A stretch of 64,000 nt of DNA from Candidatus Latescibacterota bacterium (lineage in GTDB: Bacteria > Latescibacterota > UBA2968 > GCA-2709665): NCBI GenBank assembly GCA_012270675.1, contig JAAXHW010000004.1, forward strand, positions 2,603-66,602, written 5' to 3'. The notes under the pieces were generated by a model. It was not told the DNA's origin. It worked only from the letters and a program-made list of their open reading frames with translations, and searched no databases. Every line of letters begins with the position of its first letter. Positions within the stretch are counted from its first letter, which is position 1. This document shows, piece by piece, positions 1 through 64,000 of this stretch. A program made the position numbers and the translations under genes.

Positions 1-5
1 CGCGT

Positions 6-734
6 TTAGCTTAACCTTCCGAACATCGATTTCAAGCGCAACAGCCAGACGGCCCAGATTGCTTCCCCCATGATCTTTTTGGACATTTTTGAAACACCGG
101 CCGTGCGGTCATAAAAAATAATGGGAATTTCTTTGATTCTGAAGCCCTTTTTCCATGCGCGCATGGTGCCTTCTATCTGGAAAACATAGCCGGATGCGCG
201 GATTTGGTCGAGGTCTATGGCTTCCAGGACTTCCCGCCGGAAACATTTAAATCCACCCGTGGCGTCTCTGATGGACATCCCCGTAACCAGCCTGGCGTAG
301 ACATTGGCATAATAGGACAACAGGAGGCGCGTGATCGGCCAGTTGATCACATTCACACCGGTGATATAACGCGAGCCGATGATCAGATCGTGGTGCTCGA
401 TCTCCCTGAAGAAATCCTTCAGGTAGCCGGGGCGATGGGAAAAATCGGCGTCCATTTCAAAGATGCAGTCATATCCTCGCGCTATCGCCCATTTGAATCC
501 GGCGATGTAGGCCCTTCCCAGGCCCTCTTTTTTCTGACGGTGCAGCACGTGGACCTTTTCATCCCGGGTGGATATTCTATCGGCAATTTCACCTGTTCCG
601 TCGGGGGAATTGTCGTCTACGATGAGCACCTCGAGGCGGGGGTCTTCCTTCAGGATCGCAGGGACGATCTTCTCAATATTGTCCCGCTCGTTGTAGGTGG
701 GAACAATGACCAGCGCTCGCTTGGGTTGAAACAT
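6..734 (-). CDS. GT2 polyprenol-phosphate glycosyltransferase (dolichol-phosphate mannosyltransferase-like)
   Basis: GT2 motifs 'ALVIVPTYNERDNI', 'VLIVDDNSPDGT' and 'FEMDADFSH'. ATG at 734 is preceded by AGGAAG. The track ORF runs to 869, but that extension overlaps the divergent gene starting at 854. Confidence 0.85.
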   Translation of the reverse strand: MFQPKRALVIVPTYNERDNIEKIVPAILKEDPRLEVLIVDDNSPDGTGEIADRISTRDEKVHVLHRQKKEGLGRAYIAGFKWAIARGYDCIFEMDADFSHRPGYLKDFFREIEHHDLIIGSRYITGVNVINWPITRLLLSYYANVYARLVTGMSIRDATGGFKCFRREVLEAIDLDQIRASGYVFQIEGTMRAWKKGFRIKEIPIIFYDRTAGVSKMSKKIMGEAIWAVWLLRLKSMFGRLS

Positions 735-853
735 TTGGAGAACTTCCTTTCTCCCTGGATTTCTGGACGGTTTCTTGACATGATACACTTTTTTTGTATC
801 TTGGTAAAGCATAAGGTTCCAGCATTCCGATAAAAATTCAGGAGCATGCGCCA

Positions 854-1993
854 ATGGCAACAGAAACAACAGTCGAACCCGTGGTTGGGCGTGAGCGCCG
901 TTGGGCCCGGAAGAAGGCCCTGAGTCTGATCGATTGCGATGTGCACCACATCATGAGAAGCTTTCAGGATCTGGTTCCGTACCTGGACGACACACATCGG
1001 CGCCGCCTGCAACCGGCCATCAGTCCGCAGGCCGGGGAGCGCACCAGCTTCCGGCTTCCCCGCCGGGCGTATTTTCACCCGTACAGCTCGAATCGCGGGG
1101 ATACGATGGAAACAGACGGCACAAACCACGCGTCAGATCCGGCCCGGCTCAAAGCGGACCTTCTGGACCGCTATGGAATCGATTATGTGGTTCTGCTGGG
1201 AAATGATCTGACAACGCTGTCGGGTATGCCGGACCCGGCGCTGGCGGCGGGCATCGCACGCGCGTACAATGACTGGTCCATAGACGTCTGGCTGCGGGCC
1301 GATTCCCGCTTCAAGCTGTCGATCTGGGTGGCGCCCCAGGACCCGGCGCTGGCAGCGCAGGAGATCGAGCGCCTGGGCGATCATCCGGATGTGGTCCAGG
1401 TGGCCGTGCCGCAGATGGACATTTTGCTGGGTAAACGGCACTACTGGCCGATCTACGAGGCGGCTCAGAAGCACGGGCTTCCGGTTGCCTTTCACGTGGG
1501 ACCCGAGTCGGCGGGGTTGAACGGGCCGCAGGTGGCAGTGGGAGCGCCCACACACTATATCGAGCTGCAAACGGGGGTGGTGTCCATCGGGATCAACAAT
1601 GTGACCAGCCTGGTGTGCGAAGGGGTATTCGAGAAGTTCCCCGACCTTAAGACGATTTTTCTGGAGTTCGGTTTCACCTGGGTGCCGGGTCTGATGTGGC
1701 GTCTGGACCGGGAGTGGAAGTCCCTGCGGGCTGAAGTGCCCTGGGTGAAGCGGCCGCCCAGCGAGTACATCCTCAAGCACGTTCGCGTCGGTTCACAACC
1801 CCTGGAAGAGCCCCCACATCCCGAATACCTCCACCAGACACTGGAGATGATGTCCGCCGGGGAGACGATGCTGTTTGCAACCGACTACCCGCACTGGGAC
1901 TTCGACGACCCCAAACATATCATCCGCAGAATTCCTGAGCACATGCGGCAGGGGATTCTGGTGGATAATGCCCGGAAGATGTATGGTCTCTAA
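854..1993 (+). CDS. amidohydrolase-2 family metal-dependent hydrolase
   Basis: 379-aa ORF with AGGAG about 9 nt upstream of the ATG. 'IDCDVHH' near the N-terminus and 'FATDYPHWDFD' near the C-terminus are typical of PF04909-type amidohydrolases. Confidence 0.75.
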   Translation: MATETTVEPVVGRERRWARKKALSLIDCDVHHIMRSFQDLVPYLDDTHRRRLQPAISPQAGERTSFRLPRRAYFHPYSSNRGDTMETDGTNHASDPARLKADLLDRYGIDYVVLLGNDLTTLSGMPDPALAAGIARAYNDWSIDVWLRADSRFKLSIWVAPQDPALAAQEIERLGDHPDVVQVAVPQMDILLGKRHYWPIYEAAQKHGLPVAFHVGPESAGLNGPQVAVGAPTHYIELQTGVVSIGINNVTSLVCEGVFEKFPDLKTIFLEFGFTWVPGLMWRLDREWKSLRAEVPWVKRPPSEYILKHVRVGSQPLEEPPHPEYLHQTLEMMSAGETMLFATDYPHWDFDDPKHIIRRIPEHMRQGILVDNARKMYGL

Positions 1994-1996
1994 GAG

Positions 1997-2401
1997 GTGA
2001 GTGTGACGGGAAAGCACCGGCATGTCGTTGGCAAGAAGCGTGAGTTCCCCCCGGGAACCCGAAGGATTGTGGAGGTGAGGGGACGGTCCATCGGGGTGTT
2101 CAACGTCGATGGGGCGTATTACGCGTTGCGGAACACCTGCCCTCACCAGGGGGGGCCGCTTTGTCAGGGCACGTTAACCGGGACGATGATTCCGTCCGAA
2201 CCGGGCAACTACGTCTACGGGATGGAAAACCGGGTGCTGCGCTGCCCCTGGCATTGCTGGGAATTTGATATTACCACAGGGAAGATGATTTTTGTGCCCG
2301 ATCCGCTCAGGGTCAAAACATACGAGGTGGGCGTTGAGCCCCCGTCGGTGGAGACCTATCCGGTTACGGTAGAGGAGCGTATGGTTGTGTTATATGTTTA
2401 A
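1997..2401 (+). CDS. small Rieske [2Fe-2S] domain protein
   Basis: Rieske ligand motifs 'CPHQGGPL' and 'CPWHCWEF'. GTG start lies 3 nt after the stop of the amidohydrolase gene, consistent with translational coupling. Confidence 0.85.
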   Translation: MSVTGKHRHVVGKKREFPPGTRRIVEVRGRSIGVFNVDGAYYALRNTCPHQGGPLCQGTLTGTMIPSEPGNYVYGMENRVLRCPWHCWEFDITTGKMIFVPDPLRVKTYEVGVEPPSVETYPVTVEERMVVLYV

Positions 2402-2424
2402 ACCGATGCAGCAGACAAATTCGG

Positions 2425-2449
2425 GGCGGCCGGGACGGCCGCCTTTTTT
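2425..2449 (+). terminator. Rho-independent terminator after the Rieske gene
   Basis: GGCGGCC-GGGAC-GGCCGCC hairpin followed by TTTTTT, read directly from the sequence. Confidence 0.6.
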
Positions 2450-2479
2450 GTTTTGTGGGGAGGGAGGCGTATCAGGGCA

Positions 2480-3802
2480 TCAGTCCATCAACCGCACATT
2501 GTACTGGCGCGCCCCGGCACAATACCCTCTATAGGCCCCCTCGTCGAGCGGCTCCGGAGTATAGACAAAGACCTCGTCCGCCCAGGGATTGTACACGACG
2601 ATTTCTTCCTGTTCGTCCCCACAGATGTCGGCCGGAATGCAGTGGTACCATCCCATTTTTCGGGGACCGACAGGTTCGGGCAGGGCAGGCAGGGTGACGG
2701 CCTGACGACCCCGGCCGTCGAAAAGGGCCCCCCCGTTGTAGAGGAGGGCAGGAGCATCGGGGCCGTTCCAGTAGACGGCTTCCATGCCGGTTTCGTTCGG
2801 AGAAGAATTGAGTTGAAATCGGTTGAGGATGCGGCCACGGTTATCGACGATGAGGACATCCGGGGTGTGTCCCAGGTAGCGGATGGCCATCTGAGGGGCG
2901 GGTTCGTCTGCGAGGAAGGTGGCGACGCGGATTTCCTGGCCGTGGGGGACAGCGTCTTCACCCAGTGCCAGGACAATATTGCCGTTCATGTCCAGGACAT
3001 GGCCGCCTCCGGAGCAGACGGCACGCCTCCGGCCGTTGTCCCACGGCAGGATGGCCACGGAGTCCATGTTGGGGGCAAGCTGTGCTTCCCAGCGCGGCGC
3101 GCCGTCCGGATCGAGGATGTAGTAGCCACCGTTGATCTCGTCACAGCCATCGCCGTCCAGGTCGCCGACCGAGGGGATGTAGGCTGAGCAGCGGCCGTAT
3201 TCGTTCCACTGGATGGTGTAGGTCCACAGAAGGTCCAGGCGGTCGTCGAAGGCAAGGACGGTATCGCCCAGCTTGACGACGATATCCTGCGGGGTGGGCT
3301 GCCCCCGGAGATTGGCGATGAGGAGGCGCTGGTGAAACCAGTTGGCGCCCCAGCCCGCTCGCACCCGAACCGCTTCTGGAGCGGTTTCGCGTTTCAGCTC
3401 CCCGGTGCGTCCGTCGCGGACCTGGAAGACCACGTCGGCGAGGGATTCTTTGGGCGTCCGGCCGTCGGGCCGGTAGAAGAAGCAGAGGACCTCGCTGTGG
3501 CCGTCCGCGTCGATGTCGTGTACCGCAACCGCTCCTGGACGAAGGGGCTGGGCGCCGCCGGAGCCATCCTGCCAGAGGACCTCGCCGTCTAATGTGAACG
3601 CGCCCAGGAAGCAGGGCTTGAGTTCGCTTTCCAGGTCACATCGGTAGACGAGGAGATCGGCCTGCCCATCTCCGGTGAGGTCTCCCAGGCGGACATCACC
3701 GCCATAGGTGAGTTTCCGGTCTTCTATGAGAAAAGGCAGGGGGATCTGGAGCCTGCGGTAGAGGTGGGCCGATTTAGATTTAATATTTGAACAATTATTC
3801 AT
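2480..3802 (-). CDS. FG-GAP/VCBS-like beta-propeller repeat protein (no signal peptide seen)
   Basis: Repeated Ca-binding-like 'GDLTGDGQADLLV', 'HDIDADGHSEVL' and 'GDLDGDGCDEI' motifs. The only ATG start (3802) lies inside copy A of the 25-nt motif, with GTGAGG about 10 nt upstream. The start is uncertain. Confidence 0.6.
   Translation of the reverse strand: MNNCSNIKSKSAHLYRRLQIPLPFLIEDRKLTYGGDVRLGDLTGDGQADLLVYRCDLESELKPCFLGAFTLDGEVLWQDGSGGAQPLRPGAVAVHDIDADGHSEVLCFFYRPDGRTPKESLADVVFQVRDGRTGELKRETAPEAVRVRAGWGANWFHQRLLIANLRGQPTPQDIVVKLGDTVLAFDDRLDLLWTYTIQWNEYGRCSAYIPSVGDLDGDGCDEINGGYYILDPDGAPRWEAQLAPNMDSVAILPWDNGRRRAVCSGGGHVLDMNGNIVLALGEDAVPHGQEIRVATFLADEPAPQMAIRYLGHTPDVLIVDNRGRILNRFQLNSSPNETGMEAVYWNGPDAPALLYNGGALFDGRGRQAVTLPALPEPVGPRKMGWYHCIPADICGDEQEEIVVYNPWADEVFVYTPEPLDEGAYRGYCAGARQYNVRLMD
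3778..3802 (-). repeat. 25-nt AT-rich motif, copy A (ATGAATAATTGTTCAAATATTAAAT)
   Basis: Identical 25/25 to copy C (41645..41669, plus strand) and 23/25 to copy B (30905..30929). Contains the near-palindrome TGAATAATTGTTCA. Confidence 0.9.
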
Positions 3803-3851
3803 AAGAAATCAACCTCACCACCAGCCAACACAATCTCTGGCCCGGGAAGCC

Positions 3852-4157
3852 TCAGGACGGTTTCTGTGTGCGGTTTTCGTGCTTTCGCCGGAGGCCAAGC
3901 ACCCTTTCAAACTCTTCGGAGAGACTATTTCCTTTACGTGAGAACTTGAGCATGACCTCGCGAGACATCACCATCATGGTGCCCTGCGAGGCATCCAGGT
4001 ACCGGCAGTAGCTGTGTTTGACCACCTCCCCGGTAATACAGCATCGGCGCTCTACAGGATATTCTCTGTCCGAGTCGATAAAGCTTCCGGTGGGGTTGGC
4101 ATCTTCAGGATGGTCTGCTTGGTAGTCGGTATAAAACGCCTTTTTTTCGTTGGCCAT
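3852..4157 (-). CDS. hypothetical 101-aa protein (acidic N-terminus, 'RRCCITGEVVKHSYCRY', basic tail)
   Basis: ATG at 4157 with AAGGAG about 13 nt upstream, 31 nt downstream of the ExeA-like gene. The track ORF extension to 4460 overlaps that gene. I recognise no family. Confidence 0.5.
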   Translation of the reverse strand: MANEKKAFYTDYQADHPEDANPTGSFIDSDREYPVERRCCITGEVVKHSYCRYLDASQGTMMVMSREVMLKFSRKGNSLSEEFERVLGLRRKHENRTQKPS

Positions 4158-4188
4158 GTTTCTGGTGTCTCCTTCTGAACGTGGATTT

Positions 4189-4989
4189 TCAGAACTGCCT
4201 GACGGCCTCGCAGGCCTTCTGGACGATGGTGGTGTCGATTTCCTCAACCCGGGCGCCGAATCCGAGGAGCAGGCAGATATCACAGGTGTTGTTAATCTCC
4301 CGGGGGATGCCCCGGGAGGCTCGATAGACGGCGTCCACCGCGTCGTTTTCGAAGATTTTCCGTTTGAGTCCCACTTTTTCCAGACGGGACTGGATATAGG
4401 CGTGGGTCTCTTCCTGTTTGAGAGGGCCAAGGTGGAACTTGGTGGAGACGCGCTGTTCAAGTTGCTTGATGCGTGAGATTCGTTCCCGGAGTTCGGACTG
4501 CCCGATCAGGAGCAGGGTCGCCAGAAAGCGGCCGTTGAGCTGAAAGTTGAGGAGGAGGAGGAGCTCTTCCAGGGTCTCCGGGTCTTCCAGGGCCTGGGCC
4601 TCGTCTACGATGATCACGGTGTCTTTGCCCGCGTCATGGTTTTTGACCATCCGATCGTTGAGGGCCTGGAGCAGGTCGGGCCTGGAGTCCGGGGCTTCTT
4701 CCACGCCGAGCTGGTAGAGGATTCCCCTGAGAAATTCGATGGGGGAGAGGCGGGGGTTGGCCACCACGCCCACTTCGTAGCGGTCGGACTGGAGGTCCTG
4801 TGCCAGGGTGCGGCTGAGGATGGTTTTGCCGCATCCGACCTCTCCTGTGAGCATGGCCGCGCCCTTGCTGTTGACCGCACAAAAGAGGCGCAGCAGCGCC
4901 TCCTGATGCTCTGCAGAAGGGTAAAAGAACCGGGGATCGGGCACGTTTTCAAAAGGAAATTCTTCAATCCCCCAGAATTCTTTGTACAC
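4189..4989 (-). CDS. ExeA/GspA-like AAA (AAA_22) ATPase
   Basis: 'FENVPDPRFFYPSAEHQEALLRL', Walker A 'GEVGCGKT' and Walker B 'VIIVDEAQ'. Probable GTG start at 4989 (GGGAGAAG 7 nt upstream). The track ATG at 5088 adds an atypical hydrophobic/AT-rich leader. Confidence 0.8.
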   Translation of the reverse strand: MYKEFWGIEEFPFENVPDPRFFYPSAEHQEALLRLFCAVNSKGAAMLTGEVGCGKTILSRTLAQDLQSDRYEVGVVANPRLSPIEFLRGILYQLGVEEAPDSRPDLLQALNDRMVKNHDAGKDTVIIVDEAQALEDPETLEELLLLLNFQLNGRFLATLLLIGQSELRERISRIKQLEQRVSTKFHLGPLKQEETHAYIQSRLEKVGLKRKIFENDAVDAVYRASRGIPREINNTCDICLLLGFGARVEEIDTTIVQKACEAVRQF

Positions 4990-5043
4990 GGGTATTCTTC
5001 TCCCAGGAGGCTGTTGAGATTCAGGCGTCGAGAAAAGAGGCAC

Positions 5044-5064
5044 TATTGTATAAATTGTACAATA
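5044..5064. promoter_or_regulatory. inverted repeat TATTGTA-N7-TACAATA in the divergent control region
   Basis: 7-bp perfect arms read from the sequence, lying in the AT-rich gap between the ExeA-like gene and the HTH/KAP operon. An operator role is inference only. Confidence 0.3.
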
Positions 5065-5199
5065 TATCAGAAGGGGCGAATATGTCAAGGAAAAATAGAC
5101 AAAAATGAACTTTTTGCTTGATTTTTTTGTCTATGTTTGTTTATTTTTTGGAGAAATTTACGGGCCATCGCTTCTGAGGGATATCCACGGGTCACCACA

Positions 5200-5868
5200 A
5201 TGACATTCAGAGATGCGCTTGAACGTGAGATCGCGGCCCAGAGCCTTTCGGTGGCCGAGGTCGCCCAAAAGAGCGGGCTTTCCAAAGGGGCTATTTACAA
5301 TATTCTCAACGGCAAGACGGAAGAGGAACGGATTCGTCCGTCGACCCGACGGGCAATTGCCAGGGGGTGTAACCGGAACATAGAGGTCTCAGAAGAGGGG
5401 GCCGTCCTTTTTGTCGAGCATGGGCGACCGGGACCTGTGGACGAGCCGGGGGAGGTGGAACTGCGCCTGGTGCCAGGCCGCCCCTTCCTGGCGGAGCAGT
5501 TCTTGAGGGAGCCGTTCGATTGGCTCTACAGTCTGGAAGAAGAGGGGGTGCTGACCGGAATCCGGACGGTGGACCGGGTGTTCCAGAAGCGGGAGGAATT
5601 TCTCTCCCTGGTGGTGGAGAACCGGGGGCAGGCCGTTGTGACAGAGGTCCGATTCGATCTGCGCGTGACGTTTGAGGGTGGGGGGCCTTCCAAACAGTTT
5701 TCATCCCGGTTATCCGGCTACGTACCCTGTGGGGGACATGTGGAGGAGACCCTGTTTTTACAGGCTGGGCCGTCCTATTGTGCGGAATTGCTGAACCCCG
5801 TCTTTACGGACCCGGAGGGGCAGACAAAAGAACTCGACGGAGACCTGAAATATTCCCATAAAGGGTAA
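5200..5868 (+). CDS. XRE-type HTH protein with uncharacterised C-terminal domain
   Basis: HTH 'LSVAEVAQKSGLSKGAIYNILNG' lies immediately after the ATG at 5200. The track start (TTG 5137) adds a poly-T-encoded leader. The C-terminal ~150 aa is not recognisable. Confidence 0.6.
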   Translation: MTFRDALEREIAAQSLSVAEVAQKSGLSKGAIYNILNGKTEEERIRPSTRRAIARGCNRNIEVSEEGAVLFVEHGRPGPVDEPGEVELRLVPGRPFLAEQFLREPFDWLYSLEEEGVLTGIRTVDRVFQKREEFLSLVVENRGQAVVTEVRFDLRVTFEGGGPSKQFSSRLSGYVPCGGHVEETLFLQAGPSYCAELLNPVFTDPEGQTKELDGDLKYSHKG

Positions 5869-5874
5869 GATCCG

Positions 5875-7881
5875 GTGATTGAGGCACTCAAGCAGACCAA
5901 GCGGATTCGGATTCATAACGATTCTCCCGCCGACCGGGCGCACCATTTTGGGTTTTCAGTTTATGCGGAGACCTTTGCCAAACTGATTGCCGATTGCGCC
6001 AATCAGACGCCGCTGACGATTGCGATCAGCGGTGCGTGGGGAAGCGGGAAGACATCTCTGATGCGGAGCGTCCGGGAGACGCTGGTCAACATTACCCGGG
6101 AGGTCGACCGGGCCGGGAGAGACAATGTCTTTCGGCGGTGCCGTACGGTCTGGTTCAACGCCTGGAAGTATTCCAGCCGGGATGCGATCCTGGTGGCGCT
6201 GGTAGAGGAGATTGTGGCCCAGATGGTGGCCGAGGGCCTGCCCCGGCGGCAACTGGATCAAATGCGCCAGGTGGAAGGCGGACTGGACTGGACGCGGATT
6301 GCCCGGTCTCTGGACGACCTGTTTCAGCAGAGCGGCAGTGCCGAGATGAAAGGCCTGCTTAAAAACGATACGGAACTGCTGCGCAACCTTCCGCTGCTGC
6401 GGGAGTTCGAGCGGTTTCTGGATCGCCTGATCGGGTGGTCGGTGGCGGGCCACCCTGCCGGTCCCGGGGAACGGTATGACGATTCGGAGGGGGTGATGGT
6501 TTTTTTTATCGACGATCTGGACAGGTGCCAGCCCAATCGTGTGGTCCGGGTGCTGGAGACAGTGAAGCTCTTTATGGACCGGACCGGGTGTGTCTTCGTG
6601 CTTGGGATGGATACCGAGATCGTCGAAAAGGCCGTCAAGGCCCAGTACCAGACCATTGAGGGGTTTGACGAACACGCCTATATGGATAAGATCATCCAGC
6701 TCCAGTTCAACCTGCCGCCCATCCGGCCGGACCATATCCAGGAATTCATCCAGGAGGAACTGATTGGCAGGCAGGCTCAGGAGAGTCCGATCCTGCCTTA
6801 TCTGGAGGATATTTCGGAAACCGTAGAGTCCAACCCCCGAACGGTAAAGCGGTTTTTAAATACCTTTGCGATCCAAAGAAGCCTGGCGGAGACCCGGGGG
6901 TTGCTCAGCGATGGGGTGATGGACGAAGACCTGTTGGCCAAATGGATTATTATCTCTTTTGCTTTTGAGAAATTTGCAGAGCGGGCGCTTCAGCGCCCGC
7001 TTTTGATTGCAGAGCTACAGGAGGCCATCCGGGAGGGGGAGCCCGAGGGGGGGGGGCCACCTCACCTGCGGGAATTCCTGGAAGATCAGCGGCTGGTGAA
7101 CCTGCTCAAGCGAGGCAAGCCCTTTCCAACGGATGAAGAGGAGATTTCGGTTTATACCCATTCAAGCGCGTCCACCCAGCGCGCCCCTGCCGAGGGGTTC
7201 GGCCACACCGCCCTGTCTGTCCTGCGGACGCAGGCAGCAGAGGCGGAAGGGACCGAAGGGGTGATTCGGGTGGAGCGGGGCAAATTCCTGATGGGGGATA
7301 TGAACCGGACCGCGTTCCTGGAGGCGTTTGAGATCGATATGTATCCGGTGACCAACCGGCAGTACATGCGGTTCCTGGACACCACGGGTCACGCTCAGGT
7401 TCCCGAGCACTGGGGGGAGGGTACTTATCCCCCGGAAAAGGCGGACCACCCGGTGGTGAATGTGAACTGGCACGATGCGATGGCCTACGCCAGATGGGTG
7501 GGCAAGCGGTTGCCCACCGAGCAGGAGTGGGAGAAGGCGGCCAGGGGACCGAATGGGCGGACTTACCCGTGGGGCAATACCTTTAACCGGGTCAACTGTA
7601 ACAGCCGGGAACTGGAATTACATGGGACGACGGCCGTCAACCAATTTCCCAATGGGGCAAGCCAGTACGGATGTTACGATATGTCGGGAAATGTGTGGGA
7701 GTGGACAGACACCAATGCGTTCGACAATGAGGAGGCCAAGGTCATCCGGGGCGGGAGCTGGGCGAGTCACCGGGAGGGCATGCGCGCCACAACCCGGGCC
7801 TATGAGCGCGCTGAGCAGCGGCGGCGGGATGTCGGATTTCGATGCGCCCGAAACGTGAGTCCGCCCAGGGTACAGAGGTAG
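5875..7881 (+). CDS. KAP-family P-loop NTPase fused to C-terminal FGE-sulfatase (SUMF1-like) domain
   Basis: Walker A 'GAWGSGKTS', Walker B 'VMVFFIDDLDRC' and 'NPRTVKRFLNTF' (KAP, PF07693-like). From about aa 463: 'HPVVNVNWHDAMAYARW', 'PTEQEWEKAARG', 'GNVWEWT', 'RGGSW' and 'GFRCAR' (PF03781-like). GTG start lies 7 nt after the upstream stop. Confidence 0.8.
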   Translation: MIEALKQTKRIRIHNDSPADRAHHFGFSVYAETFAKLIADCANQTPLTIAISGAWGSGKTSLMRSVRETLVNITREVDRAGRDNVFRRCRTVWFNAWKYSSRDAILVALVEEIVAQMVAEGLPRRQLDQMRQVEGGLDWTRIARSLDDLFQQSGSAEMKGLLKNDTELLRNLPLLREFERFLDRLIGWSVAGHPAGPGERYDDSEGVMVFFIDDLDRCQPNRVVRVLETVKLFMDRTGCVFVLGMDTEIVEKAVKAQYQTIEGFDEHAYMDKIIQLQFNLPPIRPDHIQEFIQEELIGRQAQESPILPYLEDISETVESNPRTVKRFLNTFAIQRSLAETRGLLSDGVMDEDLLAKWIIISFAFEKFAERALQRPLLIAELQEAIREGEPEGGGPPHLREFLEDQRLVNLLKRGKPFPTDEEEISVYTHSSASTQRAPAEGFGHTALSVLRTQAAEAEGTEGVIRVERGKFLMGDMNRTAFLEAFEIDMYPVTNRQYMRFLDTTGHAQVPEHWGEGTYPPEKADHPVVNVNWHDAMAYARWVGKRLPTEQEWEKAARGPNGRTYPWGNTFNRVNCNSRELELHGTTAVNQFPNGASQYGCYDMSGNVWEWTDTNAFDNEEAKVIRGGSWASHREGMRATTRAYERAEQRRRDVGFRCARNVSPPRVQR

Positions 7882-7887
7882 GGAATT

Positions 7888-9387
7888 ATGTCCTGGTTAC
7901 AGACCGCCTTATTGATTGTTTACAGTATTGCACTGGGCCTGCTTCTGCTCTACAGCCTGCACCGGCATCTGCTGGTGCGGCTCTATTATAAGCATCGGAA
8001 GGTGCGACCGACCCCTGTCGGGGCTTTTGAGACATTGCCCCGGGTGACGGTTCAGCTTCCGATCTTCAATGAACTCTACGTTGCCGAGCGGCTGATCCGC
8101 GCGGTGGCCAGGATCGATTATCCCCGCGAGCTGCTGGAGATTCAGGTTCTGGACGATTCGACCGATGAGACGACGGAAATAGTCGGACGCTGTGTCACAG
8201 AACTCCAAAAACAGGGCCTGGATATTGCCTGTTTACACCGCAGCGAGCGGACCGGGTTCAAGGCCGGGGCGCTGGAGGGGGGGCTGAAGGTGGCCAAAGG
8301 GGAGTTCGTGGCGGTTTTTGACGCCGATTTTGTGCCGCCGCCGGATTTCCTGCGGAAGATGCTTCCCTATTTTGACCGTGACGTGGGGATGGTCCAGGCC
8401 CGCTGGGGGCATCTCAACCGGGATTATTCCCTGCTGACCCGGGTGCAGGCCATTTTCCTGGACGGGCATTTTGTAATGGAGCACGGTGCCCGGAGCCGGT
8501 CGGGGATGTTTTTCAACTTTAATGGGACGGCGGGGATCTGGCGCCGGCGATCGATTGAGGATGCAGGCGGCTGGCATCACGAGACCATCACGGAGGACCT
8601 GGACCTGAGCTATCGGGCGCAGCTGGTCGGATGGCGGTTTGTTTTTTTAGACGACATGGTCTGTCCGGCAGAGGTCCCGGTGGAGATGAATGCCTGGAAA
8701 TCACAGCAGTTTCGGTGGGCAAAAGGGTCGATGCAAACGGCCAGGAAGCTGCTGCCCCGCCTGCTGAAGAGTCAAATTCCGGGACGGGTCAAATTGGAGG
8801 GGTTCATTCATTTGACGGCCAATTTTTCCTATTTTCTGATGGCCCTGGTGGCGCTTCTGATCTTCCCGGCGGTACTTTCCCGGCAGGATTTCGGATGGTA
8901 CAGGATTTTTGTGGTAGACCTGCCCCTGTTTATGGCGGCTACCGGGGTGGTCTCCCGGTTTTACATCCACTCACAGAAAGAGATCTATGCCGATTGGAAG
9001 ACGAGGCTTAAATATATGCCTTTTGTGCTTGCCTTCGGGATGGGGATTTCCCTGAACAATGCCCGGGCCGTTCTGGAAGCCCTGGTGGGCCGTGAGACGG
9101 AATTTCGGCGTACCCCCAAGTACCGGGTTGTCGATCAGTGTGATACCTGGAGGGGCAAGCGCTACATTGTTCCCAGGAATCTGCTTTCTTTTCTGGAGGT
9201 GGCCGTGGGGCTTTATTTCTGCTGGGTCATCGGGTTTTCGGTGTACCACGAGATCTATTTCCCCGTTCCTTTTTTGGCCCTGTTCGGTTTTGGCTTCTTC
9301 TACGTGGGCTGGATGTCCATTTTTCAGGGGTTCCTGGAGCGGCTTCGCCTCTGGTCTGCAAAGGTGGAAACCACAGCGGCCGATTGA
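7888..9387 (+). CDS. processive membrane GT2 beta-glycan synthase (CesA/CslA-like)
   Basis: N-terminal TM helix, 'VLDDSTD', 'VFDADF', 'ITEDLDLS' and 'QQFRWAKG' (QxxRW), plus C-terminal TM helices. ATG lies 7 nt after the KAP gene stop. Confidence 0.85.
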   Translation: MSWLQTALLIVYSIALGLLLLYSLHRHLLVRLYYKHRKVRPTPVGAFETLPRVTVQLPIFNELYVAERLIRAVARIDYPRELLEIQVLDDSTDETTEIVGRCVTELQKQGLDIACLHRSERTGFKAGALEGGLKVAKGEFVAVFDADFVPPPDFLRKMLPYFDRDVGMVQARWGHLNRDYSLLTRVQAIFLDGHFVMEHGARSRSGMFFNFNGTAGIWRRRSIEDAGGWHHETITEDLDLSYRAQLVGWRFVFLDDMVCPAEVPVEMNAWKSQQFRWAKGSMQTARKLLPRLLKSQIPGRVKLEGFIHLTANFSYFLMALVALLIFPAVLSRQDFGWYRIFVVDLPLFMAATGVVSRFYIHSQKEIYADWKTRLKYMPFVLAFGMGISLNNARAVLEALVGRETEFRRTPKYRVVDQCDTWRGKRYIVPRNLLSFLEVAVGLYFCWVIGFSVYHEIYFPVPFLALFGFGFFYVGWMSIFQGFLERLRLWSAKVETTAAD

Positions 9388-9503
9388 GCGCAATCGGGTC
9401 AGATTGCCACACAAAAAAGGGGCATAAGATACATTATGTAAACTTAGGCCTCCAAAACCACTGAAAACCGACTTTTTTCGACCTGCTCTCCTTCCTTTCC
9501 TCG

Positions 9504-10172
9504 TTACCCCAAAAAGCTGTCTCTCCGGTACTTCGCCTGCAGGCTTTTCATTTCCTTGTGACATCTGTCAATTTCTTCCTGGCAGGTCTTTAGATTCTGC
9601 GCATATTCCCGGTTTTGCTCGTGGAGCGTCTGGAGGCCTTCCGTCTGTTTTTTTTCGATTTGACGCATCCGGTCCAGTTCCCGCCGGAGCCAGTCGGTCT
9701 CCAAAAGCGCCTGTTTTTCGCTTTTTCTGGCATCTTTAAGCTCATCTCGCAAACGGTCCAGGTCTTCCTTGTTTTTTCGTGCCTCCGTCCATCCCGATGC
9801 CGACGAACTTTCAAGCTGGCCCAGCCGTTCATTCAAGATCTTGAGTTCGGCTCTAAGCTCTTTTACCTGAATTTCCGCATATTCAAGCCGTCCTGCACGC
9901 TGCTGGAAACTGTCGTATTCCTCCTGTGAAACGGATATGACGGGTTCTTTTTGCAGTTGTTCGGGGTCGAAATATTCCAATTTTTTTCCATATTTTTTAT
10001 AATATAATTCTATAATATTTCTATATTGAATTCTCCAGGCTCCGTTCCATTTTTCAGCATCCAAAACGCCCTTTTCAATATAATTCCTTATGGTCTTATC
10101 CGTTACTTTTAAAACATTTGCAGCCTGTTTTATGTTTAAATAACGCTGAATTTCTTCACTTTGTGCAGACAT
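9504..10172 (-). CDS. HTH (excisionase/MerR-like HTH_17) protein with long coiled-coil tail
   Basis: 'LNIKQAANVLKVTDKTIRNYIEKGVL' HTH, followed by about 150 aa of heptad-like E/K/R/L-rich sequence. The 5' third of the gene is conspicuously AT-rich. Confidence 0.6.
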   Translation of the reverse strand: MSAQSEEIQRYLNIKQAANVLKVTDKTIRNYIEKGVLDAEKWNGAWRIQYRNIIELYYKKYGKKLEYFDPEQLQKEPVISVSQEEYDSFQQRAGRLEYAEIQVKELRAELKILNERLGQLESSSASGWTEARKNKEDLDRLRDELKDARKSEKQALLETDWLRRELDRMRQIEKKQTEGLQTLHEQNREYAQNLKTCQEEIDRCHKEMKSLQAKYRRDSFLG

Positions 10173-10238
10173 AAGAACCTCTTTTGTAATTCTAAATTTT
10201 ATTATTTATTTTCTATTAATTTTATACTGTGTTCCAGA

Positions 10239-12935
10239 CTATGCTGCGCCCAATGCAGCCGCTATGAGATCTTCACTTACCGGTAAACAGAACTGCATCG
10301 CTGTAAATTTCTCTCTGAATTTGGATATACGCCCCCCCAATTTTCTGTTTTTCAGGATACTATCCGACATATATCCGGCCAGTTCCCGGAAATCGTCCTT
10401 TTGCATCCCAAATCTCGTCATTTCCTGCACCCCCAGGCGAATGCCGCTGGCATCTGAGAAGGATGCATCGCCTGGAAGGGCCTGATAATTCGTGATCACG
10501 TTGTTTTCTTCGAGCCTCCTGGCGACTTCAGCGCCTTTACCGTGCCCCACGTTCAGAATCACCTGGTGCGTTTCCGTATAGTCCACGGAAGGATCGCCCT
10601 CGACAGACAGACCGCTTTCACAAAGGGCCCTGGCAAACGCTTTCGCATTGGCCATAACCTGTGTCTGATAGTCGTCCCTGAAGGCCATCATTTCATAAGA
10701 AGCACCCAGCAGCGCCAGGAGCGTTCCCAGGTGATGGTTGCTTACATCTCCGGGAAACACTTCGGCTACGATCCGCTCCCACAGCGGCCTGTAAAAGGTG
10801 GATTCGGACATCCTGCTGGCGATAACGCCTCTCTGCGGCCCGAAAAAGGTCTTGTGTGTCGATCCGGTAACAATGTCAGCCCCCTCTTCGAAAGGCTTCT
10901 GAAAGTGCGGGCCCACCAATCCCAAAACGTGCGCCATATCGTACATGAGAATGGGCCGATCCGCTCTGTCTGCCACGAATGCTGCGATCTCTTTCACTGG
11001 CTCTGGATGCAGCACCATACTCTTGCCGAATACCGCCAGCTGTGGGCTGTATTCTTCGATCAGCGTCTTTGTCTTTTCAACGTCAATTCGATAGGGGTTA
11101 TCCTCCCTGACAGGAAAATGAACGACCGCGGGCCGTTCCGTCCTGGAATCGTGCCGCACCAAGTGCCGCAACGCGCCCATGTACTGCGCGCTTAAGTGCC
11201 CTCCCCTGCCCAGGTGGTTGTTCATCACATAGCCCAGCCTTGCAGGTTCGCCCCGTCCAAACCGGTTCAGATAATCCACCAGCCCCGAAAAAACGGACTT
11301 GTTGGCCATCTGTCCCGAAATGGGCCTCACCTCGACTTCGGAGCATTCCAGATACGCCCTGAGAACGGCCTGGGCCGCCTCTTCAACCCATTCAATAAAT
11401 CCGGTCCCCTGATAGTAAAAAACGTCCTTTGCAGCCTTTCCAAACGCTTTTATCGTCTTGTGCTCGGCATATCTGGCGGCCGGGTCCAGGATTGAAAGCA
11501 GCCTGACAAAGCGCGAGGGAGTCTGTTCCGAAGGAATCAGGTTTATCGCTCCGGACTGCCTGAGCTTCGTATTTTCAACCGCCCGCACTGACAATGCTTC
11601 TGCCTCGGGCAGCTGGTTGACGCCATACCGAAACCTTCTTGCTTCAGGGTGGATAATCACCCTGGAATACGGGGGCGCAGCCTCCAGGTTGCTCCTGACC
11701 ACGATTGCAGGTACAAAACGGCTTCTGGATTTTCGGATGTCCAGGAACTGTCCGGATTTGCCGGATACGATGGCCGAGTCGATATAGGCGATGGCAATCG
11801 CCCTCCTGTCCTGTGCTTCGCCCGGTGCAGCATATAACCCCGATCCCTCAAACCGCAGATAAGGGACAATCGTACCGCTTGTCACCCACCCAACGGGACT
11901 TTCATCCAGGTAGACCTCGTCCCCTTGTCTTGCAGAACTGATTCCCGGCCCGGTCCGGTCCCCATTCAGTATCGCGATCTGCCGAACAAACCTGGGCACA
12001 ACTCTCTCGTGGAAAGGCCTGGCGAACCTCCCCCCTGCCCTCAACCTTTCGACGACTTCCTTGTTCTGCTCTATTAATGCGCCTTTTCCGATATAATCTC
12101 CTTTGTCCACCGCAAAACTCGTGGATTTTCTGCCCAGCGCAAGCGCACAGATCGGAATGGGGTCTCCATTGGGGTCCTCACCCAGTTCATGCCCGTACAG
12201 AGGCAATCCGGATTCCAATCTCAGGGTATCCCTTGCGCCCAGACCGACGGGAACAACGCCGTGCCCCTGGCCCTGGTCGAGGACCTGTTCCCACAGGGAC
12301 AAGGCGTTCGATCGCTCTGAGAAGAGCTCAAAGCCCACAGGCTCTCCCGTATACCCTGTCCTGGCAACAATGACAGCGCTTCCGTTTATTCTGACGAACG
12401 ATAGCATATTCTTAAACGGTTCGGGCAGCCTTCCTGAATTCCCGTTCAGGCGCAGTATGTCTTCCAGAATCAACGCTGCTTTTGGACCCTGCAGAGCCAT
12501 CATCGCAAGGTCCTCGCTCTTATCCGTGAATACGGTATTGGGAAATTTGGGCCGGAACTGATCCAGCCACTGCCAGTCTTTTTCCCGGTTGGCCGCATTC
12601 ACCACCAGCATATATTCACCTTCACCTACCCGGTACAAATACGCATCGTCTATGGCACCCCCGTTTTCGTCCGGAATGAGGGTATACTGCGCCTTTCCGA
12701 CTTCGTTCAGAGCAAGTACATTATTGGTAGTTAGATACTGCAAAAAGGGAATCGCATCACCCCCGGACACAAAAAATCTGCCCATATGGCTGATGTCGAA
12801 CAGCCCGGCGTTCGTTCTCGTCGCAATGTGTTCGGAGAAAATGGTCCTGTACTGGATTGGCATGTCGAACCCACCAAATCCGAGGGTCTTTGCCCCGGCG
12901 CTTATATGCCAGTCGTAAAGAACGGTTTTTTTCAA
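10239..12935 (-). CDS. fusion protein: glycine-cleavage aminomethyltransferase (GcvT) N-terminal + archaeal-type serine hydroxymethyltransferase-like C-terminal
   Basis: The N-terminus 'VLYDWHISAGAKTLGFGGFDMPIQY...AGLFDISHMGRF' matches GcvT. From about aa 455, 'INLIPSEQTPS', 'DMAHVLGLV' and 'GSTHKTFFGPQRG' (PLP lysine motif) match SHMT. TTG start with AGGGGA RBS. Confidence 0.8.
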   Translation of the reverse strand: MKKTVLYDWHISAGAKTLGFGGFDMPIQYRTIFSEHIATRTNAGLFDISHMGRFFVSGGDAIPFLQYLTTNNVLALNEVGKAQYTLIPDENGGAIDDAYLYRVGEGEYMLVVNAANREKDWQWLDQFRPKFPNTVFTDKSEDLAMMALQGPKAALILEDILRLNGNSGRLPEPFKNMLSFVRINGSAVIVARTGYTGEPVGFELFSERSNALSLWEQVLDQGQGHGVVPVGLGARDTLRLESGLPLYGHELGEDPNGDPIPICALALGRKSTSFAVDKGDYIGKGALIEQNKEVVERLRAGGRFARPFHERVVPRFVRQIAILNGDRTGPGISSARQGDEVYLDESPVGWVTSGTIVPYLRFEGSGLYAAPGEAQDRRAIAIAYIDSAIVSGKSGQFLDIRKSRSRFVPAIVVRSNLEAAPPYSRVIIHPEARRFRYGVNQLPEAEALSVRAVENTKLRQSGAINLIPSEQTPSRFVRLLSILDPAARYAEHKTIKAFGKAAKDVFYYQGTGFIEWVEEAAQAVLRAYLECSEVEVRPISGQMANKSVFSGLVDYLNRFGRGEPARLGYVMNNHLGRGGHLSAQYMGALRHLVRHDSRTERPAVVHFPVREDNPYRIDVEKTKTLIEEYSPQLAVFGKSMVLHPEPVKEIAAFVADRADRPILMYDMAHVLGLVGPHFQKPFEEGADIVTGSTHKTFFGPQRGVIASRMSESTFYRPLWERIVAEVFPGDVSNHHLGTLLALLGASYEMMAFRDDYQTQVMANAKAFARALCESGLSVEGDPSVDYTETHQVILNVGHGKGAEVARRLEENNVITNYQALPGDASFSDASGIRLGVQEMTRFGMQKDDFRELAGYMSDSILKNRKLGGRISKFREKFTAMQFCLPVSEDLIAAALGAA

Positions 12936-12965
12936 TTCATTCCCCTATTAAATTCCGGCAATCCA

Positions 12966-15413
12966 TCATACGACCAGGTTCACCAACCGATTGGGCACGA
13001 CAATCACTTTCCTGGGCGACTTGCCCTCCAGGTGTGTCTGGACATTCTCCTGCGCCAGGGCCAGGCGCTCGATATCCTCCCGGGGCGCATCGACCTCCAC
13101 TTCGAAACGCGCCCGCACCTTGCCGTTGACCTGCACCGGCATTTCGATCGTCGCCGGGCGTGCCAGCACCTCGTCCCATTCGGGCCAGGCCTGCTCGTGC
13201 ACGCTGAATTTCCCCCCGATCCGCTCCCAGAGCTCCTCCGCCAGGTGGGGCGTCATCGGGGCCAGGAGCAGCACGAGCGTCCGGATCGCCTCCGTCCAGG
13301 TCTCCGTCTTGACGACCGGCGTCGCTTTCGCCCGGCCCAGCCCGTTGGTGAACGTCATCAGCGTGGCAACCGCCGTGTTGAAGGCAAACGCTTCCAGGTC
13401 CTTCGACACCTTCTTCACCGTCAGGTGGATCAGCCGCTTCAAGGCGTCGATATCGGCCTCCGTGGCCTGGCCCTCAACCTCCGGCGGGTGCCCGACCACC
13501 AGCGACCAGACACGGTTCAAAAACCTCGGCGTGCCTTCCATGCCGGAAGAGCTCCACGGCCCGCCCTGGTCCCACCGGCTGAAGAACATCAGGTAGGTAC
13601 GCACGCTGTCTGCACCATAGCGGTCTACCCACTCGTCCGGATTGATCACATTGCCCCGGGACTTGCTCATCTTTTCGGAGTCCTCGCCCAGGACAATCCC
13701 CTGGTTGTAGAGCCGGACCATCGGTTCGTCGTCGTCCACCAACCCCATATCCCGCATCGCCTTGGTGAAGAACCGGGTGTAGAGCAGGTGCATTGTGGCA
13801 TGTTCGATGCCGCCTGTGTACTGGTCCACCGGCAGCCAGTAATTCCCCTCCTTCGGATTGAAGGGGGCCTGGCTGTAATGGGGACTCAGATAACGATATT
13901 GATACCATGATGAACACATGAAGGTATCCATCGTATCGGTCTCCCGAACGGCATCTCCACCACATTCCGGGCAGGTTGTATGGAGAAAGGCCTCGTGGTA
14001 TTTCAGGGGGGACTCGCCCGTGGGCAGGAACTCAGCGTCTTCTGGCAGCAGCACGGGCAGATCTTCCTCCGAGATGGGAACGGTTCCACACGCAGAACAA
14101 TAGACCATGGGAATGGGACACCCCCAGTAGCGCTGGCGGGAGATCAGCCAGTCGTGCAGCCGGTAGTTGACCTTGCGCTCCCCGATGCCCCGGGCCTCCA
14201 GGTCATCGGCCACGGCCTCCCAGCCTTCCTCTGAGGAGAGTCCGTCGAACCGGCCGGAGTTGACCATCCTGCCCGGATCGGTACAGGCCTCCTCTGGAGG
14301 GTTGCCGTCCCAATCGGGCGGGGCGATGACCACCTGGATCGGCAGGTCGTAGCGTTTGGCAAAGTTGAAATCCCGCTCGTCGTGCGCAGGCACGGCCATA
14401 ATCGCTCCCGTTCCGTAGGTGGTCAGCACATAGTCCGCAATGTAGATCGGAACCTCCGCGTCGTTCATGGGGTTGATCGCATAGGCCCCGATGAACACGC
14501 CGTCCCGTGCCCTGTCTATCGACAGCCGTTCGATCTCGGACCGGCGCAGGGCCCCGGCCGTGTAGGCCTCTACTTCCGGGCGCTGGTCTTCGGTGGTGAT
14601 CCTGGCCACCAGAGGATGCTCGGGAGCCAGCACGGCGAAGGTCATGCCGAAGGTGGTATCCGGCCTTGTGGTGAACACCCGGAATCCCTCTTCCCGGCCC
14701 TTGACGCGCATCTCGAATTCAACGCCCTCGCTCCGACCGATCCAGTTGTTCTGCATGGTCACCACCCGGTCCGACCAGTCGATCCTGGAAAAGTCCAGGA
14801 GCTCTTCCGCGTAGTTTGTGATGCGCAAGAGCCACTGATCCAGCTCTTTCACAACAACCGGGGTCTCGCACCGCTCGCAGTGCCGATCCTCGCCCTGGAC
14901 CTGCTCCCGGGCAAGCGTCGTATTGCAGCCCGGACACCAGTCTACCGGGGCCTTCTGCCTGTAAGCCTGGCCGTGTTTGTAGAACTGGAGGAACAGCCAC
15001 TGCGTCCAGCGATAATATTCGGGCACACAGGTGATCGCTTCCCGTTCCCAGTCAAACATCGTGCCCATCGTTTTAAGCTGCTCCCGCATCTGTTCAACGT
15101 TGTCCATCGTCCACTTAAACGGATGAACACCCCGCTGGATGGCCGCATTCTCGGCGGGCAGCCCGAATGCGTCAAAACCGATGGGAAAGAGCACGTTGTA
15201 GCCCTTCATACGCATAAACCGTGCCCGGACGTCGGAGGGGGCTATCGCATACCAGTGTCCGATATGGAGGTCGCCCGAGGTATAGGGCAGCATCGTCAGC
15301 GCGTAGTGTTTGGGACGGTCCCCGTCAACCGTGCTTCTGTAAAGCCCGGTCTCTTCCCAGCGCTTCCGCCATTTCGTCTCAATTGAAGAAAAGTCGTACC
15401 CACCGTCTGCCAT
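12966..15413 (-). CDS. leuS: leucine--tRNA ligase
   Basis: 'FSSIETKWRKRWEE', 'PYTSGDLHIGH' (HIGH) and 'KMSKSRGN' (KMSKS). ATG at 15413. The track extension to 15725 overlaps asnS. Confidence 0.95.
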   Translation of the reverse strand: MADGGYDFSSIETKWRKRWEETGLYRSTVDGDRPKHYALTMLPYTSGDLHIGHWYAIAPSDVRARFMRMKGYNVLFPIGFDAFGLPAENAAIQRGVHPFKWTMDNVEQMREQLKTMGTMFDWEREAITCVPEYYRWTQWLFLQFYKHGQAYRQKAPVDWCPGCNTTLAREQVQGEDRHCERCETPVVVKELDQWLLRITNYAEELLDFSRIDWSDRVVTMQNNWIGRSEGVEFEMRVKGREEGFRVFTTRPDTTFGMTFAVLAPEHPLVARITTEDQRPEVEAYTAGALRRSEIERLSIDRARDGVFIGAYAINPMNDAEVPIYIADYVLTTYGTGAIMAVPAHDERDFNFAKRYDLPIQVVIAPPDWDGNPPEEACTDPGRMVNSGRFDGLSSEEGWEAVADDLEARGIGERKVNYRLHDWLISRQRYWGCPIPMVYCSACGTVPISEEDLPVLLPEDAEFLPTGESPLKYHEAFLHTTCPECGGDAVRETDTMDTFMCSSWYQYRYLSPHYSQAPFNPKEGNYWLPVDQYTGGIEHATMHLLYTRFFTKAMRDMGLVDDDEPMVRLYNQGIVLGEDSEKMSKSRGNVINPDEWVDRYGADSVRTYLMFFSRWDQGGPWSSSGMEGTPRFLNRVWSLVVGHPPEVEGQATEADIDALKRLIHLTVKKVSKDLEAFAFNTAVATLMTFTNGLGRAKATPVVKTETWTEAIRTLVLLLAPMTPHLAEELWERIGGKFSVHEQAWPEWDEVLARPATIEMPVQVNGKVRARFEVEVDAPREDIERLALAQENVQTHLEGKSPRKVIVVPNRLVNLVV

Positions 15414-15438
15414 TTGTCCCTCGCTTTTTAAACGGTCT

Positions 15439-16734
15439 TTATGGATACAACCGCTGCAGCATCCGGGGAAACGGAATGGTCTCCCGCACGTGCGGCAGCC
15501 CGCAGATCCAGGCGACGGTCCGTTCAATACCCAGGCCGAAGCCCGCATGGGGAACACTGCCGTAACGGCGCAGGTCCAGATACCACTGGAAGGGTGCCTC
15601 ATCAAGTCTGTGTTCGGCGATCTTCCGCTCAAGCTCCTCCAGACTGTCTTCCCGCTGTCCGCCGCCGATAATCTCTCCGTATCCTTCAGGTGCCAGCATA
15701 TCCATGCAAAGGGCCAGCCTCTCATCCTCCGGGTCCGACTTCATGTAAAACGCCTTACAGGCCGCCGGATACCGGTGGACGAGCACCGGCCGGTCGAAGT
15801 GTTCCGCCAGCACGGTCTCGTCCTCTCCCCCAAAATCGTCTCCCCAGGGGTGGTCAACCCCCTCTTTTTGGAGGATTTCAACTGCTTCGGTATACGAGAT
15901 CCTGGGAAAGGGCTTTGCCACACGCTCCAGGGGCCCCAGGTCCCGTTTCAGGTACTCCAGCTCCGCCCTGCGCTTTTCCAAAACCCACCGGACAACCGTG
16001 ACCACAAAATCCTCGGCCAGGTCCATATCCCCGGCCAGGTCCAGGTAGGCCACCTCCGGTTCGACCATCCAGAACTCGGTCAGGTGACGCCGGGTCTTGG
16101 ACTTTTCCGCACGAAAGGTTGGACCGAAACAGTAGACCTTCCCAAAAGCCATCGCGCCGGCTTCCATGTAGAGCTGCCCGCTCTGGGTCAGATAGGCCTT
16201 CTCGTCAAAATAGTCGGTTTCGAACAGGGTGCTGGTCCCCTCACAGGACGCCGGCGTAAAAACAGGGGCGTCTACCAGCACAAAATTCCGCTCATCGAAA
16301 TAATCCCGGCAGGCCTTCACAATTTCACTGCGAACCCTCAGAATGGCGTGCTGCCTGGACGAACGCAGCCACAGGTGCCGGTGATCCATCAGAAAGGCCG
16401 TACCGTGCGTCTTGGGAGTAATCGGGTAGGCATCGGCGATCTGGACCACCTCCAGGTCCAGAACCCCGATCTCGTACCCGGTAGAAGACCGTTTGTCTTC
16501 CCGCACAACGCCTCTGATCCGAAGGGAGGACTCCTGGGTCAGCGCATCGGACCGGTGGAAGACTTCCCGGGAGACCTCCCCCTGAAACACCACGCACTGG
16601 ATGGCGCCCGTCCCATCGCGCACCTGAAGGAAGTGGAGTTTCCCGCTGGACCGCTTGTTATACAGCCATCCCTCCAGGAGAACCTCCTCTCCCCTGTGTT
16701 CTCCAACTTCAGCAATCGATATTCGTACGGCCAT
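15439..16734 (-). CDS. asnS: asparagine--tRNA ligase
   Basis: 'HRHLWLRS', '[24 protein letters not shown]' and a C-terminal 'GFGLGIER...FPR' class IIb signature. ATG at 16734. Confidence 0.85.
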
Positions 16735-16774
16735 TTTACGCTCCGGTTTCAAGCAGTGGGTGACGCGTGCTCCC

Positions 16775-18010
16775 CTATCGTCCAAGCGTGATCAGATGCA
16801 TCCTGTTTTCGTCCATCAGGGCCTCACAGACCTCCAGCACACCCTCCCGGGTGACCCGGTTGATGGCCACAAGCCATTCTTCCTGAGAGTGATAACGCCC
16901 CGTATAGATCTCCTCCCTGGCGATTCGACCCATCCGCCTGTCCATGCTTTCATACCCCAGGATGAGTTCCCCCCGAAGCTGGGCCTTACAGCTTTCCAGC
17001 TCTTCCTTTGAAATCCCTTCCCGTCTGAATCTGGAGAGTTCGGAACGGACGATTTCGATCGATTGCCCCGCACGTGCCCGGTCGCAGGCCAGGTAGACCC
17101 CCAACAGGCCGGTGTCTTCCAGCGCCTCCAGGTAGGAATAGACGGCGTAGGCCAGCCCAAGGCGTTCCCGTACATGTTGAAACAGCCGGGAACTCATCCC
17201 CCCTCCCAGGGCTGTATTGGCAACCAAAAGGTCGTACTGCTGGGGGTGTGTGTAGGCATAGGCCGTTGTGCCCAGGCAGATGTGGGTCTGTCCGACATCG
17301 CGCTGGTAATGGCACTCCGTCCGCACCGCATCTGTGGGCCGCTCTCTGACCAGCTGGCATCCGGCCGCTCCGGATGGTTTGAAGAGCCGGCATACCAGAT
17401 CCACCAGATGATCATGGTCCAGGTTACCTGCGGCTGAGATCACCATCCTGTCGGGGCGGTAGGTGCGGTCGAGGTGGCCCCGGAGGGCCTCTCCGGTAAA
17501 GGTGCGTACCGTCTCCGGGGTGCCCAGGATAGGTGCCCCCACCGGATGCCGGCCCCAGACCGATCTGGCAAACAGGTCGTGAACCAAGTCTTCGGGGGTA
17601 TCTTCCACATTCTGGATTTCCTCCAGGACCACCCCTTTTTCTTTTTGGATCTCTCCAGCGTCCAGACGCGGGTTTTGAAGCATGTCCAGGAGGACATCCA
17701 GCGCCACGTCTATGTGTTCATCCAGGCACCGCGCATAAAAGCAGGTAAGATCCCGGTAGGTGAACGCATCCAGGCTCCCCCCCAGGGACTCCAGGCTGTG
17801 GACAATTTGGAAGGCATCCCGCTTTTGGGTGCCTTTAAAGAGCATGTGTTCCAGAAAATGGGAGATCCCGCGCTCTGCGTCTCTTTCGTCCCGAGACCCC
17901 ACCTGCACCCAGGTACCAAGGGAGACGGACCGAACAAAAGGAACCTGCTCGGTCAGAATTCGGAGACCATTGTCCAGCTTTGTTTTTCGAAAACGCCTGC
18001 CTGGGGCCAC
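16775..18010 (-). CDS. M16 family (pitrilysin-like) zinc peptidase
   Basis: Inverted zinc motif '[11 protein letters not shown]'. 411 aa. Confidence 0.85.
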
Positions 18011-18091
18011 AGGATAGTCCCCCCGAAATAAAGCGAAAAGACGACCGGGGAAATTCCGATCGCCTTCTCCTCACCGGTCCAAACAGGCCAG

Positions 18092-20239
18092 TTACCGTCG
18101 GCCTGGTCGTCTCATCCCCCTCCCCCCTCTGGGGCGCTGATCTCCGGAGGGGGGAACATAGCCCTCCGGGGCTTCGAACGTGGCCTTCCGGCTCAGCCGG
18201 ATCTTGCCCTGCTCGTCGATCCCGATCACCTTCACCTGCGTTCTGTCGCCCTCTTCCAGGACATCCTCCACCCTTCGCACGCGATGGTAATCCAGTTCGG
18301 AGATGTGGCACAGGCCCTCTTTCCCGGGCAGGATCTCAATGAAGGCCCCAAAGTCCATCACCCGCTTTACCTCACCTTCGTACACCTTGCCGACCTCCGG
18401 GTCTTCCACCAGCGACCGGATCATCCGCATCGCCGTTTCTCCGGATTCCGCATCCATCGAGCTTACCGTAACCAGTCCGTCGTCTTCCACGGCAACCGTC
18501 GCACCGGTCTCTTCGATACTCCGTATGGTCTTTCCCCCCGGGCCGATCACCGCGCCGATCTTGGAAGGATCAATCCGCAGCGACAGGATACGGGGCGCGT
18601 ACTGCGAGAGCTCCTTGCGGGGCTCGGAAATGGCCTCATTCATAATCCCGAGGATATGGTTCAGGGCCTCGCGGGCCTGGGCGAAGGCCTCCTGCATAAT
18701 ATCAAAGCTGATGCCTTTGATCTTGATGTCCATCTGGATGGCCGTCATCCCCCCGGCGGTGCCGGTGATCTTTAAATCCATGTCTCCCAGGTGATCTTCG
18801 GCCCCCAGGATATCGGTCAACACCACCCACCTGTCTCCTTCCACCACCAGACCCACGCCCGCCCCGGCAACAGGTGTTTTAATGGGCACCCCCGCATCCA
18901 TCAACGCCAGCGACCCCCCGCAGACCGTGGCCATAGAAGAGGAACTGTTGGACTCCAGGATCTCTGAGACGGCCCGGATTGTATAGGGAAAGTATTCCTC
19001 GGAAGGGATCACGGGTTCCAGCCCCTTCTCGGCCAGGGCGCCATGCCCGATCTCCCGGCGTCCCGGCGCGCCGATCCGCCTGGTTTCTCCGACACTGTAG
19101 GAGGGAAAGTTGTAATCTACCATGAAACTCTTAAACGACTTGCCCTCCAGGTCATCCACCATCCGCGTATCCATCTTGCTGCCAAGCGTCGCCACACACA
19201 GGGCCTGGGTCTGCCCGCGGGTAAAAATCGCCGATCCGTGTGCGCGGGGCAAAACGCCCAGTTCGACGGTAATCGGGCGCACCTCGTCCAGTGCGCGGCC
19301 ATCAATACGGCGTCCCTCCTCCAGGATCATCCGGCGCATATCGGCCTTTTCGATCCTGGAGATTTCATCTGCAATCGCTCCCTCCGATTCGGGAAACGAT
19401 TCGGCCAGCCGTTCCTGCACCTCCACAACCAGCTGGCTGAGGGCGCTGTCCCGGTCTTCCTTGACCGGCAGCCGGTTGGCATCCACCACCCGCCCCTCTG
19501 CCAGTTCCCTCACGGCCCCCGCCAGCGCTTCATCAAGCTCGGGCTCCACCACTTCACGCTTGGGTTTGCCGCAACGGGCAACCAGCTCACCCTGGAGGTC
19601 GATGATTTTGACGATGGCCTCATGGGCAACCTTGAGCGCTTCTAAAATGTCGGCCTCCGGGACATCGTGGCATTCTCCCTCTACGGAGATGATCGACTCC
19701 CGACTGCCGGAAACGACCATATTGATATCGCTCTCTTCAAGCTGGTCGCAGGTCGGACTGACCACGTATTCCCCCCCGACTCGCCCCACCCGGACAGCCC
19801 CGATTGGTCCCTCAAAAGGAATATCGGAAATACATATCGCCGCTGATGCGCCCGTCATGGCCAGCACGGCGGGATCGTTGTCCTGGTCGTAGGAGAGGAC
19901 GGCAACCAGCACCTGCGTATCATAGGAAAACGCTTTGGGAAAAAGCGGCCGGATCTGGTGGTCAATCAGCCTGGCGTTCAGTTTTTCTGTTGTCGACGGC
20001 GCGCCTTCCCGTTTGAAGAAATTCCCGGGGATTCGCCCACCGGCATAGAATTTTTCCCGGTAATCTACCATGAGTGGAAAAAAGTCACCTTCAAACTTCC
20101 GGTGATCTGCAACAGCCGCCACGATGACCACGGTATCGCCGTAGCGCATCCACACGGCGCCGTGCGCCTGTTTGGCCACACGGCCTGTCTCAATGGACAG
20201 CGTACGCCCCTCTAACTCCATCTCCACTTTCTCAACCAT
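18092..20239 (-). CDS. pnp: polyribonucleotide nucleotidyltransferase (PNPase)
   Basis: Two RNase PH-like halves, a KH domain ('IGPGGKTIRSI') and an S1 domain ('GEVKRVMDFGAFIEI'). ATG at 20239. Confidence 0.95.
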   Translation of the reverse strand: MVEKVEMELEGRTLSIETGRVAKQAHGAVWMRYGDTVVIVAAVADHRKFEGDFFPLMVDYREKFYAGGRIPGNFFKREGAPSTTEKLNARLIDHQIRPLFPKAFSYDTQVLVAVLSYDQDNDPAVLAMTGASAAICISDIPFEGPIGAVRVGRVGGEYVVSPTCDQLEESDINMVVSGSRESIISVEGECHDVPEADILEALKVAHEAIVKIIDLQGELVARCGKPKREVVEPELDEALAGAVRELAEGRVVDANRLPVKEDRDSALSQLVVEVQERLAESFPESEGAIADEISRIEKADMRRMILEEGRRIDGRALDEVRPITVELGVLPRAHGSAIFTRGQTQALCVATLGSKMDTRMVDDLEGKSFKSFMVDYNFPSYSVGETRRIGAPGRREIGHGALAEKGLEPVIPSEEYFPYTIRAVSEILESNSSSSMATVCGGSLALMDAGVPIKTPVAGAGVGLVVEGDRWVVLTDILGAEDHLGDMDLKITGTAGGMTAIQMDIKIKGISFDIMQEAFAQAREALNHILGIMNEAISEPRKELSQYAPRILSLRIDPSKIGAVIGPGGKTIRSIEETGATVAVEDDGLVTVSSMDAESGETAMRMIRSLVEDPEVGKVYEGEVKRVMDFGAFIEILPGKEGLCHISELDYHRVRRVEDVLEEGDRTQVKVIGIDEQGKIRLSRKATFEAPEGYVPPSGDQRPRGGRGMRRPGRR

Positions 20240-20268
20240 CCACACATTCCTCCTGAAAATACACGTCT

Positions 20269-20322
20269 GGGCATCTGGTAACGTCCGGCGCTTCCGCACG
20301 TTAGAGGGGAGTGTCTATGCCC
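20269..20322 (-). promoter_or_regulatory. stem-loop in the rpsO-pnp intergenic leader
   Basis: GGGCAT...ATGCCC outer arms enclose an AACGT/ACGTT-CGG/CCG inner hairpin with no T-tract. The position is analogous to the pnp leader hairpins known in other bacteria. Function is inferred. Confidence 0.3.
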
Positions 20323-20337
20323 TGCGTTTTGATTGAA

Positions 20338-20607
20338 TCAACCTCGAATGCCGAGCTTGTCGATCAGTTCCCGATAGCCACCCAGATCCCTCCGCTGCAT
20401 ATACCTCATCAGACGGCGGCGCTGCCCGACCAGTTTGAGGAGACCGCGGCGGGAGTGATGGTCTTTCTTGTGGGTTTGAAAATGCTCGGTTAAGTTGCGG
20501 ATACGCTCTGTCAGCAGAGCGATCTGCGCCTCCGTGGAACCGGTATCTTCCACCCTGCTGGAAAAGGCTTCGATCAGTTCCGACTTCTTTTCCCTGGTTA
20601 ATGCCAA
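20338..20607 (-). CDS. rpsO: 30S ribosomal protein S15
   Basis: '[11 protein letters not shown]...[31 protein letters not shown]'. 89 aa if the TTG at 20607 is used (GGAGG 6 nt upstream). Confidence 0.93.
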
Positions 20608-20611
20608 TGTT

Positions 20612-21565
20612 CTACCTCCGCAAAAGGGTTGTATCGACGTGTGATAACACATCCCGGGCGGCTTCCAGGTCGTTTTTGATCTGTGCGATCAGCGCCGCCG
20701 GGGTTTCAAACCGCTGCTCACCTCGAATCCGATGCACCAGTTCCAATGTGAGCCGTTGACCGTAGAGGTCCCCTTCGAAATCCAGGATATGAGCTTCCAG
20801 GGCGCGGGACCTGCCGTTGAATGTGGGGCGATAGCCCAGGTTTAACACCGCATCGCATCGGTCCCCGGACGGGAGATAGGCAAAGGCCGCATAGACCCCA
20901 TCCGGAGGCATCAGCTTGCCCGGCTCCTCGATGGCCAGATTGGCCGTGGGAACCCCCAGTGTCCGACCCCGGCCATCCCCGTGCGCGACCCGTCCGGCAA
21001 CTGGATACCCACCCCCCAGGAGCCGACAGGCAGCTTCCAGATTTCCCTCCATCACAAGCCGCCGGATGCGCGTACTGCTCACAGGTTTCCCATCGACCAG
21101 AACCGGCGCAACCGATCTGACTTCGAAACCGAAATCCCGTCCCAAAGCCTGCATGGTCTCCAGGCCGCCCCTGCGGCCCTTCCCAAACCCGTGGTCATAG
21201 CCAACCACGACAACCTGCGCTCGCAGACGCCGAACCAGGTAGTCCTCAACAAACGCCTCCGGGCTTAACTCCCGCAGCGCCTGCGTAAAGGCCACGACCA
21301 CCAGCAGATCGATTCCCAGAGGGACAACACGCCGCACCTTTTCCTCAAGCGAGGTGAGAATGCCGGGGGCCTGCGTGGGGTCAATGACGGTCCGTGGGTG
21401 GGGATCGAAAGTAACCACCACCCCGGTTCCCTTTCGGGACGCAGCTTCGGCACAGACGGCTTCAAGGACGGCAACGTGTCCCAGGTGTACACCGTCGCAT
21501 TGGCCCACCGTTACCACGGGAGCAGGGAGATCCAGAGGCGTCTCAAGGGTGATTATGCGCATCAT
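20612..21565 (-). CDS. ribF: bifunctional riboflavin kinase / FAD synthetase
   Basis: '[10 protein letters not shown]', 'VVTFDPHP' and 'PTANL' motifs. The ATG at 21565 overlaps the truB stop (ATGA). Confidence 0.9.
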
Positions 21566-22527
21566 GCAGCTGGCTGGCGTTTCAGACGCTGGAAGACACG
21601 TACCGGCTTTAAGACCGCCCCGTCGGCCGTCCACCGCCCAATACCCAAAAGCGATCCTTTCGGATCGAGTGCCCGAACCAGATCACTGGATTGGATTTCC
21701 ACCTCGCGGATGCCGGCAACGGGGGTTCCATGGACAAACCTCCGAATCTGATCGGAAGTCAAATGGAGACCGGGCATGTGTCCAAGGGCCCGGTTGGGAT
21801 CGATCAGGTGTTCTTCAATCCTCCCCTCTGCACACAACACCTGCAGATCCTCCAGAGGGATACAGTGATCCAGCCCGATCTTGCCCACAGCCGTGCGCCT
21901 CAAAGCGACAAGATGCCCACCGCATCCCAATTTGCGGCCAATATCATCTGCCAGAGCCCGTATATAACACCCTTTGGAACAGGAAACCGTCAGATCCAGC
22001 AAAGGCGGGACGAACCGTTCGATATCTATTCCGTAGATGCGCACCCGACGGGCTTCTCGGGCAACCTCCTGTCCGGCCCTGGCCAACTGGTAGAGGCGCT
22101 TTCCCGCAACTTTTCGAGCCGAAAACATCGGCGGGATCTGTTCGATTTCCCCAACGAACCTCCGCACAACCTGAAAGACCACGCCCTGGTCGGCGGGAAC
22201 CTGATCCGAGCGGGCGATCACCGCGCCGGCCGCGTCTAAGGTATCGGTGGAAATCCCGAGCCGGATGCGGGCCCGGTAGCGTTTGTCCTGATCGGTTAAA
22301 AACGAACTGAGCCGGGTCGATTGCCCCAAACAGAGTACCAGCACACCCGTCGCAATCGGATCCAGCGTGCCCGTGTGTCCGGCCTTGCGAACCTGGAGCG
22401 TGCAGCGCACCCGATCAACCACATCGTGAGACGTCCATCCCTGAGGTTTATCAACCGGCAAAAGCCCGTTCAGAGCGATGGATACCCCTCCTTGAGTTTT
22501 GGAATGGGGATTTCTGAAATCCGCCAT
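21562..22527 (-). CDS. truB: tRNA pseudouridine(55) synthase
   Basis: 'GLLPVDKPQGWTSHDVV' and 'KAGHTGTLDPIATGVL' with the catalytic Asp motif. Confidence 0.92.
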   Translation of the reverse strand: MADFRNPHSKTQGGVSIALNGLLPVDKPQGWTSHDVVDRVRCTLQVRKAGHTGTLDPIATGVLVLCLGQSTRLSSFLTDQDKRYRARIRLGISTDTLDAAGAVIARSDQVPADQGVVFQVVRRFVGEIEQIPPMFSARKVAGKRLYQLARAGQEVAREARRVRIYGIDIERFVPPLLDLTVSCSKGCYIRALADDIGRKLGCGGHLVALRRTAVGKIGLDHCIPLEDLQVLCAEGRIEEHLIDPNRALGHMPGLHLTSDQIRRFVHGTPVAGIREVEIQSSDLVRALDPKGSLLGIGRWTADGAVLKPVRVFQRLKRQPAA

Positions 22528-22530
22528 TTC

Positions 22531-22863
22531 CTACTCCAGGCTGTCCAGGAGCCGGTTGATCCGGGCACCCCGCTCGATGGAAGCATCGTAGACAAACAGG
22601 AGTTCCGGGATATGGCGCAAACGGATGCGCCTCCCAAGCTCCCTGCGCAAATAGGCACTGGCATGGGTGAGGGCATTCAGGGTCTCTTCACGGGCGGTCG
22701 CATCCCCCATAACACTTACATAAACCCTGGCCGTCCGCAGATCCTGGGTCATGTCAACATCGGTAAGGGTGACAAAACCCAGGCGGGGGTCTTTGAGCCG
22801 CTTGTGAACAAGCTCGCTGAGGATTTCTTGAATCTGTCGCGCAACACTGTTCGGGCGCCACAT
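22531..22863 (-). CDS. rbfA: ribosome-binding factor A
   Basis: 'RVARQIQEILSELV...KDPRLGFVTLTDVDMTQDLRTARVYVS'. The ATG overlaps the upstream stop (ATGA). Confidence 0.9.
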   Translation of the reverse strand: MWRPNSVARQIQEILSELVHKRLKDPRLGFVTLTDVDMTQDLRTARVYVSVMGDATAREETLNALTHASAYLRRELGRRIRLRHIPELLFVYDASIERGARINRLLDSLE

Positions 22864-23144
22864 CAGATCATTTCCAAAGAATAATCCACCAACTCTACTC
22901 TGGCGTCTGTCTGAACCAGGTCAACGACCTTGGAGAGGACCTGGTTGGCATGGCGCGTTTCGTTGGATACAACCGCCACACCCAGCACGGCTTTCTGCCA
23001 CAGGTCGTTATCGCTCAGTTCCGAAATCGACACGTTGAACTTATTTCGGACGCGCGTGCGGATACTTTTCAGAATGCTGCGCTTGCTCTTGAGAGAACCG
23101 CTCTCGGGCAAATAAAGCACCAGGCGGCACAGTCCGATGGTCAT
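22863..23144 (-). CDS. DUF503 (YlxP-like) protein
   Basis: 93 aa, 'LYLPESGSLKSKRSILKSI'. It sits in the conserved position between infB and rbfA. Confidence 0.8.
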   Translation of the reverse strand: MTIGLCRLVLYLPESGSLKSKRSILKSIRTRVRNKFNVSISELSDNDLWQKAVLGVAVVSNETRHANQVLSKVVDLVQTDARVELVDYSLEMI

Positions 23145-23147
23145 GGG

Positions 23148-25580
23148 CTACAAGGTCCGCGCGGTCTCCACCAGTTCATAGGCCTCGATTACGTCGCCGA
23201 CTTTGATATCGTTGAAGTTCTCAACCGCAATGCCGCATTCAAATCCGGCCTGGACTTCCCGCACATCGTCTTTAAAACGCCTGAGGGAGTCGATCTGCCC
23301 TTCGTTGATCACCACATTGTCCCGAAGCACCCTGATCAGGGAATTCCGGTTGATCATACCCTCTGCAATATAGCACCCGGCAATGGTCCCCACACTTGAA
23401 ACCTGAAAGGTTTCCCGGACCTCGGCCGTGCCTGCAATCTGTTCTTCTACAGCGGGTTTCAGCAGACCCGACAGGGCCGCTTTCACATCCTCAACCACTT
23501 CATAGATCACCCGATAGAGACGAATATCCACCTGCTCCTGCGCAACGACCTCCCGTGCCCGGGCATCGGGCCTGATGTTAAACCCGATAATAATGGCATC
23601 AGACGCCGAGGCCAGGAGCACGTCCGACTCCGAGATGGCGCCGACTCCCCGGTGAATCACGTTCAGGCGGACCTCTTCGCTGGATATCTGAGAGAGGGCA
23701 TCATCGAGGGCTTCGACCGATCCGCCGACATCGCCTTTGAGGATCAGGCGCAATTCCTGGATCTTACCCGCCCGGATCTGATCGTGGATATCGACCAGGC
23801 TGACCCGCTTGCCTCTGTGGACCTCCAGCGCCCGTCGAAGCTGTTGCCGTTTTTGACTGACCTCCCGCGCCTGGCGCTCATTCTCCACCACATGAAACGA
23901 ATCCCCTGCCTGGGGCAGCCCGGACAGCCCCAGAACCTGAATAGGCACTGAAGGACCGGCCACTTCAACGGGGCGAGCCCGCTCATCCAGCATAGCCCGC
24001 ACCCGGCCGCTGTAGAGGCCCGTGACAAACGGGTCGCCAACGCGGAGGGTGCCACTTTGGACCAGAACAGTCGCCACATTCCCCCGACCCCGGTCCAGCC
24101 GGGCCTCCACAACGGTGCCTTTGGCGCGCTTGTCCGGGTTGGCTTTCAATTCCAGCAGGTCGGTCTCCAACGCCAGCAATTCCAGCAGGCTGCCCACATT
24201 CTGTCCGGTTTTGGCTGAGATTTCACAGCACTGGACCTTGCCCCCGTAGTCCTCGACCAGTACATTGTGCTCAGTCAGCTGCCGCTTGATCTTGTCTACA
24301 TCCACATTTGGCAGGTCTATCTTGTTGATCGCCAGCGCAATGGGCACACCGGCGGCCCGGGCGTGGTCGATGGCTTCTACGGTCTGGGGCATCACATTGT
24401 CATCTGCGGCCACCACCAGCACCACAACATCGGTCACCTGCGCCCCCCGGGCGCGCATGGCGGTAAAGGCCTCGTGTCCGGGGGTATCCAGGAACGTCAC
24501 TGTTCGCCCACGCTTCACCTGGACGTGGTAGGCGCCGATGTGCTGGGTGATTCCTCCCGATTCACCGGCAACCACATTCGTGTCCCGGATGTGGTCCAGC
24601 AACGAGGTCTTGCCATGGTCGACATGGCCCATGATGGTCACCACCGGAGGCCTGGGCAACAGGTCACCTTCGGCGTCTTCGTCTGTCTCCTCCAGGACCT
24701 CTTCGGCATACTCATCGAGCTCTTCCACGTCAAAGCCGAACTCGTAAGCAACCAGCGTGATCGTGTCCATATCGAGCCGCTGGTTGATGGTCGCCATCAT
24801 CCCCATCTGGAGACATTGTTTGATGACCTCGGTGGGGGGTACATCCATCAGACTGGCGAGTTCGCCAACCGTGGTAAACTCGTTCACCTTCAGGGCACGA
24901 CCTTCTGTCTCTTCCTCCGGGGTGCCATCTTCCCGACTGCGACGTCTCCGGGGGCGAGAGACCCCCGCCTCCATCTGGGCCATGGTCCGCCGGACGCTTT
25001 CCTCCACCTCCCTCTGATCCACGACCGGCCGACCGCGCCGCCGTTTGCGCTTCCGCCCGGCGCCTCGACCTGTCGAAACAACGGACGTCGAAGTCGGTTT
25101 ACCGCCCACGGGTGGGGACAAAGGCGTCCCCTTGCTGCTGTCTTCAACCACAGGGAGGACTTCCTGCCGTCCGGAAGTCCGTTTCCGACGCCGGCGTTTT
25201 GGCCTGGCCTCCCGTTCTTCTTTTGTAGATTTCTCTTCCTTCCTGGTTTGAAGCTTTTGAGACTGTTTGGCCTGTTTGGCCTGTTTGGCCTCCGCGACCG
25301 CTTTTGATTTCTCCCGCTCTTCCCGTTCCTTTTTTTGCGTGGTCTTGCGCTTCATCTCCTGCCGGGAGACATGTCGCTCCTCTTCGAACTTTCGCTGAAC
25401 GCTTTCAACCATCTCCGAGGTGCAAATGGCCATATGGTTCTTAATATCGTATCCCAACCCCCTGACCACTTCAACCATTGCAACGCTGGAGAGATTGAAT
25501 TCCCGGGCGATTTCGTAAATCCGTTTTTTCTTGGCATCGTCCACTTTTACTTTAGCCGATGGTTGGGCGAATTTACTCAT
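23148..25580 (-). CDS. infB: translation initiation factor IF-2
   Basis: '[14 protein letters not shown]', 'DTPGHEAF' and 'NKID' G-domain motifs with a charged N-terminal region. The ATG at 25580 overlaps the nusA 3' end by 8 nt. Confidence 0.95.
25263..25289 (-). repeat. 3 perfect tandem copies of a 9-nt unit inside infB (encodes AKQAKQAKQ)
   Basis: ctgtttggc x3 on the plus strand, in frame. Confidence 0.9.
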
Positions 25581-27009
25581 CCTGGTCGCCAATATGCTGT
25601 TCACCTCCTTCTGATTCGGGCGCGGCTTCGGAAGGCTCATCGGCTGCGCTCTCTTCGGCCCTTGCAGCCTCCGCCGCCGCCTGTCTGGCCTCTTCTTCGG
25701 CCCTTGCAGCCTCCGCCGCCGCCTTCTCTTTTCTCTGCTCTTCTCGATAGGCCTCGACCTTTATGGAAACGATCTCCCGGGCCGCAGACTGAATTTTCAA
25801 GGCAATGACCTCACCGATACCGGGCACTTCAAGAAGCCTGGACAGCGAGGCCTCCGCGACATCGTTGGCCGAAGCGACTCCCGCTGCCTGCAGGCGCTCC
25901 CGCATGATCTTTCCAACGCCGGGGACATCGCTTAAAGGCACAAAGGTCGCGGCCTTTTCTTCCTGGATCTCCTGGAATTTCGTCTCCGTAATAATATCAA
26001 TCTTCCACCCTGTCAATTGGGACGCCAACCGGGCATTCTGGCCCGATTTCCCAATGGCCAACGAGAGCTGGTCGTCTTCTACGATGGCCGTCATCCACCT
26101 CTCCCTGCGGTCGACCACCACCCGCTTGACCACAGCCGGGCTGAGGGCCCGGGAAAGGAAGATGGCCTCGTCTTCGCTCCAGGCGACAATGTCGATACGC
26201 TCGTTGCTCAACTCCCGGACTACCGCCTGCACCCGGGACCCCTTCATACCCACACACGCCCCCACCGGGTCGATCCGGTCATCGTTGGAATGAACGGCGA
26301 TCTTGGCCCGCGCTCCTGGTTCCCGCGCCACGGCCTTGATCTCGATAATGCCTTCGTAGATTTCTGGGACCTCGAACTGAAAGAGCTTCACCAGGAAGGT
26401 GGGATGGGTCCTGGAGAGCACCACCTGGGGGCCCTTCGAAGTGCGCAGCACATCGACCAGGTAGGCCCGGAGAGGGTCCCCCTGGCGGTACCGCTCTTTT
26501 CGAATCTGTTCCTTGAGCGGGACCACCGCCTCGGTCCGCCCCAGGTTGATCAGGATATCCCCGTGGCTGATCTGCTGTACCGTCCCACTGACAATCTCGC
26601 CGATCCGCCCCCGATAGTCTTCATAAATGCGCTCCCGTTCCGCCTCTCGTACCCGCTGGATCAGGATCTGCTTGGCCGATTGAATCGCATTGCGCCCAAA
26701 GTCGGAAAAACGCAACTCCTCTTTAACCTGCTGGCCGACCCTGGCTTTGGGAGCGATCTCGTGGGCAGCCGACAGGCCAATCTGCAAACCCGGTTCTTCG
26801 ACCGCGTCATCTTCTACGACCTCTTTGTTCGCAAAAATCTGAATATTCCCCGAAACGCTATCGATCTGGACCTCTACGTTATCGGACATGCCAAACCGCT
26901 TTTTGGCGGCAGAAAGAAGGCCGATTTCCAGGGTCTCGATGACCAGATCCCGGTTGACATTCTTCTCCTGGGCAATCTGCCCCAAGGCTTCCAGAACTTC
27001 GTAGTTCAA
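25573..27009 (-). CDS. nusA: transcription termination/antitermination factor NusA
   Basis: N-terminal 'LEALGQIAQEKNV', S1 and KH domains ('IGKSGQNARLASQLTGWKIDI'), and a C-terminal acidic/Ala-rich tail. Confidence 0.95.
   Translation of the reverse strand: MNYEVLEALGQIAQEKNVNRDLVIETLEIGLLSAAKKRFGMSDNVEVQIDSVSGNIQIFANKEVVEDDAVEEPGLQIGLSAAHEIAPKARVGQQVKEELRFSDFGRNAIQSAKQILIQRVREAERERIYEDYRGRIGEIVSGTVQQISHGDILINLGRTEAVVPLKEQIRKERYRQGDPLRAYLVDVLRTSKGPQVVLSRTHPTFLVKLFQFEVPEIYEGIIEIKAVAREPGARAKIAVHSNDDRIDPVGACVGMKGSRVQAVVRELSNERIDIVAWSEDEAIFLSRALSPAVVKRVVVDRRERWMTAIVEDDQLSLAIGKSGQNARLASQLTGWKIDIITETKFQEIQEEKAATFVPLSDVPGVGKIMRERLQAAGVASANDVAEASLSRLLEVPGIGEVIALKIQSAAREIVSIKVEAYREEQRKEKAAAEAARAEEEARQAAAEAARAEESAADEPSEAAPESEGGEQHIGDQDE
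25652..25724 (-). repeat. 31-nt direct repeat with 42-nt period in the nusA 3' tail
   Basis: tcttcggcccttgcagcctccgccgccgcct occurs at 25652..25682 and 25694..25724. It encodes a duplicated 'AAAEAARAEE'. Confidence 0.9.
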
Positions 27010-27021
27010 AACACCTTCTCC

Positions 27022-27471
27022 TCAAAAGTCGAAGTGGAGATTGGCCTTTCTGACCTCGGCACGGGAGATACGGTCTACCTCACCGTCGATTGTGAGGACC
27101 AGCTCTGCGCCCTGACAGGACACCAGGGTACCCGTAAGCACCCCCCGCCCTTCAACAACCAGCCGAACATCCTGCCCCACCGCCCGCTGATAATCCCGCT
27201 CCGATTTCAGCGCCCGGTTCAAGCCGGGTGAAGAGACTTCCAGGGTGTAGCTCCCATCAATGGGATCGTGCGTATCCAGAAGATCTTCAAGGCCCCGACT
27301 CAGGACCGCACACTCATCAATGGTGATCCTCCCTGGGCGGTCAACATAGATGCGGAGCATCCTGCGGCGCGGATTTCCGGACAACAAAAGCTCAACAAAC
27401 TCCACACCGCGCGCTTCCAGGAACCCCTCCACCAGCCGTTCGATAGACTCATACAGCGCCAGGTCATCCAT
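27022..27471 (-). CDS. rimP: ribosome maturation factor RimP
   Basis: 149 aa immediately upstream of nusA. 'LRIYVDRPGRITIDECAVLSR' and 'YTLEVSSPGLNRAL'. Confidence 0.9.
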   Translation of the reverse strand: MDDLALYESIERLVEGFLEARGVEFVELLLSGNPRRRMLRIYVDRPGRITIDECAVLSRGLEDLLDTHDPIDGSYTLEVSSPGLNRALKSERDYQRAVGQDVRLVVEGRGVLTGTLVSCQGAELVLTIDGEVDRISRAEVRKANLHFDF

Positions 27472-27511
27472 AAACTGGACTTGGCCTTTTCAACAAAGTG
27501 ACCTATATACT

Positions 27512-27537
27512 CAAAAGAGTGGGCACCCGCCCACTCT
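27512..27537 (-). terminator. Rho-independent terminator downstream of the MerR-family gene
   Basis: On the minus strand, a GAGTGGGC-GGGT-GCCCACTC hairpin followed by TTTT. Confidence 0.55.
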
Positions 27538-27619
27538 CGCCTCAGAAAGGCAAATATATAGTATTCTATACAATAACGCAAGGGAGAAATGGGTTTTCCA
27601 GGACGTTTTTGCATGCCGG

Positions 27620-27982
27620 TCAGGTCTTCCCGTCGATCAAATTTTTCAACTCAAGGAGCATCCCGCGAAGGTCGGACAAGAGGGCTCCCGAATGCTGTGG
27701 CTCCGGCCTTTCCTCCACTTTCGGTTGCAGCGAATGCTGCTGCCAGAGAGAGGGGTGTTCTTTGAGCCGTTCCACAGCCCCTTTAACGGTGTATTTCTTG
27801 TTGTGCCGCAGCTCCTTAATGGCCAGGACAATCCGGATATCCCGTTCTCTGTAAAACCGGTTTCCGGACCTGCCCCGCCTGGGCCGAAGCATTGGAAATT
27901 CTTTTTCCCAAAAACGGAGCACATGGGGTTCAACCCCGGTCTGCGTGGAAACCTCACGAATCGAATAGTAGAGTTTTTTCAT
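27620..27982 (-). CDS. MerR family transcriptional regulator
   Basis: 'YSIREVSTQTGVEPHVLRFWEKEF...RGRSGNRFYRERDI'. Confidence 0.85.
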   Translation of the reverse strand: MKKLYYSIREVSTQTGVEPHVLRFWEKEFPMLRPRRGRSGNRFYRERDIRIVLAIKELRHNKKYTVKGAVERLKEHPSLWQQHSLQPKVEERPEPQHSGALLSDLRGMLLELKNLIDGKT

Positions 27983-28003
27983 TAGTCTCAGCCCGTAAAT
28001 GAT

Positions 28004-29323
28004 CTATTTTTGTCTGAAGACGACGCGAACGGGTGTGCCCTGAAAGTCGAAGCGTTCCCGAAGCCGCCGCTCCAGAAAGCGCCGGTAGTGCTCGGGGACG
28101 TCCCGGGGCCTGGACGTAAAAAAGAGCACCGTGGGCGGTTCCGTACCGGGCTGAACGCAGTAGTAGATCCGCGAGGTGCGCCCCTTTCGAGACGGGGGCG
28201 GCGATTCGGCGTTTAATTCCTCCAGGAAACGGTTGAGTTCCCCCGTGCCGATCCTGTACCGGCGGCGGTCGTAGACCTCAAGCGCCATATCCACCGCCCG
28301 CCAGGTCCGCTGCCCTGTCAGGGCGGAGATAAAGACCATTGGATAATCGTGCAGGGAGGGAAACCGCCGGATGAGGTCCCGGGTGCAGATTGCCGCGGTT
28401 TTGTCGTCTTTTTCAATCAGATCCCATTTGTTCACAACCAGAACGGCCCCCTTTCCCAACGCCACCGCCTGACCCAGAATCCTGACATCCTGAAGCGTAC
28501 AGCCCTCTTCCGCATCGATCAGCACAATGGCCACATCACACCGTCCCAGGCTCGCAGACGTGCGCACCGTGCTGTAATACTCCACCTGTTCCCGAACCCG
28601 GGCACGCCGCCGCAGACCGGCCGTATCAATCAGCAGATAATCCCGTCTGTTTCGCCGCATGGGCAAATCGATCGCGTCCCGGGTCGTACCCGGAATCGGG
28701 CTGACCACCACCCGGTCTTTCCCCAGCAGCCGGTTGACAAAGGTCGATTTGCCCACATTGGGCCGGCCCACCACCGCGATCCGGGGGATGCCCGCCTCTG
28801 CCTCTACCTCCTCTTCGCCTTCGGGCAACCGGGCGACCACCTCGTCTAAAAGATCGCCGGACAGACGCCCGTTGAGGGCCGATACACCGATGGGGTCGCT
28901 CAATCCCAGGCGGTAAAACGGGGCTACATCCGGCTCATCCCGCTCGGAGTCGACCTTGTTCACAACCAGCAGGTAGGGCGTCCCACAGGTGCGGATCAGC
29001 CGGGCCATCTCCCCGTCGTAGTCGGCAGGACCCGTTTTTGCATCCACCACCACCAGGATCAAATCGGCCTCGGAGAGTGCGATCTCCACCTGGCGTGTGA
29101 CGTCTTCGGCGAGCGGTTCATCCGGATGCGGGATGTATCCCCCCGTATCGATCAGGGTAAAGACGCGCCGGTTCCAGGCCACCTCGGCGTAGTTGCGGTC
29201 CCGGGTGACCCCCGGCAGGTCGTCCACAACGGCCCGGCGTTCGCCCAAAAAGCGGTTAAACAGGGTCGATTTACCCACATTGGGCCGCCCCACAATGGCA
29301 ACTACCGCTTTGCGCTGCCCCAA
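28004..29323 (-). CDS. der: ribosome biogenesis GTPase Der (EngA)
   Basis: Two tandem G domains ('GRPNVGKSTLFN' and 'GRPNVGKSTFVN') and a KH-like C-terminus. Confidence 0.95.
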   Translation of the reverse strand: MGQRKAVVAIVGRPNVGKSTLFNRFLGERRAVVDDLPGVTRDRNYAEVAWNRRVFTLIDTGGYIPHPDEPLAEDVTRQVEIALSEADLILVVVDAKTGPADYDGEMARLIRTCGTPYLLVVNKVDSERDEPDVAPFYRLGLSDPIGVSALNGRLSGDLLDEVVARLPEGEEEVEAEAGIPRIAVVGRPNVGKSTFVNRLLGKDRVVVSPIPGTTRDAIDLPMRRNRRDYLLIDTAGLRRRARVREQVEYYSTVRTSASLGRCDVAIVLIDAEEGCTLQDVRILGQAVALGKGAVLVVNKWDLIEKDDKTAAICTRDLIRRFPSLHDYPMVFISALTGQRTWRAVDMALEVYDRRRYRIGTGELNRFLEELNAESPPPSRKGRTSRIYYCVQPGTEPPTVLFFTSRPRDVPEHYRRFLERRLRERFDFQGTPVRVVFRQK

Positions 29324-29342
29324 AAGCGTTCACCCCCCTTCA

Positions 29343-30764
29343 TCACACCACCTGACGCGACGAAATATAGGGATGTGCGGCCTCTCCGGTCTCTCTGCCC
29401 ACCTCCCGCCCGCCCCGTCCCTTCACCACATCCTTGAGGGTCTCCACCAGATCGTAGCTCCCCACAAGGACTTCGCACCCCAGGTTTTCCGACAGATCCG
29501 AAGGGGTCAGGTCATCCAGAAAAACCCCGGTATGGCTGATGCAGTTGGGAGGCAGAACGACCACGTCCGCAGGCACCCATCGCGCCTTTAAAGCATCGCG
29601 TATATCGCCTCCGGTCAGGAGGCCGGAAACGGTAATTCCACTTCCGAGAAACCGGTTGCGCACCTCAATCAGGTGGACGTTCAGCCAGGACAGACGGTTG
29701 AGGCGGTCCACCATACGCCGCATAAACCCTGCGCCCAACACGCTGGTGACCAGGGTTGCCCTGAGCGGGTCCGGGCACACCGATTCAAGGTCGGCAACCC
29801 CCTCCTCAAAGGCATCGATAAACCGCCGCACCATTCCCACGCCGTTCTCCAACAGCGGAAATCCATCGTAGTGCGCCCGATCCGGCAGCTCGCGGCCTGC
29901 CAGAATGTAAAACTCATCCCCGAGGTAGACAAAGTTGATCCCCAGTCTTCTTTTGAGCCGCTCCTGCCACCCGGTGACCCGATCGGCGCAATCCACCGCG
30001 ACTTCAGGGGTGACCGGATGCAGTTCGGGCAGGTTCTTGCGATACCGGGTCAGCCCCAGCGGGACGATCCCTACCGATGCCACATCGGGATAACAGGCCG
30101 CCAGGTCAAACACCGTGCGCTTCAGATGAGGGCCGTCGTTGATCCCCGGACAGAGCACCACCTGCGTGTGCATCTGGATATCGTGCCGTGCCAGAAATTG
30201 GATCCGCTCCATCACATCGACCGGCTCCGAGCGGCCCAGCAACTGCCCCCGCAGGTCCGGGTGCGTGGCGTGGACCGAGATGTACATCGGGCTGAGCCGC
30301 TGATCCACGACGCGCCGGAATTCCTCTTCGGAGAGGTTGGTCAGGGTCACGTAGGCCCCGTGCAGAAATGAGAGCCGGTAGTCATCGTCCTGGTAATACA
30401 GGGTCTTCCGCATCCCCCTGGGCATCTGGTGCAAAAAACAGAACACGCACTTGTTGTTGCACTTGAGGATCGGCATGTCGTCCAGCACAATGCCCAGATC
30501 CTCGTCAGCGTCCTTTTCAATGTCGAAGATGGCGGGCGCTTCTCCCCTGCGCAGGTGGACCTCAACCGCCTCGTCACCGATGTGAAACCGGTAGTCGATG
30601 GGATCGCGGATGGGCTCCCCGTTGATCGCCTCGATCACATCCCCAACCTGTATGCCCACCGCCTCTCCGATGCCACCGGGGACGACCTCCTTGATCCTTA
30701 CCCTCCCCTCCACTTTTTCGACCATACGGAGACCTTCTACCGCAATCCGTTTCGGACCTTTCAT
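29343..30764 (-). CDS. PDZ + radical SAM-like + DUF512 protein
   Basis: PDZ 'GIQVGDVIEAINGEPI', a CxxxCxxC cluster 'CNNKCVFC', and a DUF512-like C-terminus. It lies directly upstream of der, as in many bacteria. Confidence 0.8.
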   Translation of the reverse strand: MKGPKRIAVEGLRMVEKVEGRVRIKEVVPGGIGEAVGIQVGDVIEAINGEPIRDPIDYRFHIGDEAVEVHLRRGEAPAIFDIEKDADEDLGIVLDDMPILKCNNKCVFCFLHQMPRGMRKTLYYQDDDYRLSFLHGAYVTLTNLSEEEFRRVVDQRLSPMYISVHATHPDLRGQLLGRSEPVDVMERIQFLARHDIQMHTQVVLCPGINDGPHLKRTVFDLAACYPDVASVGIVPLGLTRYRKNLPELHPVTPEVAVDCADRVTGWQERLKRRLGINFVYLGDEFYILAGRELPDRAHYDGFPLLENGVGMVRRFIDAFEEGVADLESVCPDPLRATLVTSVLGAGFMRRMVDRLNRLSWLNVHLIEVRNRFLGSGITVSGLLTGGDIRDALKARWVPADVVVLPPNCISHTGVFLDDLTPSDLSENLGCEVLVGSYDLVETLKDVVKGRGGREVGRETGEAAHPYISSRQVV

Positions 30765-30904
30765 AGAACGCCTATATTTGATTGTTACACAAGGTATTGG
30801 ACAAATAGTTTATACAATTACTTTGAAAGATAACCCAAACAAAAAGCGCGGTCAAGGAAAATTTCTATATGATGCTTTGTGGGTTGTTTATGGGAGTGTT
30901 TTAT

Positions 30905-30929
30905 ATGAATAATTGTTCAAATAATAATT
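30905..30929 (+). repeat. 25-nt AT-rich motif, copy B (ATGAATAATTGTTCAAATAATAATT)
   Basis: 23/25 identical to copies A and C. It lies in the AT-rich gap between the tRNA-Gly terminator and the DUF512 gene. Confidence 0.85.
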
Positions 30930-30941
30930 TATAGTACGAAT

Positions 30942-30977
30942 AAAAAAAACGGGCAGTCTCAAAAACGAGAATTGCCC
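30942..30977 (-). terminator. terminator-like hairpin downstream of tRNA-Gly
   Basis: On the minus strand, GGGCA-AT-TCTC-GTTTTT-GAGA-C-TGCCC followed by GTTTTTTTT. Confidence 0.5.
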
Positions 30978-31004
30978 ATCACCTTTTATTTTTAAAAATT
31001 TAAA

Positions 31005-31079
31005 TGGAGCGGGAGACGGGGATCGAACCCGCGACATCAAGCTTGGGAAGCTTGCGTTCTACCACTGAACTACTCCCGC
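31005..31079 (-). tRNA. tRNA-Gly(CCC)
   Basis: The reverse complement folds by hand into a cloverleaf: GCGGGAG acceptor, anticodon stem CAAGC/GCTTG with loop TTCCCAA, T-loop GGTTCGATCC, and an encoded CCA. Confidence 0.9.
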
Positions 31080-31101
31080 TTCCATCCAGAAACACTCAAA
31101 T

Positions 31102-32055
31102 CTACAAACGCTCACCGCGCCTGTCAAGTCTTTTGAGGATAGCCGCCGCTGCGTCCTCTGCGGTGGGGTCAATCCAGGTCAGCCGGGACTCCCGGCGAAA
31201 CCAGGTCAGCTGCCGCCTGGCATAGTGCCGGGTGCCCACCTTAATTCGATTGACAGCCGTCTCCAGGTCCAGGTCCCCATCCAGAACAGCGAAGATTTCC
31301 CGGTATCCAAACGTATTCAGCGCATTGAGCCCGGGGCCGTAGCCCCGTTTGCGAAGGGATTTGACCTCATTGACCAATCCCGCTTCAAGCATCCGGTCCA
31401 CACGGGCTTCGATCCGACCATAGAGGCGCGCCCGGTCCATGTCCAGCCCGAACCAGCGGGCCTCCCACCGGCCTTCCCGGGGGCGCTTCTGGAGGTCTGA
31501 CAGCCGCTCCCCTGTGCCCTCAAATACCTCCAGGGCGCGGACAACACGCTGGGAATCGTGTGGATGCAACCTCTGCGCGATCTCCGGGTCGACTTTCGAA
31601 AGACGGCAGTAGAGCCCCGGCAAATCATCCCGGGCCTCCTTCCACAGACGACTCCGGACCTCTGAAGGGATCTCCGGTACCGGAGAGAACCCATCCAGCA
31701 GCGCCTCCAGGTAAAACCCGGATCCACCGACCAGGATGGGCAACCGCCCTCGCCGCTGCACATCCCGGATCGCCTCGGCGGCCTCCCGGGCGTAGCGCCC
31801 TGCGCTATAAGGCTCATCGGGACCGACCACGTCAATCATGTGGTGGCGTGCGTCCGCCTGTTCCTCCGGTGTAGCTTTCGCCGTTCCGATGTCCATGTAG
31901 CGGTAGACCTGCCGGGCGTCGGCCGAAACAATCTCTCCATCCAGGGCCTGTGTGAGGGCCACCCCGATGCCGGTCTTGCCCGAGGCCGTGGGCCCGGCCA
32001 GGACCAGGAGCGCCGGCACATCTGTTCTACCGTCTGAAATGCTGGTCGATTTCAT
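31102..32055 (-). CDS. miaA: tRNA dimethylallyltransferase
   Basis: 'LAGPTASGKTGIGVAL' and 'IVSADARQVYRYMDIGTAK'. The ATG at 32055 would overlap the mutL 3' end by 29 nt, so the start is uncertain. Confidence 0.88.
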   Translation of the reverse strand: MKSTSISDGRTDVPALLVLAGPTASGKTGIGVALTQALDGEIVSADARQVYRYMDIGTAKATPEEQADARHHMIDVVGPDEPYSAGRYAREAAEAIRDVQRRGRLPILVGGSGFYLEALLDGFSPVPEIPSEVRSRLWKEARDDLPGLYCRLSKVDPEIAQRLHPHDSQRVVRALEVFEGTGERLSDLQKRPREGRWEARWFGLDMDRARLYGRIEARVDRMLEAGLVNEVKSLRKRGYGPGLNALNTFGYREIFAVLDGDLDLETAVNRIKVGTRHYARRQLTWFRRESRLTWIDPTAEDAAAAILKRLDRRGERL

Positions 32056-33877
32056 CCAACGACATCTTGACCACAATAGGCCGGCCCTGAGGGCCGACAA
32101 AGGGCTCCCGGGTTGCAAACAGCCGATCGATGAGGCCCTGCATCTCTTTTGTGGAGAGGGCGTCCCCGGACCGGATGGACGTATGGGCGGCATACGATGC
32201 GGCCAGCCGGTGCTCCAGGGAGGAGATCTGCCGGTCCTGTCCGGGCGAAGCGGAAAACCGGCCCTCCAGATCCCGGACAATTTCCCGGAGGAGCTTCCCC
32301 TCTTCCCAGACCTTCAGGTCCACCGGAATCGCATCGACCACCACGGTATTTCCCCCGAAATCCCGGACTCCGAAACCCATCTTTTCCAGCAAGGGCATGG
32401 CCTCCCGAACGGCCTGGATCTCCGCAAGTCCAAAATCCAGCGTAAGGGGAAACAAGAGGCGTTGTCCGGCACCGGGCGTACCGTGGAAATGTTCCAGCAC
32501 CTGTTCGTACAGAATGCGCTCGTGCGCGACGTGCTGGTCAATGATGATAAACCCGTTCTTGATGTGGGCCAGGATGTATCTTTGATGCAGCTGCCAGACC
32601 GAAACCTGGGCCGGGTGCTCTTCGATCAGGCCCTCTTCGGGCAACGCTTTGTCCGGTTGCACGCCCTCCACGGCCGGTTTGCGCACCGTCAGCGGCAGCG
32701 CCATCTGGGGGCTCCTGTCGAGTCCCGGATCTGTGAGATAGGCCTGACGGCGTTCTTCAGCCGGGCGCTCTGCGACCAGTTCCGGCGCACGTCCGGGCAT
32801 CATCTCCGGCGGATGTACAGACGGAGACGCCTTTCCCGAAAATGTGGAAACCGGCTCAAAGTCGCCCGGCCCCATATCGGGGATCAGATCGACCTCGCGG
32901 ATCGCCGTGCGAACAGCCTCGGCCAGGGTCCGGTAAACCGTGCGTTCATCGGCAAACCGGACCTCCCGTTTGGACGGATGCACGTTCACATCCAGGCGGG
33001 CCGGATCGACCTCCAGAAAAATGGAAAAGGTCGGATAGAGGCCTCTGGTCAGCAGTCCGCCGTAGCCATCGTAAACCGCATAGGTCATGGCCTTATGCTG
33101 TACCCACCGACCGTTCACGACCAGGGCCTGCTGCGCGCCCGACCTGGAGGCGGTCTCGGGGCGACCCACAAAGCCCCAGACCTGGATGCCCTCTGCGCCG
33201 CCCTCTACAAAGATCGCATCCCCTCCCAGGTAGACCCCGAATACCGATTCGATCCGGCGCTTTCGGTCGGCGCGGTCCAGGTTGAGCATTTCGCGGCCGT
33301 TGTGCGAAAAAACAAACGCGATCTCGGGATAGGCCAGGGCCAGGCCAGTCACGGTGTTGACCGTATGCCGCAGTTCGGTGTCGGTCCCCTTTAAAAACTT
33401 GCGTCTGGCCGGTACGTTAAAAAAAAGCCCGTGAACGGTCACGGTCGTCCCCCGTCCCCGTCCAGCGGACGTCACATCCCGGACCCGTCCGCCCTCCACC
33501 ACAATCCGGGTTGCCTCTTCGTGCTCTTCCAGTCGGGTTTCCAGAACCATTCGGGACACGGCCGCAATACTGGGCAGGGCCTCTCCGCGAAACCCGAGGG
33601 TGCGCAGGGTGCGCAGGTCAGACAGGTCGCAAATCTTGCTGGTCGCATGGCGTTCCAGGGCCAGGAGGGCATCGTCCCGGCACATGCCACAGCCGTTGTC
33701 GCTGACCCGCATGGTCTCTTTCCCCCCTGCGGCGACCTCGACCACAATCCGGTCCGCACCCGCATCAATGGCGTTTTCGACCAGTTCCTTCACCACCGAC
33801 GCCGGTCGCTCCACCACCTCTCCGGCGGCAATCCGATTGGCGATGTCATCGGGAAGAACACGAATACGGTTGGGCAT
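32027..33877 (-). CDS. mutL: DNA mismatch repair protein MutL
   Basis: 'IRVLPDDIANRIAAGEVVERPASVVKELVENAIDAG' GHKL ATPase N-terminus and a C-terminal dimerisation domain. Confidence 0.95.
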   Translation of the reverse strand: MPNRIRVLPDDIANRIAAGEVVERPASVVKELVENAIDAGADRIVVEVAAGGKETMRVSDNGCGMCRDDALLALERHATSKICDLSDLRTLRTLGFRGEALPSIAAVSRMVLETRLEEHEEATRIVVEGGRVRDVTSAGRGRGTTVTVHGLFFNVPARRKFLKGTDTELRHTVNTVTGLALAYPEIAFVFSHNGREMLNLDRADRKRRIESVFGVYLGGDAIFVEGGAEGIQVWGFVGRPETASRSGAQQALVVNGRWVQHKAMTYAVYDGYGGLLTRGLYPTFSIFLEVDPARLDVNVHPSKREVRFADERTVYRTLAEAVRTAIREVDLIPDMGPGDFEPVSTFSGKASPSVHPPEMMPGRAPELVAERPAEERRQAYLTDPGLDRSPQMALPLTVRKPAVEGVQPDKALPEEGLIEEHPAQVSVWQLHQRYILAHIKNGFIIIDQHVAHERILYEQVLEHFHGTPGAGQRLLFPLTLDFGLAEIQAVREAMPLLEKMGFGVRDFGGNTVVVDAIPVDLKVWEEGKLLREIVRDLEGRFSASPGQDRQISSLEHRLAASYAAHTSIRSGDALSTKEMQGLIDRLFATREPFVGPQGRPIVVKMSLDEIDQHFRR

Positions 33878-33978
33878 AAGAGAAGCCCTTACAGGCTAAA
33901 GGAAAGACAATCGGCTTCCGTCACAAATCGCAGTCCACAATCAGCACCTGAGTTGATCCGGACATAGGCCCTGGTCTC

Positions 33979-35337
33979 CTATCCACCTGCGAGCCGGTCC
34001 AGGGCGCAGTCCAGGGCCTGCACCGTCCTGTCCAGATCTTCCCGGGTATGTGTCGAAGCAGCCAGCCCCGCCAACCCGCACATGTCAACCCCCTCCAACA
34101 GCATGGCCGAATGGAAGGCGTCTCTCATGGCCGCATCCGGCCCTTTCAGATCCCGGTAATCGTACCGTCCCTCCCGGATGGCCGACAGAGCCTCTTCGGG
34201 GTCTCCACAATCGGGAAGGATCTTAATGCCCGAAAAGTCTCCGTAGACCACCCAGTTGACGCGGTGGGCGGCGATCACCTCGTTCAGGTGCCTGCGCAAA
34301 TGGTCTGCATTCCGGTTGGCCTTCTCAATCTCTTCACCGGAGGCGATGGTCTTCAGCGCCGCAATACCGGCTGCAGCGGAAAGAGGATTGGCGTTAAATG
34401 TCCCCTGATGCGGCATTTTGCGGCAGGTGTCCCATTCCCGGTCTCCGCGAAAAGCCAGGAGTTCAAGAATATCCGCCCGCCCCGCCAGGCACCCTCCGGG
34501 CAGCCCACCCGCCAGGATTTTGGCCAGAGAGGTCAGATCGGGCATCACGTTGAAATAGGCCTGGGCCCCTCCGGGTGAGCAGCGGAACCCGGTGACAACC
34601 TCGTCAAAAACCAGGAGCACATCGTGCCGCCTTGTGACCTCGCGCAGGTCCTGCAAAAAGCCCTGTCGGGTGGGAATGGCGCCAAACGTCGCGCCCGTGG
34701 GTTCCAGGATCACACAGGCGATATCGTCGTCCTCTTTGAGAATATCTTCAATCCGATGAATATCGTTGGGCGGACACAGGCGCACCGTGTCGGCCACCTC
34801 GCGCAAAATGCCGGGAGGTACCGGCTCATCAAACGGGGGAATCACGCCGACGATCAGATTGTCGTGCCACCCGTGAAAATGCCCGATGAACTTGATCACC
34901 TTCCGCTTGCCGGTAAAGGTGCGTGCCAGCCGCAACGCCATCATGGTGGCCTCTGTGCCCGAACTGGTAAACCGCACCCGTTCGGCCGATGGGATCAGGC
35001 GCTGCACCCATTCCCCCCATTCGACCTCCAGTTCGTGGCAGGCCCCGTAGTGCGTGCCCAGAGCAACCTGTTCGGTCACGGCCTGCACCAGCGTCGGGTG
35101 GGCGTGCCCCAGCAGCAGGGCCCCGTGCCCCATCCAGAAATCCACGTATTCCCGGTCGTCCACATCCCACTTGCGCCCCCCTGCCGCCCGGCTTGCGTAG
35201 ATCGGAAACGGACCGTAACTGCGCAGGTCGTGCGTCACCCCGTTTGGAAAGATGCGCCGGGCGCGTTCGTAGAGCACATACGACCCCTGAAGCGCCTCAT
35301 AATAAGCCGGTTCAATCCCTGCAACCATTTCCGCCAC
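33979..35337 (-). CDS. class III PLP aminotransferase (glutamate-1-semialdehyde aminomutase-like)
   Basis: 'YVDFWMGHGALLLGHAHP', 'RFTSSGTEATMMALRLAR' and 'LVFDEVVTGFR'. Confidence 0.8.
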   Translation of the reverse strand: MAEMVAGIEPAYYEALQGSYVLYERARRIFPNGVTHDLRSYGPFPIYASRAAGGRKWDVDDREYVDFWMGHGALLLGHAHPTLVQAVTEQVALGTHYGACHELEVEWGEWVQRLIPSAERVRFTSSGTEATMMALRLARTFTGKRKVIKFIGHFHGWHDNLIVGVIPPFDEPVPPGILREVADTVRLCPPNDIHRIEDILKEDDDIACVILEPTGATFGAIPTRQGFLQDLREVTRRHDVLLVFDEVVTGFRCSPGGAQAYFNVMPDLTSLAKILAGGLPGGCLAGRADILELLAFRGDREWDTCRKMPHQGTFNANPLSAAAGIAALKTIASGEEIEKANRNADHLRRHLNEVIAAHRVNWVVYGDFSGIKILPDCGDPEEALSAIREGRYDYRDLKGPDAAMRDAFHSAMLLEGVDMCGLAGLAASTHTREDLDRTVQALDCALDRLAGG

Positions 35338-35451
35338 AAGAAATTCCTTCGATTATGTCAACACAATTTAAGAAGCTGTTTTAAGGGAAACCAACAACAC
35401 GTCCAATAAAATAAGCAATGGCCCTTTAGAATGCAACTGCCAAAATCCTCC

Positions 35452-36168
35452 CTACCGCTGCGCCAACAGCGCCTCTGCCTGCCCGAAGAGCCTCTCCACC
35501 ATCTCTTCGGTCAGCACCCCGGTGTTCATATTGTACCGGCTGAAGTGGTAACTTGCCAGAAGCGCTCTTGCGTCCCCCTCAAACCGGTAGACCTCCCCAT
35601 GCGCGAACCGGCAGGCCCTCAGCGCCGGGATCTTCCCCTCTGCTTTTAACAGACGCAGATACGCGTCAAACGCATCCTTCCCCATCGCCAGGACCACCCG
35701 CACCCGCTTCAACCGGACCACCTCCTGCGCCAACCAGTCCAGACAGGCCCGCTTCTCCGCTCCGGAGGGCCGGTTGCCCGGTGGGGCGCACTTCACCGCG
35801 TTGGTAATATAGACGTTCCGGAGCAAAAGGCCGTCGTCTCTGTGGGAGACCGACGCAACATTGCCGAACCCGTGCCGGTGCAGCGCCCGGTAGAGCACCT
35901 CCCCGGCCGCATCTCCGGTAAATGGACGCCCGGTCCGGTTGGCGCCGTGCGCACCGGGGGCCAGCCCGATAATCAGCAGTTCCGCATCCGGGTCGCCAAA
36001 GCCCGGAACGGGCTTTGCCCAGTAGACGGTCCGGGCGCCCCTGCCCTTCTCTACCTGTTTGAAGGAGGCGCAATAAGCAACCAGCCGGGGGCAGCGGCGG
36101 CAGGCTGCGACCTCCGCGAACAACACGGAATCCCCCCTACCCCCCTTTTTTCGGGAACACTTGCCCAA
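35452..36168 (-). CDS. uracil-DNA glycosylase, family 4/5 (UdgB-like)
   Basis: 'CRRCPRLV' and 'LLIIGLAPGAHGANRTGRPFTGDAAG', where GLAPG is nearer the family-5 GLAPA motif than the family-4 GEAPG motif. Confidence 0.8.
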   Translation of the reverse strand: MGKCSRKKGGRGDSVLFAEVAACRRCPRLVAYCASFKQVEKGRGARTVYWAKPVPGFGDPDAELLIIGLAPGAHGANRTGRPFTGDAAGEVLYRALHRHGFGNVASVSHRDDGLLLRNVYITNAVKCAPPGNRPSGAEKRACLDWLAQEVVRLKRVRVVLAMGKDAFDAYLRLLKAEGKIPALRACRFAHGEVYRFEGDARALLASYHFSRYNMNTGVLTEEMVERLFGQAEALLAQR

Positions 36169-36181
36169 TCTCTTCTTTCAG

Positions 36182-36218
36182 AAAAAAAGAGGCGACCCCC
36201 GGAATATGGGATCGCCTC
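36182..36218 (-). terminator. terminator downstream of the glutaredoxin-like gene
   Basis: On the minus strand, GAGGCGA...TCGCCTC arms (with inner CCC/GGG pairs) followed by TTTTTTT. Confidence 0.5.
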
Positions 36219-36239
36219 CTGCACATCCGTACATCCAGC

Positions 36240-36602
36240 TTATTCGATTCTCGGATTGAAAAAAACAGCCTGCTGAGCCTGGCGCGCCATCGCCTCGTGT
36301 TCTTCATCCGTACACGCACTGTTTGTGGGAACGTCCGTCTCCCGACCTCCAGGCTCATAGCCATTCTCGATCAGGTAGGCCTCCAGTTCGTCCCCGCTGA
36401 TGTCGGCCAGCATATGGCCGTCGATCTCCACGCAGGGCTGCAGGGGCTGCCCGCTCTTACGGACCATTTCTGCGTAGTTTTCGGGATAGTTGATAATGTC
36501 TTTGTCCTGGTATTCCAGCCCGTATTTTCCCAGAACCGCGCGCACGCCGCGGCTCCATCCACAACTCGGTTTTAAATAAGCAACAACCTTGGGGTCTGCC
36601 AT
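36240..36602 (-). CDS. thioredoxin-fold (glutaredoxin-like) protein, monothiol 'SCGWS' site
   Basis: 'KVVAYLKPSCGWSRGVRAVL...QPCVEIDGHMLADISGDELEAYL' fits a glutaredoxin-like layout. There is an extra acidic C-terminal ~35 aa. Confidence 0.55.
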   Translation of the reverse strand: MADPKVVAYLKPSCGWSRGVRAVLGKYGLEYQDKDIINYPENYAEMVRKSGQPLQPCVEIDGHMLADISGDELEAYLIENGYEPGGRETDVPTNSACTDEEHEAMARQAQQAVFFNPRIE

Positions 36603-36694
36603 AGAATTCTGTCCTCCTTTTCAGAAAGGGGTAAATAAACGATTGTCGGAACTAAAGATAATCAAAATTTCAGATCTCGCAACCCTTTTAAACG

Positions 36695-37000
36695 TCATTC
36701 AGAAGCATTGACAGCCTCTGCAAAATCCAGGTCCGCCCGGGTTACGGCATTCTCGCTATGCGTGGTTACGGTTACGGTGAGGGTCTTGTTCCGGCTGTCC
36801 AGGTGAATATCCGAGTGGTGGTTGTTGCTGTCCATAACCCGGGTCAGCTTTCGCACAAAGGCCATGGTCGGGACAAACTTCTCAAACTTCCAGACCCGGC
36901 GGAGTTCCTTCTTCCCCGCATCGTACTCCCACCCGTCCAGACCGGCAAGCGCATCCCGGATCTCCGCTTCGCTGACGAGGGTCTTATCCTCTACGGACAT
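36695..37000 (-). CDS. phhB: pterin-4-alpha-carbinolamine dehydratase
   Basis: 'LAGLDGWEY', 'RVWKFEKF' and 'NHHSDIHL' PCD motifs. 101 aa. Confidence 0.85.
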   Translation of the reverse strand: MSVEDKTLVSEAEIRDALAGLDGWEYDAGKKELRRVWKFEKFVPTMAFVRKLTRVMDSNNHHSDIHLDSRNKTLTVTVTTHSENAVTRADLDFAEAVNASE

Positions 37001-37075
37001 ACGCTTCTCCCTTCAAAGAATTGTCTCAAGTGTCTCTTGTGATATTTCCAAATATAGCAAAGAGGGGGAAATTTA

Positions 37076-37681
37076 TCAACCCTCCAGTTCCCCATTGACC
37101 TCCTGCAGGACAGCTTCATAGTCCTCCGGGCTGTTCACGTTTCGCAGCGACCGGAGGTCCGGGTCCACACACCGCAGATCTTCTACCGGGACACGCCGGG
37201 CCCGACACTGATCGGGCAAGAGACTCAGGCGCAGGCACCCCTGGCCGAGCAGACCCTGCACCCTGGATAAGACCGAAACCCGGTAGACCGCCGATAAGGA
37301 ATGCGCCAGACCGCCTTCCTGGGGAACCACGGCCTCCCATTCCCCAAGCAAACCGATCAGATGACGCACAAAAGCAGGCCGTAAAAGGGGCACGTCGCAG
37401 GAGGAGACATAGGCGGCCTCGACCTGCCCGGACAGGGCCGAGAATCCCGTTGCCAGGCCCTGCAGGGGGCCTTTCCCCGCGCTTTCATCTCGCACCAGGG
37501 CCACCGCCGGAGGAAGGGGGGGCACCTCCTGTGCGGGGGCGGCCACCACCACCAGAGGGTGCACAACCTCCCCCAGCACCCGGACGACCCGCTGCAGCAT
37601 CCACTCCCCACCAAACGGAAGCCAGGCCTTGGGGGTGCCCATCCGCCGGCTTTCGCCGCCGCAGAGCACGATTCCACCCAT
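37076..37681 (-). CDS. mobA: molybdenum cofactor guanylyltransferase
   Basis: 'GGIVLCGGESRRMGTPKAWLPFGG'. ATG at 37681. The track extension overlaps archease. Confidence 0.8.
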   Translation of the reverse strand: MGGIVLCGGESRRMGTPKAWLPFGGEWMLQRVVRVLGEVVHPLVVVAAPAQEVPPLPPAVALVRDESAGKGPLQGLATGFSALSGQVEAAYVSSCDVPLLRPAFVRHLIGLLGEWEAVVPQEGGLAHSLSAVYRVSVLSRVQGLLGQGCLRLSLLPDQCRARRVPVEDLRCVDPDLRSLRNVNSPEDYEAVLQEVNGELEG

Positions 37682-37734
37682 GGGAAGATTTCGGATCTCG
37701 GATCTCAAAGCTTTCGCGCCGTAAAATCTACTGT

Positions 37735-38166
37735 TCAGATATCTAAAATCACAAACGCCTCCCAGCCCCGTTCCGTCTTCCCCACCCAAAAGCGATGGAG
37801 CGTCACTGCTTTCACATCCACGATCAGTTCGTGGCGGTGCATATCCAGTTCCTCGCCCACCAGGTCCGCAGACGCCCGGAAGGTCTCCCCCTCCTGTTCA
37901 ATCCGGACCGTTTCCGCCCGGAGCAGCAGCCGTTCGGCGTCTTTATAAAAGATGAACTCCTGCAAAAAGTTGAACAACAGGAGGTCTAAGGCCTCTGCTT
38001 CGACCCGGACGGACCGGCGCGTCCGCGCCGCAACCGTCTCCAGGTCTTCCACCATCACGTTCATCGTGGCCTCTGCCGCCGCCACGAACATGGCCTCTAC
38101 CGTATCGCCCCAGGCCTCAAAGGCCACATCGGCAATCGCCACATCTTCAAGAAACCGATAAGGCAT
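37735..38166 (-). CDS. archease (RtcB activator)
   Basis: 143 aa. N-terminal 'YRFLEDVAIADVAFEAWG' and C-terminal 'VKAVTLHRFWV...WEAFVILDI', typical of PF01951. Confidence 0.85.
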   Translation of the reverse strand: MPYRFLEDVAIADVAFEAWGDTVEAMFVAAAEATMNVMVEDLETVAARTRRSVRVEAEALDLLLFNFLQEFIFYKDAERLLLRAETVRIEQEGETFRASADLVGEELDMHRHELIVDVKAVTLHRFWVGKTERGWEAFVILDI

Positions 38167-38194
38167 TCAATGTATTCCACTGTGCCACAAAAAT

Positions 38195-39082
38195 TTATAT
38201 CTCACAATTCTGAAGCTTTTCCAGGACCGATTCCCGCACCTCCTCTGCCCCTTTCCCGATGAAGACCAGCTCTGTCCGATCCGCCTCAAACGGCTCCAGC
38301 TCCCAGTTTCCGGCCACAAAATTGAACAAAAAATTCCCGTCAGCACACCGCAGAAACCCCTTGGCCCGGTATATCTGCGGCGAAAGGCAGCCAGCCACCG
38401 ATTCAAACCGCGACCGGTCCAGGGAGCTGTCCGAACAGTAAACAAAAGCGTCGACCTCCGAATCGTGATGGTGACCCACGCCCCGCGCGGGACGGCTGCG
38501 GCCGGCAACATCCATCCCGAAAAGGAGCGAGGGGTGCACCTCGCACCGGAGCGTTCGCAACTTCGCCGCATCCGGGTTGACCGCGCAGAGGCGGGCCTCA
38601 ACAGCCTCCAGGTCGCTTCGGGACACCAGGTCGACCTTGTTGATCAGAACCACGTCAGCGGCCTCGAACTGCGCCCGGGTCACGTAGCCCAGGTCAGGAA
38701 ACCGGACCATCCCATCCGCGTCTGCAATCACAATCACGCTGTCCAGGCGGATCTCCGGCAGGCTGTCTTCCACATCGAAGATCACCGCATCCGGCTCGGC
38801 CACGCCGGTGGTCTCCACCACGATCAGCGCCGGCCCTACCCTCTCGGTAATCTCCCGCACCGCAACCTCGAATTCGCCCACCAGGGAACAGCAGACGCAG
38901 CCCCCGGCCAGCTCGGTCATCTGGATATGTTCACCCTGTACGATCCGGCTGTCGATCGCGATCTCTCCGAATTCGTTCATCAGAATGGCGATCTTCCGGT
39001 CTGCGTGGGCGATCAGATGGCGCAGCAGCGTCGTCTTCCCGCTTCCCAGCGCACCGGAGATAAGGATCATCGGCGTTTTCAT
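38195..39082 (-). CDS. COG0523 (CobW/YjiA-like) G3E-family GTPase metallochaperone
   Basis: Walker A 'GALGSGKTTLL', the hallmark metal-binding 'GGCVCCSL' (CxCC), 'VETTGVAEP', 'NKVDL', and a CobW_C-like C-terminus with 'GHHHD'. The start lies 3 nt after the rtcB stop. Confidence 0.85.
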   Translation of the reverse strand: MKTPMILISGALGSGKTTLLRHLIAHADRKIAILMNEFGEIAIDSRIVQGEHIQMTELAGGCVCCSLVGEFEVAVREITERVGPALIVVETTGVAEPDAVIFDVEDSLPEIRLDSVIVIADADGMVRFPDLGYVTRAQFEAADVVLINKVDLVSRSDLEAVEARLCAVNPDAAKLRTLRCEVHPSLLFGMDVAGRSRPARGVGHHHDSEVDAFVYCSDSSLDRSRFESVAGCLSPQIYRAKGFLRCADGNFLFNFVAGNWELEPFEADRTELVFIGKGAEEVRESVLEKLQNCEI

Positions 39083-39085
39083 CCC

Positions 39086-40543
39086 CTATCCCTTCACGTT
39101 CCCAATCGGAATAAACCGCACCACCCGCCGGCTGATGCCTGCCTGCTGAGTGACGTTGATCACCTCGTCGATATCCTTGTAGGCCCCACCCGCCTCTTCG
39201 GCCAGGCCCCGGAAGGAGACGGTGCGCACGTAGATCCCCCGCTGTTCCATCTCCTGTTGCAGCCGCTTCCCGTGGAACTGCTTCCGGGCGCGGGTGCGGC
39301 TCATCGTGCGCCCGCTGCCGTGAGCCGTGGAGAAGAAGGTCTGCGCCCCGCTTTCCACCCCCGCCAGGAGGTAAGACCCGGTCTCCATGCTCCCACCGAT
39401 AATCACCGGCTGGCCCACCTGCCGGTAGTGTTGCGGCAGATCCGCCATCCCGGGCCCGAAGGCCCGGGTCGCGCCCTTTCGGTGGACCAGCACCTCCCGC
39501 TCCGCCCCATCCACAACGTGCCGCTCCAGCTTGGCCGTGTTGTGGGCCACATCGTAGACCATGCGCATCCCCATCTCCTCCGCACTGCGCCCCAGCACCT
39601 CTGAAAAGACCTCACGGATGCGGTGCAGGATAACCTGCCGATTGGCCAATGACATATTCACACCACATCTCATCGCAGCGAAATAGTCCTGCCCCTCCGG
39701 CGACCGGAACGGCGCGCAGGCCAGCTCCCGGTCCCGCACCCGGATGCCGTACTTGCGCTGCATGACCTTCAAAAAGAGCTGCAGGTAGTCAGTGGCTACC
39801 TGGTGCCCGAACCCCCGACTGCCGCAGTGGAACATCACGACCACCTGGTCCGGGACCGTTATCCCGAAGACCTCGGCCGTTTTTTTATCGTAAACGAACG
39901 CCGGTTTGGCCACCTGGATCTCCAGATAGTGGTTGCCCGATCCCAGCGTACCAATCTGGTTGAACCCGCGCTCCACGGCCTTTCGGCTGATCCTGGAGGC
40001 GTCCGCCCCGGCGATGCAGCCCCCTTCCTCGGTCCGCTCCAGGTCCTCTTCCCAACCATACCCCTTTTTCACACACCACCGGGCACCCTCTTCAACAACC
40101 GTCCGGAACGCGTTGTGGGACAGCTTGAGGAATCCAGTACTGCCCACCCCGGCCGGAACGCGTTCAAAGAGTCTGTCCACCAGCTTCTTCAGGTGGGGCT
40201 TCACTTCGTCGTGGGTCAGATTTGTGGTGACCAGGCGCATCCCGCAGCAAATATCAAACCCGATTCCGCCGGGTGAAATCACCCCCTCTTCCGCATCCAT
40301 CGCCGCCACCCCCCCAATGGGGAAACCGTAGCCCCAGTGTCCGTCCGGCATGCAGTAGGCGTACTCCAAGATCCCCGGCAACGTGGCCACATTGGTGACC
40401 TGGTCGATCACCCCCTCATCCATCTCCCCCATCAGCTTCTCGGTCGCATAAATACGTGCAGGTACCCGCATCCCTTCTTTGTGGGAGGTTGGGATCTCCC
40501 AGATCGTATCCGAAATCTTTTGCGCTGCAGATGGAATCGGCAT
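39086..40543 (-). CDS. rtcB: RNA-splicing ligase RtcB (3'-phosphate/5'-hydroxyl)
   Basis: 'MPDGHWGYGFPIGGV', 'GGIGFDICCGMR', 'GSGNHYLE', 'FHCGSRGFGHQ' and 'VAHN' motifs. ATG at 40543 with GAGGAGGAGG upstream. The track extension to 40804 is unsupported. Confidence 0.93.
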   Translation of the reverse strand: MPIPSAAQKISDTIWEIPTSHKEGMRVPARIYATEKLMGEMDEGVIDQVTNVATLPGILEYAYCMPDGHWGYGFPIGGVAAMDAEEGVISPGGIGFDICCGMRLVTTNLTHDEVKPHLKKLVDRLFERVPAGVGSTGFLKLSHNAFRTVVEEGARWCVKKGYGWEEDLERTEEGGCIAGADASRISRKAVERGFNQIGTLGSGNHYLEIQVAKPAFVYDKKTAEVFGITVPDQVVVMFHCGSRGFGHQVATDYLQLFLKVMQRKYGIRVRDRELACAPFRSPEGQDYFAAMRCGVNMSLANRQVILHRIREVFSEVLGRSAEEMGMRMVYDVAHNTAKLERHVVDGAEREVLVHRKGATRAFGPGMADLPQHYRQVGQPVIIGGSMETGSYLLAGVESGAQTFFSTAHGSGRTMSRTRARKQFHGKRLQQEMEQRGIYVRTVSFRGLAEEAGGAYKDIDEVINVTQQAGISRRVVRFIPIGNVKG

Positions 40544-40683
40544 GGCCTCCTCCTCTTTCAGATCACATAGGGAACATAATACCGGTCCAGGCGTTCCACT
40601 AAAAATTCTCAAGCGACACAGGAACTCCTGATCGAGTCCATAAATATATCCTGTGTCCGACCAATGGTCCAGAAGATTCGTCA

Positions 40684-41625
40684 ATGTCATCCCCCGGCAT
40701 GAATAGAAGAGGACGCAAAATGACGGCAGGCGTATCCATCTCTGCGATGGGAAAGAACGCCGGCGTGCTGCTGATCGCCGCATCATTCTGCCTGTTCTCC
40801 ACAACAGGCTGCGGCACGGTCCCCCCGGACGGGCCGCAGGAAGGCGAGGTTTTCAGCGCGGCGCTCCCGGACAGTACGACGATAGCGTTTGTCTGGATCG
40901 AGTCCGGGATATTTGTCATGGGGTCGTCCGAGTTTGAACAGGGGCGGTTTGCGGACGAGAGCCCGCAGCATACAGTCACAATAAGCGAGGGGTTCTACAT
41001 CGGAAAATTTGAGGTAACACAGGGGCAGTGGACGGCGGTGATGGGCACCTACCCCTGGCGCCTGCGCCCCCCTGCCCAGGGGCCAAGAGCCTATGTGGTG
41101 GAGCACCCAGACCACCCTGCGGCGTATATCTCCTGGTACCTTGCACAGGCTTTCATCCAAAAAATGAACGAGACCGCCGGAGATTCGCTGTACCGGCTGC
41201 CCACCGAGGCGGAATGGGAGTATGCGGCGAGGGCCGGGACGATTACGGCGTGGTCGTTTGGGAACAATAAAAGCTGGATGCAAGATTATGGGTGGTACCT
41301 GAACAACGCCTGGATCAGCGATCAGGAGGATGAAGGAGAGAAGTATGCGCACAGGGTAGGCACCAAGCTGCCCAATCCCTGGAAACTGCACGACATGCAC
41401 GGGAACGTATGCGAGTGGACACAGGACTGGTATTCGGACACCTACTACAGCACCTCTCCTCCCGTAGACCCCACCGGCCCCCCATCGGGCAGGTACCGCG
41501 TCCTTCGAGGTGGCGCCTTCAACAACGATGCCGCACGGACAAGATCGGCCCGGCGCAGCGGCCTTCCTCCGGAGTTTATGGGGAACGGAAGCATCGGCTT
41601 CCGGTTGGTGAGGCAGGTGAATTGA
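40684..41625 (+). CDS. lipoprotein with FGE-sulfatase (SUMF1-like) domain
   Basis: Signal/lipobox 'LLIAASFCLFSTTGC'. 'HPAAYISWYLAQAF', 'PTEAEWEYAARAG', 'HGNVCEWTQDWY', 'RGGAF' and 'GFRLVR'. Start is ambiguous (40684, 40699 or 40720). Confidence 0.8.
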   Translation: MSSPGMNRRGRKMTAGVSISAMGKNAGVLLIAASFCLFSTTGCGTVPPDGPQEGEVFSAALPDSTTIAFVWIESGIFVMGSSEFEQGRFADESPQHTVTISEGFYIGKFEVTQGQWTAVMGTYPWRLRPPAQGPRAYVVEHPDHPAAYISWYLAQAFIQKMNETAGDSLYRLPTEAEWEYAARAGTITAWSFGNNKSWMQDYGWYLNNAWISDQEDEGEKYAHRVGTKLPNPWKLHDMHGNVCEWTQDWYSDTYYSTSPPVDPTGPPSGRYRVLRGGAFNNDAARTRSARRSGLPPEFMGNGSIGFRLVRQVN

Positions 41626-41644
41626 ACCTTTTTGGACCGAATAA

Positions 41645-41669
41645 ATGAATAATTGTTCAAATATTAAAT
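41645..41669 (+). repeat. 25-nt AT-rich motif, copy C (ATGAATAATTGTTCAAATATTAAAT)
   Basis: It lies between convergent genes, 19 nt after the FGE-lipoprotein stop and 42 nt from the aldolase stop. It is the perfect reverse complement of the plus-strand sequence at 3778..3802. Confidence 0.9.
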
Positions 41670-41711
41670 TTTCCGGATATAAACCGCAACGTGGAAAAAA
41701 ACAAAGCCCGA

Positions 41712-42734
41712 TCAGGCCGCGACGGCTTCCATCTCCTGCGAATACCTGCCATAGCGCGCTGCGCTGTTGCACCTGGCCCGATGGTAGAAGACCCGCTGGG
41801 CCTCAGGCGCGTTTTCTGCCTTCCCTTTCCACACGTTGCGCGCCGGATCCTGCAGTGCCCGCCCATAGGAGAAGCTCAGCTCCCAGGGGTGGTCACCCAG
41901 GGCGTTCATCGCATTGAGGTGCTCCGTGGACTGCTCCGGGCTTTGACCGCCGGAGAGGAATACGATCCCGGGCACGGCCGCCGGAACGGTCCGGCGCAAA
42001 CAGCGCACGGTGGCCTCTGCAACCTCGTCCACCCCCACCTGCTGCGGGCAACGCGCGCCGGGGAGAACCATGCTGGCCTTAAGCAGTGTGCCCTCAAGCA
42101 GCACGCGGTGCTCAAACAATTCGGAATACACCCGGCTCAGAGTCGCTTCTGTCGCCGCTTCGCACTGCGCGATCGTGTGGTCGCCTTCCATCAGCACCTC
42201 CGGTTCGACGATGGGGACCAGCCCTGCCTCCTGGCAAAGGGCGGCATAGCGCGCCAGCGCATGCGCGTTCGCGTCCATACCTGCGCGGGTCGGAATACCC
42301 TCGCCGATGGTGGTCACCGCCCGCCACTTGCCAAACCGTGCCCCCAGGTCGCGGTACCTGATGAGACGACCGCGGAGTCCGTCCAATCCTTCCGTAACCT
42401 GCTCACCGGGGAAACCGGCCAGATCCACAAGGCCCGTATCCGCCTTGATGCCGGGGATCATGCCCACCTGCGAAAGCAGTTCGGGAAAGGGCGTCCCATC
42501 CCCGGCCGTCTGAAGCAGGGTCTCCTCGTAGAGAATGACGCCGCTGATGAACGCCTCAATCCCCGGCGTGGTGAACAGCATCTCACGGTAGACACGGCGG
42601 TTGTCCTCCGTCGGTTCGAGGTGGATGCTCTCAAAACGGCGTTTGATGGTGCGATCGCTCTCATCGGCAGCCAGAATTCCTTTCCCTTCCGGGACAAGTG
42701 CCCGTGCGATAGATTCAAGTGCCTGTTTGTGCAT
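41712..42734 (-). CDS. fructose-bisphosphate aldolase, class I
   Basis: 'GKGILAADES', 'ISGVILYEETL' and 'LLKASMV' (Schiff-base Lys region). The overall layout matches eukaryote-type class I aldolase. Confidence 0.9.
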   Translation of the reverse strand: MHKQALESIARALVPEGKGILAADESDRTIKRRFESIHLEPTEDNRRVYREMLFTTPGIEAFISGVILYEETLLQTAGDGTPFPELLSQVGMIPGIKADTGLVDLAGFPGEQVTEGLDGLRGRLIRYRDLGARFGKWRAVTTIGEGIPTRAGMDANAHALARYAALCQEAGLVPIVEPEVLMEGDHTIAQCEAATEATLSRVYSELFEHRVLLEGTLLKASMVLPGARCPQQVGVDEVAEATVRCLRRTVPAAVPGIVFLSGGQSPEQSTEHLNAMNALGDHPWELSFSYGRALQDPARNVWKGKAENAPEAQRVFYHRARCNSAARYGRYSQEMEAVAA

Positions 42735-42898
42735 GGATACGACCTCGTTGGAGGGTGAAGGTTATGGATCTTCAAATTTAAACACAGAGGGATTCGCTAT
42801 CCGAATTTTTCAATTTGCAATCTGCAATTTTCTTGTATATTAAAGGTCCCGGAACCCCTCATCTGAAGCATTTAACATTTTATTATTATTTATCTTAA

Positions 42899-43726
42899 AT
42901 GTTCAGCTCCCTCATCTATCAGATCTTCAGTCAACTCGCCGTGGGCGGCCTGATCGCCGTCCTGCTTGTGCCCCCATCGGCGGGCAAAAGCTTCTTCAGG
43001 TTCTGCGGCATCACCTGCCTGATTTTACTCATTCTGGCCCTCTGGGCCGGCCCCTATCCCCTGGCGCTTGTGGGTGACTTCCTCACCAGCGCCAGCACCG
43101 GACACGCGCTCTCCCTCACGCTCCTCATCCTCACCGGCGCGCTGGCGCTCGGCTTCGTCATCGCCGTAGTCGCAGAGCGCCAGCCCCTGCAAAAGCCCCT
43201 CCTGGCCGGGGCGGGACTGCTGGGCGCTGCCGGTATCCTGATCGACGGCTTCCACGGCGTACCCGTGGACATGCCCGCCTTCGCCCCCCTGCTTGGGGCC
43301 CTCTACTCCCTCGTCTCCGCGCTCTTCCTGGGCAGTGTCATCTTTGCGATGATCCTGGGCCACTGGTACCTGGTGGTGCCCACCCTCCCCATCCATCCCC
43401 TCCGGTCACTGACCCTGGCGGTGGTTGTCACCACCCTGCTCAAAGTCCTGCTCGCGGGGCTAACCTTCTACCTTTTCTGGACGGCCGGAGGGCTTCAGGC
43501 CCGCGAGGTCCTGCGGTCATTCTTCGGGGTCGGCGGCATCTTCTTCTGGACCCGGGTGCTCTTCGGGCTAATCGGCCCCACGGCTGTTGCCTATATGACG
43601 TGGGAAACGGTCAAGATCAATTCCACGCAGTCGGCGACCGGCCTGCTCTACGTGGCCACCATCTTTGTCCTGATCGGCGAAACGACCTCCAGGTATATCT
43701 TCTACACCACATCGATCCCCCTGTAA
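42899..43726 (+). CDS. polytopic membrane protein, unknown family
   Basis: 275 aa with about 8 hydrophobic helices. 'ILGHWYLVVP' motif. I recognise no family. Confidence 0.5.
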   Translation: MFSSLIYQIFSQLAVGGLIAVLLVPPSAGKSFFRFCGITCLILLILALWAGPYPLALVGDFLTSASTGHALSLTLLILTGALALGFVIAVVAERQPLQKPLLAGAGLLGAAGILIDGFHGVPVDMPAFAPLLGALYSLVSALFLGSVIFAMILGHWYLVVPTLPIHPLRSLTLAVVVTTLLKVLLAGLTFYLFWTAGGLQAREVLRSFFGVGGIFFWTRVLFGLIGPTAVAYMTWETVKINSTQSATGLLYVATIFVLIGETTSRYIFYTTSIPL

Positions 43727-43730
43727 GCCC

Positions 43731-44183
43731 ATGGAAATCACCTGCCGCTGTCCCCAGTGCCAGACTGCGCACAGCATCGATCCGATCGAGGTGCAGAACC
43801 CGGTCGCCTGTTCTGCGTGTGGCCACCCGATTCCGCTCACTCCGTCCGAATCCATCCGGAAACACAACCTCGTGGATGTCTGTCCCCGGTGTGGTAAAAC
43901 GGCATTTTACACCCAGCGCGACTTCAACCAGAGGCTGGGACTTGGCATCATGATCCTGTTCGCCCTCATCGGGCTGGTCTTTGTCTGGCTGGGCCGCCCC
44001 CTCTATTTCTACTTCAGCCTGGGGGCGGGCGCCCTGCTTGACCTCCTGTTCTACGTGATGCTGCCGGAAGTCACCATCTGTTATGCCTGCAAGACCGCCT
44101 TTCGAAACGTGTCAAAAAATCCGGACCACAAGCCGTTCGACCTGCACATCGCCGACATCTACGACAACCGCTCGAAGGGATAG
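43731..44183 (+). CDS. double zinc-ribbon membrane protein
   Basis: Four CxxC pairs ('CPQC', 'CSAC', 'CPRC', 'CYAC') flank two hydrophobic helices. The start lies 4 nt after the upstream stop. Confidence 0.5.
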   Translation: MEITCRCPQCQTAHSIDPIEVQNPVACSACGHPIPLTPSESIRKHNLVDVCPRCGKTAFYTQRDFNQRLGLGIMILFALIGLVFVWLGRPLYFYFSLGAGALLDLLFYVMLPEVTICYACKTAFRNVSKNPDHKPFDLHIADIYDNRSKG

Positions 44184-44204
44184 CACCCCCAAAGGCCTTC
44201 CTCT

Positions 44205-44783
44205 TTACGCTTTGCGCCTTCTGCCCAGCAGGTCCAGAAACTCTTCCCGCGTAACCCGCTCCTTTTTGAACACGCCCCGAACGGCCGACGTGGTCGTCCA
44301 CGTGCCGGGCTTTTCCACCCCCCTCATCTCCATGCACAGATGCCGGGCCTCCACGACCACCATAGTCCCCTTTGGGGTGAGTTCCCGCTCCAGATATGCG
44401 GCGATCTGATGCGTCATCCGTTCCTGGATTTGGGGCCGTCTGGCGTGGTACTCCGCCACCCGGGCAAGCTTGCTCAGCCCCACAATTTTGTCTGTGGGAA
44501 TATAGGCCACATGCGCATGTCCCCAGAAGGGCATCAGGTGGTGCGCGCACATCGAATAGAACGCGATATCCGTCATCACCACCATATCCTCGAATCCATC
44601 TTCGTTGGGAAATACGGTCATCCCGGGTTCATTTTCATCGTCCAACCCCTCAAAAATCTCCAGATACATGCGGGAAAACCGCTCGGGTGTGTCCCGGAGG
44701 TGGGGATCGTTCAGGTCCAGATTCAGAACTTTCATAATCTCAGCAATGTGATAGCTGATCCGCTCCATTCTGTCTTCAGCCAT
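44205..44783 (-). CDS. folE: GTP cyclohydrolase I (type 1)
   Basis: 'FYSMCAHHLMPFWGHAHVAYIP' and 'QIQERMT'. Confidence 0.92.
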   Translation of the reverse strand: MAEDRMERISYHIAEIMKVLNLDLNDPHLRDTPERFSRMYLEIFEGLDDENEPGMTVFPNEDGFEDMVVMTDIAFYSMCAHHLMPFWGHAHVAYIPTDKIVGLSKLARVAEYHARRPQIQERMTHQIAAYLERELTPKGTMVVVEARHLCMEMRGVEKPGTWTTTSAVRGVFKKERVTREEFLDLLGRRRKA

Positions 44784-44976
44784 ACGCTCCTCTCATCCCC
44801 ATTGAAGACCATTGTAGACCCGTTTTACCAGATGACGTAAGTATATACGGAAACCGCCCGAACGTCAAGCAAAAGGACTGAAAACCTGTTGACGGGAATC
44901 CTTTTTCAGCGTACCATTGATGATAATGGCTGATTGTGATTTCGGACGTGTGCCCCGATTCGAAGGAAACGTGTGA

Positions 44977-46215
44977 ATGTATGTAGAAGGAAAACAACCC
45001 CAACTGCCGGATGACAGGGACTACCGCAAGCTATTCGGTCTGGATATCTACCTGACGCCGGTGTTCGTGATTTCCAGCATCACCATTGTCGTCTTCGTCG
45101 TTGGGGCACTTGTCTTCCAGGAAGCTGCGACGGAAGTTTTCAGCAATACCCGCGGGTGGCTTACGACAAACCTCGATTGGTTTTTTATGATTGCTGCCAA
45201 TCTCGTCCTGCTCTTTTGTCTGTATGTGGCGCTGTCGCCCCTGGGCAGGGTGCGCCTGGGGGGCAGGGATGCAAAACCCGAATACACCAACCTAACCTGG
45301 CTTGCCATGCTCTTTGCGGCAGGCGTGGGCATCGGTCTGCTGTTTTTCGGGGTGGCGGAGCCGGTCTACTACTTTCAGCAGCCGCCGCTGGGTATTACCC
45401 CCAAAACAGAGGAGGCCGCTACCGTCGGCATCGCAGCGACGGTCTTCCACTGGGGGCTGCATGGTTGGGCAATCTACGGAGTCGTCGGACTCGCCCTCGG
45501 GTTTTTCGCCTACAACAAGGGGTTGCCCTTTACCATCCGCTCGGCGTTCTACCCCCTGTTCGGCGACCGCGTCTGGGGCTGGCCCGGACACATCATTGAT
45601 ACGTTCGCCATATTCGCAGGATTGTTCGGGCTTGCGACCTCCCTCGGTTTGGGGGTGCAGCAGGTGACCTCCGGGTTCAACTATCTGTTTCATATCCCCG
45701 CGAACAATACCACCATGGTGGTGCTGATTGTGGTGATCACGTCCATCGCGCTGATATCGGTGCTGACGGGTATTCAGGTCGGCATCAAGCGCCTTAGCCA
45801 GTTCAACATCCTGCTCGCGTTTCTGTTGCTGTTGGCTGTTATCCTGCTTGGCCCGACGCGCTACAATTTCCGCAGTATCTTCGCTGTACTCGGCAGCTAT
45901 TTCGCAAAGATTGTACCACTCAGCAACTGGATTGGGCGTGAGGATACCGGTTTTCTGCGAGACTGGACGACTTTCTACTGGGCGTGGTGGTTTGCCTGGG
46001 CACCGTTCGTCGGCACGTTCATCGCCCGCGTTTCAAAGGGGCGCACGGTTCGAGAATTCGTTGTTTTCGTGCTCCTTCTGCCGACGCTTTTATGTTTGCT
46101 GTGGTTTGGCACCTTCGGCGGCACTGCGTTCTACCAGCACACCGTTGAGGGCTATACCGGTGTGACTGAGAATATTGCGGCCTGGAAGCTTGAAATCGCC
46201 CGGTACGGCCTTTGA
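44977..46215 (+). pseudogene. BCCT family transporter, 3'-truncated
   Basis: The BCCT signature 'WTTFYWAWWFAWAPFVGTFIARVSKGRTVREF' sits only about 50 aa before the stop, so the last helices of the 12-TM family are missing. The reading frame runs straight into TonB-receptor sequence. Confidence 0.6.
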
Positions 46216-47911
46216 AGAATCCCCCATCGACCTGCCCTATGCGGTTGCGGTGGTCGGGCGGGAAAAGATGGCGGAACAGGGGTCTCCGCAGGCGGTTGAT
46301 TTCTTCAAGAACCTGGGCGCGAGCCACGGCGTGATCGGCGAGCGAAGCATCTGGTACAACGCCGGCCAGGCCGCCACCCTTACGGAGAGCATTGCCAACG
46401 TCAACCTGCGCGGCCTGGGCGCCTCGCGCACCCTGGTGTTGATCAACAGCCGCCGTCAGACCTATGTCCCGGCACGCCTGATCGGTGGGCGCTTCGTCGA
46501 TGTCAATGCATCCCATCTATCGCCGTTGACCGGGTCGAGGTGCTCAAAGAGGGGGCCTCGGCCATCTACGGGTCGGATGCGGTGTCCGGCGTGGCCAATT
46601 TCCTGACCCGCGCCGACTTCGAGGGCTTTGAAGTCTCCGCCGCGCACGAATATTTCCCGGGCGCCGGCGATACCAATGCCGGTGCGATATGGGGTGGGAA
46701 ACTCGGCGATGCCCATGCGGTTATTTCTGCGGAATGGCGGGGACGGCAAAAGTTGCCGGCCTCCGAAAGGGACTACTTGCTCCAGCCGTGGCACGGCAGC
46801 GGGCAGCGCCTCGGATGGTCGAGCCTGGGCAACCCCGGCACCTTTGCCATCGGAGCTCCCGCTCCCTGGACCGCCGCCATCCACGCTCCGCGCTGCGAGG
46901 AATTCGGCGGCTACCGGGAATCCTGGACCTGCCGCTTCCGCTATCAACAGTATGAGAATCTGATCGAAGACATGAGCCATACCCGTGCTTTTGCCGAGAT
47001 CAATGGTTCGCTGGACAATGGCACCGATTATCACGTCGAGGGCCTGTGGGCCGAGGCCAGGATTGATGATTGGTACACAACCCCTTCGTACCCTCCCTTC
47101 CCCCTGACAGATACCAGTATCCAGGAGGTCGCGCCCGACCACCCGGGCCGACTGGCATTCTGCGAGGACTACGGCGCTGTGCCCAACGACCCATATTACG
47201 AGGCATGCCAGGGCGGCGAGAACTGGTATTTCAACGGCCGTCCATTCGGAAACTCGGGCCCAGGGCGCACGCTGGACCGCGACTCCCGCACCTGGCGCGT
47301 GGCGGCTTCCGCAAATGGCGACTTTAAGGCATTCGGCGGGCGGGACGCGCATTTCGACCTGGGCCTGTCCTATTCCCGCACCGAGGGCAACTACAACCTG
47401 CCGGGGGTGTACATCGAACGGCTCTTCCTCGGTTTCCGCGGGTTTGGGGGGCCAAATTGCGGTGTTGGCGTGGAGGCGGATCGCACGTCCCTGGCCGGGA
47501 TGCGGCTCGGCTCGCTCAGCGGCCAGGTGGCGGGTTAGTTACCTGAATTTTGGCAATCCCATTGCGACCTCGCTTCCCAAGCTGAAGGCCCGGGTATCGG
47601 CGGGCTATCACTGGAAAACCCGCAGCCTCGTGAGCTATCTGAACTATATTTCGTCTTACGAGGACCGGGGGGCCATGGGCTCTGATAACACGACGATTAA
47701 AAACTTATTCGGTACCATCGACCCGTTCGTCACGTGGGATGTGAGCTTTCTTTGGAACTTGCCCAGGGGAGTGAACATCGCGCTTTCGGGGATGAACCTG
47801 CTGGATACCAGGCCGCCTCTGGTGAACATCGAGCAAGCCTACGATGGCTTCACCCACGATCCCAAAGGCCGGCGGTTGAAGCTGGCGGCGGCATATCAAC
47901 TCGGGCGTTGA
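46196..47911 (+). pseudogene. TonB-dependent receptor remnant (no signal peptide, at least 2 frame changes, internal loss)
   Basis: Plug-domain sequence 'IDLPYAVAVVGREKM...NLRGLGASRTLVLINSRR' is in one frame. 'IPSIAVDRVEVLKEGASAIYGSDAVSGVANFLT' continues in another frame after about 46510. The C-terminal barrel strands ('MNLLDTRPP...GRRLKLAAAY') are in a third segment after about 47535. Confidence 0.7.
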
Positions 47912-47915
47912 CAAG

Positions 47916-47949
47916 AAAAGGCACGGCCACAGGGCCGTGCCTTTTCTTT
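47916..47949. terminator. bidirectional Rho-independent terminator between convergent genes
   Basis: AAAA-GGCACGGCC-ACAG-GGCCGTGCC-TTTT, a perfect 9-bp GC stem with flanking A and T tracts. Confidence 0.65.
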
Positions 47950-47970
47950 GGATGCTGTTCTACAGACCGT

Positions 47971-48531
47971 CTATTGGCCTGCGCCCAGCGTCAATCCCAC
48001 GCTGAACCGGAAAGAGCTGTCTATCTGCTCATCTGCAATAACCAGCTTCAGTTCGCCAAACCACAACAGCCCCTTGCTTACCTGTCGCTGAAATCCGAGC
48101 GGGATATTCAGGCTGATCTTGGTATCGTTTTTTAAGTCCGGATTGGCCTGAAGAAACGCAGGATCAAACCGGTTGAGGTGAACCCCAATGCCTCCCCCGG
48201 CGTATCCGATCATTTTCCCGTTCTGAACAAACAGGTAGCGGGCATCCCCGTTCAGCGAGAACGTCTTGCGGTTGTCCTGCAGCACCACATCCATCCCGGG
48301 CACCGCGTGGAGCCTGGGAATAACGACCGGCCCCAGGGCCAGATGCCCCCCCAGAACCAGGCTGGCGGTATCGAATGAAGTCCCTCCAAAAAAATTTTCC
48401 TGCTGCGTAAGGTCCACACCGACCTTCAGGCCAAGCCCCTTCAAACTGAGCGCCTCCACACTGCCTGCAAAGACCAGCAGGGTCAAAAAAACCCCTCCTG
48501 CGCCTCCCCTGCGAAACATAAGCCATCCCAT
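47971..48531 (-). CDS. putative outer-membrane beta-barrel protein
   Basis: Signal peptide 'VFLTLLVFAGSVEA', then alternating hydrophobic beta-strand pattern. ATG at 48531 with GGAGGGAG upstream. Confidence 0.45.
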   Translation of the reverse strand: MGWLMFRRGGAGGVFLTLLVFAGSVEALSLKGLGLKVGVDLTQQENFFGGTSFDTASLVLGGHLALGPVVIPRLHAVPGMDVVLQDNRKTFSLNGDARYLFVQNGKMIGYAGGGIGVHLNRFDPAFLQANPDLKNDTKISLNIPLGFQRQVSKGLLWFGELKLVIADEQIDSSFRFSVGLTLGAGQ

Positions 48532-48661
48532 ATCTGCTCCCTCCACTTTTCAGGTGCCCGGCCGTTGACCTGAACGGATTGAAAAAATACGTGCGGATAG
48601 TGAAATATACCCAAATCATCCCTTCAGGTCAAACCCTTAGAATAAATCCGTATGGATATTC

Positions 48662-49744
48662 TCAGACGTGAAACAAAAATCGAACCACATCCCCATCCTG
48701 CACCGGATAATCCTTACCTTCGGTCCGTATCTTTCCGGCCTCCCGGAGCCTGTCCATATCACCGGCAGCGGCCAGGTCGCCATAAGAGACCACCTCTGCC
48801 CGGATGAACCCCTGCTCCATATCGGAATGAATTTTACCAGCCGCCTCCGGGGCAGGCGTTCCCCCTACGAGCTGCCATGCCCTGAGCTTTTCGTTGGCCA
48901 CGGTATAAAAAGTAATCAGGTCCAGCAGCCGGTAGCCCGCCAGAATCAACCGTTCAACACCCGTCTCTTCCAGGCCCAGATCGGACAGAAAAACCTCCCG
49001 GTCTTCGGGAGGCAACTGAGCGATCTCCGACTCGATCTGGGCCGAAATCACCAGCACCCGGTCCGGGCCGCAGCACGCCTTCAGCCGCTCCGCATATGCC
49101 CCACCTCCGGGCACATCCTCTTCTCCCACATTCGCCAGATAAAGTACCGGCTTCCCGGTGAGGAAGTGGTAGCCCTTAATAACCCTCTGCTCGTCTTCGG
49201 AGAGGTCCAGGGCGCGCACCGGCACCTCCTGTTCCAGTTCCGATACAACCCTGGACACAACATCCTGCTCTCGTTTTTCAGGAGCGCGGAGACCGGCCTT
49301 CCTCAGCCGCTGCAGCGCCCCTTCGGCGGACTCCAAATCGGCCAGGATCAACTCCGCTCCAACGGTCTCCACATCCCGCACCGGGTCTACCCCACCTCCC
49401 ACACTGGCCACCCGGTCGTCTTCAAAACAGCGGACCACGTGTACCAGCGCATCCGCCTCCCGAATATGGCCCAAAGACCGGTTGCCCAGTCCCTCTCCCC
49501 GGCTGGCCCCCCGAACCAGTCCGGCGATGTCCACGAACCGAATGTGGGTAGGCGTACAGGTCTCGGGCTTTATGATCTCATTCAGACGAACCAGGCGTTC
49601 GTCCGGAACCTCCACCATCCCTACATTGGGTTCCACGGTACAGAAAGGGTAGTTGGATGCCTCGGCCTGCGCCCGGGTCAACGCGTTGAACAGCGTCGAT
49701 TTGCCCACATTGGGCAGGCCGATAATTCCGATGAACAGAGACAT
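48662..49744 (-). CDS. ychF: redox-regulated ribosome-binding ATPase YchF
   Basis: 'IGIIGLPNVGKSTLFNALT', 'FCTVEPNVG', 'VDIAGLV' and a TGS-like C-terminus 'YPVQDGDVVRFLF'. ATG at 49744. Confidence 0.93.
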   Translation of the reverse strand: MSLFIGIIGLPNVGKSTLFNALTRAQAEASNYPFCTVEPNVGMVEVPDERLVRLNEIIKPETCTPTHIRFVDIAGLVRGASRGEGLGNRSLGHIREADALVHVVRCFEDDRVASVGGGVDPVRDVETVGAELILADLESAEGALQRLRKAGLRAPEKREQDVVSRVVSELEQEVPVRALDLSEDEQRVIKGYHFLTGKPVLYLANVGEEDVPGGGAYAERLKACCGPDRVLVISAQIESEIAQLPPEDREVFLSDLGLEETGVERLILAGYRLLDLITFYTVANEKLRAWQLVGGTPAPEAAGKIHSDMEQGFIRAEVVSYGDLAAAGDMDRLREAGKIRTEGKDYPVQDGDVVRFLFHV

Positions 49745-49828
49745 ATCACTTCGTATGGTGCGCCTCTGAAAAACGGCCAGCGATTGAGCGTTCAATTGCT
49801 GGCCGTTCAAACCTTCGGTGTTTGCCTG

Positions 49829-50095
49829 TTATCGCCCGCCGCTGATGGCGGTTACAAAGTGGATCTCGCTTTCCGGACCTGCCTTCTGCCTCATTCCCTC
49901 GTTGGTCACCACCCCGTCCACCGAAACGGCAAGACCGGGCCGAATCCGGTCCTCCTCGCACACCCGGTCTTTAACGCCAGGATAGGCGGCCTCCAGATTA
50001 TTGACCACCTCCCGGATCGTCTCCCCTTCAACCCGAACCTGCTCCTTCCCGCCTGTCAGGCCCTGCATCAGCGATGGAATCCAGACCACGGGCAT
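49829..50095 (-). CDS. MoaD/ThiS-family ubiquitin-like protein ending ...SGGR
   Basis: 88 aa with a beta-grasp-like pattern and C-terminal 'EIHFVTAISGGR'. The ATG at 50095 lies 4 nt after the upstream stop. The track extension is an out-of-frame read of the upstream gene. Confidence 0.65.
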   Translation of the reverse strand: MPVVWIPSLMQGLTGGKEQVRVEGETIREVVNNLEAAYPGVKDRVCEEDRIRPGLAVSVDGVVTNEGMRQKAGPESEIHFVTAISGGR

Positions 50096-50099
50096 CGGG

Positions 50100-52400
50100 T
50101 TACGCCTTTCCGTTTCCATCTTTGGACCACAGGGCCTCCATGATCCGGCCCGGCGACATCGGCAGTTCGTACATCCGCACACCGACCGCCCGGTAAACCG
50201 CATTGGCAAGCGCCGCCGGGGGCGGCACAATGGGCACCTCACCCACGCCGCGCACCCCATAGGGATGCCCGGGGTTGGGCACCTCTACAATCACCGTCTC
50301 GATCATCGGCAGGTCCAGGCAGGTCGGCATCCGGTAATCCAGGAAGCTGGCATTGGTCAGCACCCCGTCACCGTTGTAAATATACTCCTCGCTCAGCGCC
50401 CACCCAACGCCCTGCGCCACGCCACCCTGCATCTGCCCTTCCACGTAGCTGGGGTGGATCGCCTTCCCCGCGTCCTGGACGATGGTGCAGCGCAGGGTAT
50501 CCACCTTCCCGGTCTCCGGGTCCACCTCCACATCCACAATCATCAACGCAAAAGCCCCGCCCGGTCCTCTGGGCGTCACCGTCGCGCGGCCCACCAGCGC
50601 GAGTCCACCCGTCTGCCCGAGCTTTCCGGCCACTTCCTTGAATGTCATCGACTTCGAAGCATCCGACCTTGACCGGACCGCGCCATCTTCGTAGACCACG
50701 TCGTCTTCCGGGATTTCCCAGAACCGGGCCGCCCGCTCGACCATCTGCCGTTTGATATCCTGCGCCGCCTCGTAGGCCGCAAAACCGGTGGCAAACGTGG
50801 TGCGGCTGCCTCCGGTTCCGTCCGTATGGCCGATGGCATCGGTATCGACCACCATCGGCGTGACCTCCTCTGCCGGAATACCCAGCGCCTCTGCAAGGTG
50901 CATCGCAATAGACGTCCGGGTGCCCCCAATGTCCGGCGAGCCTTCCACCAGGGTAACCGACCCGTCGGGATTCACGTTTGCAATCGCGACCGACGTTCCC
51001 CCGCCGTTGAACCAGAACCCCAGGGCGACACCCCGCCCCCGGTTCGGCCCCTCCAGGGGGGCGGTGATGTGCGGGTGGTCCATCGCAGCCCGGATCACCT
51101 CTTCACAGCCGATACGGGGATAGATCGGGCCGTCCGCCCGCCGGGTGCCCTCTTTTGACGCATTCGCCAGCCGGAATTCGAGCGGGTTCATACCCAGTTC
51201 TTCGCAGATCTCGTCGATCACCGTCTCGGACGCAAACGCCGCATTCGTAGCCCCGGGCGCCCGGTAGGCCGACGTCTGGGGTTTGTTGACCACCACGTCG
51301 TACCCATCAATCAGTGTATTCTCGATATTGTAGGGCGCAAAAATACAGCCTGCGCCCGCCCCGACCGGAGACCCCGGATAAGCGCCCGCCTCGTAGGCCA
51401 TATACGCCTGTGCGGCCACCAGCTTTCCCTCCTTCGTCGCCCCCATCTTCACCCGGATGTACGACGCGGGCGTTGGACCGGTGCCCTTGAGGACCTCCGT
51501 CCGGCTCATCACAAACTTGACCGGATGGCCACTCTTTTTGGAAAGCAGCGCCGCCACAGGCTCGTGGTAGACCCGAAACTTTCCGCCGAATCCCCCGCCG
51601 ATCTCGGCTGGAACCACACGAACCCTGGCAATGGAGATGCCCAGCACATCCGCCACCTGGCTGCGCACGTCGAAAGGCCCCTGCGTGCTGCACCAGACGG
51701 TCACCCGACCGTCCGTATTCCAGAGCGCCGTGGCGTTGTGGGGTTCGATATATCCCTGGTGCACCGTCCCGGTTGTAAACTCCCGCTCGACCACCACATC
51801 CGCCTCTTCGAACCCTTGCTCAACATCGCCGAACCTGTGCTGGAAGTGGTTGGCGATATTGCTCTTCTTATCGGTCTTTTCCCCCAGCGATCTCATCGTC
51901 AGGTCGTCGTGCAAAAGGGGCACATCCTCTTTCATCGCCTGCTGAACATCCAGCACCGGGGGCAGGACCTCATAGTCGACCTCGATCAGTTCCACCGCCT
52001 CTTCCGCGATATGGACAGAGGTCGCAGCCACAGCCGCAACCGCATGCCCCTCATAGAGTACCTTGTCATAGGCCAGCACGTTCTTCATCAGGTTGCTCAG
52101 CACAACAACCCCCTCGCCCACCGCTCTGACCTTGTCTTCCACAACCCTGGCCAGGTCCTGACCCGTCACCACCGCCTTCACACCGGGGTGCGCCTCTGCG
52201 CGGCTGGTATCGATCGATTTGATCCGCGCATGCGCATGCGGGCTTCTCAACGACTTCCCGTACAGCAGACCGGCCATCTGCACGTCGGCCCCATACACCG
52301 CCCGCCCCGTTACCTTGTCCGCGCCGTCGTGCCGGATGGGTCGCGTACCGACGACTTTGTACTCCTTGATGCCCAGATATTCTTCCATCTTTGTCGCCAT
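50100..52400 (-). CDS. xanthine dehydrogenase-family molybdopterin-binding large subunit, paralog 1
   Basis: 'GTRPIRHDGADKVTGRAVYGAD', 'IGGGFGGK', 'AYRAPGATNA' and C-terminal 'GVRGVGEVPIVPPPAA'. Confidence 0.9.
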   Translation of the reverse strand: MATKMEEYLGIKEYKVVGTRPIRHDGADKVTGRAVYGADVQMAGLLYGKSLRSPHAHARIKSIDTSRAEAHPGVKAVVTGQDLARVVEDKVRAVGEGVVVLSNLMKNVLAYDKVLYEGHAVAAVAATSVHIAEEAVELIEVDYEVLPPVLDVQQAMKEDVPLLHDDLTMRSLGEKTDKKSNIANHFQHRFGDVEQGFEEADVVVEREFTTGTVHQGYIEPHNATALWNTDGRVTVWCSTQGPFDVRSQVADVLGISIARVRVVPAEIGGGFGGKFRVYHEPVAALLSKKSGHPVKFVMSRTEVLKGTGPTPASYIRVKMGATKEGKLVAAQAYMAYEAGAYPGSPVGAGAGCIFAPYNIENTLIDGYDVVVNKPQTSAYRAPGATNAAFASETVIDEICEELGMNPLEFRLANASKEGTRRADGPIYPRIGCEEVIRAAMDHPHITAPLEGPNRGRGVALGFWFNGGGTSVAIANVNPDGSVTLVEGSPDIGGTRTSIAMHLAEALGIPAEEVTPMVVDTDAIGHTDGTGGSRTTFATGFAAYEAAQDIKRQMVERAARFWEIPEDDVVYEDGAVRSRSDASKSMTFKEVAGKLGQTGGLALVGRATVTPRGPGGAFALMIVDVEVDPETGKVDTLRCTIVQDAGKAIHPSYVEGQMQGGVAQGVGWALSEEYIYNGDGVLTNASFLDYRMPTCLDLPMIETVIVEVPNPGHPYGVRGVGEVPIVPPPAALANAVYRAVGVRMYELPMSPGRIMEALWSKDGNGKA

Positions 52401-52476
52401 TTGTGGTCTATCTCCAGGGTCTTAACCCACTTTTAAAATCCGGATTTCCGTAGCCGGCAGGCCGCACCGGGCGACC

Positions 52477-54768
52477 CTACGATCCATCCCCACCTGTGGC
52501 CCAGAGTGTCTCCAGGATCTGCCCCGGAGACATCGGCAGCACCTCCATCCGCACGCCGACCGCCCGGTAAATCGCATTGGCAAGCGCCGCCGGAGGGGGG
52601 ACAATGGACGCCTCGCCCACGCCGCGCACCCCGTAGGGATGACCCGGATTGGGCACCTCTACAATCACCGTTTCGATCATCGGCAGGTCCAGACATGTCG
52701 GCATCCGGTAATCCAGCAGGCTGGCGTTGGCCAATTCCCCGCTTTCGGTGTAGAAATACTCCTCGTTCAGCCCCCACCCGATGCCCTGCGCCGTCCCGCC
52801 CTGCATCTGTCCTTCTACGTAACTGGGGTGAATCGCCTTCCCCGCGTCCTGGATCATCGTCACGCGCAGGATATCGACCTTGCCGGTCTCCGGGTCCACC
52901 TCCACATCCGCAATCATCATCGTAAAAGATCCGCCCACACCCTGAGGATCAACGGTCGCACGCCCCATCAACGGCCCACCCGTTTGGTTAAGCTTTCCTG
53001 CCAACTCTTTGAACGATAGAGATTTCGACGGATCAGACTTGGACCTGAACGTGCCGTCTTCAAACACGACGTCATCCACGGAGATCTCCCAGAATATGGC
53101 GGCCCGCTCCACCATCTGACGGATGATATCCTGCGCTGCTTCGTAGGCCGCCCAGCCGGTGGCGAAGGTCACGCGGCTACCGCCGGTGACGTCCGTCTCC
53201 CCCACCCCGTCGGTATCCGCCACCACCGGCTGCACATCCTCCACCGGGATGCCCAGCGGCTCGGCGAGCTGCATCGCCACCGACGTCCGCGTGCCACCGA
53301 TGTCGGTCGAACCCTCCACCAGGCTGACCGTACCGTCCGTATTCACGCTGGCGCTGGCGCTGGACTTCAGCCCCACATTGAACCAGAAGCCGGACGCCAC
53401 CCCCCGGCCCCGGTTCGGCCCCTCTATGGGCGACCTGTAATGGTCGGATTCCATCGCCGCCTTCACCACCTCTTCGTGCCCGACCCGGGGGAAGGTCGGT
53501 CCGTCCGCACGGCGCGTGCCCTCCTTCGCCGAGTTCATCAGCCGGAACGCCAGAGGTTCCATCCCCAGGTGCTCGCAGATCTCGTCCACCACCGTCTCCG
53601 ACCCAAACGCCGCATTGGTCGCGCCCGGCGCCCGGTAGGCCATCGTCTGCGGCTTGTTGACCACCACATTGTAGCCGTCGATCAGTATGTTCTCAATATC
53701 ATACGGCGCAAAAATACACATCGCTCCCGGCTCTGCCCAGCCGCCCGGGAACCCACCCGACTCGTAGGCCAGATAGGCCTGTGCGGCCACCAGCCTGCCA
53801 TCCTTTTTCGCTCCCATCTTCACCCGGATATACGATCCCGGGGTCGGTCCGGTCGCCTTCAACACTTCGTCCCGGCTCATCACCATCTTCACCGGCTGTC
53901 CGGTCTTCCTTGACAGCAGCGCCTCAACAGGCTCCAGATACACCCGGATCTTCCCGCCGAACCCCCCGCCGATCTCTGTGGGAATCACCCTCACGTTCAC
54001 CACCGAAGTCTGGAGCAGCGCCGCCACCTGCTGACGGACCGTAAACGCCCCCTGGGTGCTGCACCAGACCGTCAGCCGCCCGTCCGGGTTCCACAGCGCC
54101 GTGGCGTTCTGCGGTTCGATATACCCCTGGTGCACAGTACCGGTTTGAAACTCCCGTTCGACCACGACGTCCGCTTCGTCAAATGCTTTCTCAATATCTC
54201 CGAACCTGTGCTGAAAGTGGGTGGCAATATTGCTCACCTTGCCGGTATCCTCGCCCAGGGACTGGGTGGTCAGATCCTCAAGCAGAAGCGGCGCATCCTC
54301 CGCCATCGCCTCCCGCACGTCCAGCAGTGGCGGCAGCACCTCGTAGTCCACCTCGATCAGCTCCAGGGCTTCTTCGGCGACGTTCGGGTCGGTGGCCGCC
54401 ACCGCCGCCACCGCGTGCCCTTCGTAGAGCACCTTGCCGTCGGCCAGCACGTTGGCGCGCAGGTACAGGATATTGGTGGGGCCCTCGCCCAACTCCACAA
54501 TCGCCGACTCCGGAACGGGGATATCCGCAACCGTCACCACGGCCCTCACCCCCGGGTGCGCCTCGGCCCTGCTGGTATCGATCGACCTGATCCGGGCGTG
54601 TGCATGGGGGCTGCGCAGCACCTTCCCATGCAGCAGGCCGGCCATCTGCACATCGGCGCCGTAGATCGCCCGTCCCGTGACCTTGTCCACCCCATCGTGC
54701 CGGATCGGTCGGGTGCCGATCACCTTATAGTCTTCAATCCCCAGATAGTCTTCGGTCTTGGCCGCCAT
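52477..54768 (-). CDS. xanthine dehydrogenase-family molybdopterin-binding large subunit, paralog 2
   Basis: Collinear with paralog 1 over its full length and carrying the same motifs, including long identical runs such as 'LDYRMPTCLDLPMIETVIVEVPNPGHPYGVRGVGE'. Confidence 0.9.
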   Translation of the reverse strand: MAAKTEDYLGIEDYKVIGTRPIRHDGVDKVTGRAIYGADVQMAGLLHGKVLRSPHAHARIRSIDTSRAEAHPGVRAVVTVADIPVPESAIVELGEGPTNILYLRANVLADGKVLYEGHAVAAVAATDPNVAEEALELIEVDYEVLPPLLDVREAMAEDAPLLLEDLTTQSLGEDTGKVSNIATHFQHRFGDIEKAFDEADVVVEREFQTGTVHQGYIEPQNATALWNPDGRLTVWCSTQGAFTVRQQVAALLQTSVVNVRVIPTEIGGGFGGKIRVYLEPVEALLSRKTGQPVKMVMSRDEVLKATGPTPGSYIRVKMGAKKDGRLVAAQAYLAYESGGFPGGWAEPGAMCIFAPYDIENILIDGYNVVVNKPQTMAYRAPGATNAAFGSETVVDEICEHLGMEPLAFRLMNSAKEGTRRADGPTFPRVGHEEVVKAAMESDHYRSPIEGPNRGRGVASGFWFNVGLKSSASASVNTDGTVSLVEGSTDIGGTRTSVAMQLAEPLGIPVEDVQPVVADTDGVGETDVTGGSRVTFATGWAAYEAAQDIIRQMVERAAIFWEISVDDVVFEDGTFRSKSDPSKSLSFKELAGKLNQTGGPLMGRATVDPQGVGGSFTMMIADVEVDPETGKVDILRVTMIQDAGKAIHPSYVEGQMQGGTAQGIGWGLNEEYFYTESGELANASLLDYRMPTCLDLPMIETVIVEVPNPGHPYGVRGVGEASIVPPPAALANAIYRAVGVRMEVLPMSPGQILETLWATGGDGS

Positions 54769-54773
54769 CGGTT

Positions 54774-55250
54774 CTATCCCTCCATCGTCTGGGCCGCATC
54801 CTGCACGGCCCGGACAATTTTATCGTACCCGGTGCAACGACACAGATTTCCTGCCAGCCAGAGGCGGATCCGGTGTTCGGACGGATTCGGCTCCCGGTCC
54901 AGCAACGCCTTTGCCGCCACGATAAACCCCGGCGTACAGATGCCGCACTGAAGCGCCGCGTGTTCCAGGAACTTCTGCTGCAACGGGTGCAGCCCCTCGG
55001 GACTGGCGATCCCCTCGACCGTTGTGATCTCGCTCCCCTGCGCCTCCACCCCCAGCACCAGGCAGGAATCGACCACACGCCCGTCCAGGATGACGCTGCA
55101 GGCCCCGCAGTTACCGTTGCTGCACCCCTCTTTTGTGCCGATCAGCCCGAGGGTATCCCTCAAGACCCCCAGGAGCGTCTCCCGGGGTTCACACAGGAGA
55201 TCGACATCCTCACCGTTAATTCTGGTCTCTACGTGTACTTTGCCAGGCAT
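54774..55250 (-). CDS. (2Fe-2S)-binding small subunit of the molybdo-hydroxylase
   Basis: 'GCSNGNCGACSV' and 'ALQCGICTPG...NLCRCTGY' double 2Fe-2S motifs. ATG at 55250. Confidence 0.9.
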   Translation of the reverse strand: MPGKVHVETRINGEDVDLLCEPRETLLGVLRDTLGLIGTKEGCSNGNCGACSVILDGRVVDSCLVLGVEAQGSEITTVEGIASPEGLHPLQQKFLEHAALQCGICTPGFIVAAKALLDREPNPSEHRIRLWLAGNLCRCTGYDKIVRAVQDAAQTMEG

Positions 55251-55272
55251 TGATCCAGCTCCTTTGCTCGTT

Positions 55273-56166
55273 TTAAGACGCCTGTGCGCGTTCAATAGCG
55301 CCCCTGATCGCCCGCTTGGTCAACACGCCGGTCAGGTGCTTCCGCTGTTCCACGGTGCCGCGCATATCGCTAATAGGCCGGGCGGCCTCCCTCGCGATCT
55401 CCGCCGCCCTCTCAACCGCCTCATCGGAAATCCCGTTCCCGACCAGGGCCTCTGCGGCCTCCGACAGGAACAGGGGGATTGGCGCTACCGCGCCCACGAC
55501 AATCCGCGCAGACGCAACCCTGTTCTTGTCCTCATTCAGCACCACCGACGCGGCTGCGTTTACCACCGCAATATCCATCTCGTTCCTCGGAATGAACCGG
55601 AGGAAGAACGCCCCGGAATTGGGCTGCGGCGGTGGGATATGCAGCGAAACCAGAAACTCTCCGTGACCCAGGACCGTCTGTCCGGGGCCCGTGCAGAAAT
55701 CCTCAACCGCCACCTCCCGCCTGCCGTTGGGACCTGCAATCTGCGCCACTGCACCAAGGACCATAATCGACGGAACCGTATCCGCCGCCGGAGAGGCATT
55801 GCACAGGTTGCCGCCCACCGTTGCGCGGCTCTGGATCTGAATCGACCCGATCAGCGACGTTGCATCCACCAGCGCCGGATAGGCCGCCGCAATGGCCTCA
55901 TCCTCGTAAATCCGGCAGCAGGGCACCCCGGCGCCCAGTTGAAGCCCGTTCTCGGGATCGTAAGACAACGCGTTGGCCTCGGGGATCTTCTTAACGTCCA
56001 CAAGAATATTCACCCGGAGCCGCCCCTCCTGCATCTGTGCGATAATGTCGGACCCCCCGGCCAGCAAGCGGGCCTGATCGCCGTGTTCCGAGAGCAGCGA
56101 AACCGCCTCATCGACCGATTGGGGAGCCGCATAGTCAAATGCGTGCAAGGCAATTCCTCCTATCAT
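55273..56166 (-). CDS. FAD-binding medium subunit (CoxM/XdhB-like)
   Basis: 'FDYAAPQSVDEAVSLL', 'LLAGGSDI' and 'ATVGGNLCNASPAAD'. An alternative TTG start at 56148 has GGAGGA 6 nt upstream. Confidence 0.85.
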   Translation of the reverse strand: MIGGIALHAFDYAAPQSVDEAVSLLSEHGDQARLLAGGSDIIAQMQEGRLRVNILVDVKKIPEANALSYDPENGLQLGAGVPCCRIYEDEAIAAAYPALVDATSLIGSIQIQSRATVGGNLCNASPAADTVPSIMVLGAVAQIAGPNGRREVAVEDFCTGPGQTVLGHGEFLVSLHIPPPQPNSGAFFLRFIPRNEMDIAVVNAAASVVLNEDKNRVASARIVVGAVAPIPLFLSEAAEALVGNGISDEAVERAAEIAREAARPISDMRGTVEQRKHLTGVLTKRAIRGAIERAQAS

Positions 56167-56283
56167 TTTTGGGGGATGATATGGATCAAAAAAAGCCTAA
56201 CGAGCACAAGAATACGATTTCTCAACAACACTGTCAAGCGTTTTTCAAACGGCTGTCCCCTGTGTCTCCGGCGTACAGGATCG

Positions 56284-57321
56284 TCATCTTGCTCCCCTGG
56301 CGCAGAGGACTGTATATCCCCCCCGCTGCCCCACGTCTTTCACCTCTTCAAAGGCCCGCGCCATCCGGCGGCGGTAGAGATTCGGCCGCATCACCACCAC
56401 CATCAATCGTCCGCCGGGCCTGAGGTGCGCTGCGGCCCCCTCCACAAACGGATCGGCCGTTGCAATCCCTTCGTGCGTTGGCGGGTTGGACAGAATCAGA
56501 TCGAACGCCTCGCCTGAAACCGCCTCGAACGCATCGCTCACCTCGGCCCTGGCGTTTGTAACGCCATTGTGATCCAGATTTATCCGGGCGCACCGGACCG
56601 CCCGCAGGTCCGCATCCACCAGCACCCCCTCCCCCTGCCGGGCCAGCCGGGCTGCCGCAATCCCGATCGCCCCGTACCCGCACCCCAGGTCGAGCACCCG
56701 GTCTCCGGGCCGGACCGCCATCGTCTCGATCAAAAACCGGGTCCCGGGGTCCAGCCCGTCTCTGGAGAAGACCCCCGCCCGCACTTCAAACCGATACGGA
56801 CCGGCAGGCAGGTCCGGCACCTCAAAAGCATACAGGGTATTGACCGGTTCAACGCCCGGCGCTTCTCCCTTCTTGCAAGCCCGGTAGACCCGAACCCCTC
56901 GTTTTTTGGCAACCGCCTCCACATTCCCGAAAACCGCCTCAAGCCGTTTCCGGTAGCTCCCCACCCCCCGGTCTTTGCGCCCGGCCAGGCAGAACCTCCC
57001 CCCCATACGCAGCCGCGAAAAGGCCTCGTCGATCAGTTCAAACACCCGCTCCTTGGCCGCCCACCGCACGGGCTGGTAGAGCACAATGTCAAAGGAGCCG
57101 CCGGATACCTCCTCCAGCGACTCCATCAGAACCGTCCGAAAATTGACCAATCCATCAGATTGTATCTTATGCTTGCAAAAGCGAATATGCCGTATATCCG
57201 AACCCACAAAACAGACCTCTTCGGCCACCTCCGCCACCCCAAAACCAGCGGGCTTGCCCTCACACCCCAGGTCCAGCACCTCCTCACCGGGGCGAACTCC
57301 GGCATGCTTGATAAGCAGCAT
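56284..57321 (-). CDS. RsmC/RlmG-like class I SAM-dependent methyltransferase (tandem MT-fold)
   Basis: The second domain has 'VLDLGCGYGAIGI' and 'ILSNPPTHEG'. The first half is a degenerate MT-like domain. The size (345 aa) matches RsmC. Confidence 0.65.
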   Translation of the reverse strand: MLLIKHAGVRPGEEVLDLGCEGKPAGFGVAEVAEEVCFVGSDIRHIRFCKHKIQSDGLVNFRTVLMESLEEVSGGSFDIVLYQPVRWAAKERVFELIDEAFSRLRMGGRFCLAGRKDRGVGSYRKRLEAVFGNVEAVAKKRGVRVYRACKKGEAPGVEPVNTLYAFEVPDLPAGPYRFEVRAGVFSRDGLDPGTRFLIETMAVRPGDRVLDLGCGYGAIGIAAARLARQGEGVLVDADLRAVRCARINLDHNGVTNARAEVSDAFEAVSGEAFDLILSNPPTHEGIATADPFVEGAAAHLRPGGRLMVVVMRPNLYRRRMARAFEEVKDVGQRGGYTVLCARGAR

Positions 57322-57378
57322 CTTTCTACCCCAGACTACGCCCCCGCACCCCGTCCTTGTGTTGGGGGAATGACAACT

Positions 57379-58197
57379 TCACCCGCTCCGCTTGAGCCTC
57401 CCCGTTCGCTTCGCATAGACCTCGGCAAGGTGGAACACCCACAATCCCAGCGGAATCAGGAGAGCCCCGGTAAAAACCAGAATCACCAGGTCTCCCCCCA
57501 CCTCGGCCAGAGAGGCATTCTGAAGCAGCGCCTTTCGGATGGACCGCAGCGCATAAGTCCCCGGCGAATAGGTCGACAGCGGCCGCAGCCAGTCCGGCAG
57601 CACCGACACGTCATAATAGACCCCGGATATCAGCAGCACCAGTGTCCCGAAGATATCGCTTGCGCGGGCGCCCTTTTCCGGGGACAGAAGCGGGAACACC
57701 GCCGCCATCAGCCCCATCCCCAAAAAGGAGAGGCTGCCCGCGGCCAGCACCACGGCGGCCGTCTGCAGGTTGGCGTCCACCAGACTCAGCGAGAAAAAAA
57801 GTACCACGGCCAGCAGCACGATCCCCGCCCGGATAAACCCGTAGAGGACCGCATACAGACACTGCCCCACCAGGTGCGTCAACCGGTAGACCGGGGCCAT
57901 AAAAGTATACTCGATCGTCCCCTCCCAGCGCTCCCAGGCCACTGCGTCGGCCACCTCGTAAAAGAGCAGCCGGAGAAAATTCCACAGCACCGCACCCACA
58001 ATCAGAAAGAGCACACTCTGGCGCACCTTCACCGGATCGTCTCCCCCCATGTAGACCCCGATCAGCCCGATGGTGAGCACGTGCACCACGTTCCAGAGCA
58101 CAAAAATGACCTCCCAACTCGCGTAGCGGCGGGCCAGATTGAAATTTCGCTCCACAAACGCAACGGAGGCCTTCATTTCTCCTGTCACAGAATTCAT
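57379..58197 (-). CDS. ABC-2 type transporter permease
   Basis: Six hydrophobic helices. The ATG at 58197 overlaps the stop of the ATPase gene (ATGA). Confidence 0.75.
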   Translation of the reverse strand: MNSVTGEMKASVAFVERNFNLARRYASWEVIFVLWNVVHVLTIGLIGVYMGGDDPVKVRQSVLFLIVGAVLWNFLRLLFYEVADAVAWERWEGTIEYTFMAPVYRLTHLVGQCLYAVLYGFIRAGIVLLAVVLFFSLSLVDANLQTAAVVLAAGSLSFLGMGLMAAVFPLLSPEKGARASDIFGTLVLLISGVYYDVSVLPDWLRPLSTYSPGTYALRSIRKALLQNASLAEVGGDLVILVFTGALLIPLGLWVFHLAEVYAKRTGRLKRSG

Positions 58198-59057
58198 TCT
58201 CCGGCTCCCCCTTCGGCTTCGTCTTCCAGGTCGGCATGGGCCAGGTCCTTGCCGGTCATTTTGAAAAATACATCCTCCAGGCACCCACCCTCGCAGCCGG
58301 CGTGGGCCTTGAGCTCCTCCACTGTGCCCACCGCAATAAACCGCCCGTGGTGAATAATGGCCACCCGGTCACAGACCCGCTCGGCCTCGTCCATATCGTG
58401 GGTGGTCAGCAACACCGTGGCGTCGTTCTTTTGCCTGATGTGCAGGATATAGTCCTGCACCTGCCGCTTGGACACCGGATCCAGCCCCGTGGTCGGCTCG
58501 TCCATCAACAGCAGCACCGGCCGGGTAAACAGCGCCCGGGCCACGGCCACCTTCTGCTGCATCCCGCGCGAGAGGTCCTCCAGGGGCTGATCCATCCGGT
58601 CCGGCCCAAATCCCATCTCCCCCAGAATCTCCTCCACGCGCCGCCTGGCATCCCGCATCGGCACCCCGTAAAGCCGGGCCGCGTAGCTCATATTCTCCCA
58701 GGCGGAGAGCTTCTTGAAAAAGGCCGCATCCACCGACACCCGGTTGATGTGACGCCGCACGGGCATGGCATCCTTCAACACGTCCATTCCGAAAATCCTG
58801 GCCTCGCCCGCGTCGTGAAACACCAGAGTCGAAAGAATCCGAACCAGGGTCGATTTTCCCGACCCATTGGGCCCCAGAACGCTGAAAATCTCGCCCCTGG
58901 GCACCTCGAAGCTCACTTCATCCACAGCGTAGACGGGCCTGTACGTCGGGCGCAGCCTGCCCCAGAAACCGTTGCGCCCCTCCCGCTTCTTCCGCACCGA
59001 AAACACTTTGCTGACCCCCTGACAGAAAATGGCAGGGGCGCTCAAGTCGATATCCAA
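58194..59057 (-). CDS. ABC transporter ATP-binding protein
   Basis: Walker A 'GPNGSGKST', signature 'LSRGMQQKV' and Walker B 'LLLMDEPT'. TTG start with GGAGGA 10 nt upstream. Confidence 0.9.
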   Translation of the reverse strand: MDIDLSAPAIFCQGVSKVFSVRKKREGRNGFWGRLRPTYRPVYAVDEVSFEVPRGEIFSVLGPNGSGKSTLVRILSTLVFHDAGEARIFGMDVLKDAMPVRRHINRVSVDAAFFKKLSAWENMSYAARLYGVPMRDARRRVEEILGEMGFGPDRMDQPLEDLSRGMQQKVAVARALFTRPVLLLMDEPTTGLDPVSKRQVQDYILHIRQKNDATVLLTTHDMDEAERVCDRVAIIHHGRFIAVGTVEELKAHAGCEGGCLEDVFFKMTGKDLAHADLEDEAEGGAGE

Positions 59058-59136
59058 CGTGTCATTCCTCCAGTTCGTAAAAAAGGGGATGCGCCTTACC
59101 AGCGCAACCCCTTCCCACTCATCTCCATCGCGCGGC

Positions 59137-59583
59137 TCAGACTCCAGCCTTCTTTTTCAGTCCCTGGTAGGAATTCTCCCGGGTCACCTCGGTCGATACC
59201 GGCAGCCCCGAATCCCGCCAGCCGGGTACCTCAACCATCCCCGTGGCCGGGTTCACCCTGCCTCCAAACCCGCCCTGCACGTTCACAGGTCTTGCATACC
59301 CCGCCCCGTTCAGGATCTCTGCGGCCATCTGCGACCGGATACCTGACTGGCAACCGCAGTAAATCGGCTTCTCCGGGGGCAAAATCTTCTCTACGACCGC
59401 CAGAAAGTCAGGATTGGGCGCCATCCCTCCGCCTGGATTGGGAATGGCCACCGGTATATTGATGGCCCCCTCCGGGTGGCCCTGCGCAAATTCCATTTCG
59501 GTGCGCACGTCCAGGTAGACCACTTCCGGGTCGGCATCCAGCGCCGCCCTGGCATCGGGGGGGGTTACCTGATCGATCGCCAT
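59137..59583 (-). CDS. rhodanese-like sulfurtransferase domain protein
   Basis: 'VYLDVRTEMEFAQGHPEGAINIP' and active-site loop 'CQSGIRS'. ATG at 59583. Confidence 0.8.
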   Translation of the reverse strand: MAIDQVTPPDARAALDADPEVVYLDVRTEMEFAQGHPEGAINIPVAIPNPGGGMAPNPDFLAVVEKILPPEKPIYCGCQSGIRSQMAAEILNGAGYARPVNVQGGFGGRVNPATGMVEVPGWRDSGLPVSTEVTRENSYQGLKKKAGV

Positions 59584-59717
59584 AATCCCCTCTTTTGTTG
59601 ACGATTGTCCCACATTTGTCTACCCTGTGCAACCAATATTCTACTCTCAGGCTCAGATGTCAAGCCAAATCGAATATGCAGGCGATCCTGCCAGAAGGCC
59701 TGGCAGGGCCAGAAACG

Positions 59718-59755
59718 AAAAAAACCCTCTGCAAGCAGTTGTTCTTGCAGAGGGT
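59718..59755 (-). terminator. Rho-independent terminator downstream of tRNA-Pro(CGG)
   Basis: On the minus strand, an 11-bp perfect stem CCCTCTGCAAG/CTTGCAGAGGG with an 8-nt loop, followed by TTTTTTT. Confidence 0.7.
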
Positions 59756-59761
59756 TCTCAA

Positions 59762-59838
59762 TGGTCGGGGCGAGAGGATTTGAACCTCCGGCCTCCTGCT
59801 CCCGAAGCAGGCGCTCTACCGGACTGAGCCACGCCCCG
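59762..59838 (-). tRNA. tRNA-Pro(CGG)
   Basis: Hand-folded cloverleaf: acceptor CGGGGCG, anticodon stem CCTGC/GCAGG with loop TTCGGGA, T-loop GGTTCAAATCC, and an encoded CCA. Confidence 0.9.
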
Positions 59839-59888
59839 ACAATTCAGAAGCATACAAATATAGCAATTTCTTAAGCCGGAAGCAAACA

Positions 59889-60482
59889 TCAACGGTTCAG
59901 TACCAGCTTGACAACCACAGACCCCAGCACAAGCAAAACCACAAAAACCACGGACAGGATATTAAAATAGCGGTCGATAAAGGTCTTGATCGCAGGACCA
60001 AAAATGGAGATCATCCCCCCCACCAGAAAGAACCGTCCCGACCGGCCCAGCAGAGAAGCGGATACGAGCGTGATAAAGGGGATCTGAAAGACCCCCGCGG
60101 CAATTGTAAAAACCTTGTAAGGCACCGGCGTAAATCCTGCAATCGCAATGGCCCAAAAAGCGTTCTCCCGGTATTGCCCGCCCACATAGTCGAACTGATC
60201 AGTGACGCTGTAAAACTCGATAATCCGGTGCCCCACCAGTTCGTAGAACTCCAGCCCGATCACATAGCCAATAATCCCGCCGGCCACCGACCCCACCGAA
60301 CAGACCGCCGCGTAAAAGAGGGCGCGTTGGGGCAGTGAGATCGCCAGGGCGATCAACAACACATCCGGCGGAACCGGGAAAAATGACGACTCCGCAAGTG
60401 CAAGCAGAAAAAGCGCGGGCGTAGCGTAGCGGCTCTCGGTCCACCCCATCACCCAATCGTAGAGTCGTTTCAGCATTCCCAC
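59889..60482 (-). CDS. YqaA/DedA-type (VTT domain) membrane protein
   Basis: '[16 protein letters not shown]' and 'GYVIG' motifs. The start is either GTG 60482 or ATG 60476. Confidence 0.8.
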
Positions 60483-60552
60483 CCCGATCCGGCCTCACAA
60501 CAAAACGGGCAGAAGGCCGATCTTTCAAATCCCCCTGCCCGTTTTGCTCTTA

Positions 60553-60629
<77 letters not shown>

Positions 60630-60748
60630 ACATCAAAATATCCGCCCCTGAACCTGTCGTTCCAGGTTTTGTTACCAGGACAACGATTGAATAAAAATAA
60701 GTCCAAACGCCCCAAAAGTCAATACCCACCCCCCCGGCCCCGGGCCCG

Positions 60749-62110
60749 TCAGTCCACAGAGTTGCCGTAGTACCGAGAGCTGAAGTACATGCCGGCCAGG
60801 ATCTTGATCAGGATATTCAAAACGGCCGCCACCGGGATTGCGATGACCATCCCCACAAATCCCCAGAAATGGGCCGAGACCACAAGCGCAAACATCACCC
60901 AGGCCGGATGCAGCCCAACCCGCTGCCCCACCACCCTGGGAGAGAGAAAATTGCTCTCGATACTCTGCACCACCACGAAAACACCGATCACCTTCAGCAG
61001 ATTCACAAAAGGGTCGGCGTCCAGAAGCGCAACCAGAGAGGCCACCCCCAGAGAAACGGCCAGACCAACGTAGGGCACCAGGTTGGAGAGCCCGGCCATG
61101 AGGCCCAGAAGAACCGCGTACCGGATGCCGAACAGGCCCAGCCCCAGAGAGGTCAAAACCGCAATAAACCCGCAAACCAGGATCTGCCCGCGTACATATT
61201 GCCCCAGCACAGCATCCACCTCCCTCAGAATCCCGACTATCCTGTCGACATGGTTCCGGGGCAGGATATCCTGCAGGGCCTGTTTGATGCGCTCATAATC
61301 TTTTAAAACGTAGAAAGTGACAAACGGGATCATCAGCAGATTTAAAAGGGCCGCAAGCCCCGATGTCAATCCTTTGAGTGCGTCCGTCATCTGGTCGGCA
61401 AAGATCTGCCCCACCTGGGGCAGCTGTTCAACAAACCACGCTTGAATCTCACCGGCAGGGATCATATACCCGTAGAATCGGAGATTGGCCAGCAGACGCT
61501 CGTAAGCCCTCTCGATATCAGCCGTGTACGTGGGCAACCGTTGGGCCAGTTCCCTGACTTCATCGATCACCCTGGGGACCACCACGACCCCGATCCCCGA
61601 CAGAACGCCCAGGACAAACAGAACGATGACGCCAATGGCCAGCGTTCGGGAGAGGCGACGTCCCATAACCCCCACCAGGGGGGCTAAGAGATAGGCCAGA
61701 ACAAAGGAAATCACAAATGGCCAGAGCAGACCGACGACTTCGGCTATAAACCATTCCGCAATCAGCAGGATGGAAATAACACCGATGCCCACTTCAAACC
61801 GGACGCCTTTTTGCGTGAGCAGGAGCAGGCCAAAAATCGAAGCGCCAACCAATAAGGGGGAGAGCTCGTCTCGCAGAACATAGAGAAAGACCCCCAAAAA
61901 GACAAGCACGACCGCCCGAAAAAAAAGACGGTCACCCGCCCCGACAGAACCCGCCGTATCACCGGGCCGGGCATCGGGTTTGTCGGCGCTGTAACGGTCC
62001 GCGGTCCCCTGTCCGGGCGCAGGCACAGGCATCGCCGAATCGACCTTATCTCGCGCCCCACGGCCCTCCAAAGCCCCCTCCGGACCGCCGGGATCACGAT
62101 GAGATTCCAT
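60749..62110 (-). CDS. AI-2E family (PerM/UPF0118) transporter
   Basis: Multi-TM protein with C-terminal 'ESNFLSPRVVGQRVGLHPAWVMFALVV...GMVIAIPVAAVL'. It has a long low-complexity N-terminal tail, so the start is uncertain. Confidence 0.8.
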   Translation of the reverse strand: MESHRDPGGPEGALEGRGARDKVDSAMPVPAPGQGTADRYSADKPDARPGDTAGSVGAGDRLFFRAVVLVFLGVFLYVLRDELSPLLVGASIFGLLLLTQKGVRFEVGIGVISILLIAEWFIAEVVGLLWPFVISFVLAYLLAPLVGVMGRRLSRTLAIGVIVLFVLGVLSGIGVVVVPRVIDEVRELAQRLPTYTADIERAYERLLANLRFYGYMIPAGEIQAWFVEQLPQVGQIFADQMTDALKGLTSGLAALLNLLMIPFVTFYVLKDYERIKQALQDILPRNHVDRIVGILREVDAVLGQYVRGQILVCGFIAVLTSLGLGLFGIRYAVLLGLMAGLSNLVPYVGLAVSLGVASLVALLDADPFVNLLKVIGVFVVVQSIESNFLSPRVVGQRVGLHPAWVMFALVVSAHFWGFVGMVIAIPVAAVLNILIKILAGMYFSSRYYGNSVD

Positions 62111-62117
62111 GCCGCAC

Positions 62118-63026
62118 CTATCTCCCCTTACGTGTACTCAAAAAGCTTTCCGTCTGTTGATCGACATCGAAAAACCGGAGAAAATGTCTGGGCCGGGTTG
62201 GGCTTTCATATTCCCCGATCAGTTCGGGAATGCCGTCTCCATCCACATCGGCGTATCCGATCTTCTGTCCGAAACCATCCGGAAAACGCCATTCCACCTG
62301 ACGGTAAGTGGCATCCACAACAAACCCGGTATTCAAAACGATCTCCAAAATGCCATCGTCGTCCAGGTCACCCACGATAATACTGCGTGCAGAAAGACCC
62401 GGTTCGCTCTCCCACTCCAGAAAAAGGTGCTTGCAATCGTAGACATACAGGCGGGAAATCTCGGCCTCCCGCTGCCGCTCCATCTCTTCCTGACTCTCCC
62501 CTCTCACGCCGGGCTGGTAGCCCGACACATCGGCCACGGCCTCGCCGCAAAACACCAGTTCAAGTTGCGGGTCTTCATCCACATTGGTGACAACCATCGC
62601 AGAGATCGTGGTGTACTGATCATCGGTACTCCTCCAGATCACCCTGTAGTCGTCGGCTTTGTAAAAGACGATATCCCCAAATTCCGAGTAGCCCACAATC
62701 TCAAGCTTTCCATCGGCGTCAATATCGGCCACAAAAACCCCTGCAACCGATGACTTAAGGGTCTCACTGACCCACTCCTCCTGGAACCGGCCTTCCTTAA
62801 ACCTCACCGCGTGAATCTGTCCCACGCGGTCTCCGTAAATAATCCGGCGGTCGGTCCCATCTTCCGAGGCAATCACCCGCACGGGGTGCATCTCATCGAC
62901 GAACCCGCCAAATGAGATGTCCGGACTCTCTTTCCACCGGTACCATTCCAGTTCCCCGGTTCGGGCCGGGGGGACACAAAAAACCGAAACCATCGCAAGA
63001 ACGAAGACCGCCACAGCGATTCGCAT
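62118..63026 (-). CDS. secreted FG-GAP/VCBS-like repeat protein
   Basis: Signal peptide 'MRIAVAVFVLAMVSVFC'. Repeats 'DIDADGKLEIV', 'DLDDDGILEIV' and 'DVDGDGIPELI'. ATG at 63026 with GGTGAGG upstream. Confidence 0.65.
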   Translation of the reverse strand: MRIAVAVFVLAMVSVFCVPPARTGELEWYRWKESPDISFGGFVDEMHPVRVIASEDGTDRRIIYGDRVGQIHAVRFKEGRFQEEWVSETLKSSVAGVFVADIDADGKLEIVGYSEFGDIVFYKADDYRVIWRSTDDQYTTISAMVVTNVDEDPQLELVFCGEAVADVSGYQPGVRGESQEEMERQREAEISRLYVYDCKHLFLEWESEPGLSARSIIVGDLDDDGILEIVLNTGFVVDATYRQVEWRFPDGFGQKIGYADVDGDGIPELIGEYESPTRPRHFLRFFDVDQQTESFLSTRKGR

Positions 63027-63053
63027 AGTGGACCTCACCGAAAAGATCTAAGA

Positions 63054-63962
63054 TCAGAAAATGCTGAACTTAAAATAGCGGGCAGGATCTCTCTTGACGT
63101 CTTCCAGCAGGCTGTTCACCGAAGCCAACGTGCTCTGAAGTTCTCTGTAGAGTTGCTCGTCGTTGACCAGGCGCCCCAGGGTGCCCTCCCCATCCCGGAC
63201 CTTCCGCGAGACCTCATTCAGGTTTTCCAGCACCTCCTGAAGAGACGTCGAGGCAGCTTCCATGTTTTCCGACACCGCGGCCAGCCGTTCTGTTGTGGTA
63301 CGCAGATCTTCCACGGCCTGCCGCACCTGCTCCCGGTTTTCGCCCAGCATACCCCGTGCCTCCCCGGAGGCCAGCGCCAGGCTGTCGATCGCTTTTGAAA
63401 ACGTGGCCCGGTTCTCCTCCAGGATCGTCTTTAACCTGAACGTCGTGCTGTCCATCTGCACCAGGGTATTCTGGATATGGGCGAGGTTGTCTTCGGTGAC
63501 GAGCTTATCCACTGCCCGGTTCAGGTCCTGGGCCATGTCAGTCGCCCTGGCCGTCAGTTCTTCAAGTCCCGGGCTCAAGACCCCGGTCAGGTGCTCGCCA
63601 TCGGCAAGCACCCGGCTGTCCGAGCCCGCCTGGACCTCGATCTCCTTCTCACCGAGCATGCCCGAACTCCTGATGATCAGCTTCGAATCCCGGGGCAGGC
63701 CGCGTATCTTTTCAAGTCCGAGCGTCACCACCGGGCGCCCCTCCCGGGTGTCGATGTCCAGCACTTTGCCGACCTTCACGCCCCGGAGGGTCACCCAGGC
63801 GTTTGGGGTAAGCCCCTGAACAGAGTCGAACGTGGCGGTTACCTTGTAGCCCCCCGCAGCTCCGGCGTAATTCTCTGACAGCCATACAGAGCCTACCACC
63901 ACAATCGCAAGGGCCACAAAGACGACCGCTCCGAGGACCACCTCACGCTCATGACTTGCCAT
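63054..63962 (-). CDS. MlaD/MCE-domain protein
   Basis: N-terminal TM 'VVLGAVVFVALAIVVVG', MCE domain 'YKVTATFDSVQGLTPNAWVTLRGVKVGKV', and a helical C-terminus. ATG 63962 is preferred over the track's TTG 63989. Confidence 0.8.
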   Translation of the reverse strand: MASHEREVVLGAVVFVALAIVVVGSVWLSENYAGAAGGYKVTATFDSVQGLTPNAWVTLRGVKVGKVLDIDTREGRPVVTLGLEKIRGLPRDSKLIIRSSGMLGEKEIEVQAGSDSRVLADGEHLTGVLSPGLEELTARATDMAQDLNRAVDKLVTEDNLAHIQNTLVQMDSTTFRLKTILEENRATFSKAIDSLALASGEARGMLGENREQVRQAVEDLRTTTERLAAVSENMEAASTSLQEVLENLNEVSRKVRDGEGTLGRLVNDEQLYRELQSTLASVNSLLEDVKRDPARYFKFSIF

Positions 63963-64000
63963 GTTCTGCCCCCAATTGTCCTGCAACAAAACCCTTGAAT

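Follow-up and report, generated by a model that had tools for sequence, protein, structure and literature searches.

Organization of the locus

The window analyzed here is a stretch of 64,000 nucleotides from a Candidatus Latescibacterota bacterium. Positions 5875..7881 of its forward strand carry a single intact ORF, opened by GTG and closed by TAG, in which a KAP P-loop NTPase devoid of transmembrane (TM) segments is combined with a cysteine-less FGE-sulfatase/C-type-lectin (CLec) domain. The encoded soluble protein of 668 aa is referred to below as KAP::FGE. The gene located directly upstream on the same strand (5200..5868) encodes a protein of 222 aa, HTHX, whose TAA stop codon (5866-5868) is separated from the GTG at 5875 by a 6-nt spacer. 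A processive family-2 glycosyltransferase gene (GT2; 7888..9387, forward strand) begins six bases past the KAP::FGE stop codon, and an ExeA/GspA-like AAA_22 ATPase is encoded divergently from this operon on the reverse strand (4189..4989).

Both domains proposed for KAP::FGE in the initial annotation were recovered by profile searches. The KAP domain (5953..6885, forward strand, aa 27-337) matches PF07693 with an E-value of 6.6e-42 and 144.2 bits for a cut-off of 20, over positions 1-292 of the 293 in the profile. The Walker A motif GAWGSGKTS (nt 6031-6057, aa 53-61) and the Walker B motif VMVFFIDDLDRC (nt 6493-6528, aa 207-218, including FFIDDLDRC), both on the forward strand, are intact with respect to the GxxGxGKT/S and hhhhDDxD patterns, and a third KAP motif, NPRTVKRFLNTF, is present at aa 320-331. 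In an alignment of 62 family members, no variation was seen at residues G53, W55, G56, G58, K59, T60, F211, D213, D214, L215, D216, R217, C218, N320, P321, R322 and K325. A sequence search of the PDB returned no match to this half of the protein at E<=1e-3.

The absence of TM segments, also anticipated from the sequence, is in agreement with a Kyte-Doolittle scan, in which no TM-like segment was detected besides a borderline amphipathic helix at aa 104-122, where the 19-residue mean peaks at 1.68. KAP::FGE differs in this from classical KAPs, which typically, though not always, carry TM helices in or beside the P-loop domain. The AlphaFold2 (AF2) model is all-soluble (mean pLDDT 85.4), with both halves confidently predicted and a helical region between them. 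The prediction of a cytoplasmic protein, with a helical region and a disordered linker between its halves and a non-catalytic, ligand-binding CLec part, is well supported. An assembly or frameshift error joining two separate genes was refuted as the origin of KAP::FGE. No point in favor of such an artefact was found, and two points stand against it: the confident AF2 model of both halves with their helical connection, and the homologues. A search at E<=1e-5 yielded 1573 of these in several phyla, and the 120 best, originating from independent assemblies and phyla, all display the identical two-domain architecture in a single ORF of similar length. The 37 close orthologues span 654-674 aa, and KAP::FGE orthologues begin at the same residue as the window protein.

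The C-terminal domain (7258..7851, forward strand, aa 462-659) matches PF03781 with an E-value of 1.8e-50 and 172 bits for a cut-off of 23.3. Its best solved relative is SUMF2/pFGE (1y4j), detected by sequence (E=2.7e-31) as well as by Foldseek (aa ~514-664, rmsd 2.4 A, 32% identity); the Foldseek matches to FGE structures range from 2.4 to 2.9 A, and the CLec prototype TvpA (PDB 2y3c) is also detected by sequence (7.8e-5). This domain dominates the Foldseek list obtained with the full-length protein. The Cys-x4-Cys copper-site pair that follows RGGS[FWY] in FGE was not found: RGGSW is followed by ASHREGM, and the alignment to pFGE/FGE contains no cysteine at this position. The loss of the cysteines and the binding rather than catalytic role deduced from it in the initial annotation are both supported.

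A catalytic enzyme of the FGE/EgtB/PvdO type coupled to an NTPase, active in sulfatase maturation or as a sulfoxide synthase, would account for the strong FGE-sulfatase Pfam match, for partial NCBIfam matches to EgtB, SenA and OvoA, and for the name 'SUMF1/EgtB/PvdO family nonheme iron enzyme' carried by the homologues in databases. The EgtB-type matches, however, span just the C-terminal FGE-like half (96 bits for a cut-off of 360), and no DinB-like iron domain is present, the N-terminus being occupied by KAP. FGE chemistry was rejected, since the copper-site cysteines are missing and the closest relative in both structure and sequence is the inactive paralogue pFGE/SUMF2. In addition, the equivalent loop is a hypervariable region in the relatives described below, and such variability cannot be reconciled with a fixed active site. 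An enzymatic function is accordingly regarded as extremely improbable.

Relationship to diversity-generating retroelements

KAP::FGE had been considered an uncharacterized architecture. Besides the number of its homologues, the literature on diversity-generating retroelements (DGRs) speaks against this: KAP NTPase::CLec proteins are among the targets of DGR clade 5D (Dore et al. 2024, PMC10907252), and target classes combining an NTPase with FGE-sulfatase are listed in categories b7-b11 (Wu et al. 2018, PMC5758913). Several phyla, Chloroflexota, Desulfobacterota and Nitrospirota among them, contain KAP::CLec relatives of the window protein whose loop between RGGSW and GFRCAR is rewritten by DGRs. 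Outside the window lineage, KAP::FGE is a DGR target in at least 11 of the loci examined, according to adenine-specific TR/VR mismatches and an adjacent Avd/RT. Avd and/or RT genes adjoin KAP::FGE in L003, L005, L006, L010, L011, L015, L025, L028, L031, L032, L039 and L065. Mismatches located at TR adenines amount to 14/14 in L010, 16/17 in L011, 20/21 in L015, 13/14 in L025, 15/15 in L028, 12/12 in L034, 13/13 in L062 and 18/18 in L065, with 14/18 in L031 and 18/27 in L032. The translation of the L003 TR is an AAC-rich 35-residue peptide.

The DGR NTPase::CLec targets, in which a KAP/STAND NTPase precedes a C-terminal FGE-type CLec domain, share the architecture of KAP::FGE and are homologous to it over the full length (33-46% identity), the VR scaffold residues R637, R641, R649 and GFRC being common to both. 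The TR/VR pairs of the homologues map onto the stretch equivalent to aa 630-653 of the window protein (ASHREGMRATTRAYERAEQRRRDV; 7762..7833, forward strand), between RGGSW and GFRCAR. As judged from this mapping, the stretch starting with ASHREGM is the VR-equivalent of DGR targets, that is to say a ligand-contact surface and not a lost active site. The earlier description of ASHREGM as a mere active-site replacement had missed this connection.

Contrary to the hypervariable regions of the DGR targets, the VR-equivalent of the window protein is conserved. Its entropy within the Latescibacterota clade is 0.88 bits, compared to 0.90 bits for the rest of the domain and 2.68 bits for the VR-equivalent of distant homologues. 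Y643, R649, R650, R651 and D652 do not vary within the clade. By this pattern the loop has become fixed in the clade and is subject to purifying selection, with E634, R641, Y643 and R649-R650-R651-D652 conserved. No VR-focused microdiversity was found within five 90% clusters, where 0 to 4 of the 24 columns are variable without enrichment. The components of a DGR are missing as well: no second copy of nt 7622-7921 was found in the 64-kb window (blastn, word size 7, E<=1e-3), no TR for KAP::FGE in the orthologous loci checked, no RT or Avd by tblastn and HMM searches in the window, L001, L002 and L007-L009, and neither gene in the gene lists of L087-L089 and of the P0022 locus.

It could be argued that KAP::FGE is still actively targeted and that a DGR located elsewhere in the genome diversifies it in trans. 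Remote targets are on record (PMC7159879, PMC5758913) and the view is limited to 64 kb of the genome. This reading nevertheless appears highly improbable and active targeting is largely refuted. The loop is kept between species and within the 90% clusters, neither the window nor nine orthologous loci contain a second copy, an RT or an Avd, and the VR-equivalent codons of the Latescibacterota sequences do not belong to the AAY-derived NNY type, those at the would-be variable positions being GAG, CGG, CAG and ATG, which AAY templates cannot yield. In a neighbor-joining tree computed without support values, the window lineage is sister to L003, a locus with a decaying DGR; on this basis the DGR was most probably lost in the window lineage and the specificity frozen, the alternative being that it was never acquired. 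What is new in the window clade is the frozen VR-equivalent, the absence of a DGR, a clade-restricted partner with HTH and Ig-like domains and a conserved promoter element. The DGR-linked loci have neither the dedicated partner nor the conserved operon.

The upstream partner HTHX

A putative XRE-type HTH (aa 1-56) forms the N-terminus of HTHX and is followed by a beta-hairpin and, over aa 86-220, by a predicted Ig-like beta-sandwich. The match of the window protein to HTH_3 is below the Pfam cut-off (21.4 bits for 23), while PF01381 is precomputed for several orthologues, which start at the same residue as the window protein. The AF2 model (pLDDT 87.7) displays a helical HTH bundle at aa 1-56, and Foldseek retrieved the HTH_3 regulator 1y9q (E=6.7e-4). 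The C-terminal domain, initially described as unrecognizable, is an Ig-like beta-sandwich in the predicted structure; its Foldseek matches are weak, generic Ig-like/ApaG/arrestin folds (E~1e-3) without a functional lead. The family is small: a set of 5.8 billion proteins contains only 43 clusters of it, and of 1.84 billion representatives only 15 reach E<=1e-10. An exhaustive profile search for remote relatives returned only the same small family along with generic HTH or Ig-repeat matches. In these searches HTHX is restricted to the window clade. The tight linkage noticed initially holds beyond the 6-nt gap, HTHX being directly upstream of KAP::FGE in 9/9 orthologous loci.

The divergent promoter region

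The AAA_22 protein (Pfam AAA_22, 3.3e-23) scores 217 bits with NCBIfam TIGR03015 (XrtA/PEP-CTERM-associated ATPase) for a cut-off of 324 and is, by this comparison, related to that family without being a member. Its start was revised to the V codon of VYKEFWG at 4989 instead of the TTG at 5088: the orthologues are annotated with 267 aa starting from this V, and a promoter on the reverse strand falls inside the longer ORF. This near-consensus sigma-70-type promoter (5088-5061, TTGACA-16-TATATT) matches 11 of 12 positions and carries an extended TG. Two sigma-70-type sites were observed for 0.5 expected in shuffles.

A conserved block, promoter and putative operator, extends over 5083..5150 on the forward strand, with the organization GTCAAG-AAAAATAGACAAAAATRAAC-N5-CTTGAT(-35)-N17-TTATTA(-10). 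It contains 20 invariant columns in 8 loci whose proteins are merely 63-83% identical, L088 included, in which AAA_22 is missing; GTCAAG is kept in all 7 loci covering it. An inverted repeat (5091-5105 / 5124-5138, AAAAATAGACAAAAA / TTTTTGTCTATGTTT) is 93% complementary; outside the window, only L087 has a well-preserved right arm. The conserved block is put forward as a candidate operator, although its A/T-rich box could instead be an UP element.

Synteny and genomic surroundings

The GT2 protein carries a QQFRW motif and about 5 TM segments; it matches Glyco_tranf_2_3 (9.2e-28), and its NCBIfam CelA and PgaC matches are far under their cut-offs. The predicted co-occurrence of the pair with GT2 and the divergent ExeA-like gene was largely observed: GT2 is found downstream of KAP::FGE in 8/10 orthologous loci, being absent from the two most divergent ones (L002 and L089), and AAA_22 is present in 8/9, with L088 as the exception. 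HD_5 (7/9) and cytochrome c (7/10) are both absent from the window. Since each of these genes is missing from one locus or another, true invariance is confined to the HTHX-KAP::FGE pair. The L001 cytochrome and the L002 membrane protein are unrelated to each other. Two loci, L001 and L087, have IS elements a few kb further downstream. A scan of the genome collection yielded no more than three species representatives from the window clade.

The initial annotation had raised the possibility of a defence island. The window neighbors argue against it: they encode LeuRS, AsnRS, a GcvT-SHMT fusion, MutL, RtcB and an aldolase, and no other defence gene was found among these housekeeping surroundings. 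The PqqD/ScmC/radical-SAM neighbors were also considered as peptide-modification modules of the kind described by Kaur et al. 2020, and this was dropped as the paper gave no support.

Proposed function and comparison with known systems

With its loop frozen and its gene locked to a lineage-specific HTH partner, KAP::FGE looks like a fixed-ligand regulatory switch. MalT, a STAND-type ligand-gated regulator, provides a works-like comparison: the binding of the ligand to the sensor leads to NTP-dependent switching or oligomerization of the P-loop module and finally to the HTH output. The logic would be alike here, except that the NTPase is KAP, not STAND, and that the HTH resides on a separate polypeptide. 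The proposal of a fixed-ligand NTPase switch that works with HTHX as a split MalT-like regulator of an envelope-polysaccharide operon, and that is derived from a hypervariable sensor family, may equally prove right or wrong. The frozen, strongly basic CLec surface would bind one conserved ligand. As in STAND/KAP sensors, binding would gate the NTP-dependent switching or oligomerization of KAP, and the signal would pass to the obligate, co-translated partner HTHX. Through the conserved element of the divergent promoter region, HTHX would then regulate its own operon, in which genes for a processive GT2 polysaccharide synthase and for a secreted dihaem cytochrome c are normally found. It may also control the divergent operon of the ExeA-like ATPase and HD-GYP.

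The broader evolutionary scenario is more tentative and rather doubtful as a whole: a DGR-diversified family of KAP::CLec antigen sensors would have been domesticated, in a single bacterial lineage, to a germline-fixed receptor which, with a new HTH and Ig-like partner, regulates envelope polysaccharide. Somewhat less probable still is a germline-fixed antiphage sensor, in which the frozen loop would see one conserved phage component and trigger an effector, HTHX being an autoregulator and GT2 and the other genes bystanders. The soluble or TM KAP proteins studied (PifA, QatA, EF_KAP, Tmn) are involved in phage defence and not in gene regulation (PMC13552941, PMC13279940), and KAP NTPases with diverse C-terminal fusions protect against phage experimentally (PMC13552941). 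The DGR diversification of the wider KAP::CLec family (PMC10907252) implies an arms-race type of recognition, XRE regulators serve as autoregulators in many defence operons, and the IS elements of L001 and L087 would fit as well. In PADLOC, the KAP half matches PDC-S20, QatA and PifA at about 1e-30. These PADLOC matches are nevertheless only partial, and the QatA equivalog NF041923 reaches 124 bits for a cut-off of 600 over stretches of the KAP half only, so that no membership can be assigned. No Tmn model matched KAP::FGE in PADLOC, and no Qat match was found among the neighboring genes, QatB, the QueC-like QatC and the TatD-type QatD being missing. Moreover, no effector domain is present in KAP::FGE or in its invariant neighbor, the surroundings are of the housekeeping type, and vertical descent is suggested by orthologues that, at 63-83% identity, retain both the multi-gene synteny and the conserved promoter. 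The frozen recognition surface is also the opposite of what is observed in the DGR-linked relatives. The ligand-sensing switch in 'defence or envelope/polysaccharide control' suggested at first would be better accommodated by its second option in this clade and less well by defence.

PifA (F plasmid), QatA, EF_KAP-type proteins and Tmn have in common with KAP::FGE the KAP P-loop, its conserved Walker A/B motifs and the position of a variable region on its C-terminal side (PMC13552941), and QatA (QatABCD) is also soluble and forms 7-8-mers (PMC13279940). The similarity is confined to the KAP half. Tmn and EF_KAP have TM helices, which KAP::FGE lacks, and the C-terminal domain of the latter is a CLec fold encoded outside a defence island. 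SUMF2/pFGE likewise lacks the catalytic cysteine pair but is a stand-alone protein of the animal ER lumen, whereas the window domain forms the C-terminal part of a bacterial, cytoplasmic NTPase.

DGR-diversified NTPase::CLec proteins have been proposed as bacterial 'antigen sensors', which are hard to study because they are hypervariable. The Latescibacterota version offers a tractable entry point: its one binding surface is conserved, its partner is obligate, and its promoter, also conserved, has GT2 as a plausible regulated gene. Should the domestication scenario hold true, it would be a bacterial case of an adaptive-like sensor shifting to an innate or regulatory receptor, and the frozen loop (Y643, R649-R651, D652) would provide a handle on the ligand class of CLec-NTPase sensors. 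The database label 'nonheme iron enzyme' quoted above is misleading for such proteins and is corrected here: their missing FGE cysteines mark the DGR-type binding loop and not a degenerate enzyme.

The KAP::FGE protein

The intact ORF at 5875..7881 (+), with a GTG start at 5875, encodes the 668-aa protein KAP::FGE, a KAP P-loop NTPase fused to a FGE-sulfatase/C-type-lectin (CLec) domain. We hold the following account of its identity and evolution with high confidence. Both domains had been proposed in the initial annotation and were borne out by Pfam profile searches, in which KAP_NTPase (aa 27-337, E=6.6e-42) and FGE-sulfatase (aa 462-659, E=1.8e-50) score far over their curated cut-offs. All the motifs quoted at that stage are present with key residues unchanged across 62 family members, and the NTPase is intact, its catalytic motifs being invariant. 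The description of a soluble protein was also correct: no transmembrane (TM) segment occurs in KAP::FGE, the sole borderline hydrophobic stretch (aa 104-122) being an amphipathic helix, and the AlphaFold model (mean pLDDT 85.4) depicts a soluble protein of three parts, in which a P-loop domain and a helical region precede the FGE domain, with a disordered linker at aa 438-460. By profile and motifs KAP::FGE belongs to the KAP NTPases, without the TM insert found in classical members. The cysteine pair of FGE is absent, as had been noticed, and SUMF2/pFGE is the closest solved relative in both sequence (2.7e-31) and structure (rmsd 2.4 A). SUMF2/pFGE is a paralogue of FGE that is inactive by nature. 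The CLec domain of KAP::FGE is non-catalytic and a catalytic FGE/EgtB enzyme is effectively excluded. Identification of the protein as QatA, as Tmn or as a catalytic FGE was rejected in each case.

Retroelement targeting in distant relatives

Among 5.8 billion proteins searched, 1573 match KAP::FGE at E<=1e-5, and the KAP + FGE architecture is identical in the best 120 of these. Such conservation rules out rarity and effectively excludes an assembly artefact as the source of the fusion. Among reference genomes, the fusion is present in Latescibacterota, Chloroflexota/Anaerolineae, Desulfobacterota, Nitrospirota, Brocadia, Desantisbacteria and others. The fusion is a large family whose architecture and link to diversity-generating retroelements (DGRs) are already known. 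Dore et al. 2024 (PMC10907252) name KAP as one of the NTPase types that carry DGR-diversified CLec domains in clade 5D, the target classes of Wu et al. 2018 (PMC5758913) include NTPase + FGE-sulfatase, and the 'FGS' domain is considered by Kaur et al. 2020 (PMC7159879) to bind invader molecules directly. No experimental characterisation exists for any of these proteins.

The same link was observed in the homologous loci fetched here (numbered with the prefix L). Three of the four distant homologues first examined (33-44% identity) adjoin bAvd, one of the three being also accompanied by a reverse transcriptase (RT), and upon scanning of all fetched loci Avd and/or RT were found beside KAP::FGE in at least 12 distinct loci. 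In distant loci, the ~120 nt at the 3' end of the gene recur close by in a second copy, and the two differ at adenines of that copy, the hallmark of a DGR template repeat (TR). Mismatches fall on TR adenines in 14/14 cases in L010, 16/17 in L011, 20/21 in L015, 13/14 in L025, 15/15 in L028, 12/12 in L034, 13/13 in L062 and 18/18 in L065; the pattern is less clean in L031, L032 and L003. The variable region (VR) of these relatives is exactly the stretch from RGGSW to GFRCAR, i.e. the 'ASHREGM...' segment. The initial annotation had read this segment as a lost active site; the absence of cysteines stands, and the segment itself corresponds to the VR. In a separate arrangement (L005 8001-13845), a single Avd gene sits between a KAP::FGE gene and a Metallophos-NACHT::FGE gene whose VRs are 84% identical, so that one DGR appears to serve two different NTPase sensors; TR and RT are both missing within this 18-kb locus.

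A frozen loop in the window clade

The clade of the window comprises ~40 clusters at 63-100% identity, with members named Latescibacteria or Latescibacterota by their sources. No RT, Avd or TR was found in the 64-kb window or in nine orthologous loci. The VR-equivalent loop (aa 630-653, nt 7762-7833) displays a mean positional entropy of 2.68 bits versus 1.42 for the remaining FGE domain in 80 distant homologues, where fifteen positions above 3 bits are interleaved with a conserved scaffold (R637, R641, position 646 and R649). The corresponding values in 36 clade members are 0.88 and 0.90 bits, and the fifteen 'DGR-variable' positions average ~0.72 bits, under the whole-protein mean of 0.82. 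Y643, R650, R651 and D652 are unchanging in the clade and hypervariable outside it. The loop holds no excess of variable columns (0 to 4 of 24) in five 90%-identity clusters taken as population-level variants. The codons at its would-be variable positions (GAG, CGG, CAG, ATG) are not derivable from AAY templates. Three of the four features defining a current DGR target, namely TR, RT/Avd and VR hypervariability, are lacking in the 64 kb of this genome and the orthologous loci analysed, and KAP::FGE is a homologue of the DGR-targeted NTPase::CLec variable proteins. An active remote DGR is effectively excluded, and the CLec ligand loop is under purifying selection in the clade.

A neighbour-joining tree was built on the KAP and helical regions. 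The window clade is sister to L003 and DGR-positive loci are scattered over every major branch. L003 (6995-7108 and 8630-8743), the closest outgroup, carries RT, Avd and an AAC-rich TR. Since 16 of its 33 TR/VR mismatches are off TR adenines, the L003 sequence suggests a decaying DGR that no longer homes and is drifting. As the tree carries no support values, we only infer that the DGR was lost and one specificity fixed in the window clade, which is the parsimonious reading.

The HTHX partner and its promoter

The 222-aa ORF at 5200..5868, named HTHX, ends 6 bases before the GTG at 5875, in agreement with the coupling initially described. A protein of this family (220-236 aa) directly precedes KAP::FGE in all nine loci with upstream sequence, and the genomic pairing is obligate. 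HTHX is confined to 43 clusters, each full-length, in the set of 5.8 billion proteins, and just 15 of 1.84 billion representatives scanned exhaustively reach E<=1e-10, these being the family itself or its fragments. In the model (pLDDT 87.7), aa 1-56 form a probable XRE-type HTH; a beta-hairpin and a short disordered linker lead on to an Ig-like beta-sandwich (aa 86-220) with weak, ApaG/arrestin-like structural neighbours only.

Upstream of HTHX lies a block of ~65 nt that is conserved, with 20 of its columns invariant, in all eight loci compared, while their proteins are just 63-83% identical. It reads GTCAAG-AAAAATAGACAAAAATRAAC-N5-CTTGAT(-35)-N17-TTATTA(-10). The near-consensus minus-strand promoter predicted in the window, TTGACA-16-TATATT (11 of 12 positions matched), has GTCAAG as its -35, and a 15-nt inverted repeat (5091-5105 / 5124-5138, 93% complementary) flanks the plus-strand -35. 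The position of the minus-strand promoter places the start of the divergent AAA_22 gene at 4989 instead of 5088, and the gene calls of orthologues agree. L088 keeps the block though its AAA_22 gene is lost. A sugar-nucleotide/LPS-type cluster (PfkB, CTP_transf_like, DegT, radical SAM-SPASM, GT4 and GT9 fragments) occupies L088 1-8345 in place of ExeA-like/HD_5.

Genomic setting and proposed function

The expected co-occurrence of HTH, KAP::FGE, GT2 and ExeA-like genes was confirmed. Besides HTHX, a divergent AAA_22 ATPase of ExeA/GspA-like type, which falls short of the cut-off of the related TIGR03015 model, is found in 8/9 loci, and a processive GT2 (QQFRW motif, ~5 TM segments) in 8/10, its gene beginning 6 bases after the KAP::FGE stop in the window (junction 7879-7890). 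An HD-GYP-type HD_5 protein adjoins AAA_22 in 7/9 loci; the window has none. In 7/10 loci KAP::FGE and GT2 are separated by the gene for a secreted dihaem cytochrome c (two CxxCH motifs and a signal peptide in L001 10009-10758), which the window cleanly lacks. The combination of a DGR-free clade with a frozen loop, an HTH + Ig-like partner and a conserved operon was not found described in the literature searched.

The main rival explanation, a germline-fixed antiphage sensor, is considered unlikely. Proteins combining KAP with a C-terminal region defend against phage experimentally (PMC13552941) and partial PADLOC matches were obtained, but no effector is present, synteny is conserved vertically and the setting is of a housekeeping nature: the remainder of the window encodes LeuRS, AsnRS, a GcvT-SHMT fusion, MutL, RtcB, an aldolase and a BCCT transporter, and is not a defence island. 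A regulatory role of KAP::FGE and HTHX is preferred as a tentative mechanism, possible if somewhat short of probable. The frozen, strongly basic loop would bind a single conserved ligand, possibly anionic, and binding would gate switching of the KAP module, or its oligomerisation, in an NTP-dependent manner. QatA, a KAP protein, assembles as 7-8-mers (PMC13279940). HTHX may then relay the signal to transcription at the divergent promoter, thereby controlling the GT2 operon. The proposed logic is akin to that of a split MalT-type switch.

Several other features were recorded. A RiPP-like set (PqqD, ScmC/HPr-kinase-C-like, radical SAM, NTP_transf_5) lies just past HD_5 in orthologous loci (L001 300-2935; L002 1-4150; L087 1-4066; L089 2185-4805); FG-GAP, Rieske and amidohydrolase genes are found instead beside the window copy. 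The GT2 gene is convergent with an ORF of 222 aa (9504-10172, -) in which an excisionase/MerR-type HTH_17 precedes a long coiled coil. The single 898-aa ORF at 10239-12935 (-) joins a GCV_T aminomethyltransferase (aa 6-254) to SHMT (aa 451-856); such a fusion of two enzymes from one-carbon metabolism is unusual. The RtcB RNA ligase (39086-40804, -) displays an N-terminal extension of ~134 aa without Pfam match, which may reflect an over-long ORF call starting at TTG. A second, stand-alone FGE-sulfatase protein of 313 aa (40684-41625, +; Pfam 1e-47) possesses a lipoprotein-like N-terminus (…LFSTTGCG), likewise lacks the Cys pair ('RGGAFNNDAARTRSARRSGLPPEFMGNGSIGFRLV') and probably acts as a binding protein, secreted and of the GldK/PorK-like or CLec type.
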